Shown: positions 1 to 64,000 of the stretch, one piece after another | How the letters are laid out: each line of letters opens with the position of its first letter | Position numbering within the stretch: position 1 is the stretch's first letter | From: Candidatus Altimarinota bacterium | GTDB taxonomy: Bacteria > Patescibacteriota > Gracilibacteria > UBA4473 | Length of the DNA stretch: 64,000 nt | Assembly (NCBI GenBank): GCA_965231215.1 | Contig: OZ246423.1 | Coordinates: 800,001 to 864,000, forward strand | Reading direction: 5' to 3' | Translations under genes and position numbers: made by a program | The notes under the pieces: generated by a model | Told to the model about the DNA's origin: nothing | Databases searched by the model: none | Seen by the model: the letters and a program-made list of their open reading frames with translations, nothing else

Positions 1-349
1 CTCTAATGCCATATTTTTGGTCATATCCAAAGTCTGCGTGAGAGGGTCGGAAAATATCTTTTATATTGTCATAATCCCTAGATTTCTGGTCTTGATTCCA
101 AACGACAACCGCGATTGAGGTTCCAGTAGTCTGGCCTTCAAAAGTACCAGAAAGGATCTCACATTGATCTTTTTCGTCTCTGGGAGTAGTAATATCACTT
201 TGTCCTGGACGTCGTCTATCGAGTTCTTTTTGAAGATCAGATTCATCCAGTTGGATCAAAGGAGGGCAGTTATCAACGATAACGCCAATGGCTTTCCCAT
301 GACTCTCCCCAAAACTGGTGATTCGAAACAAATTTCCAAAGGTATTCAT
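1..349 (-). CDS. aroC: chorismate synthase, 5' part (runs off the window start; absent from the ORF track)
   Basis: Manual translation from ATG at 349: [30 protein letters not shown]...[16 protein letters not shown]...[16 protein letters not shown]. These are the AroC signature motifs GESHG, RRPG and RPSHAD. Confidence 0.95.
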
Positions 350-455
350 GTGATTTTTGTATACAGGATTGAGGTTTAATTATCAAGTACTAAGAGTACG
401 TCATTGCTTCGTGTTTGGGCCGTAAGTTGAATCTGCCTCGCGATAACAAAGAAAC

Positions 456-490
456 AAAAAAGAGACGGCGTTTTGCCGTCTCTCTTTGTT
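456..490. terminator. intrinsic terminator downstream of the 1395-aa gene
   Basis: AAAAAAGAGACGGC-GTTTT-GCCGTCTCTCTTT hairpin with flanking A/T tracts. Confidence 0.7.
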
Positions 491-504
491 GGGATTTATA
501 GTGT

Positions 505-3500
505 TTATTGGCCTTTAGCGACCAGATCACCACCTTGTTTTGCGATACCCCTTTGTGGGTTATTATTGAACACGTCTCCAAGAACCACTTTTTTGCCTCT
601 GTGTCTCATAGAAATAAGGTTCATATGTTTTGGTCTGATTCGTGAAGGGGCTGGGTCTCTATAACTTTTTCTGGCAAACTTGTTTACGTAGTTCGCGTCG
701 TAGTTTCGTTTGGTGTAGAGTGAAGGATAGATTTTAGCTTTTTTATCATATCCCACAGGAAGATCAGTAATGATCAGTTCCATTTTTTTAGTTTCTACAC
801 GAGCTTCAGCTGGCTTGATTACCACTAATGTTTCAGAATTTTCTGAGGCTTCACTTTGGGTTACCTCTTTAATGTTTTTAAGGAGGTATTCTCCAGTGTC
901 AGTTTGTACAAGTACTTCGGTTTCATTGTCTTGGAATACGCCTTTGATGTCTCTTTGTTGTGGCGCTAGATCGCGGGTTGCAAATTCTCCAAATCGCCCG
1001 TTTCCAGTTTTTCGTCCTCGGAAGATGACGTAGTCTTTTCCAGAAAAACGTTTCATTCGATCTAGAGCGAGTCGGCCTTTTTGGTATCCAGCAAATACCG
1101 TGTATCCATTAAAGTTGACGTATTGGTGTACTCGATAGCTGAATCCTTTGTTTAGAAGTTTGGCAAATTTCATACTTTCTTCGTACGTAGTAAATTCCCC
1201 AGCTACACGATCGGCTCTAGAAATCCCAGGAGCAAAACCAGTGTTAGCGCCCCCGAGGGGTTTTCGAGTTCCTACTCGGTTAGAACCGGAAGCAAAAGTG
1301 CTGCTTACAGAACTGGCTGAATTAGTCGTATCGGTTATAGATTGAATTTTTCCAGCCCCGGTAATGGTGAAAGTATTATTCGTATTCTTGAGGATGACGA
1401 CATTTGGATTATTACTGGTAACACCAGTGATTTGACCAGTACTAGTTACCGTAATACTTCCATCTGGGTTTTGCGTAAAGAGAGGGTCTCCAGATTTACT
1501 AGTAGCCGTTACTTGGGTGATAAGGGTTTTAGTACCAGCAACGAAAGTCGTATCAGTAGTAATAGTCGTTCCTTGTCTTCCGGTTTGTACATCACCGTCT
1601 TTTACGTGTAGAAGTTGAATATTTGAATTAACGCTGGTGGTAGTCACTACTAGATCATCTTTAGCAATGTAGTAGTTTGGCGTTTTAATAGCATCAATCT
1701 TATAGGTAGTATTTGGGGCTATAACGGTAGAATATTTTCCATTTGTATCGGTAATTCCTGTACAAATGTCTTGGTTAGGGAGGTGGCAGATACTACCGAA
1801 TGGGGCGATAATATTTACAAAAGTTCCACTTATAGGCAGGCCAGTATCCTGGTCTGTTACGGTTCCTGTAGCGGTAATTCCATATTTTTGAGTATAGAGT
1901 AGTTGCTGGGGACTCGTATTTCCAGCTTTATCGGTTGTCTGCATTCGGAGTTCGTAAGCCGTAAGGTCTGGAATCACGATAGCCGGAACAAAAGCGCGCG
2001 TAGTTACCGTTTGAGTTTCATCGATAGCTAAGGCTGGGTTTTGATAGTGTACCGTATAGCTTTGAATGCCTGAAACCGGCGTTCCTCCCCTTGGGTCTGT
2101 ATCGTTTGTCCAGCGGTAAGAGGCTTGTTCAAACGGTTTGAATCCAGTAGTTTCAGCTCCTCCTAGATCGACCACATCCGTGGGGTTAGTGGGTTTCTTT
2201 TTATCAAAGATTACTTGAGACGTATCGGTTACCGTGGTTACGGCAAATTCATTTCCGGTAGAGGCGGCATTACTGGTGTTATCATAAATAGTGAAACTAA
2301 AGGGGACAACGCCTTCAGGGTCTCCCGCATCGGTAGTCACTTCTGCACGCCAGGTTCGGAAAACCCCAGTCCCAGATGCAGGAGTAGTACAGGTGCCACC
2401 ACTACTAAGTCCTTGGTCAGTAAAAGTAGCGACATTGCCCAAAATAGTGCCTGTATGCGCAATTGTCGGAGTGGAGCTATTTGAATCTACATAGTCACAG
2501 ACATCCATTTCTACTCGAACTGTATCGCCTCCCTTTGCGTAGTAGGTAGGGGCGTCTCCGGTAAAAGCGGAATTGTCGCTACTTATAGCGCTAATAGTTA
2601 CGCTTTGAACCAACGGATCGGTTCGATCAAATTGCACTTGAGAGCCATCGGTTGTAGTGGTAATAAGACGACTCACATTCCCAGCACTATCTTGCACAGT
2701 GAATTCAAAGGGGACCACCGTTTCAGTGGTTTCTGAACCATCAGTAAACCGAGTAAGAGTTTGCCCCGCCGCTACGATAGTTACATTTGGGGTAGCGGGC
2801 CGCCCTAAAATAGTAGGAGCTGGTGTGCCCATAGAAGCTCTAGTACTAAGGTTATCGGCTACAGTGAAGGTAAGGGTGATTGTATCGTTGGTTTTGGCTA
2901 GAGTGGTATCTCGGCCATTGTTTGAGGCAATAGAAACCACAGGCACAGTTGGAGCCGTGTTATCAATAGTAACAGAACTCGTATTGGTGGTTGCAGTTAC
3001 CTGTGTCCCAGAGTTTCCAGCTCTATCTTCGAAATCAATAGTAAAGTTTGCCACGCCTTCTGGATCAGTATCAGATACAGTAATACTAGCGGTGTAACTA
3101 GTACAAGATGACCCACTACAACCAGGCGTTACCGTTGCCGTTTTCCCCGCAATGGTGGCGGTTGTTTGAAAATTCTTGAGAACTTCACTAGCGGTAAAGC
3201 TAAGGGTGATTGTATCCCCTGTTTTTGCCCATTGGGGATCATTAGCATTGTCTGAAGCGATACTTACCGATGTAAGGGTTGGAGTGATAGTATCGGCTGT
3301 AAGCGTATTGCTGGCACTACCTCCTGTAATTGGGGCTAGGCTGGTAATGGTGGTTGCATTACCGGCGGCATCAGTAATATCGAAATTAACCGTAGGAGTC
3401 ACTAAACCATTATCCCCATTCTGCACTGTAAAAACTAGTGTATCGGTACTCGCGCTTGCCGCATCTACTTCTGTCATAAGTGTAGAAGCATTAGCGGCTG

Positions 3501-4692
3501 TGCTAGCTGTATTTACAGCCGTCACTGTTACATTTTCATTAAAGGTAATGGTGTAAGTTACAGTGTTTCCGGCTTTTACAAATCCTGGCCATGCAGGAGT
3601 TCCGTTCCCAGCCTGAACCGTTCCAGTAATACTGGGGGGAGTGACATCAATATTTAAATCATTCGCGCTTGTCGCATAAGAAATATTCCCAATCGTGTCT
3701 TCAGCCTTGGCACAGATAAAGTTTTGGTTGTTAGTTTCAGTGTTAATCGTGAAAGGCGTACCCGAAGTAAAGCTATGCCCATAAGTATCAGTTGCATCAC
3801 AGATGGCATCAGCACTAAATCCATACTCAAAAGTAGCCGTATTGGCATTAATATCGGTAACGGTAATAGAAATATCATCGCTCTGAACCGGCCCTGGAGC
3901 TACATCATCAGTAAAAGAAAGAACCGGCATACCCGTGTCCACGGTTAGGTTTGGAGTTGGTGCTCCGGGGAGGAATCCTACAAGAGCGTTTCCAGCTTTA
4001 TCAGTAAAGTTGAGGGAATCAATATTGAGAATGCCGTTGCTTCCAGCCACAACGGTGAATGAACGACTTCCTGCAGTTTTGGTAGTGGTTCCGCTTGTAC
4101 TTACAAAAGCCGATGGCAAGGGGGTTGAAGCGCCAGCTCCAATACTATAATTTAGTGTATTTCCTTGAGCCCAAGTATCGGCAGCCGCCAGAGTCAAAGT
4201 AAAGGTGACACTATCGCCTGTTTTAGCTATAGTATTTGTGGCGTTGTTGGATACAGCCCCAATATTGAGAAGCGTTGGAGCCTGTGTATCTATCATGATT
4301 TTACTATCAAAAGGAAAACTGGGTAACCCCGAAATATTGGTTAACCCTGTGTTTTTAAACGTAATACCTGTAATAGCGACGATTCCATTTTCGCCTCCTG
4401 GCACAAGTGCTGTGGCTGTGTGAGTCAATCCTAATGGGCTTGCAGGGATAGAGGCGTCTGGTTGTGCTACACCACCAATGGTATAGCTTATAGTTCCTCC
4501 GACGGAGTCATCTGCGGCTTGAAGAGTCAGCGTGAAAGTAAGGATGTCACCAGACTTGGCGTAGCTAGCTGGAGTTACCGCATTATTAGAACTTACGGCC
4601 AAACTATGGTAGGTAGCGGCCGAAACTAAATCAGCCGAAAACAAACCTAGGCCTAATAGGATTGTGAAAAATAAAGGCTTTATGAATCGCAT
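505..4692 (-). CDS. large secreted surface protein with tandem Ig-like repeats
   Basis: Signal peptide; repeated D-x-T-x-P-T...S-I-A-S-N-N...AK(T/S)GD(T/S)(I/V)T(L/F)(S/T)(F/L)T units; Thr/Ser-rich; carboxypeptidase-regulatory-like segment (GTVTDQDTGLPISG); basic C-terminus. Confidence 0.8.
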   Translation of the reverse strand: MRFIKPLFFTILLGLGLFSADLVSAATYHSLAVSSNNAVTPASYAKSGDILTFTLTLQAADDSVGGTISYTIGGVAQPDASIPASPLGLTHTATALVPGGENGIVAITGITFKNTGLTNISGLPSFPFDSKIMIDTQAPTLLNIGAVSNNATNTIAKTGDSVTFTLTLAAADTWAQGNTLNYSIGAGASTPLPSAFVSTSGTTTKTAGSRSFTVVAGSNGILNIDSLNFTDKAGNALVGFLPGAPTPNLTVDTGMPVLSFTDDVAPGPVQSDDISITVTDINANTATFEYGFSADAICDATDTYGHSFTSGTPFTINTETNNQNFICAKAEDTIGNISYATSANDLNIDVTPPSITGTVQAGNGTPAWPGFVKAGNTVTYTITFNENVTVTAVNTASTAANASTLMTEVDAASASTDTLVFTVQNGDNGLVTPTVNFDITDAAGNATTITSLAPITGGSASNTLTADTITPTLTSVSIASDNANDPQWAKTGDTITLSFTASEVLKNFQTTATIAGKTATVTPGCSGSSCTSYTASITVSDTDPEGVANFTIDFEDRAGNSGTQVTATTNTSSVTIDNTAPTVPVVSIASNNGRDTTLAKTNDTITLTFTVADNLSTRASMGTPAPTILGRPATPNVTIVAAGQTLTRFTDGSETTETVVPFEFTVQDSAGNVSRLITTTTDGSQVQFDRTDPLVQSVTISAISSDNSAFTGDAPTYYAKGGDTVRVEMDVCDYVDSNSSTPTIAHTGTILGNVATFTDQGLSSGGTCTTPASGTGVFRTWRAEVTTDAGDPEGVVPFSFTIYDNTSNAASTGNEFAVTTVTDTSQVIFDKKKPTNPTDVVDLGGAETTGFKPFEQASYRWTNDTDPRGGTPVSGIQSYTVHYQNPALAIDETQTVTTRAFVPAIVIPDLTAYELRMQTTDKAGNTSPQQLLYTQKYGITATGTVTDQDTGLPISGTFVNIIAPFGSICHLPNQDICTGITDTNGKYSTVIAPNTTYKIDAIKTPNYYIAKDDLVVTTTSVNSNIQLLHVKDGDVQTGRQGTTITTDTTFVAGTKTLITQVTATSKSGDPLFTQNPDGSITVTSTGQITGVTSNNPNVVILKNTNNTFTITGAGKIQSITDTTNSASSVSSTFASGSNRVGTRKPLGGANTGFAPGISRADRVAGEFTTYEESMKFAKLLNKGFSYRVHQYVNFNGYTVFAGYQKGRLALDRMKRFSGKDYVIFRGRKTGNGRFGEFATRDLAPQQRDIKGVFQDNETEVLVQTDTGEYLLKNIKEVTQSEASENSETLVVIKPAEARVETKKMELIITDLPVGYDKKAKIYPSLYTKRNYDANYVNKFARKSYRDPAPSRIRPKHMNLISMRHRGKKVVLGDVFNNNPQRGIAKQGGDLVAKGQ

Positions 4693-4879
4693 AATTATTT
4701 AAATAAAAATATTTTGTTGGCAGGTCGGCTTCTAAAGGATTTTTCGACTCTTGTCAATTACTTAATATTATTTTAATATAAAACTCGATCAAAAAATGTA
4801 CTCGTGTGTATGATTTGTACACAACAAAAATACCCGAGGTTTATTTCGAGTATTTAGTTTGGGGCTTTGAATCCCAGTT

Positions 4880-5452
4880 TTAGTTTATTGCGTACACATT
4901 GAGTAGACCATTATCATCTCTATCAGTAATTCTAGAAGTGGTTACTTGGAATTGGTCTAGTTTGGCCTGAAGGTTCGCTTGCTTTTTAGCATCGTTGGCT
5001 CGTTTCAAGGCCAAAGCTCCATAAACATCCTGTTTAGCTCGAGCGTATCCGGCGAGGGCTGGGTTGTGTGGTGCTCGAGCAGTTTTTTTGGTTTCTACCT
5101 TTTCCACTGCTGTTTCATCGTTCAAGTCTGGAAGTTGAGCGTAATTTACCACTCCTTCACCTTCATCAAGCGGTTGATCGTTGAGCAAACCGTGAGTGTA
5201 TTTGAATTGTGGTTCGAGATCTAGGTTTTCAAATTCAGCAAACTTAATAGATTTATTACCTCTGAATTTCACTTGTTTTCGGATTCTTTGATAATTTAGA
5301 ACTTCTTGAGGCACCATCACTTCAGAATAAACAATTCGGTTTTTACTAAGGTCAGTAACGTTTTCATCTAAGGTGTTTGTAGCTTCCTGGAAAGCGTTAA
5401 CAGGACTTCCGATAAAAAGAGCACATAAAATAATGGATAGTAATTTTTGCAT
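4880..5452 (-). CDS. secreted hypothetical protein sharing a motif with the C-terminus of the neighbouring 1395-aa protein
   Basis: 190-aa ORF with signal peptide; FRGNKSIKFAEFENLDLEPQ motif. Confidence 0.7.
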   Translation of the reverse strand: MQKLLSIILCALFIGSPVNAFQEATNTLDENVTDLSKNRIVYSEVMVPQEVLNYQRIRKQVKFRGNKSIKFAEFENLDLEPQFKYTHGLLNDQPLDEGEGVVNYAQLPDLNDETAVEKVETKKTARAPHNPALAGYARAKQDVYGALALKRANDAKKQANLQAKLDQFQVTTSRITDRDDNGLLNVYAIN

Positions 5453-5533
5453 AATTTTGGAAATAATAATTTGTAGGTGATACTTATTTACAAACTTAAA
5501 CTCCTTTTGTCAAAGAAATACCGATAAACTTAT

Positions 5534-7867
5534 CTATTCGGGTCTGCCAAAAATTTCTCGAGGTTTAGAGCCTTTAGCCGGGCCCACTATGCCTCTAGAT
5601 TCCATCTGATCCAATAACCTAGCAGCGCGAGCATAGCCAACTTCTAATCTTCTTTGGAGGAAGCTGGCAGAGGCTTTATCGGTTTCTAGTACCAACTCCA
5701 CAGCTTCGTTAAATAGATCATCCAAATCACTATCACTGACTTCATTCACGCCAGCGGTGAGCACGCCTCCTTTGGCCATGCCTTCAATAGATTGATTGGT
5801 AATTTCGTCATTAGCGACCATTTCAGGAAATTGGAGTTTTATGTGGTTTGTTACGCGTTCTACTTCTTGAGTGCTCACATACAGCCCTTGGATTCTGGTA
5901 AGTTCCCCAGAATTTCCATCCATGTATAGCATATCTCCCATTCCCAGTAGGTCTTCGGCTCCAATGCCATCAATAATGGTTCGAGAGTCAATTCCAGAAG
6001 AAACACGGAAAGCGATACGAGCCGGCAAATTGGCCTTGATAAGCCCCGTTACGACATCTACAGAAGGTCTTTGGGTGGCTACAATCAGATGCATCCCAAC
6101 CGCCCGAGCCATTTGGGCGATTCTACAGATAGCGGCTTCTACATCTTTACCGGCTACCATCATGAGATCGGCCAGTTCATCTACGACCACCACAATGAAA
6201 GGCTCTTTTTGGTCTGGGAATTTTTCATTGTGTTCAGCGATGTTTCGGCAGCGTTTGGCCGCAAAATCTTTGTAACGGCGGTTCATCTCGGCGACGGCCC
6301 AAGCCAGAGCAGAAACTGATTTTTCCGGTTCGGTAATAACCGGGGTCAAGAGGTGTGGGAGGTGATTGTAGGGCTCTAGCTCTACGCGTTTTGGATCAAT
6401 CAAAATCATGCGTAGACTCTCTGGGGAATTATTCCATAGCAGTGAAACCAAGAACGCATTCATCGCTACCGATTTCCCAGAACCGGTTTTCCCCGCAATC
6501 AGTAAGTGCGGCATCTTGGCTAAATCAGCGACAATCGGTTTCCCGGCTACATCACGGCCAACAGATAATTTAAGATTAGAGGTTTGTTTGTCCCAGTGTT
6601 CAGATTCCAATATTTCTCGCATGCCAACCGTGGCTCGTTTTTCATTCGGGATTTCAATACCTACGAGTTTTTTACCTCGGATTGGGGCCTCGATCCGTAC
6701 ATTTTCGGCGGCAAGTGCTAAGGCTAAATCGGGTTTGAGGGCTGTAATTTTGTTCAGTTTTACTCCAGCAGCAGGTTCCAGGGTAAATTGCGTAACGGTT
6801 GGCCCTACATGCACTGAACGCATGGTTACTTCAATACCAAATTGATCGAGTTTTTCTCTAATAGCTTCAGCTTTTTGTCTGAGGCGTTTCTCGTCTACCA
6901 CAATGGTTGAAGGTTTATCTTCAAGGAGATCGAAGTGAGGGGCTTCCCAGGCCCCAAATTTTCTGTCTTTCGCCTCAGAAAGCTGATCAGCTTCTGTTTT
7001 TTTGCGGATCTCAATAGAGGTTTTTTCAAATTTAGCTTTGGATGTTTTTTTCTCAGAAGCTTCTTCCCTCTGAGGTTTCATTGAGTCAATAATTTCTACC
7101 TCGTTTTCAAAGTGACGGCGTTCAGATTTAGGGGGCTCTTTTTCAGCTTTTTTGGAGTGAGTTTTTTCAGTGGTTTTTGAAGTCACTTTTACCTCGTCCT
7201 GGGTTTCTTTTGGAGTGATGATATCCTTAATTTTTATGCCAAAAGCGACAACCCCAGTAAGCCAGAAGATGGCCATAAGCATCACTGCTGCCACCAGGTC
7301 TCCTAAAAATTCTCGTGGAAAAAACCCAACGGCAAAACCCAAAGCGCCACCGTAGTTTTTGGCCAGACTTAAACTTTCATCATGGCCTATCATCAGATTT
7401 AGAAGTCCACAGATACAGGCGAAAAAAATCAAAAAGGCAAACACTCTAGGAGCTGGGAAGTGTATGTCTTTACGCCAAAACAGAATACCTCCCAGTGCAA
7501 TACATCCAAGAGGGACTAACCATCTAGCTGAACCAAACAGCTGTCTAAAAAATTCAAAGTTAAGCCACTGGGCTAGCGGCGCTTTACTAAAGAAGATAGC
7601 TAATATTACAAGCCCCGCACAAATCCAAAGAGAGCCAATGATTTCACGTACAAAGTGATCATCAAAAAAGTTTTTAATGACCTCTTTTTCGACTTTTTGA
7701 GCTTCTACCTTTTTGGCGGCTTTTTCTTTGGCTTTAAGTTTTATAACTTTTTTTTGTTCTTTTTTGCGTTCAGCCGCAATCATCTGGCGAGCGGCTTTTT
7801 GGGCTTCTCGTTTTAGAACGCTGCTGGGGATTTTTACACTTGGAGCCTTTTTCTTACGGCTAAACAT
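5534..7867 (-). CDS. ftsK: DNA translocase FtsK/SpoIIIE
   Basis: N-terminal TM domain, MPHLLIAGKTGSGKS Walker A, VVDELADLMM, ATQRPSVDV, C-terminal gamma domain (ASASFLQRRLEVGYARAARLLDQME). Confidence 0.97.
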   Translation of the reverse strand: MFSRKKKAPSVKIPSSVLKREAQKAARQMIAAERKKEQKKVIKLKAKEKAAKKVEAQKVEKEVIKNFFDDHFVREIIGSLWICAGLVILAIFFSKAPLAQWLNFEFFRQLFGSARWLVPLGCIALGGILFWRKDIHFPAPRVFAFLIFFACICGLLNLMIGHDESLSLAKNYGGALGFAVGFFPREFLGDLVAAVMLMAIFWLTGVVAFGIKIKDIITPKETQDEVKVTSKTTEKTHSKKAEKEPPKSERRHFENEVEIIDSMKPQREEASEKKTSKAKFEKTSIEIRKKTEADQLSEAKDRKFGAWEAPHFDLLEDKPSTIVVDEKRLRQKAEAIREKLDQFGIEVTMRSVHVGPTVTQFTLEPAAGVKLNKITALKPDLALALAAENVRIEAPIRGKKLVGIEIPNEKRATVGMREILESEHWDKQTSNLKLSVGRDVAGKPIVADLAKMPHLLIAGKTGSGKSVAMNAFLVSLLWNNSPESLRMILIDPKRVELEPYNHLPHLLTPVITEPEKSVSALAWAVAEMNRRYKDFAAKRCRNIAEHNEKFPDQKEPFIVVVVDELADLMMVAGKDVEAAICRIAQMARAVGMHLIVATQRPSVDVVTGLIKANLPARIAFRVSSGIDSRTIIDGIGAEDLLGMGDMLYMDGNSGELTRIQGLYVSTQEVERVTNHIKLQFPEMVANDEITNQSIEGMAKGGVLTAGVNEVSDSDLDDLFNEAVELVLETDKASASFLQRRLEVGYARAARLLDQMESRGIVGPAKGSKPREIFGRPE

Positions 7868-7977
7868 CAAGCTTATTGTAGATCAAAAAATGTGTTCGTC
7901 AAATGATAAATTGTGGTTATTTATATACTAAATAAACTTCATGTTTTGTCTCTTTTAGGGTATAATCAATTGAACTT

Positions 7978-8580
7978 ATGAATTTGATAAATACGGATTC
8001 ACCAACAATGGAATTAGCTTATGCAAAAGCTGATTCCGTCGCCTTTCAGCTTTTAAATGGAGATACGACCTTAGAGCATTTTAAACCTCATTTTTTGGCC
8101 GTTGAAGGAGAGGCTGCTACAGAGAAAAAAGCAGAAGCAACCTTTCAAGCACAAGCGCATAAGTTAGGGAAGCTTTTTGGAAACTTGTCTCATCAGCTCA
8201 TTACTGGAACTTGTAGAATTTATGCTATTGAAATTAAGATGGCCTTGGTTGAGGAAGGCCTTAGCTGTAGAGTTTTGAAAGATAGAGAGGGGCATTATTG
8301 CCTTCAATTAGCACAAGACCATGATTTAATTTTATTTGACCCTTTTAATAGCTATTTGTTAAAGCAAGCACGTGAAAATCTTTCGGATCCAGGGACATAC
8401 TTAGACTTTTTAAAACACATAGTTACAGAAGAGTTAAATCCTCGGACTATAGCGCGTGTAATGTTTCATGTGAGACCTGATGGGTTTGAGGATTATCTTG
8501 GTACAGTAGCAATAGATACAGAAACACTAAGACAGGTTAAAATTTTAGATAACGAACTTGTTAGGTTCTCATCTTTTTAA
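7978..8580 (+). CDS. hypothetical protein
   Basis: 200-aa ATG ORF filling the gap between ftsK and mutY, with TATAAT just upstream. Confidence 0.65.
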   Translation: MNLINTDSPTMELAYAKADSVAFQLLNGDTTLEHFKPHFLAVEGEAATEKKAEATFQAQAHKLGKLFGNLSHQLITGTCRIYAIEIKMALVEEGLSCRVLKDREGHYCLQLAQDHDLILFDPFNSYLLKQARENLSDPGTYLDFLKHIVTEELNPRTIARVMFHVRPDGFEDYLGTVAIDTETLRQVKILDNELVRFSSF

Positions 8581-9622
8581 GTGTTTCTAGCGCTTTGGCA
8601 TTGGTTTTTAAAAAATTGATTTTGTGAAAATCCTCAGGACTTACCCAGTTGAGTTCTTGGTTCTCTAAAGGTTTTGGGGTGCCAGATTGGATCTGACATC
8701 GATGAAATCTCAAGAGAAGGTTTTTCCCTTTAAACTTGTGGGTTTGTTCAAAAAAGTGAGGACGAACCGAAATTTTTGTCCCGACTTCTTCCATAATTTC
8801 ACGTTTAACACATTCTCGAAAACTTTCTCCTGGTTCACGTTTGCCGCCAGGAAATTCCCAAAATCCAACAAAGCTTTTGCCCTCTGGTCGAGACTGAATT
8901 AAATACTTACCGTCTTTATGAATACAGGCGACTCCTACTTCTATCGTAAATACTTTTTTTCTAGGATTGTTTTTAAGTTTTGGGTTTTTGCGTTTAGGTT
9001 TGAATTTTTCAACTACTGCTGGTGGGAAAAAAGTTTCCCCCAAGGGTCCTTCAATCACTTTGCCAGCCCGGAGTTCTGTCGCCAAATCCATCATAGCGGA
9101 GTTCCAAACATATCCCGAACTAGCAGGGGCAATAAGGGCTTCTGCAGCTTCTACAACATTGACCTTGGGCCAAAGAGTAAGAATAATTTTAGAAATATTG
9201 GTATCTACGGCCGGGAGCCGATGGCCAAGAGCAAAGCTCAAAATAGCATGAGCTGTATACTTCCCAATGCCAGGAAGTTGCTCAAGTAGTTCTGGAGATT
9301 CAGGAAATTTTCCGTTGTATTTTTCCACTATAATTTTAGCGGTTTTCTGCATATTTTTACCTCGGTTGTAATATCCAAGGCCCTCCCAAACAGGATAGAC
9401 TTCTTTTTCCCAGTCAGCTTTTGCAAAGGCCTCAAGGGTAGGGAAAGCCTCCAAAAATCTTGGAAAAAATTTTTCAGCTACACGATCAATCTGGGTTTGA
9501 TGTGACATAATCTCTGATATCCAAACGTGATAAGGATCGCGAGAATGTCGCCAAGGAAAATCACGAGCATTAGAGGCAAACCAAAGCTCTAGGCTTTCAG
9601 TAAATTTTTGATAGTTTTTCAT
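8561..9622 (-). CDS. mutY: A/G-specific adenine glycosylase MutY with C-terminal MutT-like Nudix domain
   Basis: RDFPWR, PYHVWISEIMSHQT, WEGLGYYNR, HhH LPGIGKYTA, VDTN; C-terminal WEFPGGKREPGESFRECVKREIMEEVG Nudix box. Confidence 0.9.
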   Translation of the reverse strand: MKNYQKFTESLELWFASNARDFPWRHSRDPYHVWISEIMSHQTQIDRVAEKFFPRFLEAFPTLEAFAKADWEKEVYPVWEGLGYYNRGKNMQKTAKIIVEKYNGKFPESPELLEQLPGIGKYTAHAILSFALGHRLPAVDTNISKIILTLWPKVNVVEAAEALIAPASSGYVWNSAMMDLATELRAGKVIEGPLGETFFPPAVVEKFKPKRKNPKLKNNPRKKVFTIEVGVACIHKDGKYLIQSRPEGKSFVGFWEFPGGKREPGESFRECVKREIMEEVGTKISVRPHFFEQTHKFKGKNLLLRFHRCQIQSGTPKPLENQELNWVSPEDFHKINFLKTNAKALETLKKMRT

Positions 9623-9696
9623 AAGTAGCAAAACCCCTTAAAGAGGCGCAAAGTATTCATCTCTATTTCTACCTAAAAAGTGTATTGAGATCAAAT

Positions 9697-10650
9697 CTAA
9701 CTGTTTATTCCTGGAAGGACAACAAATCGGACAATAGTCCAAGCAGAGAAGGCGAGAACAATGCCGATCAGTACATAAATAAAGATCTTTTTAGCTTTGT
9801 TTACCGCTTCTTCGTTTCCGAAGTTAGCGATCATAAGTATTCCGGCCCAGACCAGCGCTACCACTGCAAAGAACGCCACAAATCCAAGAAGTATGTTAGT
9901 CCATTTAGCAAACTCAACATTAAGGAACACAAGATTAATGCCTTGCAGTTGTCCGCTTTGGTTAAACCCAAAGAAGATGTCTACAATAGTGTAAGCGAGG
10001 AACATAAGCGTGATCCCTAGGACAGAAAAAATAATACCTCGAATAGCTTTTGATCGGTTTTCTTCGTTTCCACCAGAAAAGATAAGCCTGACTCCAGAAA
10101 GTACGAGGTAAAGCACCGCTAAAGCAATAGCAAACGAGGTAATAAAATTAATAAATCCGTTAATTTCAGATCGGGCAATAACTCCGAATTGAACGACATC
10201 TCCGGTTTGCATGATCTCTCCTTGAGTGCCAAAGAACATTTTATCGACAATGGTAAAACTAGCGACAAGCAGTCCAAAACCCACCGCCATCCAGACTACC
10301 TGACGTACCCGGTTTTTAAACTGTTCTTCGTTATTTCTGTTAAGTAAAAGCACCAAGGCGCCCCAAGATAGAAATACAATTCCAATGGGGATGAAAAATC
10401 TTTCAATAAATCTTATAACCGCTGTTATAATATTTCTAATATAATAAGCTCCTGGGTTACTAATGTTTGGGTTTGGATTTATGTTGTCTTGAAGCCCGGT
10501 GTAGTCTTGTACATTTTCGTTATTAAGAATCAGCTCGCTATTAAACACAAAGTTTGGATTTGGAGTGATAGCCGATTGAGCTTCTGCAACTTCGCTTCCC
10601 AGCCCTAGAACTGAAAGTATAAAAGCGAAGCTGAGGATTATTTTTTTCAT
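9697..10650 (-). CDS. membrane protein with three tandem VirB2/TrbC-like (T4SS pilin) repeats
   Basis: Signal peptide plus three G-x-x-(L/M)-x-x-x-x-NEE-x(4)-(K/A)...TM hairpin repeats. Confidence 0.75.
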   Translation of the reverse strand: MKKIILSFAFILSVLGLGSEVAEAQSAITPNPNFVFNSELILNNENVQDYTGLQDNINPNPNISNPGAYYIRNIITAVIRFIERFFIPIGIVFLSWGALVLLLNRNNEEQFKNRVRQVVWMAVGFGLLVASFTIVDKMFFGTQGEIMQTGDVVQFGVIARSEINGFINFITSFAIALAVLYLVLSGVRLIFSGGNEENRSKAIRGIIFSVLGITLMFLAYTIVDIFFGFNQSGQLQGINLVFLNVEFAKWTNILLGFVAFFAVVALVWAGILMIANFGNEEAVNKAKKIFIYVLIGIVLAFSAWTIVRFVVLPGINS

Positions 10651-10653
10651 TTT

Positions 10654-11589
10654 TTAAAAGAAAAATCGAACAAGACTGTAGGCAGAGAAGATCACAATAA
10701 GAGCAATAACACAGCTAATAATTATATTTTTAGCTCGGTTCGTTCGTTCTTCATCGCCAAGACTAAGAACAAAATAGAGACTGGCAAAGACCATCATTAT
10801 TAGAGCTGCAGCAGCGGTAATAGTCAAGAGTGTGTTTACAAGTCCTACAATTTCTCTAATCCCTATAAGTACCCCTTGATTGGTAATAGCTTCTCTATTA
10901 GCTCCAGGGAGGAAGAATACGCCTCGTACTAGAATTTCAGCGCCTAAGATCATTACTACAGCTAGTAGGAAATTTTTTAAAAGTTGTTTTTCTTTTTCCC
11001 ATGATTCTTCTTTCCCTTCACTAGAAATAAGGACATATCCCGTAGAAACGAGTGAAAGTAGGGCTATTCCTCCAATGACGATTTGTATGAGGAGTTTTAT
11101 TTCCATAGCCTTTTGTTCTACAAGGTTGGTCACATTTTGATTTACCAAGAAACTATTGTTTACCTGCGTATCAGGGTTAAATACCAAGAAGGCGGCAATC
11201 TGCGCAATAGAAACGACAATCAACCCTAAAATAATATATCCAAATTCTTTCTGACTGTTCTTGATAAAGTCTTCTTTCCCTTCTGATACAATGAATCTTA
11301 TTCCAAGCATAACAAAGTAGAGTATAGCCACAATGCCAATAATGATATTGACGGTAGTAAGATTTTCTTTGGAAAATATAGAATATATAGCGGGTTTTAG
11401 GTCAGAGGTGCCAACCGCATTAGCGATTCGGTTGTTGGCCACAATGCTACCGCTATAAGAGCCACTTCCTGGTAAAGGAAGTGTGTTTTGGGCCATTAAT
11501 TCAGGCATGAAAAACATCATTCCTAGGGCAGCTAGAGCCCCGAGAAGCATGTGTTTTGGTTTTAGAAATGACATTAGTTTCAATTTCAT
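10654..11589 (-). CDS. membrane protein with three tandem VirB2/TrbC-like (T4SS pilin) repeats
   Basis: Start reassigned to MKLKLMSF (signal peptide follows); repeats SEGKEDFIKNSQK, SEGKEESWEKEK and SLGDEERTNRAK, each between TM helices. Confidence 0.75.
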   Translation of the reverse strand: MKLKLMSFLKPKHMLLGALAALGMMFFMPELMAQNTLPLPGSGSYSGSIVANNRIANAVGTSDLKPAIYSIFSKENLTTVNIIIGIVAILYFVMLGIRFIVSEGKEDFIKNSQKEFGYIILGLIVVSIAQIAAFLVFNPDTQVNNSFLVNQNVTNLVEQKAMEIKLLIQIVIGGIALLSLVSTGYVLISSEGKEESWEKEKQLLKNFLLAVVMILGAEILVRGVFFLPGANREAITNQGVLIGIREIVGLVNTLLTITAAAALIMMVFASLYFVLSLGDEERTNRAKNIIISCVIALIVIFSAYSLVRFFF

Positions 11590-11688
11590 TCTCGTAATTT
11601 TACCTGATTTTAGCACTTTTCTCAACAATTTTTTGACAAAAAGGACTTGCTTTATACAATCTCGTGGCTTTTTTGTTCTTTTTGGCTT

Positions 11689-11937
11689 ATGGACAAGTTT
11701 ATTGCACTGCTGTTGATTCCAGGCGGGATCCTCATGATTATCTACACAAAACCTATAGTAGATTTTACAGGTCGCTTCGACTTTGCAGAACGTTGGTTTT
11801 TGCAAGGGGGGACTTATACTTTTATCAAACTTTTAGGTTTGGGGTTGGCGATTCTGTCTTTCATGTACTTGGTTGGCGGTCTAGAGGCTTTCATTGGAAG
11901 CACTGTAGCCCCGTTTGTACCAGGTTTAGGTGCGTAA
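11689..11937 (+). CDS. small two-TM membrane protein
   Basis: MDKFIALLLIPGGILMIIYTKPIVDFTGRFDFAERWFLQGGTYTFIKLLG...; divergent from the pilin genes, with TACAAT upstream. Confidence 0.65.
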   Translation: MDKFIALLLIPGGILMIIYTKPIVDFTGRFDFAERWFLQGGTYTFIKLLGLGLAILSFMYLVGGLEAFIGSTVAPFVPGLGA

Positions 11938-12077
11938 GTAGACAAAAAAGTAACTCTCTTTAACCCAAATAAAAGCGAAGAGCGCCAAGCAACACTTTTA
12001 TGAAGAGAGGCGGAGGTTGCAGGGTACTGCAGTAAAGTTCTAACTTTATGGAAGTACGTAGCCACCGATAACGATAT

Positions 12078-12154
12078 GGGGCCTTAGCTTAGTTGGCTAG
12101 AGCGCCTGCTTTGCAAGCAGGAGGTCATCGGTTCGAATCCGATAGGCTCCACCA
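12078..12154 (+). tRNA. tRNA-Ala (UGC)
   Basis: GGGGCCT/AGGCTCC acceptor stem, CCTGC-TTTGCAA-GCAGG anticodon arm, GGTTCGAATCC T-arm, encoded CCA. Confidence 0.97.
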
Positions 12155-12155
12155 A

Positions 12156-12230
12156 GGGTGGGTAGCTCAGTGGTAGAGCATCTGGCTTTTAACCAGTTGG
12201 CCGCGAGTTCGATCCTCGCCCCACCCACCA
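12156..12230 (+). tRNA. tRNA-Lys (UUU); island integration target
   Basis: GGGTGGG/CCCACCC acceptor stem, CTTTTAA anticodon loop, GTTCGATC T-loop, ACCA end. Confidence 0.96.
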
Positions 12231-13813
12231 TAAGAGTTTTTCCACTTATTTGAATCCTCCCCCTCATTGGGGTTGGACTCAGAGTCAGAAGTGGATTTCT
12301 CAATCGTTAACCTCAGTTGAACATCATTCTTGGTAATGATGATTTTTCTGATTAGGAGCTGGCAAATAGCTCTCTGCTCTTGGTAGGAGAGGTTTTTTAG
12401 CCGGCTTTTGTACTGTGCGGAATAGTTTTTTAGCGTCTCTACTTTACGCTTTAAATCCGTGTTAGTAGCAAGTTCTGCCTCAATAAATTCCAATTCTTCT
12501 GAAGCATCTTTTTTGTTCTTAGCGTATATGGTAGCTTGCTCAGAGGCTTCTTCCATGCTGATTAACTCTCCTGAAACTAAGGTTAAAAAATTTGCCCTTC
12601 CTCGCTCTAGCGTCTCTAATTTAGCTTCAACTTCTTCCTTACGTGCTTTAAGTTTATTGATTCTGTCTTCCTTGCTCATCTCCTCTACGAGGTTTTCAAG
12701 CGTGCCTTTAGGATTGCTAATAATGCTGACTAATTTATCCCACACTAGAGTCTCTAATATTCTTTCTGAAATAGCTCCATTGGTACACTTCTCTCCCGTA
12801 TTCTTCTGTCGTGGACAACGGTAGTTTTTAGCCAACGTCCCACTCTTCATTTTTTGTGCGTATGGAGTCATTTTTCGTCCACAACAACCACAGTAAACTT
12901 TGTTTGAAAATAGGTACTCATGTTTAGCTCTATTGGAAGGGCGGTCAGCTTTGCGCTTCTTTTTCACTTTTTCAAATAGCTCCTCAGAAATTATTGAGGG
13001 ACATTCTAAAGGGATTTCTTTAAAGTAGTATCGCCCTATGTAGGCCTCGTTATCGAGTATTTTTCTTATCTGTCCCGGACTCCAACTGTAGGCAGGGTTA
13101 CGCTCCATACGGGTCTGTTCTTTCTCTGTCAGCGCTTCTTTAAGGTCACATCTTCGTGGTATCTTTAAAAGTTTGAGCTCGTCCCTTATTTTTTCGACAC
13201 TAAAGCCTTTGTTATACCAGTTAAAAATCTTCTGCACTATCTTCGATTCTTCTGGATGAACCTGCATAACACGGTTTTCATCAGATAAATAACCAAAGGG
13301 AATCGTTCCACCAACATATCGCCCTTTCTTAGCTGCAGCAATTTTCCCATTAAGAGTGCGTTCCATAATAAGACTTCTTTCGAACTCCGCTAACATGGCA
13401 AAAATTTGAAACATAAGTTTTCCCACGGCAGTTGTATCAAAGTGTGGTTCACTCACCGAAATAAATTGAATTTCTTTGCCTCCAATCTTCTCAACGGTCT
13501 CTAGCAACAAACGAGTATTTCTAAACAAACGGTCTATGCGATAAACCATAACCGCATCAACTTCTTTACGCTCTACCTTTTCCATTAGCTTTTTTAGCTG
13601 AGGCCTTTCGTCTACTTCTAAACTTCCTGAATAGCCCTCTTCCTGAAAGATGTTCTCTGGCTTTAATTCCCACTTCACTCCAACATCATTTTGGTTTTTC
13701 GATTTTATGTATTCCTTAATTTTTGCCTTTTGAGCATCAAGCCCAAATTTTTGTACTTGCTCATCCGTTGAAACACGAATGTAAGCAGCGATTTTAATAA
13801 TTTTTTTAGTCAT
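12167..13813 (-). CDS. large serine recombinase (integrase)
   Basis: YIRVSTDEQ catalytic Ser motif, YRIDRLFRN, FAMLAEFERSLIMER, GRYVGGTIPFGY recombinase domain, Zn ribbon (YCGCCG...YRC...KC), coiled coil; C-terminus overlaps tRNA-Lys antisense. Confidence 0.93.
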   Translation of the reverse strand: MTKKIIKIAAYIRVSTDEQVQKFGLDAQKAKIKEYIKSKNQNDVGVKWELKPENIFQEEGYSGSLEVDERPQLKKLMEKVERKEVDAVMVYRIDRLFRNTRLLLETVEKIGGKEIQFISVSEPHFDTTAVGKLMFQIFAMLAEFERSLIMERTLNGKIAAAKKGRYVGGTIPFGYLSDENRVMQVHPEESKIVQKIFNWYNKGFSVEKIRDELKLLKIPRRCDLKEALTEKEQTRMERNPAYSWSPGQIRKILDNEAYIGRYYFKEIPLECPSIISEELFEKVKKKRKADRPSNRAKHEYLFSNKVYCGCCGRKMTPYAQKMKSGTLAKNYRCPRQKNTGEKCTNGAISERILETLVWDKLVSIISNPKGTLENLVEEMSKEDRINKLKARKEEVEAKLETLERGRANFLTLVSGELISMEEASEQATIYAKNKKDASEELEFIEAELATNTDLKRKVETLKNYSAQYKSRLKNLSYQEQRAICQLLIRKIIITKNDVQLRLTIEKSTSDSESNPNEGEDSNKWKNSYGGWGEDRTRGQLVKSQMLYH

Positions 13814-13929
13814 TTTAATAAAAAGTTAATTGATAATGTTTTAGGTTCGTTAAAACCTTTAAAAATTCCGCTTCTAACGGATTTTGGTTGAGCATTAAGC
13901 TCTTTGTTCGTTTTTTGTCCTAAAGCCTG

Positions 13930-14355
13930 TTAGGGCTTAGAATTTAAAAGACCCTTTACTGTATGCAAAGGATTGTGGTTAGTTTGTTTCCATTTCTGGA
14001 AATCAATGTGTGACTGTCGAGTTGCTTTCTCAACCAGTTCATCAAATACACCTTGTTCATAGGCATACTTCTGAAAAGTAATAAGTTGGCTCTCGCAGAT
14101 AGTGGATAATCCTTCAGCTTTCCAAACTAAGTATTTAGGTTCTAGCATTTCAAAAGTGTCACATTCTCCTGTTGCTATACAACGAACCTTTGCTGTTTCT
14201 ACCTCCATATCTTCGACATATCTCATGGCCTCATCTAACACTGCTGATTTTTTGTCGAGGTCATACATAAAATAAATAGACCAAACTAGCGGGACAAATC
14301 CCGCCAAGAACCCATACAAAGTGTGTTTTATTCGGTCTTTATTCCAACCTTTCAT
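13930..14355 (-). CDS. hypothetical single-TM protein (island)
   Basis: ORF with an N-terminal hydrophobic helix. Confidence 0.6.
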   Translation of the reverse strand: MKGWNKDRIKHTLYGFLAGFVPLVWSIYFMYDLDKKSAVLDEAMRYVEDMEVETAKVRCIATGECDTFEMLEPKYLVWKAEGLSTICESQLITFQKYAYEQGVFDELVEKATRQSHIDFQKWKQTNHNPLHTVKGLLNSKP

Positions 14356-14429
14356 CACTAACCATTATATTTTTTAGTTGAAATGTTACAACTATTTATG
14401 TGACAGAATCAAGATAAAATGGTTTTTTG

Positions 14430-14645
14430 ATGAGACAAGAAATCAAGGAACCAAAATTACTTTCTAGCGGAGACGCTAGGAAGCTGCTTGGCATTTCTTA
14501 TCAGGCCATAGAAAAGCTTGTAGACTCTGGAAAGCTTCCTTTTTTCAGTACTTCTTCAGGTAAAATTTTTAGAGAAAGCGATGTCCTAGTGATTCAAAGC
14601 GAACGAGAGGCAAAAGCGAAAACCGACAAGCGGGTTAAACTCTAG
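14430..14645 (+). CDS. excisionase-like / MerR-type HTH DNA-binding protein
   Basis: LLSSGDARKLLGISYQAIEKLVDSGKLPFFSTSSGKIFRESDV fits the HTH_17/Xis pattern. Confidence 0.75.
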   Translation: MRQEIKEPKLLSSGDARKLLGISYQAIEKLVDSGKLPFFSTSSGKIFRESDVLVIQSEREAKAKTDKRVKL

Positions 14646-14648
14646 TAG

Positions 14649-15404
14649 CTATTGTTCTAACTCAAAAACCCAGTATTTAAATTTACATGGAGGGTTTAAG
14701 TTTCTTCCTAGCTCTTTTTGAGTGAGGCCTAAGAACCTCAACATCATATCTTCAAAAAGGTATCTGAAACCTGAAACAAATACATCCAAAAAGTATTCCA
14801 AATCTTTCATCTCAGAGAACTCAGATTCGTAAACTCTTTTCGCATGTTCATATCCCTTAGGGGTTAGAGAGCGAGATAGCCCAGACAGTCCGCCATGGTG
14901 AGTTATACCGTTTCTGATATGACTAATTAGTTCAGCACAGTCTAGCGACATTTGTACGTCAAAGTCTTTATAAACCATATCAAACAATGGCTTAACTACC
15001 CGACCTCCAACCTGTCCCATTCCGCCACTTTCGGGGAACTCCGCTCGATATATGTAGCCCTCTAGTAACATCAAGGCATAAGCAAATTGTAAACGTGCTT
15101 TCTCGCTCTGTACAAAATTAGGTGATTGCATTTCTAGATAGTAGTCATACATGTAAGCCATAACCCCATCATGCTTTTTCTGCCACTCATCGCTTGTGAT
15201 AGTGGCAAAAATTTTATGAATATTTCTGATATTAGTGTTTGGGTCAAAATCAAAGGTTCTCTCGACGATTCTTATGACGAGGTCTAAGTCTTGCCCAAGA
15301 TATATAGCCCCAAGTACAGAACTACCTTCGACTGATAGGTCTTCTGGTTTATAACCGTCTGGGGCGGGTACGGTGTATTCTTCTTTAGTTGGCATCTTGT
15401 TCAA
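14649..15404 (-). CDS. hypothetical protein with HEPN-like Rx4H motif
   Basis: FAYALMLLEG helix followed by IRNGITHHG. Confidence 0.6.
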   Translation of the reverse strand: MNKMPTKEEYTVPAPDGYKPEDLSVEGSSVLGAIYLGQDLDLVIRIVERTFDFDPNTNIRNIHKIFATITSDEWQKKHDGVMAYMYDYYLEMQSPNFVQSEKARLQFAYALMLLEGYIYRAEFPESGGMGQVGGRVVKPLFDMVYKDFDVQMSLDCAELISHIRNGITHHGGLSGLSRSLTPKGYEHAKRVYESEFSEMKDLEYFLDVFVSGFRYLFEDMMLRFLGLTQKELGRNLNPPCKFKYWVFELEQ

Positions 15405-17880
15405 TTTTTTCCAAAAATTTCCAAATCAGACTTTCTGGAGTTCTTTCGTCAAACTCTTTAAAAAGAGTTTCATATGTTGCATCGAACCAATTAAAGTAGC
15501 CTGATTGGTCTGACAACCTCCACAATTGATTTCCTCGTGAATAAAAATCTCTACTTCTTTCTGGATAAAAAGAATGGTTAAAAGAACCACGCTCAACAAA
15601 CTCAGAATTTTCTTTCAGAAATTGCTTCAGCCTTTTATACAGTGGGTTGTTACTTCTCAGGTAAACATCAAGCCAGAATCCGTACATTAACAGTCTTTTG
15701 TAGAGATGTCTTCTCCTATGACAGTGCTCATCATTTTGTTCATTAAGTGATTCAAAATAATGGATAACTCTATCAATAGAGCGTTCTAGTAAAGCTTTAT
15801 GGTTCTCATCGCTGTAATAATCTTTAACAGCAATAGCTATAATTACCGAAAATTCATCTATACAATTCACCGGAAAAAATGTTCTTTCCAAATAACGATA
15901 TCTCACATCAAAAAGGAAAGAGAAATCGACCAAAGTTTTCCTTAACTGTCTCTTCAAACTTTCATTCTCTGTTTTGTGGTATGTGCCATGGACTAGAGCA
16001 AAGAGGTGCATTGTCGCCCCAACCTGTTCTTTTTTCAGAGCCTCTTTATCATCTTCACCAACCGAATTTGCTTCTCCTGCAACGTTTAAAAGAAGCCAAA
16101 ACAAATCTCTGTGTTTGTACTGGATAGCTTCTTTTTGTTCATTTGTTAAAGTGCTTTCGATACCTGTTTGAGCTATGATTCTAGAAACAACATCAAAAAT
16201 ATTTTTATAGAGTTGAGAGTCCAACGACTTCTTTGCTGAGATAGAAGATTTGTGGAGGCTGATTAGAGCCTCTTGAGAACCTCTTTTGGCATCATCAAAA
16301 AATTGTCCCCAATGGCGCTGGTCTGAGGTTTTAAGACTTTCTAAGACAATTTCCAACATAGACTGAACTGACTGCAGGCACTTAGATTGAGCCCATCCAA
16401 TCATGTGCGGCTTAAGGACTCCTGATTCTTTAATAATTGCTGGTATAGCGGCAAAATAAGTGGCTAAAGACTTTAGATGTTCCAACACAAAAGTTGCCTT
16501 TATAAATTCTTCCTTTTCGACGTACACTGAGGCGATTTTTTTAAGGTAGGCTATACTCATTCCTGTAGCAGGCGTATTTTCTTTAGCAAAAGACTGAGTA
16601 GCGAAATCTTCTAGTAAATCCTCGAGGAGGCTCGTTACTTGAGCGCTATTTATGTGGAACTCTTCGTCTGAAACATTCTCTAGAAGTAGCAAAGAAGTTT
16701 CCCCAACAAAGTGAACTATCACCTCTATTCCATCCTCGTAGTTAAGATTAAGAGCCTTTTTGAAAAGTAGCTTAGTCTCCGGATACATCACCTCTGATAT
16801 GTACTTATCGCTAGAACTCCATACAAACCCTCGTTTTTGAATGTAGAAGCGATTAATTTCATACAACGCAGAGAAAACACCATCAAGTGAGTCAAATTGC
16901 TCGCTGGCAAGCTTAGCGTTCGCTACACGATAAAGAATTTTTAACTGAGGCAGTATGTCCTCAAAGTCTTGGTCTAAAATATTGAATCTGCGTTCTCCTT
17001 CAAAAAACAAATATTGGGCTTTGTAGTCCCGTTGCCTACCATCAAGGAAATAAAACCATGAGTGAATTATGTTCACAGGAGCGAATAACCAATTTCTAAT
17101 TTTCACTCGTTTTGGTATTCCTTCAGTCAAAATATCCATCCTATTTAGGTCTGAAGGGATGTGTGGTCTTGGGTAAAAACGCAAGCTCAACTGTTTCTTT
17201 AGAGCTTTTGTAAAGTATGCTATTACGTTTTGTTCTGGAGCTGAATAGTCACGAAAACTTTTTACTATGAACGCAAACAGGGCTACCGTAAAAGTAAAAA
17301 CTTGGGCAATTACAGAGTAGTCAAATGGCAAAAATTCTGTTTTAACTTCTTCTGTTAACACTGCCTTCTGAAGGATAAATAAAAGCGAAAAGGCTAATAA
17401 AACAGATAAAATCAGGTAAACAACAAAGAATTTATTAGTTGTGTTAAAAGCATAGGCTCGAGCAATATTGCCGTGCCATTCTTTAGAAATCCTGCTTATG
17501 ATATCTAAGAAAAATGGAACTCCTAAAGCTAGAACTCCAATCAAAAGCGCTAGATAGCTTTCAAGAATTCTAAGGGTTAAATCATTTATGCTTTTGGGAG
17601 TATTTGCAAAAACAAAAAACCAAGTCACTACTCCGATTAGTACCAAAATCTCAGTAATATTTTCTTTAAGGAAGACCATGATTCTTGATTGTGTGGCTTC
17701 CCATCTACCAGAATCCATAAAGATAGCCTCTCCTGAAACAAACAAAATTAGCCCTAGAATCGTTAATGTTTCATAGCTAACCCCAAAGACCACCATCGCA
17801 AAAATAATCGCTGAGTATACCCCTATCTTGACAGGTAAAACTCGCAGATGGTTCAACAGGACATTTCTATCTAAGTTCAT
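15385..17880 (-). CDS. large membrane protein (N-terminal multi-TM, long helical C-terminal domain)
   Basis: 831-aa ORF with ~5-6 hydrophobic segments in the first ~210 aa; overlaps both neighbours. Confidence 0.75.
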   Translation of the reverse strand: MNLDRNVLLNHLRVLPVKIGVYSAIIFAMVVFGVSYETLTILGLILFVSGEAIFMDSGRWEATQSRIMVFLKENITEILVLIGVVTWFFVFANTPKSINDLTLRILESYLALLIGVLALGVPFFLDIISRISKEWHGNIARAYAFNTTNKFFVVYLILSVLLAFSLLFILQKAVLTEEVKTEFLPFDYSVIAQVFTFTVALFAFIVKSFRDYSAPEQNVIAYFTKALKKQLSLRFYPRPHIPSDLNRMDILTEGIPKRVKIRNWLFAPVNIIHSWFYFLDGRQRDYKAQYLFFEGERRFNILDQDFEDILPQLKILYRVANAKLASEQFDSLDGVFSALYEINRFYIQKRGFVWSSSDKYISEVMYPETKLLFKKALNLNYEDGIEVIVHFVGETSLLLLENVSDEEFHINSAQVTSLLEDLLEDFATQSFAKENTPATGMSIAYLKKIASVYVEKEEFIKATFVLEHLKSLATYFAAIPAIIKESGVLKPHMIGWAQSKCLQSVQSMLEIVLESLKTSDQRHWGQFFDDAKRGSQEALISLHKSSISAKKSLDSQLYKNIFDVVSRIIAQTGIESTLTNEQKEAIQYKHRDLFWLLLNVAGEANSVGEDDKEALKKEQVGATMHLFALVHGTYHKTENESLKRQLRKTLVDFSFLFDVRYRYLERTFFPVNCIDEFSVIIAIAVKDYYSDENHKALLERSIDRVIHYFESLNEQNDEHCHRRRHLYKRLLMYGFWLDVYLRSNNPLYKRLKQFLKENSEFVERGSFNHSFYPERSRDFYSRGNQLWRLSDQSGYFNWFDATYETLFKEFDERTPESLIWKFLEKIEQDAN

Positions 17881-18193
17881 TCAAAAGGCTTATGGATAAG
17901 TGAACCAAGTAGACAAATAGCACCGCTATGAGAGCACCTAAAAGCCAAATGTTTAGCAGACTCTTAACAACTTCGTATAAGGGCAGATGACTATTACCAA
18001 TTAATACTGTTGGTAGTGTAAACCATATGTCAATGTAGCCTAAAGCTATCGAAAGCCCCCCCCAAAGCAGAAAGTAGATAGCAACTCTAAAAATAATTGA
18101 GTAAAAATGCTGCCATAGGCTTAGAAGGGTGGACAGAAAAGATAGTAGTAATTTCTGTGCCTGGACTTTTATCATCTCTTCTATTTTGTTCAT
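17867..18193 (-). CDS. small membrane protein (island)
   Basis: 108-aa hydrophobic ORF that overlaps the start of the 831-aa gene. Confidence 0.6.
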   Translation of the reverse strand: MNKIEEMIKVQAQKLLLSFLSTLLSLWQHFYSIIFRVAIYFLLWGGLSIALGYIDIWFTLPTVLIGNSHLPLYEVVKSLLNIWLLGALIAVLFVYLVHLSISLLNELR

Positions 18194-18211
18194 ACTTTAA
18201 ATCATAGCTAC

Positions 18212-19147
18212 TTAGACTATTTTTTCTACTTTCGATTCTAGGTCCTCAAACCTGTTCTGCGTATAGATAGCGGTAGTGTTTAGGTTAGAGTGTCCTAGAA
18301 TCTGAGAGAGTGCCACGAGGTCTGAAGGATTCTTTTTGAGAAAGGAATAGGCAAAGGTATGGCGTAGTTGGTGAGGGCAGGTTTTTAATCCTGCTTTTCG
18401 AGCGTACTTCTCCACTATCTTATTTACCCCTAGTGTCGTGAGGTCTCCTCGCTGTCCCTGAAAGATTCTGGAGTGGCTCCCTATGAGTTCTTTCTGCTGT
18501 TCATAGAATTCATTAAAAACAGTCCTCAGTTTTAAGTTCATAGGGATTTTTCGGCTCTTTGTCCCTTTGCCACACCTTATCAGTATAAAGCCACTCCTAG
18601 GCGAGATATGTACGTCTGAATGATTCAATGATACTAGTTCTGAACATCGTAGTCCCGCCCACAAGAAGCAGCTAAAAATCAGTTGGTCTCTTAGATTCCC
18701 TCTCAGCTCAACCTCTCTCATCAGTCTGCGTGCTTCAGCTTCGGTTAATGACTTTGGGGCTAAGGCTACGTTCTGTACTAATTTGAGGTTGTCCGTGAGA
18801 TTTTTTTCAATAAACCCAAGTTCATGAGCCGTTTTAAAGAGTGTTTTTAGGCTGGAAATATGTCGGTTGATAGTGGAAGGCTTATACCGCCGTATAAGTA
18901 ATTCCTTTTTGAAATCTAGGAGGTCTGAAAAGGTGCAACGGTCAAAAGAAAAGGGCTCATGGTTAGTACTCTTGAACCACAATAGAAACTTCTTACTGTC
19001 TGCCATGAAAGCAGCCTTAGTATTTCTAGAGGTGTCCTTGGTAAGAAGTACGTTTTCAATGATTCGTTCTAGGTCAGATTTTGCTCGTCTGACTTTATTT
19101 AGCGAGTTTTGAGGGGGATAAATAATACCTTGGGGGGTGTTTTGCAT
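18212..19147 (-). CDS. tyrosine recombinase (XerC/D-like, with SAM-like N-domain)
   Basis: GLRCSEL (R), GKGTKSR (K), HQLRHTFA (HxxR), LGHSNLNTTAIYT (H, Y) catalytic residues. Confidence 0.93.
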   Translation of the reverse strand: MQNTPQGIIYPPQNSLNKVRRAKSDLERIIENVLLTKDTSRNTKAAFMADSKKFLLWFKSTNHEPFSFDRCTFSDLLDFKKELLIRRYKPSTINRHISSLKTLFKTAHELGFIEKNLTDNLKLVQNVALAPKSLTEAEARRLMREVELRGNLRDQLIFSCFLWAGLRCSELVSLNHSDVHISPRSGFILIRCGKGTKSRKIPMNLKLRTVFNEFYEQQKELIGSHSRIFQGQRGDLTTLGVNKIVEKYARKAGLKTCPHQLRHTFAYSFLKKNPSDLVALSQILGHSNLNTTAIYTQNRFEDLESKVEKIV

Positions 19148-19442
19148 CTGTTTAAGGGTTAAAAAGTAAAAATAAGGATAATTATTTAGCGAGTATAAGT
19201 TCGCTTAGTACCAGTATCAAGGTAGAAAGGGGGTAGGTAGGTCACTCACTTGGAACGATGTATGGCGCTGTGTTTTATGAAATTTGTCAAAGTTGAGATT
19301 TGTGCAAAGTTCAGCCAATTTTGAATACCGAAATGTCAAAGAGCAGATGTTAAATCAAGGTAGACTTTTCCCAATACTGAATGACTTTATATTTCCAGTT
19401 CAGTAAAGGCTTAGTGCTATTTTTTGATTTAGGCTTATGAGC

Positions 19443-19895
19443 TTAAAACTCATCCAGAGAGAAAAAGTAGCCTTGGTGTAAATGGCTTGGAAGTACTTCA
19501 TCTTCTACGTCTTGAACCAGGTTCTTCATCAACTTCAAGCATCCCGTTATAGTTTTTGATTTCACCAGGTGCGTTTGTTGACTGTTAACGAACTTCGTCA
19601 CTTCTAACTTGTAAAACTCCTGTCCTACAAAGCGGTAGATACGAATGAGGTAGTAGCCATTGTTGTAAACTACTAAGACTTTTCTTCCCTCGGAGTACTT
19701 GTCACAGCTAGGCTTTTTGAGAAGCACTAGAGCTGGGAGTAGTAACCTTTTTTGTTGAGGTGGTATATCTTCCAACTCTTTGACTGAGAGAGCGGATATG
19801 CGCATTAAGACGCTCTCCATAGTCCAGTTAGGTAGAAGCCCTGCCACCTCTAGTTTTTTCGCACTATGTGCGTGTACAAAAAACCGGTCATTCAT
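19443..19895 (-). CDS. hypothetical protein (island)
   Basis: 150-aa ATG ORF. Confidence 0.6.
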   Translation of the reverse strand: MNDRFFVHAHSAKKLEVAGLLPNWTMESVLMRISALSVKELEDIPPQQKRLLLPALVLLKKPSCDKYSEGRKVLVVYNNGYYLIRIYRFVGQEFYKLEVTKFVNSQQTHLVKSKTITGCLKLMKNLVQDVEDEVLPSHLHQGYFFSLDEF

Positions 19896-20031
19896 TTGAA
19901 TGTTGGGTTAAGAAATTTTTGGCAGGCACAACAGTCTCCACTACGGCCTCCATAATCTCGGTGCAGTCTTCTGCATCGCCCGAGAAGGAGATTTTTAGTG
20001 TGAGCTCGTCAAGACTTCTTTTGCTTGCCAT
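19888..20031 (-). CDS. 47-aa small protein not in the ORF track
   Basis: MASKRSLDELTLKISFSGDAEDCTEIMEAVVETVVPAKNFLTQHSNE*; its stop overlaps the ATG of the 150-aa gene (ATGAATGA), suggesting translational coupling. Confidence 0.5.
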   Translation of the reverse strand: MASKRSLDELTLKISFSGDAEDCTEIMEAVVETVVPAKNFLTQHSNE

Positions 20032-20054
20032 GCGCTAACTAAAACACACATGGG

Positions 20055-20082
20055 TCGCCAAAACCTCGCCATTAAGTCGCCA
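20055..20082. promoter_or_regulatory. three TCGCCA direct repeats at 11-bp period (putative wHTH operator)
   Basis: TCGCCA at 20055, 20066 and 20077; extra copies at 20150 and inverted at 20180. Confidence 0.55.
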
Positions 20083-20194
20083 TAAGAGGGTTACATTTAA
20101 TAGCACTTAAAAGCACTCTTAGAGAGACTTAAGTTGATTTTTACAAATATCGCCAACCTGAAACTTCTTCTATGTTTTTTGGCGACTATTTTGG

Positions 20195-21157
20195 CTATGT
20201 TAAGAAGTATCCACTTCCTCTCTTACACTTAATATAGTTAATATTTTTACCATCGGTGTCACCAAGCAAAGCGTTGAGTTTACACATAGCATCAGTTAAT
20301 CTTCGCTTTTTTTCTTTAACTTCCATTTTCTTTGGAAGTTTCATCAATTCAAATAGGTCATCGTAAATAATGGTGCTACCATTGGCTATAATTAGTTTTG
20401 CAAATATATTCCTCTTTGTCTCTGAAATTTCTATACGGTGGTTATCAAAAGTGACTTCGGTTGTATTCATTGAATCTATATGTGAACTAAGCCTCCCACT
20501 ATACAAAACGTGAAACCCCTTATAAATTAGAGGTTCTTTGTTTTCTGAAGCCAAAATTTTGGCACTAGTTTGTTCCAGAGTAAATTCAAGTTCGTTTAAC
20601 AGTCCTTGGTCTAATACCCTAGAAGTAATAGATACTTTAGATATTTTAATTCTTTGTTTTTCTTCTAGGTAAAAAATTAGCAAGTACCAGTTTATCCCAT
20701 TGGTGACTTCCTTAGGCAAGTTTCTAATACTAAACTGGTTCCCTAAAGAATCACCGATAGTTTTAAGAAGTTTGTTTGATGATTTAAATAAAGATTTCTT
20801 ACTATTAAGAGCTCTGGATTGGCTAACTTTTCGAGTTAGGTAGTTTGTACAACTTTCCCTAAAGTTTTTAGGCAGTTTTATACTAACAATCCTTTCGAAT
20901 TCGGCTCCAACATCAGCTATGTACTGAGGAGCTACATCTTTTTCAATCACCTGCAGGTCACTTTCTATACAGTTATTTCTTAATAAGTCTGGAAAGTTTT
21001 CCAGTGTTTCTGAAGCACCCAAAGTAGAAGTCGTCAGGCTAAATTCAAATTCTGTAATTTTCCCCCACCTACTCCTCTCTTTTATATCATACAAAAGAAT
21101 TAAAGGCGCTACACTATTAAAGCAAGATTCTAGGTGTTTAAACTCGTCATCACTCAT
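20195..21157 (-). CDS. protein with C-terminal OmpR/PhoB-type winged-helix domain
   Basis: FDNHRIEISETKRNIFAKLIIANGSTIIYDDLFE...LTDAMCKLNALLG...IKCKRGSGYFL. Confidence 0.7.
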   Translation of the reverse strand: MSDDEFKHLESCFNSVAPLILLYDIKERSRWGKITEFEFSLTTSTLGASETLENFPDLLRNNCIESDLQVIEKDVAPQYIADVGAEFERIVSIKLPKNFRESCTNYLTRKVSQSRALNSKKSLFKSSNKLLKTIGDSLGNQFSIRNLPKEVTNGINWYLLIFYLEEKQRIKISKVSITSRVLDQGLLNELEFTLEQTSAKILASENKEPLIYKGFHVLYSGRLSSHIDSMNTTEVTFDNHRIEISETKRNIFAKLIIANGSTIIYDDLFELMKLPKKMEVKEKKRRLTDAMCKLNALLGDTDGKNINYIKCKRGSGYFLT

Positions 21158-21687
21158 CAGTAATTAACTCTACCTCAAAAAGTTGAAAAAGTTAACAAAG
21201 ATGAAAAAGTGATTTCATTGGAAAAGTACAAAAATTTGGACTTATACGGTCATATAACCTAACCTTTGGGCTTATCCAATAAAACCTAACGCTTCAAATC
21301 AAAACAAATTTTAAAATAACTACACGCGCTCTTATTACCACAAAAAAATTGACATACCTCTTGGTGTGGCTTTTTTTTATTTGCATTGAGGGGAGAGCTC
21401 AAGTCCAGAGTTCGATACGAGGAGCAAGCATAACAACAAGGGCCCCCACAGGGGGTAGTTGGTTTTTCAAGACGCGTAGCGGTTTGTGCGAGGGGCGATG
21501 ACCATGAGTTTGATATTTCTAATTTAGATAAAGAGATATTCCTCCATTAATTTAATTCCTCGCTAGAAGGATCCTGTTTAGAACCGCTTACTTCCCACCC
21601 CCAAGGTTGGTAGGTCTAAAGGCGCCAAAATCTTGTTTTGATAAAGTTTAAGTTTTAACATGTGTATGATTCTTAACTTTTTAAAAA

Positions 21688-22128
21688 ATGAAAAAACAGG
21701 AAATAGCCCTCCCAATTCCCCAGTGCAATAGTATGGGGTTGGCCTTAACGCGGATAGGTGTAGGTCTCTTTTTTGCACTTTTTGGACTTATGAAATTTAT
21801 GGGAGCTCTAAAAAGTGACCCGCAATTATTCGGCATGGTAGAAGGTATTTTTGGGACAGGAGGTATGATGTTGACAGTGCTTGTTTGGGGACTGGTAGCG
21901 GCTGAACTTGGCGGCGGAATTATGGTCATTTTAGGAAAGCTAGTCCCTAAAATTATGTATCAACTTTCACTCGTTTCTTTTATAATCATTACGGTGATAG
22001 GCACTGTCTTTATGCACATGGGGAATGTTCCACAAATGCTCTGGCATGGAATGTTAATGCTTATTTTGGTAGGCCTTATTATGAGTGAACCTAAGTGTGC
22101 TTGTGGTATTACCGGAAGTAAAAAATAA
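21688..22128 (+). CDS. DoxX family membrane protein
   Basis: LTRIGVGLFFALFGLMKF...AELGGGIMVILG, four TM helices. Confidence 0.8.
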   Translation: MKKQEIALPIPQCNSMGLALTRIGVGLFFALFGLMKFMGALKSDPQLFGMVEGIFGTGGMMLTVLVWGLVAAELGGGIMVILGKLVPKIMYQLSLVSFIIITVIGTVFMHMGNVPQMLWHGMLMLILVGLIMSEPKCACGITGSKK

Positions 22129-22144
22129 CTCAATATTTAGATTT

Positions 22145-22179
22145 AAAAAAAGTGGCTTGTTTTGAGCCGCTTTTTTTTT
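22145..22179 (+). terminator. intrinsic terminator
   Basis: AAAAAAAGTGGCTT-GTTTT-GAGCCGCTTTTTTTTT. Confidence 0.65.
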
Positions 22180-22191
22180 ATGTTGGAGGGG

Positions 22192-22530
22192 ATGTTTATC
22201 TATGAATTAAACAATATTGAAGTCTGGGTTTACCTAGGGATAACTCCAGAAGAGCAAGGTTCAAAGCAAAAAGTTTTAATCTCTTTGGCTTTTGAATTTG
22301 ATGGTTCAAAAGCCGCTAAATCTGATGATATTAAAGAGACTCAAGATTATTTTTTAATTCAGCAGCATATCAAAAACTTCCCCAAAGAAAATACCTATGC
22401 CCTCTTAGAAAAGCTCCATAAAGATTTATCGGAGAGTCTGAACACCCTGTTTCCTGAAATCGTAATCAAAAATTTGAGTCTTGAAAAATTCCCATTTGAA
22501 GATGGATCTATAACCATAAAAACCCCTTGA
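22192..22530 (+). CDS. folB: dihydroneopterin aldolase
   Basis: LGITPEEQ, AAKSDDIKETQDY, YALLEKL, LEKFP motifs. Confidence 0.8.
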   Translation: MFIYELNNIEVWVYLGITPEEQGSKQKVLISLAFEFDGSKAAKSDDIKETQDYFLIQQHIKNFPKENTYALLEKLHKDLSESLNTLFPEIVIKNLSLEKFPFEDGSITIKTP

Positions 22531-22913
22531 AGGGTTCTTCTGGAACCATTCTCACACGTTAAATAGACCCGTTGACAATACTGTGTTTAAGGGGGGCTTC
22601 AGGAAATACTAAACCACCTCAAGGCACTCGAAGCGTCAAACAAAAAACCCCTCGCCAAGGTTGAAGGCCTTGGAAGTCAAAATGACGCAATTCTTAGCTG
22701 TATAAAAAAGTTACTCGCTTCTTCATTAAAACCTAATCACGGAGAGGACTAGTGTAATGCTGGTAATACCACTTATTTGCAAAAATTCTCCAATGCCGCA
22801 TAGCCTTCAGACTGGTAAAATTTCCCCAAAGTCAAACTTTTTTTGTCAATAAAATTTGACAAAATTGCAATTTTCCCTAGAAAATAGAGATACTTATCCT
22901 AATTTTTGCACAA

Positions 22914-23462
22914 ATGGGAATCAATGAAGGACGGCTTCCGGCAGACGAGGAAGTAGTAACTAGTGGCAAAAAAATTGCTAATCCCGCTGTTATGGTAGCA
23001 TTAGCAGGAGCTCTAACAGCGGCAACACCAGCCATAGCTGAAGACAAGACCGGCCAAGCCACGTTAGCAGCCGCTACCACAGAGACATCACAGCAAATTA
23101 CAGCCGCTACCCATTGCCCGACTTATGCCAGAGAAGGAAACACCCGCGCAGAAAAAAAAGCACGGCTTGTAGAATGTCGAACACATAAGCAACAGCTTGA
23201 AATTGCAGCACTGGACAATCGAATTGCGGAACTCCAATCATACATCACAGAACAAGGACTGGTTCTCAATAAGCTCCGTATTCTGAACGACAAAGGTGAA
23301 GAACTCGCTCGAATCGTGGAAGAAAATGGGCGACTGAGACTGGAAATTGGTGATATCAATGCAGAGATTAGTGGACTAAAGGCAAGTCAGGAAGCTACTC
23401 GACAACGTATTATAGCCACTCTTCAAAGGATTGATGCCTTCCTCGCTTCACGGCAAGGGTAG
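22914..23462 (+). CDS. hypothetical exported coiled-coil protein
   Basis: Delayed signal-like segment (AVMVALAGALTAATPAIA) followed by a heptad-rich region. Confidence 0.7.
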   Translation: MGINEGRLPADEEVVTSGKKIANPAVMVALAGALTAATPAIAEDKTGQATLAAATTETSQQITAATHCPTYAREGNTRAEKKARLVECRTHKQQLEIAALDNRIAELQSYITEQGLVLNKLRILNDKGEELARIVEENGRLRLEIGDINAEISGLKASQEATRQRIIATLQRIDAFLASRQG

Positions 23463-23526
23463 AAATTTCGTAAACATTTGAATTTATGGCTTATTTCTGG
23501 TATACTAACCAGAGTATTTTTTATGC

Positions 23527-25503
23527 ATGAGTGCAGAAAGACCTGGTGACAATGAACGACCTCCGTCAAAACCACCTCGTGGTAACGGTGATGAAAACGA
23601 GGGGCTCAATAATCCAGAAGATCATCGTCATGTGATCCAAATTTTGCAAGATCCAGCATTTGGACTTCAAAATTACCTCCAGGGAATGGACACCCTCAGT
23701 CCACAGGAAGTGGCAAAGATCTGGAACGGCGAAAACCTCACCATGCTTCGGGGTTTCCCCACCAAAGGCACCCCAGATGAAAAAAACGCCTATTTAGCTG
23801 AAAACCCAAACCTGCAAAGCCTGATTGATCAGACTCGGCAAATTCTGTCGAAACGAGCTGAAGACGAAAAAGCCAGGAATCCAGAACCAACAGAAGACCT
23901 GGACGCCGCATTAGCGCAAGACCTTGATGGAGTTGCTGATCCCGACAAACCTGATGCCAATGAAGCCGCAGAAACCCCAGACCAACGAAATAAGCGTTTA
24001 GAAAATTATGTCGCAGAATATTTCAAAGAAGAATGTCCTGCAGAATTTCGCAATGAGGCGGCTGGAGTTTGTATGGCATATGAAACCGAATTGCGTGAGA
24101 CATTTGAAGAACCTGAACTTGAATTGACCGAAGAAGACATAGCTGATGTCAAACCGCAGGTGATCAATGCTGTAACCACAGCAAAGAGAGAGAAAACGGT
24201 TACGGACTTGGAAACCACTGCTGCCGAAATCCCAAAAGCAAAAGAAGCAGAAATTGCCAGATCGGAACAAATCGATGCACGGGTTAAAGCTGCCACCGGT
24301 ACAGATTTAGGACTGAGCCAAGGGCTCAACAACCCAGGCCTGAAACCGGCTGACATAGATAGTAAAATTTCCACCGTTGATACGGCCACAGCTAAGGCTC
24401 GGGATGAAAACGAATATCTAAAGAAAAAAAAGGAAGATAAGATCGAACAAAGAGATCAAGAAAAAGTCAAAGATCAGAATTTGAAGGAAAAAGCTGAAGA
24501 AGTTTCAGATGATGAAAAAATCCTTGCAAAAGAATATGATAGACTTCTGGATTCTGGAATAGGCCAAGCTGCCACCCTCAAGCAATTGATGGGTATGGTG
24601 AAAAGTCCAGAAGTCAAAGCCAGACTACAAAACTTCCTCAATATGGTGGGGCAACTGCAAACCGTCCTACCGGTAAAATCGGGCATCGTGACGAAGTACT
24701 TGAACGCATCAAAACTCAATCTGGGTTCAACGTCAGTGGTAGCCGCATTCGCGCCATTCATTGCCCAAATTGATGCCGCTCCGGATTTGACCGACGAAGA
24801 CAAAGACACCATCCGTAAAGCGCTTCACCATCAACCAAACAATTCTCGTGATGCTCAATCGGCCATCCTACAGGGACGGGGCGTAGAAACCGATCCAGAA
24901 ACCGGCAAAGTTACCAAGCTTCCTTATGACAAAGATCATCCATTGGAGCTCGAAGGAGGTGGAGTGATGTATTCAGACAACGGAGCTTTGGTGGTAGCCA
25001 CAGAAGACGGTTGGACGTACCGAGTTGATGGTGGAATTTTACCAGGTGATCTGACGCGGATTGTGAGTTTTGGAAAGGATCAACATAAGTTCAAGTCTGC
25101 TGGAATTGAAGATTTCATGGGCTTCAAGTTTGGTCTTCACAAACCGGAAAAGCATCTCAAACAGTTTCAGGATATCAAAAATCAACTGTTGGGTGGTTCT
25201 CGTGGATTGGAAGGCACTTATGCTTCCGAGAGAGATTCACACCGATATATGCACATTGTGAAATTCATCAGCCATTTTGGAGAAAGCCCGGTCAAAGTGA
25301 ACGAGGGCACAATGGCCAAAAGCATGAAAGGTCTGGGCCTAACACCACAGGGTATTTTGGAGGTCGATAACGCTGTTCTCAAAGAGATCGGGGCGTTTTT
25401 TCAGGAATCTCCCACGGCCCACGGTGAGGAATCTTATAAGGTTCTGCAAAAGCGGCTGATCGACAAAGGATTGATTGATTCGAGTTTAGCTCACACGGAA
25501 TAG
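23527..25503 (+). CDS. hypothetical acidic/charged protein
   Basis: 658-aa ORF with a disordered N-terminus; TATACT upstream. Confidence 0.75.
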   Translation: MSAERPGDNERPPSKPPRGNGDENEGLNNPEDHRHVIQILQDPAFGLQNYLQGMDTLSPQEVAKIWNGENLTMLRGFPTKGTPDEKNAYLAENPNLQSLIDQTRQILSKRAEDEKARNPEPTEDLDAALAQDLDGVADPDKPDANEAAETPDQRNKRLENYVAEYFKEECPAEFRNEAAGVCMAYETELRETFEEPELELTEEDIADVKPQVINAVTTAKREKTVTDLETTAAEIPKAKEAEIARSEQIDARVKAATGTDLGLSQGLNNPGLKPADIDSKISTVDTATAKARDENEYLKKKKEDKIEQRDQEKVKDQNLKEKAEEVSDDEKILAKEYDRLLDSGIGQAATLKQLMGMVKSPEVKARLQNFLNMVGQLQTVLPVKSGIVTKYLNASKLNLGSTSVVAAFAPFIAQIDAAPDLTDEDKDTIRKALHHQPNNSRDAQSAILQGRGVETDPETGKVTKLPYDKDHPLELEGGGVMYSDNGALVVATEDGWTYRVDGGILPGDLTRIVSFGKDQHKFKSAGIEDFMGFKFGLHKPEKHLKQFQDIKNQLLGGSRGLEGTYASERDSHRYMHIVKFISHFGESPVKVNEGTMAKSMKGLGLTPQGILEVDNAVLKEIGAFFQESPTAHGEESYKVLQKRLIDKGLIDSSLAHTE

Positions 25504-26100
25504 ATAATTCGAGAGAATAAAGGAAACAGATTTATTTTTCTAGAGGCACATTTAATCTGCTTTTAATTAAATTTATCCCTTTTTATATAACGATCTTTGA
25601 ACGAAAATTATTAATTTCAAATTGTACACTGGGGCTGCTGTCTTTATCAACTTCCTTCGACGTAAAATCCAAAGGCTCCCTTTTCCAGCTCTTCAATCTT
25701 ATGGCGCATCAAATCAGGCTGGAAATCCGTTCGGTTTAAAATCAATTCAAAGAATTGAAAGCATCATCATTACTCAAATAAATTTCTGTTATCTGATCGT
25801 CTGATAAAAATTCCAAAAACAATGATTTGAGAGAGCTTTCCTGGATTTTAGAACAAAAAACAAAATTGTTTTTCAGGTCAATTTCTGATTAATTCGGATC
25901 AGTCACAACGGTATTTTCTAAAGCGTATAGCCTACCGCCCCTCCTTTCGATCTGAGGATTGCAATGGGATGGTACCCCCCAACCGTAAATATTTCGATGT
26001 CCGAAATCTGGTTTGTTTTCAATAAGCAGAGAGGTTTTTGAACCTCAAAGCAGCCTCAAACTTGCTTTTTAAGTACCTATTTTCGAACGTTCTTCGTTCA

Positions 26101-26177
26101 TGGAGCCACCTGTCGGAATCGAACCGACGACCTGCGGGTTACAAATCCGCTGCTCTAGCCAGCTGAGCTAAGGTGGC
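26101..26177 (-). tRNA. tRNA-Thr (UGU)
   Basis: Reverse complement GCCACCT...GCGGA-TTTGTAA-CCCGC...GGTTCGATTCC...AGGTGGC-T-CCA. Confidence 0.95.
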
Positions 26178-26346
26178 CCGTTGTTGGTTACTTTCTATAC
26201 TTTAGAATCTCACTTTGTTTGATAACTGTGTATACAGTGGTAACCGCCGCTTCTCTTCACAAAAGTAGACCTTCGCTTTCCGCTTTTGCAAAGCCAAAAC
26301 AGATTAAAAATAAATTTTTAAAACGCAAATTTTGATGCTAGATTTT

Positions 26347-26556
26347 TTAGCTAGCCGCTTGTCCAACTTCTTTACCAGCCCAAGCTCCAATCACCGTCCC
26401 GCCTAGCACAGCGGCTATTTTGCCCAAAATAGACCCCGTAGCTTCGGCCACATCTAACCCCGCAATTAACCCGAGAGCGGCTCCAGCGTATTTGCCAGCC
26501 GTTTCAAGCACAGAGCCACTTTCATGAATGTTTAGAACTGATTCTGAGTGAGACAT
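26347..26556 (-). CDS. small glycine-zipper membrane protein
   Basis: GAALGLIAG...GGTVIGAWAGKEVG GxxxG repeats; starts 2 nt after the femX-like stop. Confidence 0.65.
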   Translation of the reverse strand: MSHSESVLNIHESGSVLETAGKYAGAALGLIAGLDVAEATGSILGKIAAVLGGTVIGAWAGKEVGQAAS

Positions 26557-26558
26557 GA

Positions 26559-27596
26559 TTATTTTTTTATAGCTTTAGCAATCTTATAACATGAATGCCA
26601 AAATTTGTCTAGTGTTATTTCTTTTCCGGCAGCGTAAGTATCCCTGTAACCTCCAAATCTGGTTTTGAATTGGGTTATTCCAGCATAAGGATGATGCGGT
26701 TCATTTTCTGGGGTGATGCCGGTAAAGTCATAGGTTTTACAGCCTTTTTGTTTGGCGACTTTAATCATTTCCCACTGAAGCAAATAAGGCGCTCGCAGAT
26801 CTCTAAATTGAGACTCAGAGCTTGAAGCTCCGAAATAATAAATGGCCTTGTCATGGCAAAAAGTATTGATAGCTGTGGCTATTGGATGTCCCTGGTAGTA
26901 GGCAAAAAATAATTGGGTATAAGGAGCCAATTTTTTTACAAACTGAAAGTAGTAGTTTTGCTCATGGCCAGAGAACCCATCGCGAATGGTCGTTTCTTGA
27001 TTTAGGGTATAAAAATCCTGAAGGTCTTTGGCTGTTAAATTTTCAGGGGTAATGGACCGAATTTTTATCCCCGCATTTTGAGCTTTTTTTAGGTTTCGGC
27101 GTCCTGTGCGTTTCATTTGTGCCAGTATTTCATCTTCACTCATTTCAAGGTTGAGCAGAAGCGAATCTGTAGGCTGAAAATTTTTGGTGGCAGATGTATA
27201 GGCTACGCCTAAGTTGTGGTATTCACTTTCGGTAAAATACGGATCAATACGCCAAAAAATTCCTTTCTTTTCTTTGAGCGTTTTTTGCATTGTGTTAATG
27301 AGTAAAAGGCCCGCTGCTTTGTGTTTTTCCGTATCAAAAACGGGCCCTCTGGCTGAATAGTACCAGTGCGTATTTAGAAGTCCGGTTTCCATCCTTACCG
27401 CTAAACACGCGGCCTGTATTTCATTAGTTGGAGTATGCTTAACGCCTAAACCAATAACCTCCCCTCTCCCTGGGATAGCGCTCTGGAAATGGCTCCAAGT
27501 GGAACTCTGATGAATAGAGCCTTTAGGGGAACTAAAAATAAAATCATCCCATAGGTGGGCACTGTTTTTATCTAGTTCAAAAATTTCCAAAGCCAT
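26559..27596 (-). CDS. FemAB/FemX family peptidoglycan peptidyl transferase
   Basis: YSARGPV, LLNLEMSEDEILAQMK, YYFGASS, APYLLQWEMIKVAK, YDFTGI, FKTRFGG. Confidence 0.9.
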   Translation of the reverse strand: MALEIFELDKNSAHLWDDFIFSSPKGSIHQSSTWSHFQSAIPGRGEVIGLGVKHTPTNEIQAACLAVRMETGLLNTHWYYSARGPVFDTEKHKAAGLLLINTMQKTLKEKKGIFWRIDPYFTESEYHNLGVAYTSATKNFQPTDSLLLNLEMSEDEILAQMKRTGRRNLKKAQNAGIKIRSITPENLTAKDLQDFYTLNQETTIRDGFSGHEQNYYFQFVKKLAPYTQLFFAYYQGHPIATAINTFCHDKAIYYFGASSSESQFRDLRAPYLLQWEMIKVAKQKGCKTYDFTGITPENEPHHPYAGITQFKTRFGGYRDTYAAGKEITLDKFWHSCYKIAKAIKK

Positions 27597-27729
27597 AAAA
27601 ATTACTGAAAAACTAAAAATTTCTTTGTCCGTTTCAAAATATCTTCGAACACGGACAAAGTAAATACGCTTTTCTGTGGTATTTTTTCCCCTCCTTGAAA
27701 TTTTTGTTTTCGAGTCATTTTACTTATCA

Positions 27730-29235
27730 CTACTGGCTGAGGTCTATGGGCGTATACACAATTTTAATTTCGGTTTCGCTTTGAGTGCTGTCAGGGCCAA
27801 AGGCCACAACCTTATACAGGTTTTCCCCTTCTTTCATATTTCCATAGTTAGCATTAGCGATATAAGAAAACGCCGTGTCTCCAGGTTTGAATTTTCTGAG
27901 TCTGAATCCATTTACTTCAACGGCATTAGTACCGCGAGGCACCGTTCCGGCAAAGGTTACCACTGTAGCAGAAGTTTCATATGTGGCACTTGGGTTATCG
28001 GTAAATATAGCGGGCCTCGTGACGACGGGGGGAGGGAATGTGCTTTGAGTTTCAGTTGTAGAGTCATTACTGGTTTCTGGAGTTACGCCTTCATAATTAA
28101 TAGTAACTTTAGCTGGCGTAGATTTTTTTCCTTCACGTGAAATAGCCATAACGCTATATTGGTTAGTTCCAGATTTAAGGGTTCCAAATTTGGTCGCCGC
28201 AAAATAACTCCACTTCCGGTCACCTGGTTGGAATTTGGAAAGGGTGTATCCGTTTACCTGAATTTGAAAGGCTTCTACTGGGGCAGTTCCTTCAATTTTT
28301 ACCAAATCCACTGTCGCTGGAACGGTTTCGCCTTCAGCAGGCGAAAGAATGGTTACCGATGGAATTTCTCCAACAATTTCTTCCGTATTTTCTTCGCTTG
28401 CTTCACTGTCGGTATCATTAGTCACGGGGGGAGTTTGAACTTCAATCTTACTTTTTATGTCGTTGGCTTCTTCTGGGAAAAAGACCATTAGATTGTCCAA
28501 ATGCCAGGAAGACTCAATGAATTCGTTAGGGATAATGTTAATCACATCCACTCCCGAATCGAGTTTGGCCGTTAAGCTATCATCCACAATAAGCTCTTGG
28601 CCTACTCCAAGTTCCAAAGTCTGAGTTACTTCGCCTTCTGAATCCAAAATATCTACTTCGGCTTTTCCTTTGATGAGTTTTACGGTGTCAGCCTCGCTTG
28701 ACGAAGTTATGTTTATAATGGTTCCCTTTATGTGCGCTACCAATCTTTTCGTTTTAAATTGAAAATCGGCTAAATCAGCATCCTGAAATTGAGCACTATC
28801 AATCCGAGCCCAGATTTGGCCTTGATCTAAATATAGGTGTGAGGTTTTCTTGCCAGAAGATTTTTTTGATAAAGCTTCGAAAGTCAGTTCAGATTGTTGA
28901 TCTAAAAAGAGGGTGTTTTGAGTCAGAAACCCTAATTTTACCTTACTATTTTTGACTGTTTTTATTTGATCCCCTTCTACAAAAGTTTGTCCAGTAAAAG
29001 CAGGAGTCCAACTACTGTCTTCTTGTGAGAGTTTAAATTCAGCTCGTCCTTTTAAAATTTCTAAATCGCTGGAAGCAATTTCAGTCCGTACCGTAGAGAA
29101 AAGGAGCGAGAAAAATTGAAACAACACCCAAAAGAAAAAACTCAAAACCCCCACAAAGACGAGAAAAGGAATCCAATTTTTCTTCTGTCTCCTATGTGAA
29201 AAACGACGACGACTTCGGCGTGAGTAGGGATGCAT
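27730..29235 (-). CDS. FecR-domain membrane-anchored protein with C-terminal Ig-like repeats
   Basis: Arg-rich N-terminus + TM; GDQIKT, LDQGQIWARI, VAHIKGT FecR motifs; duplicated VNG(Y/F)xLxKFxPGD unit. Confidence 0.75.
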   Translation of the reverse strand: MHPYSRRSRRRFSHRRQKKNWIPFLVFVGVLSFFFWVLFQFFSLLFSTVRTEIASSDLEILKGRAEFKLSQEDSSWTPAFTGQTFVEGDQIKTVKNSKVKLGFLTQNTLFLDQQSELTFEALSKKSSGKKTSHLYLDQGQIWARIDSAQFQDADLADFQFKTKRLVAHIKGTIINITSSSEADTVKLIKGKAEVDILDSEGEVTQTLELGVGQELIVDDSLTAKLDSGVDVINIIPNEFIESSWHLDNLMVFFPEEANDIKSKIEVQTPPVTNDTDSEASEENTEEIVGEIPSVTILSPAEGETVPATVDLVKIEGTAPVEAFQIQVNGYTLSKFQPGDRKWSYFAATKFGTLKSGTNQYSVMAISREGKKSTPAKVTINYEGVTPETSNDSTTETQSTFPPPVVTRPAIFTDNPSATYETSATVVTFAGTVPRGTNAVEVNGFRLRKFKPGDTAFSYIANANYGNMKEGENLYKVVAFGPDSTQSETEIKIVYTPIDLSQ

Positions 29236-29347
29236 CCAAATGCTATTGTGAAAAAAAAGTTTAATTTGGCAAGTTTTTTCGATGACTCAGACGCGCATTT
29301 CTTTGCATGGATAAATTTCAAGACATATAATGATCTAGAAAATAAAT

Positions 29348-32300
29348 ATGGAATACTTGTTTCGTCTTTCATTTAGGGCTTTGTTTCTTACCCTTTTAGC
29401 CCTAGGTTCGGTTTCTTTTGCACAAGATTCAGTAATACTGGATCCTTCAGAAATTGCTGAATTGAATTTAGACCAAGCGGTAGATATACGTACAACTTCT
29501 TTGAAAGCGCTAGATGTAGCTTTTTTTGGCCCGCTTGAAGCAGATGAGTTAAATGGGGTTATTTCTTCAGGGGCAGGAAATATTGCCGAAGCGGATCGAC
29601 TCGTTATTGATATTTGGGATAAGACTGGGGCCAATATTCATCGAGCAGAAATTTTAGCTGAAGGGAACTGGGAAGAGGCCTTTAAGAGTTATAACTATGG
29701 AATTAAATTTCAAGGAACGGGAGTAAGTCCAGGGAGCCGGGTTGAAGCGACTCTGTATAAAGGAGATAAATTGGTCGCTATTGGAGATAAAATCCTTCCA
29801 AAAGAGCTAGCACTTCCAGACTATACCGTTGAGGATCTAGAAATAGAGGTCTCTGGCGATTTAGGATTAGTAAGTTTCGTGTTTACCAATACTACTCTTT
29901 CAGGGGTTACGGCTATTCCTCAGTTGACCGTAAGGAATCTGAATCTTGAAGACCAAAAAGTGATACTTCAAAAATATATTTCAGCTCAAACGGTAGGCGC
30001 CAAAAGTGAAGTAGCAGTCTCTTATGATTTTAGGCTTCCAACAACACCTGGAGTTTATGAGTTAGAGATTTGGAATTTTAATGAAGAGAAAACACTGATT
30101 ACAGGAGCCCTTCGTGATACTTTTGTAATAGGCGGGGATTTTGGGATTATTTCAAATATTAGTCTGGAGCGATTAGAAGCAGCACAAAATGAAAATTTTG
30201 AATTCTCTGTAGCAGGGGCGGTTGAAAATATTGAAGGCAATTTTGAATTACATATTAATGGGCAACAAGTTTTTCCTGGGACTAACTCAGAAGCGCCTGT
30301 AACTATAGTGGCTCCGCTGCCAAAATTTCAGGATCGGTATTTTGAGTACAAAGCGCCCATATCGTTGAGAGAAGTTATCGGATCTAAATTTGTAGGAACT
30401 TTGGAATTGTATGGAGAGGGGAAACTTACGGCTTTTAAAACATTTGATTTTGCCGTGAGTGCCACGCCAGGAACAGAGCTTACCCCTCAGGATTGGATTG
30501 GAGAGTTGGTCATAGATGAATCTCAGGAGGTGGTGGATAAGCGCATGGCCTCGTTGGTTTTATTTGGAATTTTGGGATTATTGGGGTTAGTGCTGATTGT
30601 TTCAATTTTTCACTTTGTAAAAAAAAGACGCACTGACCGGTTTATGATTTTGCTTATAGCTTTTTCTATTTGGAGTTCTGGGGCACAGGCCTCAGTGTTA
30701 CAAAACTTTTGGTATCATCCGATTGAAAATTGGGCTTTTAATCCGGCGGCTCCTTCAAATTTTCAGGAATTTAGAACTATGCGTTTTCAGGGAAATATCT
30801 TCAACACCTTAACGCAAAAAGGATTTTTTCAGACCGATCCAAGTAGAGTTATTGTCAAATTTTATAGAGCCCCAGATCAAGAAATTTTTTTAGAGGCTTT
30901 TAACTTTCAGGTTGAGGACCGAAAGACCTATACCGTAGATGTCACCATTCCAACGATAGTGTCAGAGGGAGATTGGGGATTACAGATTTATTTTTTAAAA
31001 GATGGAACTTGGTACACTTCTCAGTGGTTGAATGAATCTACCAGTCAGCCAAATATAGTAAAAGTTGATTCTACGCCACCAACTATTTCTGGTATTCAAT
31101 ATGATGGGCAAACTTACGGGCCATCAGATAAATTGGTATGGCCAGGAGTAGTAACTCGTCAAGCGGCTAAGAAAAATCTGTTAACCCGAAAGAAAGAGCA
31201 TGTTTTGGACAGGTTTGCGACTGATTTTCAACGAAAAAACAAAATAGATGAGCGGGTGAGAAAAATCCATATTCGGAATCATTTTATCAAGATTCTGAAG
31301 GATGCAGAATTTGCTGAAGCTGTAGGCGCGCCACCACCACCGCCGCCGCCAGGTTCTCCGGCTAATGCTCCACCGTTAACGGTGGAAAATTTGGTTAATG
31401 GGATCAACACAAAAACAGCTGAAATTGATGCCCTCACAAATGAATTAGGAATACCGGTATCTGCCGGTTCTATTTTTTCTACTAGTCATTTACTAAGTGA
31501 TGGTGAAATTAGTGATGTAAATTTAATTCCCTCAGTTCCTGTAGGAGTCAATATTTCGTGTCCGCTTTCTAGTAGTAGTACGGCCAGTGATGTTAATCAA
31601 TCAGACCTGACTGACTGTGTAAATTATTTTGATACAGAAATTTCGGGTCTAAATACCCAAATTCAAGCTAAGCGTGATGATCTTCGTTCAGTGAAAACAA
31701 GGTTTAAAAAAGAGGGGATTCAGACGGCTTTTATCTGTGATGATACCGTGGCGGGATGTGACCCAATGTGTAATCCAGCTAGTAGCACCTGTGATATAGA
31801 CTGTACGCTTAATCCTGGAGGATGTCAGGCTTACCAAACGGCGAATCCAACAGGATACGTTAATAACTGCTCTGGAAGTCCTCAGACCTGTACCGTAGAT
31901 TGCTCACTTGATCCTGAAATCTGTAGAAAGAAAAGTTTTTTAAATACTATTCGAGGAAACTTTTGTGATGATCCGGCTCATTGTGATGACGGAGCTTCGC
32001 GAAATTATCAAGTGTGTGATAATGTAGGGAACTGTGTTACCCTTGCTGATGTGGGGCTTGAAATTGACTGGTATGATCCAGTAGAGCCAGGCATTTCTGT
32101 GACTCAGCTCATCCGTAATAAAGATAACGTTGGAGGCATTCAGGCCACAGTAGATGGACAGACTGCTGGTGATAGTTTAGCGGCTGATGATTTATTCCAC
32201 TTTCAGATATCAGCAGCAGACCCAGAAGGGGCTAATGCGACAACGCACCCAACACTTTTTGATGGGAATGTATGTGGAAGTGGGGGGACTGCGGCCTTCT

Positions 32301-35300
32301 TTAAAAGCCAATCGACTGATACTTTCTGTACTCAAAAAGAAGTGGCTTGTGCCCTTTCTTCAACTCTCCGAGGAAGAAAAAATCAACAATCAGGGGGCGC
32401 TTGTGCAGCCGGATGTCCTGATGGGTATCTACTAGACGGAAATGTTTGTGTTCCCGGATGTGATTATCGACTTTTTGATGGTTGTTTCCCCTTCTTTTTG
32501 ATTGGAGAATCCTGTGACACTTCTACCTGGGCACCCCCCGAATTTGCAGTACCACAAGGACAAGTATTTGTTCAAACCAGTAACTGTGGAGAAACTCGAA
32601 ACTGGGTTGGAACTAAACCAATAACCGGATCTATTAAGCACTTCCTAGAAGGAAAACACACTTTTGGAATCTTCTTCTATGATACCTTTAACGATAGTAG
32701 TATCTTTAGTAACTTTATGCTGAATACTGGATTTTCTTCTTCAACAGAAGGATTTACCGGAATCAAATCTACACCAGCCGCAACGTCACTTTTCACCCAT
32801 CAACCAGGGTATTCGCCGCAGGGAGGGAACTTGCTTAAAATTGAAAGTCAGACACTCTCTGGTGGTTACGCTGCCTGGAAAAAATCAAATATTCCGGTTA
32901 TTGCTAATCGGGATTATGTGCTCACTTATTGGCTTAAAACAAATGCCCTCAATAACCAAAATAGTGATGGTCTATGGCCTGTGATTACTGGTAATGGGTC
33001 TTCCCCGAATATTTATACGCAGTATGCTTCAAGTTTAGAGGGAACTCCATCAGATCTTCTTTGGTACAGAGTTGAAGTGCCCTTCACAGTGGATGCTAGT
33101 ACCACGAGTTTAGACTTAGAGTTTCGTTTTGACGGTCAAAACAATAAAGTGGCCTTCATCGATGATGTGCGAATCTTTGAAAGAAATTGGCGATATAACA
33201 CCTCTAAATCTTGGTATAGCGAAACCAAAGATGATGTTAGTGATAATATTTGTGATTATATGGTAGGGGATGGAGATGGAGATCCGCGAGCTGGAGCTGA
33301 TGACCGATGTGGTACTTCGAGCTTCCCAGAGAAAGCGGTTATTGCGTTCACTTCCGATGGGATGTATGTCTTTGACGCAGTGGCAGGAAGCCTTTGGATG
33401 AGTTCGCTTAGAGAGAATAATCCAAGTGTTTGGGGAAGGTTTGTATGGAATGCGCTTCAGACTGGAAGTACTTTTGCTCGAAACGGGAAAATATACTTAG
33501 CGCATCGTTTCAATCAGGGTTCATTTAGTTGTAGTAACTGTAACGGAGCTGTGGTTGTAGGGGATCTGATTGCCGATACTATGTATAGTCATCGGATGAG
33601 TAATTGTTTTAACCTTTCTGGGTATAAAGGAATAGGCAGTTCTTATTCTACTTACTATCCATCTGGCTGTGGACAGCATGCCTATAATTGGAATAATTTT
33701 ATAAAGGATACAATTGATCTGCGAAACTTCCCAGCGCGGGAGCCTTGGACTACCGTGATGCCTGCCAACTTACGAGTAGCGACACATCAAATAAATGATT
33801 CAAGTGTCGCCATTATTGGGGGGAAAACGTACGTGGCAATAGCTACAGACTTTGGGGTAACGCTTTTAAATAAAACAGATAATACCAATCAACACATAGA
33901 ATTTGGAGGTCATAATTCTTCTAACTATAACTGGGACTATCTGCCTTCTACGGCTAATAAATATCGAAGAGTCCATCTTTCTGATGATGGGAAACTTTAT
34001 TATCTGTGGGATTACTATAATGATAGCAAAGCTCGTATTTGGGGTTTGAACGATATTACAACACTGCCTTTTAACAGTAGTATTATTTCCGGATCGAGTG
34101 TTTATACCCATATTATTCAGCCAAATAATGCGAGTGTGAGTTACCCAACAACCGCCCTACCAGATACATCAGATGCTTTTGCGGTGGAAGACACCAGAAT
34201 TTTGGCTGGAGGGAGTGGAGGATTTGAACTCTTTGGAGGGCAATTTGCCACAGGGGCTGAACATCCAAATGTATATAAACAAAGGGTCAACAAAATATTT
34301 GCTGGAGCGCCACTCTATGGAGACGTGTTAGGGCACTGGGTAAACAGTGTACAGGATATTAGTGGTAAAGCTAATGACCTGTCTAACAATGGAGCTACCG
34401 TTTCGGTGGTAGCCCCAAATACAGATTTACAACAGTTTAACTTTGATGGGACTAATTGGATGTTTACCAATGACAGTGACTTTAATGTGAATGGTAAACT
34501 TACCTTTGGAGCTTGGGTTAAAACTACCGCCACCGAAGATACGGATGGGGGATATATTATGTCTAAAAAAGATCAAACCAATACAGACTTTGCTCTCTAC
34601 CGAGACGGGGATTATAAACTCAGATCTGAGGGGGCCGCAGACACACTTATTGATTACACCTTAGATGGTTGGGATTTTGTAGTCACCACCTTTGATGGAA
34701 CTAAAAAGCGGACTTATATTGATGGCCAGAAGGTAAGTGAAGTAGAGGATACAACCACGCTCTTTAATACAGTAGGAGAGCTGGTCATAGGAGCAGGAGA
34801 GGGACTGGGGAGTGGAGACGGAAGTTGTGCTACTAAACCTAGCGGTTTTGCTGGAGGGGATGGAAGTATAGGCAATCCATATCAGATCTGTAGTGTGGAT
34901 CAATTGCAGAATATGAGCAGTAGTCTTTCTTCTCACTATAAGCTTATCGCTGATATTGACGCAAGTGCTACTAGTGGGTGGAATGGAGGCAACGGATTTA
35001 CTACGATTTCAGGGGGCGCATTCACGGGAACTTTTGACGGAGACGGTTTTATTATTAGTGACTACTACTCAAAAGTTGGGGGATTGTTTTACTCTGTGAC
35101 TGGTGCAGGGGCTTCAGTAAAAAATGTAACGTTTCGAAACGCTCAGCTTGATATTTCGAGCAGTAATAAGGGGCTGGTGGCCAACCAAGGGGGTCAAAAT
35201 GCTGTTTTTGAAAATATTTTGATCGATGGTCTAGATATGAATTTTTCTGGCGGAGGGTCTAGTAACAAAAATCATGGAGGGTTATTGGGGAGCCTGTTTG

Positions 35301-37204
35301 AAAACGGAACGGTCAGGGATGTCAAAATTAAAGATATGACCATGAATTTCACCAGTGGGCAACCTTCCGATGTAGGAGGACTGATTGGTTATACTCGAGA
35401 TGTTGGCAGTGTAACTAATATTACAATAGAGAATTTTATAAAAAAGGGTGGTACTAGTTCAACATTTGGTGGATTGATTGGCTCTGCCAGTGTATATACA
35501 GCTTCATTGACAATGAATATTCAAAATATAATTGTTGATTTTAATTTTGATCAGGTTGGTAAAAATACAGCAGGAGTAATCGGTATTTGTGGTAGGGGAG
35601 TAAGCTTCAATAATATTACCGTTTCTGGAGTGATGAGTAATGTGGAAGACGGTAAAATTGGGGGAGTTTTAGGAAGTGGTTCAGCGGATTTCTCTAACAT
35701 TACGATCAATAGTCTTGATATCAGCAGCAAAAGTGATGCTGACTTAGATGAATTTTTAGGAGGAGTTGTTGGAAACTGGACAGGAAAAATAATGAATGGA
35801 ATTAAAATAAATAGTGTCAAAATTATTGGTAATAGCAGCCAATCCGTGTTTGACCTAGTCGGAGGAGTGTTTGGTTCGGCTGCTTCTGGGGCGAGTATTA
35901 CCAATGTAGTGGTGGATATGGTCGAAATTAAATCTCAACGGAATTCTTATTATAAAAAATATGGAAGACATATCGGAGGGGTCGGAGGATATATGGATTG
36001 TGATGCCTCTCTTTGTACAATTTCTAATATTGCGATTAATGGAGGTATCCTGGAAGGAGAAAGGTATATTGGGGGTGTAATTGGAGAAGCTAGGCAGGGG
36101 GTTAACGGATCTAATATTTACATAGATTCGATGGTGTTGAAGGGAAACCTGATAGAAAGTCATCAGCAATTACTTATAGGAGGGATTATAGGAAGGGTTT
36201 ACGATACGGTAGACCTGCGGAATATAGAAGTCTCAAACATAGATATTAACGTGCTTATTAGTTCGGCTGTTGATAGTTATGCTAGTGCTAGTCTTGGGGG
36301 AATTTTGGGAGGATCGCAACATGGAGGTTTTGATCTTAATGATTTCAAGGTGAGCGGATCGCTGAGCGTAAACCGTCCTGGAGGCTGGTGGGGCCCTAGT
36401 GACCAACCGGATAGTATCGGAGGAGTTGTCGGATTTGGAGGGGGGGGGATTACTAACGGAGATATTTCTGGGGTAACGGCTTCGGGGATGTATGTTGGGG
36501 GAGTGTTTAGTAGTTTCTCCGGAATAGTGACCGATATTAATAGTGCCGGTGTAAGTGTAACCGCTACAGGTAGTTGTGAATCTAGATTTGGTAATATCGG
36601 ATGTCGTGGAACAGGGACGATTACCAACACGGCAGATCCGACAGCGGGAATCAGTGGAGTAGATACTTCATCCTGGGCAAGTGCTGGGTCTTCAGCTGTA
36701 GGAGCTCCGACCAATGTAGGTTCCGGCAGTCGATCTGGTTCCAGTTCTGAACCTTCCAATAGTACCGGAGATAAAGTTTTGGAAGGGGCTATAGCTATGC
36801 CATTTGTAGTCAACACGGCCTACACTGATAAACAAATAAAGAACCTCTATAATATCACTCGAGATTGGTTTAATACCGAAACCAAAATCACCCTTCAGGG
36901 AAGCTCAGACGAAGTCGTAGACGTAGCCTTCGGAGATTTTGGAGCTTACTTTGTGGCTACCGGCAGCGGAGTGACACAGTTTGATCTTTCTGGAAGAGTT
37001 CTGAGAACCTTTAGTACCGACCTTCCAAGTACGGACAACGTGCATATTGTTTCCAATAATATTAGCGAGATTGATTATAAAAATGGATGGCTTATTATCG
37101 GATACAATGACAACGGAATCGAAATCGTAAACATTGCTCCAGAAGTAACCGAAATCTTATCTAAATATGATGAATCGTATTATGATCCATATTTCTTTTA
37201 TTAA
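29348..37204 (+). CDS. giant surface/adhesin-like protein (Cys-rich, CBM-like, LamG, GLUG-like repeats)
   Basis: 2618-aa ORF with signal peptide, internal TM pair, Cys-rich repeats, CBM-like segment (VAFIDDVRIFE), LamG motifs, and GGDGSIGNPYQI plus (V/I)GG(L/V)(I/V)G repeats. Confidence 0.85.
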   Translation: MEYLFRLSFRALFLTLLALGSVSFAQDSVILDPSEIAELNLDQAVDIRTTSLKALDVAFFGPLEADELNGVISSGAGNIAEADRLVIDIWDKTGANIHRAEILAEGNWEEAFKSYNYGIKFQGTGVSPGSRVEATLYKGDKLVAIGDKILPKELALPDYTVEDLEIEVSGDLGLVSFVFTNTTLSGVTAIPQLTVRNLNLEDQKVILQKYISAQTVGAKSEVAVSYDFRLPTTPGVYELEIWNFNEEKTLITGALRDTFVIGGDFGIISNISLERLEAAQNENFEFSVAGAVENIEGNFELHINGQQVFPGTNSEAPVTIVAPLPKFQDRYFEYKAPISLREVIGSKFVGTLELYGEGKLTAFKTFDFAVSATPGTELTPQDWIGELVIDESQEVVDKRMASLVLFGILGLLGLVLIVSIFHFVKKRRTDRFMILLIAFSIWSSGAQASVLQNFWYHPIENWAFNPAAPSNFQEFRTMRFQGNIFNTLTQKGFFQTDPSRVIVKFYRAPDQEIFLEAFNFQVEDRKTYTVDVTIPTIVSEGDWGLQIYFLKDGTWYTSQWLNESTSQPNIVKVDSTPPTISGIQYDGQTYGPSDKLVWPGVVTRQAAKKNLLTRKKEHVLDRFATDFQRKNKIDERVRKIHIRNHFIKILKDAEFAEAVGAPPPPPPPGSPANAPPLTVENLVNGINTKTAEIDALTNELGIPVSAGSIFSTSHLLSDGEISDVNLIPSVPVGVNISCPLSSSSTASDVNQSDLTDCVNYFDTEISGLNTQIQAKRDDLRSVKTRFKKEGIQTAFICDDTVAGCDPMCNPASSTCDIDCTLNPGGCQAYQTANPTGYVNNCSGSPQTCTVDCSLDPEICRKKSFLNTIRGNFCDDPAHCDDGASRNYQVCDNVGNCVTLADVGLEIDWYDPVEPGISVTQLIRNKDNVGGIQATVDGQTAGDSLAADDLFHFQISAADPEGANATTHPTLFDGNVCGSGGTAAFFKSQSTDTFCTQKEVACALSSTLRGRKNQQSGGACAAGCPDGYLLDGNVCVPGCDYRLFDGCFPFFLIGESCDTSTWAPPEFAVPQGQVFVQTSNCGETRNWVGTKPITGSIKHFLEGKHTFGIFFYDTFNDSSIFSNFMLNTGFSSSTEGFTGIKSTPAATSLFTHQPGYSPQGGNLLKIESQTLSGGYAAWKKSNIPVIANRDYVLTYWLKTNALNNQNSDGLWPVITGNGSSPNIYTQYASSLEGTPSDLLWYRVEVPFTVDASTTSLDLEFRFDGQNNKVAFIDDVRIFERNWRYNTSKSWYSETKDDVSDNICDYMVGDGDGDPRAGADDRCGTSSFPEKAVIAFTSDGMYVFDAVAGSLWMSSLRENNPSVWGRFVWNALQTGSTFARNGKIYLAHRFNQGSFSCSNCNGAVVVGDLIADTMYSHRMSNCFNLSGYKGIGSSYSTYYPSGCGQHAYNWNNFIKDTIDLRNFPAREPWTTVMPANLRVATHQINDSSVAIIGGKTYVAIATDFGVTLLNKTDNTNQHIEFGGHNSSNYNWDYLPSTANKYRRVHLSDDGKLYYLWDYYNDSKARIWGLNDITTLPFNSSIISGSSVYTHIIQPNNASVSYPTTALPDTSDAFAVEDTRILAGGSGGFELFGGQFATGAEHPNVYKQRVNKIFAGAPLYGDVLGHWVNSVQDISGKANDLSNNGATVSVVAPNTDLQQFNFDGTNWMFTNDSDFNVNGKLTFGAWVKTTATEDTDGGYIMSKKDQTNTDFALYRDGDYKLRSEGAADTLIDYTLDGWDFVVTTFDGTKKRTYIDGQKVSEVEDTTTLFNTVGELVIGAGEGLGSGDGSCATKPSGFAGGDGSIGNPYQICSVDQLQNMSSSLSSHYKLIADIDASATSGWNGGNGFTTISGGAFTGTFDGDGFIISDYYSKVGGLFYSVTGAGASVKNVTFRNAQLDISSSNKGLVANQGGQNAVFENILIDGLDMNFSGGGSSNKNHGGLLGSLFENGTVRDVKIKDMTMNFTSGQPSDVGGLIGYTRDVGSVTNITIENFIKKGGTSSTFGGLIGSASVYTASLTMNIQNIIVDFNFDQVGKNTAGVIGICGRGVSFNNITVSGVMSNVEDGKIGGVLGSGSADFSNITINSLDISSKSDADLDEFLGGVVGNWTGKIMNGIKINSVKIIGNSSQSVFDLVGGVFGSAASGASITNVVVDMVEIKSQRNSYYKKYGRHIGGVGGYMDCDASLCTISNIAINGGILEGERYIGGVIGEARQGVNGSNIYIDSMVLKGNLIESHQQLLIGGIIGRVYDTVDLRNIEVSNIDINVLISSAVDSYASASLGGILGGSQHGGFDLNDFKVSGSLSVNRPGGWWGPSDQPDSIGGVVGFGGGGITNGDISGVTASGMYVGGVFSSFSGIVTDINSAGVSVTATGSCESRFGNIGCRGTGTITNTADPTAGISGVDTSSWASAGSSAVGAPTNVGSGSRSGSSSEPSNSTGDKVLEGAIAMPFVVNTAYTDKQIKNLYNITRDWFNTETKITLQGSSDEVVDVAFGDFGAYFVATGSGVTQFDLSGRVLRTFSTDLPSTDNVHIVSNNISEIDYKNGWLIIGYNDNGIEIVNIAPEVTEILSKYDESYYDPYFFY

Positions 37205-37343
37205 AGCTTGGTCAATGCTGAAATACTCTACGAATTTTATGAGGCGTTTGATTTCCTTAGAAAAGAAAGGGGGACCTAAGGTTAAACAAGCTTTGGGAAT
37301 TGGGGGATTGATTAGAGATAAAGCAAACAATAGATTCCCTATA

Positions 37344-38261
37344 ATGAAATTTGGTCTGGGAATGTATGTTTTTCTCCCTTTTCTCGCGTACGCTTCAATC
37401 ACTATTAACACGGCTACAGTAGAGCCCGGAGACCTGATCAGGGCGGAAGACTGGAACAGAATGCAGCTAGACTTGAAAAGCCTAGCCAATGCAATAGATA
37501 TCTTAGGCGCCCAAAACTGGGTGCCAAACGGGAATGACCTCTATTACAATGGTGGAAAAATAGGAATTGGAGTTACTAGTCCAGAAGCCAGTTTGCATAT
37601 TTATGAGGGAACACCGCAGGCTAATCAAGTGATTTTTAAAGTCGCTACCTCTAGCGATGCAGAACGTTTTAGTTTAGATGAAGATGGAGATGTTTCTCTG
37701 GACGGAGACTTGCTGGTTCGAGGAAGTGATATTTATGATAGTGCTGGAAATTTGGAACTCAGTGCCGAAGATAATATGTACCTAGGGATTGATTGGAATG
37801 ACGATGACAATGCGGATACTGGTTACATTGCCTTTGGTAAAAATAGTGCGGGAGACAGTGCCACCTGGGTTGATTTGATGCGCATTACAGAAAGTGGACT
37901 AGTAGGCATTGGAACCACCAGCATAAGTGCAGGGCTTACACTAGATATAGCTGGGGCTATAGGAGCCACAAGTTTCTGTGATCCAGATGGCAACAACTGC
38001 CACGGGGCCGAAACCTTAGGAGTTTCTAATTGCCAGGTACAGAATAGTGCTTTTACTATACTGGGGAATGATTATGGTCAGGGCACTTACAACTGTCCAT
38101 TAGATTTCCCAAACTTAGTCACAGGGGGATGTGATAGAGGGGGGAACGATCTTATCTTTGATCAAAGCGTTCCCACCGCTACTAATGGATGGACGTGTCG
38201 TTTTTATAATAACGAAGCCTCAGATAGAACGGCTTTTGCCTACGGAAAATGCTGTAAGTAA
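37344..38261 (+). CDS. secreted fibre-like protein with (V/I)GIG(T/V)T repeats
   Basis: Start reassigned to the signal peptide MKFGLGMYVFLPFLAYA; GKIGIGVTSP and GLVGIGTTS motifs; Cys-rich C-terminus. Confidence 0.75.
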   Translation: MKFGLGMYVFLPFLAYASITINTATVEPGDLIRAEDWNRMQLDLKSLANAIDILGAQNWVPNGNDLYYNGGKIGIGVTSPEASLHIYEGTPQANQVIFKVATSSDAERFSLDEDGDVSLDGDLLVRGSDIYDSAGNLELSAEDNMYLGIDWNDDDNADTGYIAFGKNSAGDSATWVDLMRITESGLVGIGTTSISAGLTLDIAGAIGATSFCDPDGNNCHGAETLGVSNCQVQNSAFTILGNDYGQGTYNCPLDFPNLVTGGCDRGGNDLIFDQSVPTATNGWTCRFYNNEASDRTAFAYGKCCK

Positions 38262-38406
38262 ACCCTGAATTAGGGTTTAATAAATTTTGTAAAAAGAACA
38301 GAAATGAGTCAGAAAGAGGCGGTATGGTTTTGGATCAAGCTATAAGACCGACATTTTTGTTTTTTAAAACCACTCATTTCCTATAGTATTACACCTGAAA
38401 ACAAAA

Positions 38407-40593
38407 ATGAGACCACTCAAACATCTTGGCTTGGCTTTAGGACTTCTTTTTCCAGTCATTGTTTCAGCTTCTGGAATAGACTGGGAAAATTCCATCATGA
38501 TGGTGGAATTTAGTCCAGAGAGTAATTATGTTCCTTCTTTTTCTTGTTTTGGATATACCGATAGGAATACAGCGACCTCTCACTTTAGTGCCTGTAATGG
38601 TTATGCTGGGCCAGAAAGTCATTGCGTCTGGGAAGATTTAGCAACCCTGGGATACGATGATGAAAATAATGATCCAGAGATAGATGATTGTTTTCAACAG
38701 GCCGGAAACTATAAAACTTCAATTTATTTAATTGATTATGCTTTAAATACTCAAGGGCCTGATGTTAGTGAATTTTTGATCAAAGCTGGGCCACCAGACT
38801 CGGACATAAGTGAACTAGAGGTAGATACTACTTGTACCGACCTTTCAGTTGCGGCTAATGGGATAAATACCTGCAATATAACACTGAAAGTTAAAGATGA
38901 GTTTGGAAATCCAGTGACTCAACTTAAAAACCAAACCGGTACTGTTTATTCAGATTCTTCGTTTGCGAGTGATGCGAATTCTGGAGATTATGATTTTCGA
39001 GGAGGAACCAAAATCAATGGTATTACAATTCCTGATTCTACGGGCACTCCTATTGGATTCAGCATCAATAATAATGACGAAGTGACCGCCACTTTAGCGT
39101 TAAGTGCTTGGGCTCCGTCTATTCGAAAAGTAGGAGACTATCTCGGGAAAAACGAAACCTTTAACTATGCTTTCACCTTTGAGGTGCCAGGAGTAGATGA
39201 AGATGGAGATCTCGATTTGACCAACCCTGTAACATTACAGTACAACCAATTTACACCTTCAATTGGGTTTGCGCCTTGGGCCAAAACTATCTTGGAGAAT
39301 ATGGTGACACCACCAGCCTTTATTTTGGATACTCAAATCCCCTTTAAATTAGTGAGAAACGTGGTAGCGCCTACGAGTGGGGGCCCTAATAATTTAGTAT
39401 CAATATTTTTAAAAACAGTAAACCTGCCATCTGGACTATACTTTGAAGGCGTAAGTTTTGATCCCACCTCTATAGATACAACTCAACAAGAAACGATTAT
39501 ATATCCAACCTTAAAAGTTGCTTCAGCAGGATCTGTAATTAGTGGGTCGGTATCTTTTGCTAGTGATATTGCTTATGATATTATCGATAATGGCGTTAAA
39601 ACCATTCGATATCCTTCCGGAGCCGTAGGTGTTGGCTTTGGACAAGATTGTGTTGATGCCGATGATTGTGACGATACCGCCATTGAATTAGGATCGGTAG
39701 GGGCGTCTATTGAAGGGAAATTGGTAGGAGAAAAAGACAAAGGGATTTTGCAGGATTTCAATACCGTGAGATTAGGGAATATTGATTCAGTCGAAGATAT
39801 ACGTGAAGAAGTGTTTGCTAATGCTTTCATTATCACTCGTAGTGCGGCTCCAATATTACAAAGTGGAGAACAAGCGCTCTCATTCAATAGCAGTTGGTTC
39901 ACGAATAATGATGTAGCGTATGTAGAGAATGCCGATGTTAAAATTGGAAGCTCTGGGAGTACGACCAATCTTCCAGCGGGGAAGAAAACACTCGTTATTC
40001 GTAATGGGAATCTGATTATAGAAGGAGATATTGCTTATAGTGATAATCTAGATTCTTTTGGGTTTATACTGGTTAATGACTTAATTGCTCAATACCCAGA
40101 TACGGGAAATATATTCGTTAAAAATAACGTAAAACGAATGGTAGGAACCATATTTGCAGAAGGTACTTTGGCCACTATCCCTAGTACCACTATCGTTGTA
40201 AATGATGGAGATGTAACCCCTGATGATATTTCTAATGGACAAAACGCGAGCAATGATACTCAGCTTCTGTTTGAGGGAACATTGCTGACGCATAATACTC
40301 TTGGGGGCGCTTATTTGATCCAATTTGATACCAACTACTTTACTCCTTGGGGCGATACTACGGGAACCACTCCCACCGATAGAGCTCTGGCTGAAAAATA
40401 CGATTTACACTTTATGCGATACTACCAACCAGTTTATTCTGGGGGGGTTCAGTTAAACGTCTCAGACTGTGTATCAGGAAGCGATCCTTATGGGTGTGAT
40501 AGAAACCCCAATGCCTTTGTGATTCGGTATGATGGAAAAGCTGTTAAATTGGCCCCTCCAGGGTTTGAAGGCGCTTCATTCTTCGGGCGATAA
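38407..40593 (+). CDS. secreted protein with Ig-like and beta-rich C-terminal domains
   Basis: Signal peptide; ANGINTCNITLKVKDEFGNPV (Big_1-like); LVIRNGNLIIEGDI...GNIFVKNNV. Confidence 0.75.
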   Translation: MRPLKHLGLALGLLFPVIVSASGIDWENSIMMVEFSPESNYVPSFSCFGYTDRNTATSHFSACNGYAGPESHCVWEDLATLGYDDENNDPEIDDCFQQAGNYKTSIYLIDYALNTQGPDVSEFLIKAGPPDSDISELEVDTTCTDLSVAANGINTCNITLKVKDEFGNPVTQLKNQTGTVYSDSSFASDANSGDYDFRGGTKINGITIPDSTGTPIGFSINNNDEVTATLALSAWAPSIRKVGDYLGKNETFNYAFTFEVPGVDEDGDLDLTNPVTLQYNQFTPSIGFAPWAKTILENMVTPPAFILDTQIPFKLVRNVVAPTSGGPNNLVSIFLKTVNLPSGLYFEGVSFDPTSIDTTQQETIIYPTLKVASAGSVISGSVSFASDIAYDIIDNGVKTIRYPSGAVGVGFGQDCVDADDCDDTAIELGSVGASIEGKLVGEKDKGILQDFNTVRLGNIDSVEDIREEVFANAFIITRSAAPILQSGEQALSFNSSWFTNNDVAYVENADVKIGSSGSTTNLPAGKKTLVIRNGNLIIEGDIAYSDNLDSFGFILVNDLIAQYPDTGNIFVKNNVKRMVGTIFAEGTLATIPSTTIVVNDGDVTPDDISNGQNASNDTQLLFEGTLLTHNTLGGAYLIQFDTNYFTPWGDTTGTTPTDRALAEKYDLHFMRYYQPVYSGGVQLNVSDCVSGSDPYGCDRNPNAFVIRYDGKAVKLAPPGFEGASFFGR

Positions 40594-40671
40594 AAAGGGT
40601 CATTTTTTAGTTTAATAAACTTGTTAAAATCGTTTTAACTAGTAACATTTAGGGGATTTTTACCCACAAAA

Positions 40672-43338
40672 ATGTCCGAAGAAGAAAACGCGAATCTTGA
40701 AGGGGCTGAGGCCCCTGAAAATAACGAAGAAAATACCCCTGAAAATACAGAAGTTGAAAGCGAAGAAGCAAGGGCTTCCACTCAACAGCTTACATTTACT
40801 GAATCAGATGGCCATATTACACAGAAAGGGCTGATTCCTGAAATTGAGGAGTCTTATTTGTCCTATGCCATGTCTGTAATTGTTTCGCGGGCGTTGCCAG
40901 ATGTGCGTGATGGATTAAAACCAGTACATCGAAGAATTCTTTATGCCATGCATGAAAATGGCCTTCGAGCTGGAGCCAAGTACCGAAAGTCAGCTAACGT
41001 CGTTGGGGCGGTGCTGGGGAAATATCATCCACATGGAGACACGGCTGTATATGACTCCATGGTGCGAATGGCTCAAGACTTTTCACTTCGATATCCACTG
41101 GTAGATGGGCAGGGAAACTTTGGCTCTATCGATGGGGATAATGCTGCAGCTATGCGTTATACAGAGGCTCGAATGACTCGAGTTTCTGAACTCATGCTGG
41201 AAGATATTGAAAAGAAAACAGTAGATTTTAGAGATAATTATGATGCGACGGCTCAAGAGCCAAGTGTGTTACCGAGTGTGGTGCCACAGCTTTTGCTTAA
41301 CGGAACGATGGGGATTGCCGTTGGGATGGCTACCAACATTCCGCCACATAATCTAGGAGAAGTCATAGAGGCCACTTTGGCTTTGCTTAAAGACCCAGAA
41401 ACAACGATTGATCAACTCTTAGAGCATATCAAAGGGCCGGATTTCCCCACCGCAGGAGAAATTTATGACGGAGGCATTATTAAAGAAATGTACCACACGG
41501 GAAGAGGGGGCGTGATTATGAGAGCCAAAACTACAATTGAAGAACTCAAAGGCGGTAAAAATGCCATTATTGTAACCGAAATTCCGTACCAAGTGAACAA
41601 AGCCGAGCTGATCATCAAAATTGCAGATTTAGTTCGAGACAAAAAAATTATTGGAATTTCAGATCTTCGTGATGAATCTAACCGTGAAGGCATTCGCGTG
41701 GTTATTGAACTTAAAAAAGACGCCTTCCCGAAGAAAATTTTGAACCAACTCTTTAAAAATACGACCTTACAAAAAAGCTTTAACCTTAACATGATTGCCT
41801 TAGTGGATGGGATTCATCCACGATTACTCAATCTTAAACAAGTCCTTAGCTATTTCCTAGATCATCGGTTTGAAGTGATTGTGCGTCGGACTCAATTTGA
41901 ATTAGACGTAGCTGAAGCTAGAGCCCATATTCTGGAAGGTCTCAAAATTGCGCTTGATGATATTGATCGAGTCATTGAAACCATCAAGGCCTCTCCCACC
42001 AAAGAAGAAGCCGGAGAAGCTTTACAGAAAAAATTTGGTCTTTCTGAGCTTCAAGCCAAAGCGATTTTAGAAATGAGACTTCAGACGCTGGCCGGACTTG
42101 AACGACAAAAAATTGAAGACGAACTTGCTGAAAAGCTAAAACTCATCCAAGCGCTTAAATCTATTCTTGAAGACAAAACCAAGCAAGCCGACATTATCGA
42201 AAAAGAATTACTACACGCTAAAGATAAATTTGGAGACAAAAGAAAAACACTCGTGCACGCTCATGGACTTGGTAAATTTAGTGCCAAAGACACCATCCCA
42301 GATGAGGAAATGTTGACCGTGTTGACCGAACAAAACTACATTAAACGAATGAGCCCCAGCAACTTCCGAGCTCAGCGACGTGGGGGAGTCGGAGTCAAAG
42401 GTGCCCAGACCAAAGAAGAAGATATTATTGCCAAATCCGTGTATGGAACTAATCACAATGACTTGCTGTTTTTTACTAACTTTGGACGGGTGTTCTCACT
42501 GCCAATGTATGAAATTCCGGAAGCATCACGAACCGCTAAAGGCACTCCTGTAATTAATTTACTTCAACTTCAACCGGAAGAAAAAGTGACTGAAATTCTA
42601 AATCTCAGCCGATCAGAAGGCAAATACATTGTAATGTGCACCACTGGTGGAACTATCAAAAAAACAGATCTAGAACTCTTCAAAAATATCCGAAGAAGTG
42701 GCCTTATTGCCTGTGGAGTAAAAGAAGGCGAAACGCTGCAATGGGCACGAATGTCTACGGGTGAAGACGATATCTTTGTCGTAACTCATGAAGGGAAATC
42801 GATCCGATTTAATGAAGGCGATGTTCGAGCCATGGGACGAGCCGCCGCTGGAGTACGAGGAATCAGACTCAAAGGAAAAGATCATGTAATCCAAATGGAC
42901 ATTCTTAAAAGTGACGAGGCCAGGCTCCTCACCGTTATGGAAAATGGACTTGGGAAAATGTCGGCTGTATCTGAGTACCGAAACCAATCACGGGGTGGCG
43001 CTGGAGTAAAAGTAGCGAACATCACTAAAAAAACAGGGAAAGTGGCTGGAGCCAGAGTGATTGGATCAGAGGCCAAAGGCGATCTTCTTATCGTCACACA
43101 AAACGGACAAACACTACGAACCCCACTTGAAGGGATTAAAACAGCCGGTCGCGCTACTCAAGGAGTAATTTTGATGAAATCTAAAGACGATACAGTGTCT
43201 TCTATTTCAATTATTCACGAAGAAGACCCAAACAAAAAAGAGCCTGAAGCGCCAAAAGCAGAATCGAAAGACACTCAACCACAACTTGAAATAAACAACT
43301 ATCAAGACGAAAACACCGATGAAGCCGATAAAAGTTAA
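40672..43338 (+). CDS. gyrA: DNA gyrase subunit A
   Basis: [29 protein letters not shown] catalytic Tyr, GyrA-box QRRGGVG. Confidence 0.98.
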
Positions 43339-44353
43339 GGTGCCAGCCAAACCAAGCGAGTATGAAATTGCCTTTCATGATTCCTTTGGGGCACTTGTAA
43401 AAACGCTGAGGGCACAAATTGGAGACCGGAAATTTATTATTGTTTCTGATCACAATGTGATAGAAAAAACAGCTTTTTTTGCTAAAGATTTAGATCTGGA
43501 TGACACAATATTGGTTTCACTTAAACCCGGAGAAACAGAGAAAAATTGGGAGTCCATTGATCATATCCTTCATTCGGCTTTTGATGCGGGACTTGATCGA
43601 GGGAGTGTGATGGTCGCAGTAGGAGGAGGCGTTATTGGCGATATGACGGGGTTTGCCGCGAGTATTTTTATGCGTGGAATTCCGTTTATTCAGGTGCCTA
43701 CCACTTTGTTGGCCATGGTAGACGCCTCAATTGGGGGAAAAACAGGGATTGATTGTCAGTATGGAAAAAACCTCATTGGAGCCATTCAACAACCAGAGGC
43801 GGTGATGGTTTGTCCTAAATTTTTAGAGACCCTGCCTGAAATTGAAATTAAAAACGGTTTAGCGGAAATGGTAAAACACGGTGTGGTCGCTGATAAAAAA
43901 CATTTTGAAGATTTAGAAAAGCTGGCTCAAGAAGATTTTAGTACGATTCGTTCCAAGATTTTTGATTATGCTCCGGCTTCAATCAATATCAAAAAAACCA
44001 TAGTAGAATCAGATGAAAAAGAATCTGGAAAACGAAAATTCCTCAATTTTGGACACACCTTTGGACACGCTATTGAGCTATGTTCCAATTTTGAAATTCC
44101 TCATGGACGGGCGGTAGCGATTGGCTGCGTTATGGCCTCTCAGTACGCCTATGAACACGGGTTGTGTGAGGATGAAACCGTAGATCGAATCGAAAACATT
44201 TTCAATCAGTTTGAAGTAGATCTCACCTGTGAGATTTCGGAAGCAGATATTTGGAACGCAATGAGCCGCGACAAGAAAAAATTTGGCTCTACACTCACGC
44301 TTATTCTTCCCAAAAAGATTGGAGAAGTAGATTATTTTAAGGTTGAAGTTTGA
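43319..44353 (+). CDS. aroB: 3-dehydroquinate synthase
   Basis: [48 protein letters not shown]. Confidence 0.95.
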
Positions 44354-44378
44354 CATAAAAAGTTAACTTCCCTAGGCT
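44350..44378 (+). promoter_or_regulatory. sigma70-type promoter of the leader-ppcA-aspC transcript
   Basis: TTGACA (44350) - 17 bp - TAGGCT (44373); spacer contains the palindrome AAGTTAACTT. Confidence 0.7.
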
Positions 44379-44388
44379 TAGCAAGCGC

Positions 44389-44448
44389 ATGTTTTTAACC
44401 AATATTAAAACCGCAAATAATAATCGAAATGTGTTTCGAGCGGTTTAG
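44389..44448 (+). CDS. Asn-rich leader peptide (MFLTNIKTANNNRNVFRAV)
   Basis: 19 codons, 5 of them AAT (Asn) including an NNN-R-N run; lies between the promoter and a terminator upstream of ppcA. Confidence 0.7.
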   Translation: MFLTNIKTANNNRNVFRAV

Positions 44449-44506
44449 TTGATGCGTTAAAATTTTTTACCTCTTCACCCACCGCTCAAACAGAAGCGGC
44501 TTTTTT
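44408..44506 (+). promoter_or_regulatory. transcription attenuator (protector / antiterminator / terminator)
   Basis: 1:2 = AAACCGC/GCGGTTT plus TCGAAA/TTTCGA; 2:3 = GAGCGGT(44438)/ACCGCTC(44481); 3:4 = CCGCT/AGCGG followed by C-TTTTTT. Confidence 0.65.
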
Positions 44507-44509
44507 CAC

Positions 44510-46024
44510 ATGGCTCACAGACACATACCGGCAACGATGGCAACTCAACATCCAGACAATAGTTTTCCCTCTGTTTTTACAGGTAGTGCATTTGTCTCTA
44601 GCCGAGAAGAAATAGATGAATGTTATGAATGTTTTGATTCTCTGGGAGTAGAAGAGTACATGTGGGATTGGGAAGGAAAGTTTGTAGATGAAGCCGTTAT
44701 GGAGCGGCTTTTTACCCAATACCATGACTATTTTAAACAAAACGCCATTGGAAAAGATAAATTTCTGACCTTTAGAATCCCTAATATTTGGGAAGAACCT
44801 TCAGCTAAATTGCCGCGTGCTTTTATGAATTTAGTATCAGCCGAACAAGCGGCTAAAAACTATGGCATGCACAGACCCCCATTGTTTGAAGTGATTCAGC
44901 CAATGACCACGTCCAGTGAACAGCTCAAATACCTTCAACAAAAATTTACCCAAATTGCGGAAAGTACCTCTGATATTTTTGAACTCAAACAACACCTCAA
45001 ACATGTGGAGCTTATCCCCCTGTTTGAAGCGATTGAAAGTATGGCTGAGTCGGACCAAATTTTGGGGGAGTATGTTGACTTTATGGAGTCGGAATATGAT
45101 TACACTCCTGAATATTTGAGAGTGTTTATTGCTCGATCAGATCCAGCGATGAATGCCGGCATCATTCCAACCATGCTAGCGGTAAAACATTCACTTTCTA
45201 GCTATCATGAATTTGGTAAATCTAGGGGGATTGAAATTTATCCCTGGATTGGAGGAGGCAGTCTGCCCTTCCGAGGCGGTATTAACCCCGATAATGTAGA
45301 ACCAACTCTAGAAGAATACAGAGGAACCGCTTCGGTCACTATTCAATCGGCTTTCCGGTTTGATTATGAGTTTAACAGGGTAAAAAAAGCTATTGATACC
45401 TTTAATAAACGTCTCCCTGAAATGCGAACTACTTATAGAAAAGTAACACCGGTAGAAGGCCAAGTGATTAAAAAATTTAATGCTCAAGCCAAAACCTATT
45501 TTACAGAAGTGATAGAACCTATGGCTGATTTAATTAACCAGGTGGCGGGTACCCTCCCAAATAATCGAGAAAGGGTGCAACACGTGGGAATCTTTGGATA
45601 CGCACGTGGCGTGGGGAAAGTAAAACTGCCTCGAGCCATAAAATTCTGTGGAGCCTTTTATAGCTTAGGGATTCCGCCAGAACTTATTGGCACTGGTAGA
45701 GCGCTCAAATTGGCTCAAGAAACGGGATGCTTGGATTTGGTTTTGGATTTATATAAAAACATTAAAGCAGATCTCATTCATGCCGGGCATTACCTGAATC
45801 GTGAAAATTTGGAACTAGTAGCTAAGTCGTATGATGCGGCGAAACTTATCCTCCAAGATATTGAACTCATTGAGGAAATCTTAAATATAAACATTGGCCC
45901 AGAATCAGAGAAGCACCTGATTCACCGCAACATAGCCTCAAACATCTATCACAAATTGAATCTAGATTATGACCTTGAGTTTGATCTATTAGAGGCGGCT
46001 AAAATTAGACAATCTATTGGTTAA
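44510..46024 (+). CDS. ppcA: phosphoenolpyruvate carboxylase, archaeal-type
   Basis: IPATMATQHPDN, EYMWDWEGK, FEVIQPMT, RVFIARSDPAMNAG, GSLPFRGG, LPRAIKFCGAFYSLGIPPELIG. Confidence 0.93.
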   Translation: MAHRHIPATMATQHPDNSFPSVFTGSAFVSSREEIDECYECFDSLGVEEYMWDWEGKFVDEAVMERLFTQYHDYFKQNAIGKDKFLTFRIPNIWEEPSAKLPRAFMNLVSAEQAAKNYGMHRPPLFEVIQPMTTSSEQLKYLQQKFTQIAESTSDIFELKQHLKHVELIPLFEAIESMAESDQILGEYVDFMESEYDYTPEYLRVFIARSDPAMNAGIIPTMLAVKHSLSSYHEFGKSRGIEIYPWIGGGSLPFRGGINPDNVEPTLEEYRGTASVTIQSAFRFDYEFNRVKKAIDTFNKRLPEMRTTYRKVTPVEGQVIKKFNAQAKTYFTEVIEPMADLINQVAGTLPNNRERVQHVGIFGYARGVGKVKLPRAIKFCGAFYSLGIPPELIGTGRALKLAQETGCLDLVLDLYKNIKADLIHAGHYLNRENLELVAKSYDAAKLILQDIELIEEILNINIGPESEKHLIHRNIASNIYHKLNLDYDLEFDLLEAAKIRQSIG

Positions 46025-46035
46025 CCCCTAGAAAT

Positions 46036-47178
46036 ATGTTTGATAAAAACCTGACATCGCTCCCAATGGACCCTATTTTTAAAGTGGTTAAAGCGCATAA
46101 AGATGATCCCCGTTCTGAAAAGGTTAATTTGGGGATCGGTATTTATCGGGACACAGAAGGGGCTCCCTTTGTTTTTAAATCCGTTCAAGAAGCCGCTCGT
46201 CGGGTATTAGTGGATAATTTTGAGTATGACACTATGCAGGGGAGCGCTTCTTTCTTAGAAATGGCTACCAACTGGGTGCTTGGAGAGGGCTCCTTTGCCT
46301 ATACAGCCGTACAACAATCAATTGGCGGAACTCACGCCTTGCGCCTGGTTGCAGAGTTTTTTGAAGCCCAAAAATCTAAGCCCAAGCTACTGGTTGGAAC
46401 GCCTACCTGGTCAAACCACTTTGATGTGTTTGGGGCTTTTGAAGCCGTCACTTTTGATCATTTAACTTCGGATTATCGGCTTAATGTTGAGGCTTATCTG
46501 ACCGCTATAAAATCGAATCCTCAGTCTTGTTTAATTCTCCATGGCGGAGCAACCCATAATCCGACGGGAATAAATCTGAGTGTAGCAGATTTAGACCAAA
46601 TATTAATAGCGGCTAATGAGGCCGAAGTTTTTGTAATTATTGATGCGGCTTATATAGGATTTGGAGAGGGATTAGAAGCCGATATAAATTGGGTTCGTCG
46701 CGCTTTTGAGGCTTGTAATCAAGGCACTTTGGCGATTTCTTTTTCAAAAAACGCTTCTCTGTATAACCAGCGTTTGGGACTTCTTTGTTGGAAAACTGAG
46801 ACGGCTCAATTAAAAAGGGTTCTAGAGTCTCATTTGCAGCAATTAGTTCGAGCGACGATTTCAAATTTACCAGCCTACGGTGCGGCTATAATGGAGCAGG
46901 TGCTTCGTGATAATCGAGCACAATGGATTGAGGAATTAGAGCAAGTGCGTCTTGATGTAAACGAGCGCAGAGTTCGGCTTGTGGAGATGATTCCCGATAC
47001 TTTTAATTTTTTGATCAATACAAAAGGACTTTTTGGATTGAGTGGGTTAACCCCTCTGCAAGTTAAAAAACTTAGGACGGATTCAGCGATCTATATGCCG
47101 CCAAATGGGCGAATAAATTTTGCGAGTATTCGTACCCAAGATTTTGAAGTTTTAGGAAAAGCCCTAAGGGAGGCTTGA
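46036..47178 (+). CDS. aspC: aspartate/aromatic aminotransferase (class I)
   Basis: KVNLGIGIYRD, QSIGGTHALR, HNPTG, DAAYIGFG, SFSKNASLYNQRLG (PLP Lys), GRINFA. Confidence 0.88.
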   Translation: MFDKNLTSLPMDPIFKVVKAHKDDPRSEKVNLGIGIYRDTEGAPFVFKSVQEAARRVLVDNFEYDTMQGSASFLEMATNWVLGEGSFAYTAVQQSIGGTHALRLVAEFFEAQKSKPKLLVGTPTWSNHFDVFGAFEAVTFDHLTSDYRLNVEAYLTAIKSNPQSCLILHGGATHNPTGINLSVADLDQILIAANEAEVFVIIDAAYIGFGEGLEADINWVRRAFEACNQGTLAISFSKNASLYNQRLGLLCWKTETAQLKRVLESHLQQLVRATISNLPAYGAAIMEQVLRDNRAQWIEELEQVRLDVNERRVRLVEMIPDTFNFLINTKGLFGLSGLTPLQVKKLRTDSAIYMPPNGRINFASIRTQDFEVLGKALREA

Positions 47179-47373
47179 TGATTACAGGTTTGGTTGAAAA
47201 CTTTTTAATACTATTTGTTTAAAAATCCCTACATTAAATAGGCAAAGGTAACGAGGAGGAGGAAATTCTACGGCCTCTTCCCGTTGCATTTAAGATTTTA
47301 ATTTTCGTTGCTCAGGGGAGCGGCTTTGAATGCGGTCGAAATTGCCGAAGCGATTATGAAGCGTGTTAGTTAA
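47178..47373 (+). pseudogene. asd: remnant of aspartate-semialdehyde dehydrogenase (internal deletion)
   Basis: ATG coupled to the aspC stop (TGATG) reads MITGLV..; 47308-47373 reads LLRGAALNAVEIAEAIMKRVS*, matching the Asd C-terminal NL(R/L)KGAALNAVQIAE motif. Confidence 0.7.
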
Positions 47374-48019
47374 ATTTTTGAACTTCAAAGCAAGACCTGA
47401 GGGTGTCAAAAACCAGCTGTAAGTCTTTTTCTTCAATAAAAAAAATAAGCTCAGTAAAAGTTGAAGAGAGCTCAATCACATTCACTTTTTGGATCATGAG
47501 TTTCTGCATAATGAGGTAGAACAATCCCGGTTCATAAAAGTAGTGTTCGTCGAACTTTACGGAAACGGCGGTGATATGTTCGTTTTTGTACTTGGGCTTA
47601 TCTCGGACAATATTTCCAATGACTGACTTAAACTTTTTATTAAAGAATATCGTTATTTCACTGGTACTTTCACTATAAACAAAGTATTCCCGTTGTTTTT
47701 GAATCGCATTATAAGCGAGGTTGATGCACTCATGGTTTTGATTAGATTTCTCGTAGGTGTGCGTTATGAGGTTGTGTTGGATTGAAAGGGTCTCAATTTC
47801 GAAGCTTTCTCCAATAGTAATATCGGCTTGTATTTTTTTTTGTAGTCGAGAGAGGGCCATAACCAGAGCGGTTTTATGTATAGGTTTTTCTAACCGAACT
47901 TCTAAGATCGGTTTTATGAATTTAGCCATTTCACTCAGATTGTAGAGCCTGTGAGCGAGCCCAAATTGAAGGAAAGGGTTACCGTAAACGATTTGCTCTA
48001 AAGCGTCAGAAGTTTTCAT
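47366..48019 (-). CDS. ACT-domain protein with N-terminal helical/HTH-like region (aspartate-pathway-associated putative regulator)
   Basis: NLSEMAKFIKP...ALVMALSRL N-domain; PGLFYLIMQKLMIQKVNVIELSSTFTELIFFI ACT fold. Confidence 0.7.
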   Translation of the reverse strand: MKTSDALEQIVYGNPFLQFGLAHRLYNLSEMAKFIKPILEVRLEKPIHKTALVMALSRLQKKIQADITIGESFEIETLSIQHNLITHTYEKSNQNHECINLAYNAIQKQREYFVYSESTSEITIFFNKKFKSVIGNIVRDKPKYKNEHITAVSVKFDEHYFYEPGLFYLIMQKLMIQKVNVIELSSTFTELIFFIEEKDLQLVFDTLRSCFEVQKFN

Positions 48020-48128
48020 TTGTTTTATTTATAACAAAATTTGTTAAAAAAACACTTTTTTATTCAACTTTTATTTTTATTTTTTTTTGAGCTTTATAAA
48101 CGAGCCATACTTTTTAACTTTTTTAATT

Positions 48129-49292
48129 ATGCAGTTTTTGCACCACCGGCTTTCGACATCCACTAATGCACGGTGGATTAAAAAATTAGAACTGGGTGAT
48201 TTTGAGGGTTTAACTGAAGGAGCAGATATGCCGACTTTAGCAGAGGCTCCTCTTGAAGACCTAGAAGCTTTAGGGGAATCCCTCTTGGCACAAACCCGTG
48301 ATCGAGAGGCTAGAGGAGAATCTTTGTTACCGGTCAATCCAAACTTGCCGAGTGTCATGCCCGCTTTGCCGACTATGTTTACGGAAGACAATCGTTTGAA
48401 TCTTCCGGCTCAAGCGGACTTAATGCGTGAGCTTGTCGGGCAGGGTATCCAAGGGTTTGTCATTATGGGGACGACGGGAGAGAGCTCCCTGGTGAGCTTT
48501 GAAGAACATCAAGCAGCGGTCGCTCATGCGGTTCAGACGGCTCGAAAAATCGAAGCAGAGACGGGGCAATCAATCTCGATTGTAGCGGGAAGCGGAGCCA
48601 ACTGGACCGCTGAGCAACACCACTTATCAAGAACGGCTATTGAGTCAGGAGCTCAAGCAAACTTGCTTTTGCCGCCTTACTACATTAGAGAGCAGTCACC
48701 AGGCAATATGCTTCGCCACTTTTGGGAGGCTCTGGATGAAGGCCCTGGAATTGTCTATCGGGTTCAGGCGAGAAGTGGGCGAGCCGTTCCTTCTGAAATA
48801 ATTGAACAGCTGATGCTCCATCCTAATTTCTTAGGGATTAAAGAATGTGATGGGCAAGTCAGAGACTTGGCTCGTATGTTTGAAAATTCAGATCGTAATT
48901 TAAGAGTCTGGTCTGGAGAAGATGGAGAAGTGGTTCGTGATAGAAGTCAGGGAGCTTATGGAAGCATTTCGGTTACAGCGAATATGCATCCAGAATTGGT
49001 TCTTACGGCCAATGATATTGACCAAACCACCTATGCAGCGGATAGAACTGCTGAAAGAATCACGGCATTGCTCTTTCATTCCCAAATTGGAAGTCCTAGC
49101 TTGGTTCATTCTGCTCGAGAGATGCAGAGAGACCCAGAATTGATGAGAGGCTTTAGAGCCCCCTGTCGAGCGATTCTGAATGCTCAAAGAGCGTGGTTGA
49201 TTAGCGGGCTTCATCAAGTAGGGGTTACGGGCTTACGAAATTTTGAAGATGATAGAGCTATTAATTTTTTAAGACACTTAGAAAATGACTAA
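48129..49292 (+). CDS. dapA: DapA-like 4-hydroxy-tetrahydrodipicolinate synthase family, divergent with N-terminal extension (start may be 48228)
   Basis: PALPTMF, MGTTGES, LLPPYY, YRVQARSG, GIKEC (Schiff-base Lys), SGED, GSISVTAN. Confidence 0.75.
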   Translation: MQFLHHRLSTSTNARWIKKLELGDFEGLTEGADMPTLAEAPLEDLEALGESLLAQTRDREARGESLLPVNPNLPSVMPALPTMFTEDNRLNLPAQADLMRELVGQGIQGFVIMGTTGESSLVSFEEHQAAVAHAVQTARKIEAETGQSISIVAGSGANWTAEQHHLSRTAIESGAQANLLLPPYYIREQSPGNMLRHFWEALDEGPGIVYRVQARSGRAVPSEIIEQLMLHPNFLGIKECDGQVRDLARMFENSDRNLRVWSGEDGEVVRDRSQGAYGSISVTANMHPELVLTANDIDQTTYAADRTAERITALLFHSQIGSPSLVHSAREMQRDPELMRGFRAPCRAILNAQRAWLISGLHQVGVTGLRNFEDDRAINFLRHLEND

Positions 49293-50019
49293 TTTACTAC
49301 TTGGTTATCGAGAAAGCGCCCCAGAACCGGGGCGCTTAGCGTCTTCACTTTTGGAAGGCGTTTCAGATTTGGATTTGGTTGAAGATCTGACAGGTCAAAA
49401 TCCTGAAGGCGTTTCATCGGTTGTTTATGCTCGGAAATCAGCCCAATCTATGTCAGCGGCTATTGATTTTTGTCAGCGAAATGGGATGCCTCTGATTAAT
49501 CTATCAACAGGATTTAGTCCCGAACTACCACCTCATTTAGATTTTTTGTGCCTTGAGTGTCCGAATGTATCGTTAGCAGTTTTGGATTTTATGGAACGGG
49601 TTCATCAAGCCTGCGCAGAAATGGATGTTCCTTTTCATCTAGATATTACGGAACATCATCAACGAGCCAAAAAGGATCGTTCTGGAACGGCTCAAAAAAT
49701 GCATGATCGAGCCTCAGAATTCGACCTTTGCCAAAACCCTCAAGGAGATTATTGTCAGCATATAATATCGGTCAGAGACGTATCAGAAACTCGTAAAAAT
49801 TTTGATATACCACCGGAGCATGAACAAGGATTTGCGATTCACGAAGCGACACTTGTCGCTGAAGGTGAAGAGGAGATATTACGTTCTTTTGATCCTTTAG
49901 TTATTTTAGGCCGACGAACCTATGCCGAAGGTTTGGCCTGGGTACTTGAGACTTTGTCGAGAATCGAGCCAATTACGGGGAAAGTTTCGATTACCGATTT
50001 TCGAGCACAGTACCGTTAA
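49285..50019 (+). CDS. dapB: DapB-like reductase, divergent
   Basis: LSTG, CPNVSL, ITEHHQRAKKDRSGTA, RRTYAEG; overlaps the dapA stop. Confidence 0.7.
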   Translation: MTNLLLGYRESAPEPGRLASSLLEGVSDLDLVEDLTGQNPEGVSSVVYARKSAQSMSAAIDFCQRNGMPLINLSTGFSPELPPHLDFLCLECPNVSLAVLDFMERVHQACAEMDVPFHLDITEHHQRAKKDRSGTAQKMHDRASEFDLCQNPQGDYCQHIISVRDVSETRKNFDIPPEHEQGFAIHEATLVAEGEEEILRSFDPLVILGRRTYAEGLAWVLETLSRIEPITGKVSITDFRAQYR

Positions 50020-50020
50020 G

Positions 50021-50047
50021 AAAAAAGCGCCGAAAGGCGCTTTTTTT
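50021..50047. terminator. bidirectional intrinsic terminator between convergent dapB and hom
   Basis: AAAAAAGCGCC-GAAA-GGCGCTTTTTTT. Confidence 0.85.
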
Positions 50048-50049
50048 AT

Positions 50050-51363
50050 TTAGGCTACCATTCTTTCAAGGCCTCTCGGGACCAAGTTTCGGAAGGCTTG
50101 TTCGATAGACTTACAAGTTACATCTCGTCCAGCTCCTGGCTTCTTGAGGATGACCGTTTCTGTATCATCTTCAATGATGATTACATTTTGCTCAGAAGTT
50201 GCAAATTCTGAGTCACGAGGCACTTGTTCAAGACCAACAGAAATGGATTCAGTACCATCTTCATTAAAGGTAATCCGGGCAATGTGTCGAACGGTACGGG
50301 TCTTAGTAATAAGTTTTTGTACTTCTTCTCTGAATGGTTGGTCAACTTTTTCACGAATAGCCTGTAAATAGTCTTCCATAGTTTCTTTGCTGAACTGTTC
50401 TCCAATAAATTTTGGAACAAATGGAAGTCCGGCTTTGATATTTTCTGGTAGGGCTTGGAGACCCGCACTCATAGCCATAATTCGGGCTTTAACCCAGGTA
50501 TCACTTTCTGATTCACCAACATCAGTGTCGGCATATGGCTCTGTGTCTCCAGCCTTCCAGGCTTGTTCAATCAAGTCAGAAAGTTCAATTTCACCTCTTT
50601 GATATTCTTCAGATTCAAGCCCCTTACAAATACTTAAGTTCGTTCCAGAGACCATGGCTTCAACTCTTTTTAGTCGTTCACGGCTTTCTGGGTAATTAGC
50701 TAAATGAGCAATAGCATCAGATCCAGCCCCGACCGTTGGTAAATACTCAATTCGGCCAGTATTTTTGTATCGATCAAAATTTTCTTTTGAGGCATAGCCT
50801 AGTACTTTTTTACTAACGGCTACCACTGCGCTTTGTGTATCATTAATTACATGGTCATATAGTTCTCTAGTGTTTTGAGAATCAGTCAAGTCAACATATC
50901 CGATGTTTGCTTCTTCGATAGGGGGGGGAGTTGCTTCTAGAATTTGCTTTTTGACCTCAGATGGAATAGCCGTTAGATTTCCTCCATGAGCTGTTCCTTT
51001 TTCTGCTAAAATCCTTTTTACGTTGGCCTTGGTAATAGTACTCTGATATTCAGCTTCGTTTTCATATTCTTCTCGACTTTTAATCTTATCTGATACAAGA
51101 TCTTTATTTCTTAGTTCATCTGCTGCAATCCCATTGATATTTACGAAGTATTTTGTACTGTCTGAGATCGCAATAATTTTGGTTGGATGCTTATGGGGGA
51201 TCGGATTTTTATTCTCTAGAAGATCCGGGTTAGGATGGTGCTCACCTTGTGGATAATCACTTTCAGTTACTCTTTCTACTAAACGAGTTCCGATATTTCC
51301 TGAGGCTCCTAAAATCACCATTCCTTGGTAATCAAAGTCTCGGTTTTCCATATTTTCAGCCAT
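50050..51363 (-). CDS. hom: homoserine dehydrogenase-like protein, divergent
   Basis: GASGNIG Rossmann motif, VAVSKK, PTVGAG, MVSGT, GDTEP, KARIMA, PGAGRDVT. Confidence 0.7.
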   Translation of the reverse strand: MAENMENRDFDYQGMVILGASGNIGTRLVERVTESDYPQGEHHPNPDLLENKNPIPHKHPTKIIAISDSTKYFVNINGIAADELRNKDLVSDKIKSREEYENEAEYQSTITKANVKRILAEKGTAHGGNLTAIPSEVKKQILEATPPPIEEANIGYVDLTDSQNTRELYDHVINDTQSAVVAVSKKVLGYASKENFDRYKNTGRIEYLPTVGAGSDAIAHLANYPESRERLKRVEAMVSGTNLSICKGLESEEYQRGEIELSDLIEQAWKAGDTEPYADTDVGESESDTWVKARIMAMSAGLQALPENIKAGLPFVPKFIGEQFSKETMEDYLQAIREKVDQPFREEVQKLITKTRTVRHIARITFNEDGTESISVGLEQVPRDSEFATSEQNVIIIEDDTETVILKKPGAGRDVTCKSIEQAFRNLVPRGLERMVA

Positions 51364-51453
51364 GTTTTTGTGGGATAATTTCTTGCTTAAATTAAACTTT
51401 AATAAAAAAATGTCAATTTGTGTGCGCTTATTATAAAACTAGTATTACTGTTG

Positions 51454-52044
51454 ATGATTATAGCGGGAGTAGACGAGGCCGGAAGGGGAGCCTTAGCCGG
51501 GCCAGTAGTGGCTGGGGCTGTGTGTTTTTCAGAACCCCTAACGGCTGAAAACTGTCCGGTCTTTGGCCTGATTAAAGATTCAAAGTCACTGACGGAAAAA
51601 CAAAGAGCAGCAGCCTATGAATGGCTTACAAGCCATGTTGATTTTGGGGTGGGGATTTCTTCGGCTTCGGTTATTGATGAAGTCGGGATTCGCCTAGCGA
51701 ATGAACAAGCGATGAATCAGGCGGTTCAAGCTTTGAAACAGACCCCTGAAAAATTAATGATCGATGGACGAGACAAATTCAAGTTTAGTATACAATCAGA
51801 AGACGTGGTCAAAGGGGACGAAAAAATATTAGAAATTTCAGCCGCTTCCATCATCGCCAAAGTATCTCGGGATCGATACATGGTCGAACTCAATCAAAAG
51901 TATCCAGAATTTAAATTTGCTGAAAACAAGGGCTACGGAGCCAAAACTCATTATGACTTACTCGATCAAGGAATTTTCTGTGAAGAACACCGTAAAACCT
52001 ACGACCCGCTTAAAACCTGGTTGAATCAGGGGCGGTTGTTTTAA
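51454..52044 (+). CDS. rnhB: ribonuclease HII
   Basis: IAGVDEAGRGALAGPVVA, DSK, IDG, VKGD, ISAASIIAKVSRD, KGYG. Confidence 0.96.
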   Translation: MIIAGVDEAGRGALAGPVVAGAVCFSEPLTAENCPVFGLIKDSKSLTEKQRAAAYEWLTSHVDFGVGISSASVIDEVGIRLANEQAMNQAVQALKQTPEKLMIDGRDKFKFSIQSEDVVKGDEKILEISAASIIAKVSRDRYMVELNQKYPEFKFAENKGYGAKTHYDLLDQGIFCEEHRKTYDPLKTWLNQGRLF

Positions 52045-52374
52045 TTACCCCTTCCAGGCCCAGGAGAGCCAGTATTATAGAGATTTGTACCAGTGTTATG
52101 ATGGTAGGGATAATAAAAGCCAGGCTTATTGAGACCTCCAACTTCCCCTTGGCTCGTTGGATCTTGAAGTTTTTCCCCTAAATAGTTTTGATCTATGCGT
52201 ATTTGTAGAGCCGTTTCCCATTGACCAACGGCATCTGCAGTATTGCCGTTACGGAAACAAGAGCTTTCTCGCCTAGAGGAGTCGCCCCATTCGGGGTAAT
52301 TTCCCTGTTTGGGGGAGTGAATATTTTTGATTGTTAGCATTTCTGTGATAATCAAAGGGGGCGTTTTTGCAAAT

Positions 52375-53049
52375 TCAACGGTAATAAATGTAGTCCTGAT
52401 AAGCCTCCCTGCAGCTATCGGCCTCTGATCGGAGTTGCAGTTGTCCGGGGAGAGAAGAATGTCCTCCGACCCAAATAGTTTTTCCTCGAACACATTCCGA
52501 GAGTTCCCCAGGGTTGCTTTCGGTAAAGGTGAAATCTGGCCCCAATCGGTACCGGGCGTAGGAGGTGAGGGTTGTAGATTCGGCGGAGATATTTTTAGGC
52601 CATAAATCACGGCACTCGATGCAAGTACCTGCAACAATGTCGGGATCGGCGGCGCCCCAGGCTTGTCGTTCGCTTTCATTAGAGAGGAGAGCGCGGATTC
52701 GTGTCCAGCCACCGTTTTCCATATCGCAATACACTCCCACAGGGAGAGAGTTTGGGCCAGCTTTGATCATGTAATAGTTGTTGATAGCGCTGGGATTGTT
52801 GGTGAGAATATCTTGGCAAGAGGTTCCCGCATCACAGTCTATGAGACCTTTGAGGGTGCATTCGGCCATGAGTTCTTGTTGCCATTGTACTTCCTCAGCA
52901 ATGATTTTTGTGAGTTTAGCGTCTTTTGAATAATCACTGAAAAGCATTGCGGATATCGTAGTCAAAATACTAGTAATCCCAATCACCACGAGTAGTTCAA
53001 TAAGGGTGAATCCCCGAACCATTTTTATTTTTTTCAAAATTAGAGACAT
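52375..53049 (-). CDS. type IV pilin-like protein with fibrinogen-like segment
   Basis: RGFTLIELLVVIGI prepilin motif; SCQDIL...VYCDMENGGWT fibrinogen-related motif. Confidence 0.85.
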   Translation of the reverse strand: MSLILKKIKMVRGFTLIELLVVIGITSILTTISAMLFSDYSKDAKLTKIIAEEVQWQQELMAECTLKGLIDCDAGTSCQDILTNNPSAINNYYMIKAGPNSLPVGVYCDMENGGWTRIRALLSNESERQAWGAADPDIVAGTCIECRDLWPKNISAESTTLTSYARYRLGPDFTFTESNPGELSECVRGKTIWVGGHSSLPGQLQLRSEADSCREAYQDYIYYR

Positions 53050-53129
53050 AGTAACAAAGAAGAGGGGGGATGTTAAGATAATTTTTTTTTACTTCAAAGA
53101 AAGTGAAAGAAGCCTTATTGGGACACCAG

Positions 53130-53164
53130 AAAAAAGAGCTAGTGCAATGCACCAGCTCTTTTTT
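53130..53164 (-). terminator. terminator downstream of the 16S rRNA gene
   Basis: AAAAAAGAGCT-AGTGCAATGCACC-AGCTCTTTTTT hairpin. Confidence 0.7.
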
Positions 53165-53376
53165 GTTAGTTCTCTTTCACTTCGAACGCAGATCCCTCAG
53201 TCTTTCCCACTACTTAATTCAGTGATCTTAAAAGATGTGAATAGGTCAGTGAGAAAAACAGAGGGACGACCAATAAGGAATTTACACTTTGATTGAAATC
53301 AACCAAACAATAAAGCTTCTTGAGCGACCTCGACGAGCGAGGGTTAATAAAAATGCTCATACCTTAAAGCCTTGGA

Positions 53377-54852
<1,476 letters not shown>

Positions 54853-55211
54853 GAAGAGGGCCAGTGTACTAAACTGACCACTGATATTGGCATCAGATAG
54901 AACGCGTGACATTAAAATGTTCGCGTTTGTTATCCGAAATGTAGATTTTTGAAGAATCTACGAAACTTATAAATTCAAAAAGAATAAACGTTGATTTGTT
55001 TGTTGCGTATAGATTCCCGACTAGAAAATCTATACAGTTGCGTTCGAAATGAAAAAGAACTCCGTCGAATCTTGATCAGCGCTAAAGCTGACTGCGATTT
55101 CGATTGTTAGAAACCTCTAGAGGGCTTCTCATCCTTTGTCCTACACTTTGGAGAACCAGTTGATGAGCCTTGATTGTGAACTAAGTGGTTTAGTTGCCTC
55201 AAAGCCGAGCG

Positions 55212-55240
55212 ATCTTATGAATGAAGCAGCGGTCTGTCAA
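55212..55240 (-). promoter_or_regulatory. rRNA promoter
   Basis: Minus strand TTGACA - 17 bp - TAAGAT followed by a GC-rich discriminator. Confidence 0.75.
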
Positions 55241-55344
55241 AACTTTTTTGAGGAAAATTTTCAGAGCCGCTACCACCCTCATCAATAATGTGCCTTAAAT
55301 TTATTTGCGTCCATTTTGCAGTCGCCTATCATTTGGGTGTTATC

Positions 55345-55668
55345 ATGCCGAAAGTACGAAGATATCATCTCAAAACAGTGGCCACCCAGACCAAGCATTT
55401 ATTACTGCTTTTGCTGGTGAGTCTGGCTTGTGTGCTTTTTGTCCTGCAACTTTTTTTGATGAATCGACTTTCTATGGCGGGGTATGTACTGACTCGGGAA
55501 GTAGAACAAAATGCTGAATTAGCATTGGCACACGAGAAATTTGATTCTCAAATTGCTAAAGCGCAGACTCAAGAGTACGTTACAAAAACCTCAAGCAAAC
55601 AGCACATGACGGTTAAAGAAAACCAGCAGTTTGTGTATGTGCCGCTTAATTTTACGGCCAAAAGATAG
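55345..55668 (+). CDS. FtsL/DivIC-like single-TM coiled-coil protein
   Basis: Basic N-tail, one TM, GY + coiled coil, ~107 aa. Confidence 0.55.
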   Translation: MPKVRRYHLKTVATQTKHLLLLLLVSLACVLFVLQLFLMNRLSMAGYVLTREVEQNAELALAHEKFDSQIAKAQTQEYVTKTSSKQHMTVKENQQFVYVPLNFTAKR

Positions 55669-55807
55669 CGCTCCACAAAACAGCAGAATCAATTATGGGA
55701 AAAACATTAATGTATCAAATTTCCATGTTCTTTGTGTCACGACAACTAAACTTCCTTGTCTAATAAATACAAAGCTGTACAATCGCTTGAAAACTTAATA
55801 AATTTTT

Positions 55808-58582
55808 ATGGCTAACTCGCACTTCGATTCCTTTACTCACTTTGCTAAGAATACAATCATATTGGCTCAGGAAGAAATAAAAAAATTAGAAGAATCTCAG
55901 ATTCAGACTCAACATTTGTTACTTGGTATTCTCAGACAACCCAAATCACTTGGCGGCTCTATCCTCAGGAACTTTGGAGTGAATTATGAGAATGCTTTTA
56001 GGCTAGCTGAAGAATTAAAAAATCCCATTACCGATGAAGTAGACGAAGAGACAGAAGCCGAAAACATTCTTTCTACCTTTGGGCAAAGAGCTATTGAGTT
56101 AGCGGCGCAAACGGCTTTAGATTTCGGTCACTCAATGGTGGATTCAGAACACATTCTCTATGCACTACTCAAACAGCCAAACTCAGGAGCCAATCATATT
56201 TTAGAAGCACTTATGGTGCGTCCAAGCCACCTCATTGAGTATCTGGAAAACTTATTCCGACAATCAAATCAGCAAAAACGATCCGAAGAGGGTAAAGCAG
56301 AAGAAAATGCAGCACAAAATAGCCAAATGCCAGCCCCAAGTAATGAACAAATTGACAATTTTCTTAACGGACTTCAAGGGGTGCTGGCTGGACTCTTTAT
56401 TGAAAGAAATGGGGCCAATGGTCAAATGCCAGGGGCTGGAGGGGGTAACCTAATGGGACAAGATCGAGACGAAATGATGGGCGAAGAGGTAGGAGAAGAC
56501 GGATCTTCACGCAAGAAAAAACTCGCGCTGGATTACTTTTGTACAGATTTCACGGAAATGGCGTTCAATGGAAAATTAGAACGCATTATCGGACGACAAA
56601 AACAAATTAACCGAATGGTTCAGATTTTGTGCCGAAAAACCAAAAATAACCCAGTACTTTTGGGAGATCCAGGAGTAGGGAAAACCGCGATTGTAGAAGG
56701 TCTGGCTCAACGAGTAGCGGAAGGGAAAGTGCCAGATAGTCTTTTGGATAAAAGAATCCTCTCCCTTTCTATGGCCAATCTGGTGGCGGGAACCAAATAT
56801 CGAGGAGAATTTGAAGAACGACTTAAACGTATCATTGAAGAAGCCTCGGACAGCGAAAATGAAATCGTACTTTTTATTGATGAACTTCATACCATTATTG
56901 GTGCTGGAAGTGCTGAGGGCACTCTAGATGCTGCCAATATTCTTAAACCAGCCCTTTCACGAGGTCTTATCCAAGTAGTAGGAGCCACAACGTATGAAGA
57001 ATACCAAAAATATATTGAAAAAGATGCCGCGCTTACCAGACGGTTCCAAGGGGTTGAGGTTCCAGAACCGACTCAGGATGAAGCGCTAGAAATTCTCCAA
57101 GGGGTTCGACCACACTACGAAAAATACCACAGTGTAGAAATTTCTGACGAAGCCTTAGAGATGGCCGTAAAACTATCAACCAGATATATTACAGACCGGT
57201 TTTTGCCAGACAAGGCTTTTGATGTGCTGGATGAAGCCTGCGCGTCAAAATCAATCATGAATAGAAAGCATGGGAAAGACATTCGTGACCTGCGTAAAAA
57301 AATATCTGATATTCAGAAAAAGAAAGAAAATGCCGTAGTGAATCAGAATTATCAAAAAGCCAATGACCTGCATCAAGAGCAACAAAATCTAGAAGCTGGA
57401 ATTTTGAAACTCAAACAACAAAAAGTAGATCCACAGAAAGTACAAACTGTAGACAAAGAAACCATTGCCAAAATTATCCACCAAAGCACTGGTATTCCCA
57501 CTTCAGCTTTGATTAGCTCAGAGTTGAAATCATTACAAGATTTAGAATCGACACTGCAAAAAAATATTATCGGACAAGACGAAGCTATTGACGAGATTTC
57601 AAAAGCTATCAGACGATCCAGAGTCGGACTTAACAACCCCAAGAGACCCTTAGGGGCCTTTATGTTTCTGGGGCCTACAGGCGTAGGGAAAACAGAGCTG
57701 GTAAAACAACTTGCGAAGGAAGTGTATCATGACGAAAAAGCGCTGATTAAAATTGATATGTCAGAGTTTTCTTCTGGCCACACATCTTCTCGATTAGTTG
57801 GAGCCACCGCCGGATATGTAGGGCATGAAGAAGGCGGTGATCTTACCGAAAAAGTACGCAAAAAGCCCTACTCTATTGTACTTTTTGATGAAATTGAAAA
57901 AGCACACAAAGAAGTCCATAATATGCTTTTGCAGATTTTGGATGAAGGTATTTTGACGGATGGAAAAGGGCGAAAAGTTAATTTCAAAAACACCATCCTC
58001 ATTATGACCTCTAATATAGGAGCTCAAAAATTCCAGCGTGAAGCCAATAGTATTGGATTTGCTGAATCAGAAAAAGATCTAGCCGAACATGATCATGAGT
58101 TTGATGTTATAAAAGAAGAAGTCACCAAAGAACTTAAAAAACAATTTGCTCCAGAATTCTTAAACCGGCTGGATGGAACACTCGTATTTCGCCCCCTCAA
58201 CCGAAACCATATTAAAGGGATTATTAAACTCCATGTTGAAGAATTCCAATCTCGACTCGCGGAAAAAGAGATCGTCATTAAAGTAGGAGGCTCTACCCTG
58301 AATGCCCTGGCTAAAGCCTCATACAAACCAGAATTTGGAGCTCGTGAAATTCGTCGAGTACTTCAGGAAAAACTTGAAAATCCACTCGTTGAAGCCCTTG
58401 TTTCTGGTGATATACATGAAAATATGACCTATCATGTAGGCTATGATGGCAAAATAGAAAAGTGTACTTTTACGCCTGAAATAAAAAAAGTTTCTAAACC
58501 CAAGGCCCAAAAAAAAGGGGTAAAAAAAGCAGCCCCCAAAACTAAAAAGACCGCTATAAAAGCCAAGAAAAAGACTCCTTAA
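55808..58582 (+). CDS. clpC: ATP-dependent Clp protease ATPase ClpC
   Basis: Clp N-repeats, KNNPVLLGDPGVGKT, LFIDELH, UVR/M-domain, GPTGVGKT, FDEIEKAH, IGF loop. Confidence 0.93.
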   Translation: MANSHFDSFTHFAKNTIILAQEEIKKLEESQIQTQHLLLGILRQPKSLGGSILRNFGVNYENAFRLAEELKNPITDEVDEETEAENILSTFGQRAIELAAQTALDFGHSMVDSEHILYALLKQPNSGANHILEALMVRPSHLIEYLENLFRQSNQQKRSEEGKAEENAAQNSQMPAPSNEQIDNFLNGLQGVLAGLFIERNGANGQMPGAGGGNLMGQDRDEMMGEEVGEDGSSRKKKLALDYFCTDFTEMAFNGKLERIIGRQKQINRMVQILCRKTKNNPVLLGDPGVGKTAIVEGLAQRVAEGKVPDSLLDKRILSLSMANLVAGTKYRGEFEERLKRIIEEASDSENEIVLFIDELHTIIGAGSAEGTLDAANILKPALSRGLIQVVGATTYEEYQKYIEKDAALTRRFQGVEVPEPTQDEALEILQGVRPHYEKYHSVEISDEALEMAVKLSTRYITDRFLPDKAFDVLDEACASKSIMNRKHGKDIRDLRKKISDIQKKKENAVVNQNYQKANDLHQEQQNLEAGILKLKQQKVDPQKVQTVDKETIAKIIHQSTGIPTSALISSELKSLQDLESTLQKNIIGQDEAIDEISKAIRRSRVGLNNPKRPLGAFMFLGPTGVGKTELVKQLAKEVYHDEKALIKIDMSEFSSGHTSSRLVGATAGYVGHEEGGDLTEKVRKKPYSIVLFDEIEKAHKEVHNMLLQILDEGILTDGKGRKVNFKNTILIMTSNIGAQKFQREANSIGFAESEKDLAEHDHEFDVIKEEVTKELKKQFAPEFLNRLDGTLVFRPLNRNHIKGIIKLHVEEFQSRLAEKEIVIKVGGSTLNALAKASYKPEFGAREIRRVLQEKLENPLVEALVSGDIHENMTYHVGYDGKIEKCTFTPEIKKVSKPKAQKKGVKKAAPKTKKTAIKAKKKTP

Positions 58583-58583
58583 T

Positions 58584-59486
58584 TCACTTTTTTTGCACTT
58601 GTCTTCTTTTTTGAGAAAGAGAGGCCAGAACATTGTCTCTTTCAGAGATAGCTTTCCTGAATAGTCCGGTTACCTTAGGCTTAGACTCGTCTACTAGGAA
58701 TTCATAAATTTCTATAAGTGTTATTAGCTCTGCGTCGTTTAGCTTGTTTAGTACGAATTTAAGATTGTCTAAAGCTGATCGGGAATTTCTAATTTGGCTT
58801 AGGCTTAAGCAGAAAAGCTGTAGAAGTTCATACTTGTTTTCTGAAAAGGACGCTCCTTTGTTAAGCGGTTCAAAATCTTCACTAGAGGTAGTTTGAATAG
58901 TTTTTCTAACCACATCATCCATTTCATCTACAACCTTATTTTGTGTTGATAATATGAGAGACTGTATAGTTAAAGCTATATTTCGTAATTCGTTATTATC
59001 TTCTGACTCCTGAATTATTTCAACCCACTTATCACCTTGTTCTGCATGCAGGATTTCTGCCTCAAAGACTTTGCCAGGCTCTGGAGCAAATATTTCCTCA
59101 AATATTTCCTCAAAGTCCCCCAAGGGGGCCTGAATGGCTTTGAGGAATTCATCTTTGAGTTTAGCAAGAAGTTTTGTGAGTTTTTTCTGATTAGGATCTT
59201 GTGTGATTACACAATTATAAATATTAAGAAGCCGCTGCTGGTCAAAAAGATCTAAAGCCTTAAAGATTTCTATGAAATTAGATAGGTAATATTCGTAGCT
59301 TTCCCTGCCTGCAGCTGCTAAAAATATTTGATCTTCTTGTGGGTTGTTTAGATCATCAATAGCAGAAATAGCAGATTTAATCTCTTTGGCTAGATTCTCA
59401 ATAGTTTCGCCTGATTTCATACGATCGAACCACTGATCAAATCGATCAAGGCCTTCTTCGTATGCTGCTTCTGATATTTCGCACAT
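58584..59486 (-). CDS. hypothetical helical protein
   Basis: 300-aa ORF convergent with clpC; start uncertain. Confidence 0.6.
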   Translation of the reverse strand: MCEISEAAYEEGLDRFDQWFDRMKSGETIENLAKEIKSAISAIDDLNNPQEDQIFLAAAGRESYEYYLSNFIEIFKALDLFDQQRLLNIYNCVITQDPNQKKLTKLLAKLKDEFLKAIQAPLGDFEEIFEEIFAPEPGKVFEAEILHAEQGDKWVEIIQESEDNNELRNIALTIQSLILSTQNKVVDEMDDVVRKTIQTTSSEDFEPLNKGASFSENKYELLQLFCLSLSQIRNSRSALDNLKFVLNKLNDAELITLIEIYEFLVDESKPKVTGLFRKAISERDNVLASLSQKRRQVQKK

Positions 59487-59568
59487 CAGAAGTTATACTA
59501 TAAAATTTTTTCTTAAATTGCAAAGATATCGTTTTATTTTCCGCTTTGAGTATGATAGAATAAACAGA

Positions 59569-62022
59569 ATGGATATAGGTTTTTGGCTGAAGGTAATGGT
59601 AACTGGCGTAATCGTTGGAGGAGCCGTTATTTTTTGGCTTTGGTATGTTCGCCGGCAGCATGATGTGGCGCGAACTTTGGATTTTGTATTTTTACGTGTT
59701 TTGATTCCCAAGAAAGATTCAAAAGACGATTTTGAAAAAGAGCGAGACCAAACCAATGAAATCCGAAAAGTAATTGGAATTGGAGAACATTTTTTTTCAG
59801 CTTTGCACGGAGTTTATAGCTCAGACTGGGATAGAGCCTGGAAAAACCAGGATTTTATGTCTCTGGAATATATTGCTACAGACGGACAGATTGAATTTGT
59901 TATGGGATGTCCGCGTGATATTAAAGATTTGGTAGAAAAACAAATTACCTCTTTTTATCCAGAAGCCCTTGTGGAAGAAGGAGAAATGCCCTCGCTGTTT
60001 CAGGAAAAAACCAAACAAGCGACCGGATATCTGGTTGCCGCCGGAAAATATTTTTACCCGATGAAGACTTATACCCGGTTTGAATCAGCTGACCCCATGA
60101 ACAATGTATTAAATGCGTTGTCTCAAGCCTCAGATGAACATGGGAATGCCGCTGCAATTCAATTTATGATTCGCCCAGCTAAGGATAAGTGGCAGCAAAA
60201 AACTCGAGATAAATCCAAAGAACTTGGAAGTGGAAAAAAAAGTATTTCTTGGTGGAATCCAATTTCTATTTTGGGGGGATTATTCCAGGTGATTATTGGT
60301 CGAAATGAGGAAAATAACAGTAATAATGATGAAGGAAAGGAAACCAATGAATCTCAAGAACTCACTAAAGCCATGGATGAAAAAGCTGAAAAAAGTGGGT
60401 TTGAAACCATTATTCGGTGTGTGACATCGTCGCCTGATCAACGCCAGGCAGAGGTGAATTTGGCCAATGTTTTAAACGCCTTTACCCAATTTGGAACCCC
60501 CACTATGAATGGGTTTAAAAAGAAAAAATACCATTCAAAAAATGCCCTTATTCAGAACTTTGTATGGCGAGCCTTTAAACGTTCTTGGCACGTTCAGAAT
60601 AAGATGATTCTTTCGACAGAGGAACTGGCTAGTATGTATCACTTTCCGCATATTAAGTTCAACAATATTCCATCAGTAAAATGGCAAAATTATAAAATTG
60701 TTCAGGCGCCAGCCAATATTCCCAAAGAAGGCTTGTTGTTGGGACATAATTTGTACCGTGGTAAGAACACGCCCATTTATATGAAACGGGATGATCGGTT
60801 CCGTCATTTCTACGTGATTGGACAAACCGGTACCGGGAAATCCTCCATTTTTCAGACAATGATTCGTCAGGATATGGCCAATGGTGATGGACTGTGTGTG
60901 GTAGATCCGCATGGGAGCTTGGTAGAAGATCTTTTACCTTTTGTACCAAAAGATCGAGTGGATGATGTTATTATCTTTGATCCCTCAGACCTAGAGCGTC
61001 CTATGGGACTTAATCTACTAGAAGCCGATACAGAAGAAGAACGAGATATGGTAGCACTAGATGCCATGAATATGATGATTAAACTCTTTGACGAAGAGGT
61101 GTTTGGTCCTCGTATTCAGGATTATTTCCGGAATGGAGTCTTGACCCTTATGGCCGATCCAGCAGGGGGGGCCATCACCGACATCATGCGTATTTTTACC
61201 GATGATGCGTTTCAGCGTTCAAAAGTGAAACACCTTAAAAACCCAGTCGTGAAAAGTTTCTGGACCAACCAAATGGCCAAAACTGGAGCCCGAGAGAAAC
61301 AAGAAATTATTCCCTACTTTGCGGCTAAGTTTGGTCAATTCTATACCAATGGAATGATCCGAAATATTATTGGGCAGACTAAATCTTCCTTTGATTTCGC
61401 GGATGTAATGGATAATAAAAAGATCCTCTTTATGAATCTTTCTAAAGGAATGACTGGAGATTTCAACTCCAAGCTGTTGGGGCTTATCATTGTGTCTAAA
61501 ATTCAGACAGCAGCACTGCGAAGGCAAAAACAAGAAAAAGGTGCCAGAACCGATTTTTTCCTCTACATCGATGAATTTCAGAACTATGTCACCGACTCTA
61601 TTGAATCTATTTTATCTGAAGCTCGTAAATACCGTCTGGGGCTAAATGTAGCCCATCAGTACATGTCACAGATTGACACCTCTGGACAAAAGAAAGGTGT
61701 AAACCTAAAAGATGCCATCCTGGGAAATGTGGGCACCATGATGTGTTATAAAATTGGAGCTCAAGATGCTGAAATTATGGGCAAAGAAATGGCTCCGGCC
61801 TTTACCGACCAAGACTTGATTAACGTAGATAAATATAAAGCCGTGATGAAACTCTCTGTTGATACGCAGCCATCGCAGCCATTCTCTATTACGCCGTGTA
61901 ATCCGTATATAGAAAAAGGAGACCCAAAAATGGGAACAGCCCTTAAACAAATCTCTCGCCTCACTTATGGGCGGAGTAAAAAGTTCGTAGAAAAAGAGAT
62001 ATTTGCTCGATTAGATGTTTAA
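59569..62022 (+). CDS. VirD4/TraD-like coupling ATPase (T4SS DNA-binding/HerA-FtsK family)
   Basis: N-terminal TM, DRFRHFYVIGQTGTGKS, VDPHG, LYIDEFQNY, LSEARKYRLGLNVAHQY, ILGNVGT. Confidence 0.88.
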   Translation: MDIGFWLKVMVTGVIVGGAVIFWLWYVRRQHDVARTLDFVFLRVLIPKKDSKDDFEKERDQTNEIRKVIGIGEHFFSALHGVYSSDWDRAWKNQDFMSLEYIATDGQIEFVMGCPRDIKDLVEKQITSFYPEALVEEGEMPSLFQEKTKQATGYLVAAGKYFYPMKTYTRFESADPMNNVLNALSQASDEHGNAAAIQFMIRPAKDKWQQKTRDKSKELGSGKKSISWWNPISILGGLFQVIIGRNEENNSNNDEGKETNESQELTKAMDEKAEKSGFETIIRCVTSSPDQRQAEVNLANVLNAFTQFGTPTMNGFKKKKYHSKNALIQNFVWRAFKRSWHVQNKMILSTEELASMYHFPHIKFNNIPSVKWQNYKIVQAPANIPKEGLLLGHNLYRGKNTPIYMKRDDRFRHFYVIGQTGTGKSSIFQTMIRQDMANGDGLCVVDPHGSLVEDLLPFVPKDRVDDVIIFDPSDLERPMGLNLLEADTEEERDMVALDAMNMMIKLFDEEVFGPRIQDYFRNGVLTLMADPAGGAITDIMRIFTDDAFQRSKVKHLKNPVVKSFWTNQMAKTGAREKQEIIPYFAAKFGQFYTNGMIRNIIGQTKSSFDFADVMDNKKILFMNLSKGMTGDFNSKLLGLIIVSKIQTAALRRQKQEKGARTDFFLYIDEFQNYVTDSIESILSEARKYRLGLNVAHQYMSQIDTSGQKKGVNLKDAILGNVGTMMCYKIGAQDAEIMGKEMAPAFTDQDLINVDKYKAVMKLSVDTQPSQPFSITPCNPYIEKGDPKMGTALKQISRLTYGRSKKFVEKEIFARLDV

Positions 62023-62341
62023 TCAATGGCCCATCATTGTTTTTTCACCAGAGCTTGACCTATTGTACTTAGGAGTTCTGGTTAATAGTTTGATGTATTT
62101 AGTGGTCTATCCTATGTGGGCCAAAAGTGACTGGAATCGTTTAGTTATAGGGGACACCATTGCTGGGCTTGGAGTTTTGACAGTAGTATTGGTTAATTAC
62201 TGGGGCAGTGAAATTAATATCCAAGTATTTGGAAATATATTCTTGAGTTGGTGGGTGTATTTTATTCTGATCTATTTTGTACTAGATAGTGTTTTCTTTG
62301 GTGTGTATTGGTGGCAGTTTCTAAAAATTGATAAAAAGTAA
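62015..62341 (+). CDS. small membrane protein
   Basis: Three hydrophobic segments; overlaps the ATPase stop. Confidence 0.6.
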   Translation: MFNQWPIIVFSPELDLLYLGVLVNSLMYLVVYPMWAKSDWNRLVIGDTIAGLGVLTVVLVNYWGSEINIQVFGNIFLSWWVYFILIYFVLDSVFFGVYWWQFLKIDKK

Positions 62342-62362
62342 AAAAAGTGTTATTATTATGAA

Positions 62363-62872
62363 ATGGGTTTAAATAAACTAACTTCATTTCCAGAAACAAT
62401 TAAGTTAGGTGAAGAAGTCTTATTTTTGGAATTCTCTCCAATCCTTGGTAAAATTGAGTCGGATGTGAAGGACTTTGTGGCTGAGTACTATATTAAGCCC
62501 GTAGGTCTTAGTGAAACTCGAATTAAGCAACTTGATAAAGCATTATGTTTAGAAGACCTGCTTATTGTTAGAAACCAAGAAAGGGAAATTGTTGGTTGTT
62601 TGGCTTCAGAGATTGAAGATAATGAACTTGGTTTAGTTGCTGTATGCCCAAAATATCAAAGGCGTGGGCTAGCCTTGCAGATGGGTGAGCTTGTTGTAAG
62701 TGAAATGTTAAAGCAAGCTAATGATGAATCAATTGAGATTTCAACTAGAGTGCAAACTGAAGCAGGAATGAAGCTGGTTGAGGAATTACAAAACAAAACT
62801 CCTGCTTCAGTTTCTATAGTTATTACTGAAGACCTGAGAGCTTTCTATCGAGAAAGAAAGAAAAAAAATTGA
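62363..62872 (+). CDS. GNAT family acetyltransferase
   Basis: LVAVCPKYQRRGLA acetyl-CoA motif A. Confidence 0.75.
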   Translation: MGLNKLTSFPETIKLGEEVLFLEFSPILGKIESDVKDFVAEYYIKPVGLSETRIKQLDKALCLEDLLIVRNQEREIVGCLASEIEDNELGLVAVCPKYQRRGLALQMGELVVSEMLKQANDESIEISTRVQTEAGMKLVEELQNKTPASVSIVITEDLRAFYRERKKKN

Positions 62873-62955
62873 GTCGCTCAAAAAGACCGTTTTGAAATAA
62901 ATGATTCGCCATGGTTCACAGGAATTTATTTTATATGGATATTTTCTCTCCTTAA

Positions 62956-63924
62956 CTACTTATTCCATGGCATTCTTTCCATCAAATGGGTGAAAAGCAT
63001 TTTGCCCGTTACTCCAATGAAGAGCAGCATAATCGCAATCGCAAAGATGATGATTTTTCCAATAAAAATACTTCCCGGAAGAGCCATTCCAATAATTAGA
63101 AAAAGCCCAAGGACAATATAAATTTGTCTTTGAGGGCCAGCATCAACAAATCCTTTTTTACTATTGCCGAGTTTGTGTTTGGTTTTGTTCCAAAATCCTT
63201 TTGGCTTTTCTTCCTTTTGGGTTGCCTGATCAGTTTCACTTTTAGGTTCGGTTTCTTCAGTTTTAGGTGCTGGCTTTGGTTCGGTTTCTTTTTTGGGTTC
63301 TTCTGCAGGCTTTTCGGTTGTTTTTTCTGCCTCTTGGTCGTTTGCTTCTGGTTGAGGTTCTTCTTTCTTTACTTCGTTTTGGGTTTCATTACTTTCTGTG
63401 TTTTCTGTCTTTTGCTCTTCTTGAGGGGCTTCTGGTTTAGAGTCTTCCCCGGTTTTGGCTTCGCTTTCTTCTTTTTTGGCAAAAGGGTTAATTTTGTTAA
63501 GGCCTCCACTTACGGCTCCAAAGGCATTTGAGGCTCCTTCTTTTACCTCACCTCCAGGATTATTGGCTTGAAGTGGTTCATTCCCAACAACGAGAGACTT
63601 TTGGGCATGACTCCAGGCTTCGATCCCTCCAGCGAGAATAAGGATAGATTTTTCTTTTTCAGTTCCATGAATGATATCTACGGCTTTTTCAACGCTTACT
63701 CCTTGGTTATGTGAGGCCAAAATAACCGTTTTTCCCTCAAAAGCGATTAAGTTATCTTTAAGGTCATCAAGTGGACAGTTTTTAAACCCCTTAATATGAC
63801 CTTGTTCAAACTCCTGTAGGCTCCGGATATCTACAAACAGATCATCAGAGGCAGCATTGTTGATTCGGTTTTCTAAGGCAGAAATTTCAATTTCTTCGGA
63901 AACGATTTGGATGTCATCAGCCAT
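62956..63924 (-). CDS. rhodanese-domain membrane protein
   Basis: VDIRSLQEFEQGHIKG...LAGGIEAW rhodanese motifs, long acidic linker, C-terminal TM pair ending MPWN (DUF2892-like). Confidence 0.8.
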   Translation of the reverse strand: MADDIQIVSEEIEISALENRINNAASDDLFVDIRSLQEFEQGHIKGFKNCPLDDLKDNLIAFEGKTVILASHNQGVSVEKAVDIIHGTEKEKSILILAGGIEAWSHAQKSLVVGNEPLQANNPGGEVKEGASNAFGAVSGGLNKINPFAKKEESEAKTGEDSKPEAPQEEQKTENTESNETQNEVKKEEPQPEANDQEAEKTTEKPAEEPKKETEPKPAPKTEETEPKSETDQATQKEEKPKGFWNKTKHKLGNSKKGFVDAGPQRQIYIVLGLFLIIGMALPGSIFIGKIIIFAIAIMLLFIGVTGKMLFTHLMERMPWNK

Positions 63925-64000
63925 TTTAAGGGCAATTGTTTACAAAATGTATCTAATCATTATATCACATGAGGTATGAAAAATAAAGGCTTAAACTCTA

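Follow-up and report, generated by a model that had tools for sequence, protein, structure and literature searches.

The attenuators of the proteobacterial trp, his, thr, phe and ilv operons combine a short upstream open reading frame (uORF) carrying cognate codons with mutually exclusive 1:2, 2:3 and 3:4 pairings and a U tract before the first gene, and the textbook examples cover Trp, His, Leu, Thr, Phe, Ile and Val. Aminoacyl-tRNA synthetase genes are also subject to leader control of the pheST type and, in Firmicutes, to T-box control. CPR bacteria are usually regarded as regulation-poor. Our literature search turned up neither a published leader attenuator with Asn as the codon read nor a paper on attenuation in CPR bacteria.

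The locus reported here lies in a 64,000-nucleotide stretch (the window) of a 1.33 Mb CPR genome (G000), which we compared with related genomes including that of a sister species (G004). We consider it probably a ribosome-mediated (leader-peptide) transcription attenuator of the trp/his/leu type, with Asn as the sensing codons, known from this one genome. Set beside the textbook attenuators in general architecture, sequences not being compared, it has the same run of codons in a uORF, the same four segments and the same U tract, whereas here the predicted signal is Asn, the uORF is near-leaderless and without a Shine-Dalgarno sequence, the target is anaplerotic and the host is a CPR bacterium. 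With the pheST-type and T-box systems this lineage shares synthetase targets, in that predicted Val and Thr leaders stand before valS and thrS and tRNA charging would likewise be read to set expression; in contrast, the Asn leader is placed to control metabolic genes, not a synthetase. An Rfam cmscan of positions 43800–45000 with E values up to 10 returned no leader, riboswitch or T-box, the sole match being an unrelated one of 16.5 bits at 43835–43983. The features of the locus, in window coordinates, are as follows.

44350–44355, + strand: -35 hexamer TTGACA, overlapping the aroB stop codon
44373–44378, + strand: -10-like hexamer TAGGCT, 17-nt spacer from the -35 and 10 nt 5′ of the uORF ATG
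44389–44448, + strand: predicted leader-peptide uORF MFLTNIKTANNNRNVFRAV, ATG at 44389, 19 codons plus TAG
44408–44429, + strand: segment 1, AAACCGC (44408–44414) plus TCGAAA (44424–44429), paired with segment 2 in the minimum-energy fold
44416–44430, + strand: putative regulatory codons AAT AAT AAT CGA AAT (N10–N12, R13, N14)
44433–44446, + strand: segment 2, GTTTCGAGCGGTTT, extending into the uORF stop codon
44481–44491, + strand: segment 3, ACCGCTCAAAC, with segment 2 (antiterminator) or segment 4 (terminator) as alternative partners
44495–44506, + strand: segment 4, AGCGG (44495–44499), then C and T6 (44501–44506), the terminator 3′ arm and tail
44510–46024, + strand: ppcA, archaeal-type PEP carboxylase, 504 aa (PF14010, 445 bits; TIGR02751, 471.8 bits)
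46036–47178, + strand: AspC/TyrB-type aminotransferase (putative aspC), 380 aa (PF00155), 11 nt 3′ of ppcA

The stop codon of aroB (TGA, 44351–44353) sits inside the TTGACA hexamer. A promoter scan did not list this promoter, since TAGGCT has only three of six matches. Judging from the position of the -10 element, the mRNA would begin with hardly any 5′ leader ahead of the uORF. A Shine-Dalgarno-like motif stands at only 5.4% of 1105 crude gene starts in the genome, so its absence before the uORF and ppcA is normal here. The uORF contains five Asn codons, all AAT, four of them clustered as N-N-N-R-N at codons 10–14, together with two CGA codons, a single Leu codon and no Asp codon. Segments 1 and 2 pair through AAACCGC (44408–44414) with GCGGTTT (44440–44446) and TCGAAA (44424–44429) with TTTCGA (44434–44439), while segments 2 and 3 pair through GAGCGGT (44438–44444) with ACCGCTC (44481–44487), extended by GUUU/AAAC with one bulged C. 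The 3:4 hairpin joins CCGCT (44482–44486) to AGCGG (44495–44499) across a loop of 8, giving five pairs, four of them G-C, followed by C and T6, and the U tract ends 3 nt upstream of the ppcA ATG at 44510. The promoter, 19-codon uORF, three alternative pairings and U6 that a preliminary description of this DNA had listed are therefore all present in the sequence. The second gene is assigned to aspC with some latitude, as the aminotransferase scores 296 bits against NF006719, under its cut-off of 377.

The layout places this uORF within a wider set of leaders. We searched G000 for TTGAC[AT], 16–18 nt, TAnnnT, 5–13 nt and an ATG opening an intergenic small ORF (sORF) that is no longer than 45 aa and has a gene on the same strand no more than 400 nt away. 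This promoter geometry matched seven times, and five of the seven matches are sORFs with a run of residues: Asn before ppcA, Leu before leuA, Val before valS, PAPRPP before a proB-like gene and an F/Y/W-rich peptide before DAHP synthase. In these five the sORF ATG lies 113–136 nt from the gene (121 nt for the Asn leader). A Thr leader, MQNTTNTTTAKAG, stands upstream of thrS, and G000 also holds a Met leader candidate. TTGACA or TTGACT precedes TAnnnT by 16–17 nt in the Leu, Val, Pro, aromatic and Thr leaders, and the spacing from -10 to ATG is about 8–12 nt across members of the family. The identities of the target genes in G000 are supported by scores of 864 bits for valS, 750 for leuA, 675 for leuC, 348 for DAHP synthase and just 65 for proB.

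The sister species carries a comparable set, namely Leu before leuA, Val before valS, Pro before a proB-like gene, Met before the same oxidoreductase operon, His before hisG-like and hisIE genes, and Thr before thrS; the hisG-like and hisIE genes have no tblastn match in G000. Among the relatives having leuA, 7 of 10 have a Leu-run sORF in front of it. The codon run agrees with the downstream gene for Leu/leuA, Val/valS, Thr/thrS, Pro/proB-like, aromatic/DAHP synthase and His/his genes. By layout, the Asn leader belongs with this family of leader peptides. G000 is predicted to carry at least seven amino-acid leader switches (Asn, Leu, Val, Thr, Pro, aromatic and Met), so control of this type, which the preliminary description had thought unexpected in a reduced CPR genome, is no oddity here.

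Within this family the closest affinity is with the Leu leaders. We built an nhmmer profile from five Leu-leader attenuator domains (Peribacteria-like genomes G000, G002, G003, G004 and G024), with the Asn sequence excluded, and searched the whole of G000. After the self match (1.5e-17), the best hit was 844434–844501 on the + strand, corresponding to window positions 44434–44501, with E = 0.0011 and 19.9 bits; the remaining matches had E values of 0.07 or more. The weaker matches at 667104 and 677649 were dropped as both lie inside genes. A gapless alignment from the stop codon sets ..TLLLLRLEYRAV (the uORF) against ..TANNNRNVFRAV (the sister species' Leu leader). The last nine codons are AAT CGA AAT GTG TTT CGA GCG GTT TAG in the Asn leader and CTT CGA CTC GAA TAT CGA GCG GTT TAG in the Leu leader of G004. 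Asn at -10, -9, -8 and -6 from the stop occupies the exact Leu positions of the Leu leaders, with R at -7 and the RAV of positions -3 to -1 unchanged, so that LLLRL..RAV becomes NNNRN..RAV.

The RNA segments give a matching picture. The Leu leaders of G000 and G004 have the 13-mer TCGAGCGGTTTAG of segment 2 unchanged, and in a search of 43 family genomes these two were the only ones with the exact 13-mer accompanied by an sORF and a T run, G000 in its Asn and Leu leaders and G004 in its Leu leader; when one mismatch was allowed in these genomes, matches were about as numerous as in a reversed control, and only the exact or sORF-linked ones are informative. RNAalifold on the Asn leader plus five Leu leaders returned the 2:3 helix unprompted, with 10 pairs, five of them with compensatory changes (both partners replaced in one or more of the sequences). 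Pair 44483:44498 is C-G in the Asn leader, A-T in the Leu leader of G000 and T-G in that of G004; the MAFFT alignment leaves segment 4 out of register in three sequences. Family layout, the profile match to the Leu leaders and a covarying antiterminator together support the attenuator reading first put forward for this locus.

Compared with the Leu/leuA leaders of the lineage, the Asn leader shares the promoter-to-ATG geometry, the CGA GCG GTT TAG end and segment 2, and its segments 3 and 4 and U tract are homologous. It differs in having AAT in place of the Leu codons, in an unrelated 5′ third of the uORF, in a terminator stem of 5 bp against 6–10 bp, and in its target, where PEP carboxylase and an aminotransferase take the place of leucine biosynthesis genes. 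The Leu run and a downstream leuA are both absent. Because it has one Leu codon only and is followed by ppcA and the aminotransferase, the Asn leader is, on comparison of the sequences, a derived paralogue with altered specificity and not a Leu leader.

These relationships bear on whether the arrangement could have arisen by chance, its hairpins being one or more aroB terminators and the uORF an accidental short ORF in an AT-rich spacer. We defined the combined layout as a terminator-like hairpin, 2:3 and 1:2 duplexes of at most -10 kcal, a suitably placed ATG sORF and at least 4/5 identical residues. Of 510 upstream regions in the genome one shows it, as does one of 510 reverse-complement decoys, and with the residue cluster left out it is expected 0.23–0.30 times per genome in shuffles, which leaves some room for coincidence. 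Dinucleotide shuffles of the genome gave the full layout, cluster included, in just 1/60 and 2/230 cases, although the criteria and thresholds were fixed after seeing this example and the shuffle figures are indicative only. A terminator scan of a 10-kb stretch showed no excess (10 found, 9.9 expected). Clusters of at least 4/5 identical residues are present in 24 of 922 intergenic ATG sORFs, by crude gene calls (a greedy choice of the longest ORFs of at least 80 aa) and sORF scans confined to ATG starts, but this is the sole sORF of the genome with an N cluster. Blastn of the 156-nt spacer found no further copy in the genome or the fetched loci, so a repeat artefact is unsupported. With the Leu-leader profile choosing this site as its best non-self match genome-wide, and promoter geometry and distances fitting the leader family, an origin by chance is highly improbable. 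The reading as tandem aroB terminators or coincidence, favoured early on, was abandoned once the leader family was found.

The ppcA gene was found in no more than 6 of the 41 related genomes. All four other genomes of the genus lack it, and the sister species has no tblastn match to ppcA or aspC. In the five relatives with ppcA the upstream neighbours differ and there is no such uORF; the closest ppcA (L074, 78% identity) has a 29-nt upstream gap and no leader. An Asn- or Asp-rich ATG sORF was found in 0 of 15 ppcA loci with an upstream gap above 50 nt, some of which represent one contig in two collections. In three of the four other genus genomes, aroB is followed by other genes and by unrelated spacers. 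The comparison of ppcA upstream regions suggested in the preliminary description thus brought no conservation of uORF or helices at any ppcA locus examined, and the aroB-ppcA junction occurs in no relative; orthologous conservation is absent for that reason, and support for the Asn leader comes from its paralogues. Contigs from three DNA runs contain no variants and are identical to the window where they overlap it.

Occurrence in a single genome would also suit a relic, that is, a duplicated Leu-type leader before ppcA-aspC that senses no amino acid, is at best a constantly leaky terminator and carries a functionless Asn run. The Leu leaders have stronger terminators, one conserved inner pair being lost here (C-A at alignment columns 64/119), and fold stability is ordinary (z = -1.21, -1.58 and -1.66). 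The terminator hairpin of the Asn leader has an energy of -5.9 (core) to -7.0 kcal/mol, placing it in the weakest quarter of 64 terminator-like post-gene sites in the genome, 78% of which are at least as stable; good sites of this kind after genes reach -14 to -25 kcal/mol. The Leu terminator of G004 is likewise modest (6 bp, 13-nt loop). Against decay, the reading frame is unbroken: it opens with an ATG at the family-typical distance from TTGACA-17-TAnnnT and closes at the very stop codon used by the Leu leaders. Both the 2:3 and the 3:4 helix survive, as does the U tract. Each of the four Leu codons at -10, -9, -8 and -6 has become AAT, by at least two base changes apiece, which drift does not explain. 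We therefore regard a non-sensing remnant as unlikely and favour a functional Asn attenuator.

To see how such an attenuator could operate, we compared the energies of its alternative folds. The 1:2 and 2:3 duplexes come to -14.8 and -15.8 kcal/mol, respectively. The antiterminator shares bases with the 5′ arm of the terminator and is the more stable of the two (-15.8 vs -7.0 kcal/mol), and positions 44433–44506 folded alone adopt it (-16.2). We then modelled the position of the ribosome, taking the RNA as free from 13 or 16 nt past the A-site codon. In this model an A site at codons 5–12 gives an antiterminator probability of 0.96–1.00, and an A site anywhere from codon 14 to the stop gives a terminator probability of 0.98–1.00. 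Codon 13 is the border, so the modelled change of state falls between codons 13 and 14, just past the Asn run. When the Leu, His, Thr and Pro leaders were modelled in the same way, the antiterminated window fell on their regulatory codons. At equilibrium, antiterminator 2:3 is favoured even with segment 1 free (from codon 1), and termination without stalling must therefore rest on folding order.

The switch could instead be real and coupled to translation yet answer to another signal, such as the overall capacity for translation or the CGA Arg codons, or the hairpin could act on translation initiation at ppcA and not on transcription. The 3:4 hairpin abuts the ppcA ATG, with a gap from U tract to start of 3 nt that recurs in the Met candidate of G000 and compares with 12–29 nt in most other leaders, and in a genome without Shine-Dalgarno use local structure could affect initiation. 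The pair of CGA codons might be read in the same light, but CGA is also kept in the Leu leaders, where it forms part of TCGA stems, so these codons are explained by structure. The hairpin and U tract resemble the terminators of the other leaders, and identical codons repeated in a row mark amino-acid-specific sensing in every other member of the family. A different signal is accordingly a rather improbable explanation, less so than chance, and Asn sensing is preferred.

For Asn sensing, the route to charged tRNA matters. The genome has no match above cut-offs to AsnRS, AsnA or AsnB (asnS, asnA and asn_synth_AEB profiles), whereas GatA (561 bits) and GatB (507) are present, its class-IIb synthetases are two, LysRS and AspRS (one AspRS), and there is a single tRNA-Asn(GTT). 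The proviso that Asn-tRNA be made by GatCAB, on which the preliminary description had made its link from Asn to Asp depend, is borne out by this inventory. With AspRS and GatCAB and none of the three Asn enzymes, aspartate already on tRNA(Asn) would be the only source of Asn-tRNA, so that the Asn codons would gauge the supply of aspartate plus amide donor. The ppcA-aspC operon is expected to convert PEP to aspartate by way of oxaloacetate. Asn codons are tied only indirectly to an operon expected to make Asp.

We propose that transcription from TTGACA-17-TAGGCT would begin a few bases 5′ of the uORF ATG. A ribosome reaching the TAG at 44446 would cover segment 2, allowing 3:4 to form and RNA polymerase to stop at the U tract before ppcA. 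Scarcity of Asn-tRNA(Asn) would stall the ribosome on AAT AAT AAT (codons 10–12), masking segment 1 and freeing segment 2; the stronger 2:3 helix would then block the terminator, and ppcA-aspC would be transcribed. If the uORF were untranslated, 1:2 would form first, with termination following. The leader itself probably arose from a Leu-type leader of the same lineage in which Leu codons were replaced by Asn codons.

Taken as a whole, the fuller scenario stands at roughly even odds in our judgement. In it, leader-peptide attenuators form a modular toolkit of this CPR lineage, in which rewriting the codon run of one leader yields a new specificity. A Leu leader would have had its LLLRL changed to NNNRN and been set in front of a newly acquired ppcA-aspC cassette, giving a first Asn-codon attenuator and making tRNA-dependent amidation, through a non-discriminating AspRS and GatCAB, a sensor of aspartate and amide nitrogen coupled to anaplerotic CO2 fixation. 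Reporter assays in a model host and metatranscriptomes offer a way to test the predicted attenuation by the Asn leader. Its target, PEP carboxylase with a putative aspartate aminotransferase, belongs to central-carbon anaplerosis and is no classical amino-acid pathway. The clear descent of an Asn from a Leu leader offers a rare view of a regulatory RNA changing its specificity, in a 1.3-Mb CPR genome whose predicted switches, those before valS and thrS included, are all near-leaderless and free of Shine-Dalgarno sequences.

The 156-nt spacer between aroB and ppcA in this genome (G000; complete, 1.33 Mb, 40% G+C) carries the Asn leader, comprising a 19-codon upstream ORF (uORF) and RNA segments 1–4, which pair as a protector (1:2), an antiterminator (2:3) and a terminator (3:4). 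Direct reading of the sequence located the promoter, the uORF, all three pairings and the U tract exactly where the preliminary description had placed them in proposing an Asn-sensing leader-peptide attenuator controlling ppcA-aspC. The locus is laid out as follows.

43319–44353: aroB, 5′ of the spacer
44350: promoter, TTGACA, 17 nt, TAGGCT (44373)
44389 (ATG) to 44448 (TAG): uORF, peptide MFLTNIKTANNNRNVFRAV
End at 44506: terminator tail, C + T6
44510–46024: ppcA, archaeal-type PEP carboxylase
Next gene: AspC/TyrB-type aminotransferase
Farther downstream: dapA-like and dapB-like genes

In the DNA run X2, one 1000-nt contig matches 44183–44590 and is unrelated upstream of 44183, which reflects a strain variant or else an assembly artefact.

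The switch was examined in a folding model in which the RNA behind the front edge of the ribosome was left free and the A-site codon was varied. With the A site up to codon 12–13 the antiterminator is predicted with a probability of 0.96–1.00, while from codon 14 to the stop the terminator is predicted at 0.98–1.00, in keeping with the earlier proposal that a ribosome stalled on the Asn codons would free pairing 2:3. At equilibrium, 2:3 outcompetes 1:2 plus 3:4 even with segment 1 free, so default termination must depend on folding order. In other leaders of this and a sister genome, the same model places the antiterminated window on Leu, His, Thr and Pro codons. A translation-coupled switch responding to another signal is judged improbable here.

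The first tests of the locus were lukewarm. Fold z-scores were ordinary (−1.2 to −1.7), an Rfam scan of the region matched no relevant family, and the terminator has a 5-bp stem and an 8-nt loop (−5.9 to −7.0 kcal/mol), while 78% of the 64 terminator-like sites located 3′ of genes in this genome are at least as stable. The conservation of the uORF and its Asn codons that had been suggested as a check is absent at every examined ppcA locus: none of five relatives examined has a comparable leader there, nor does any of 15 ppcA loci with an upstream gap of >50 nt, and the closest homologue (78% identity) has a 29-nt gap without one. Of 41 related genomes, 6 have ppcA, which is missing from all four other genomes of the genus; its nearest homologues are labelled as Peregrinibacteria or Peribacteria. 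We also screened every upstream region of 90 nt or longer in this genome (510 in all) for the combination of a hairpin resembling a terminator, duplexes equivalent to 2:3 and 1:2, an ATG short ORF (sORF) in the right position and a residue cluster. With a duplex threshold of −10 kcal/mol the Asn leader was the only site found, and such a site turned up in 1 of 60 genome shuffles in one series and 2 of 230 in another; a chance arrangement is very improbable. Lowering the threshold to −8 kcal/mol brought in one more site, where a Met-rich sORF lies ahead of an operon of the oxidoreductase-GAF-SHMT type. Terminator-like hairpins are ∼2.4-fold enriched in the upstream regions overall (84 vs 35 in shuffles).

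Since a Met-rich sORF also precedes the counterpart operon in the sister species (G004), that whole genome was scanned for leaders. Residue-run sORFs precede matching genes in both species.

Leader candidates in G000 and G004 (L-numbers are stretches with their own coordinates)
Leu, G000: MKNFSLLLLLTLEIRAV, L233:3034-3147 (−) = G000:C1 about 1119158-1119271; leuA-leuC-leuD downstream, terminator
Leu, G004: MKNTLLTLLLLRLEYRAV, L234:1343-1465 (+); leuA-leuC-leuD downstream, terminator
Val, G000: MRQPFVVVVNV, L228:3468-3640 (−); valS downstream, promoter and terminator
Val, G004: MKNSFVVVVVNL, L210 about 7428-7560 (−); valS downstream, promoter and terminator
Thr, G000: MQNTTNTTTAKAG, G000:C1:655250-655440 (+); thrS downstream, terminator
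Thr, G004: MFTASTTQTTTTTPV, L205:13765-13886 (+); thrS downstream, terminator
Pro, G000: MKNLIVVPAPRPPQN, L230:430-612 (+); proB-like kinase downstream (weak match)
Pro, G004: MTYTVSVPAPRRPLK, counterpart of the G000 leader; proB-like kinase (weak match)
Aromatic, G000: MQKFFYGFFYFWFNRGLA, L231:140-312 (+); DAHP synthase downstream
Aromatic, G004: MQQFFSAFFYFWTT, candidate counterpart by sORF alone
His, G004: MFKQTVVNAHHHSEHHFVAVFV, L185:13226-13370 (+); hisG-like and hisIE downstream
Met-rich (6 Met), G000: L159:3510-3661 (−); before Pyr_redox_2-like/GAF/SHMT operon
Met-rich (5 Met), G004: MAMTMMMTSLKRSGRISA, L160:2638-2810 (−); same operon type, strong terminator 3′ of sORF
Conserved sORF ending ..RPSGKGRKEV, no obvious codon run, before glyA (SHMT): G000:C1 about 634479-634640 (−); G004:C1 about 833612-833771 (−)

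The valS arrangement would place an aminoacyl-tRNA synthetase gene of a CPR genome under the control of a leader peptide. Of the 10 relatives possessing leuA, 7 have a Leu-run sORF in front of it. No His leader was found in G000, where the G004 hisG-like and hisIE genes have no tblastn match. The Met-leader DNA differs strongly between the species, and the first operon gene is 97% identical in protein vs ∼70–81% for other genes, which suggests recent exchange of this operon.

Members listed by pattern share a promoter (TTGACA or TTGACT, 16–17 nt, TAnnnT), an ATG 9–12 nt on and 113–152 nt from that ATG to the gene start; the Asn leader, at 17, 10 and 121 nt, lies within these figures. Searching G000 by promoter geometry only returned seven sites, five of them residue-run leaders. 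A Shine-Dalgarno-like motif occurs at 5.4% of 1105 crude gene starts in this genome, with G depleted upstream.

The Asn leader has the 13-mer TCGAGCGGTTTAG, segment 3 (AC.GCTC), segment 4 and the U tract in common with the Leu leaders of both species, and was the top non-self match in the genome (E=0.0011) to a profile of five Leu leaders from which it had been left out. Counted from the stop, its codons read N R N V F R A V vs L R L E Y R A V in the G004 Leu leader, with NNN farther upstream aligning with LLL, such that Asn at −10, −9, −8 and −6 occupies Leu positions. Given these six sequences, RNAalifold recovered the antiterminator helix, in which 5 of the 10 pairs have changed in a compensatory manner, and terminator pair 44483:44498 varies among members (C-G, A-T or T-G). 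That the leader is a relic copy, no longer sensing, is unlikely; it is probably a functional Asn-codon attenuator that arose from a Leu leader and is confined to the ppcA-aspC cassette of this genome. In another relative (G002), an sORF in L249 (−; G002:C9 about 240630), MSKITTFPTATWVKQVARAV, has at its end a copy of the 13-mer with one mismatch; the examined stretch showed no T run or downstream ORF, and the sORF may be another diverged leader paralogue.

Outside subscription journals, we found neither an Asn-reading leader nor a report of attenuation in CPR bacteria. The proposed link to aspartate presupposed that Asn-tRNA is made by GatCAB, and the gene content agrees: G000 has GatA, GatB and one tRNA-Asn, with no AsnRS, AsnA or AsnB above family cut-offs, so Asn-tRNA must derive from Asp-tRNA(Asn). 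It has two class-IIb synthetases, LysRS and AspRS; the LysRS gene (L154:1309-3945, +) encodes 878 aa, ∼380 residues beyond the family model length. The Asn codons of the leader would thus be tied to aspartate synthesis by PpcA and the aminotransferase.
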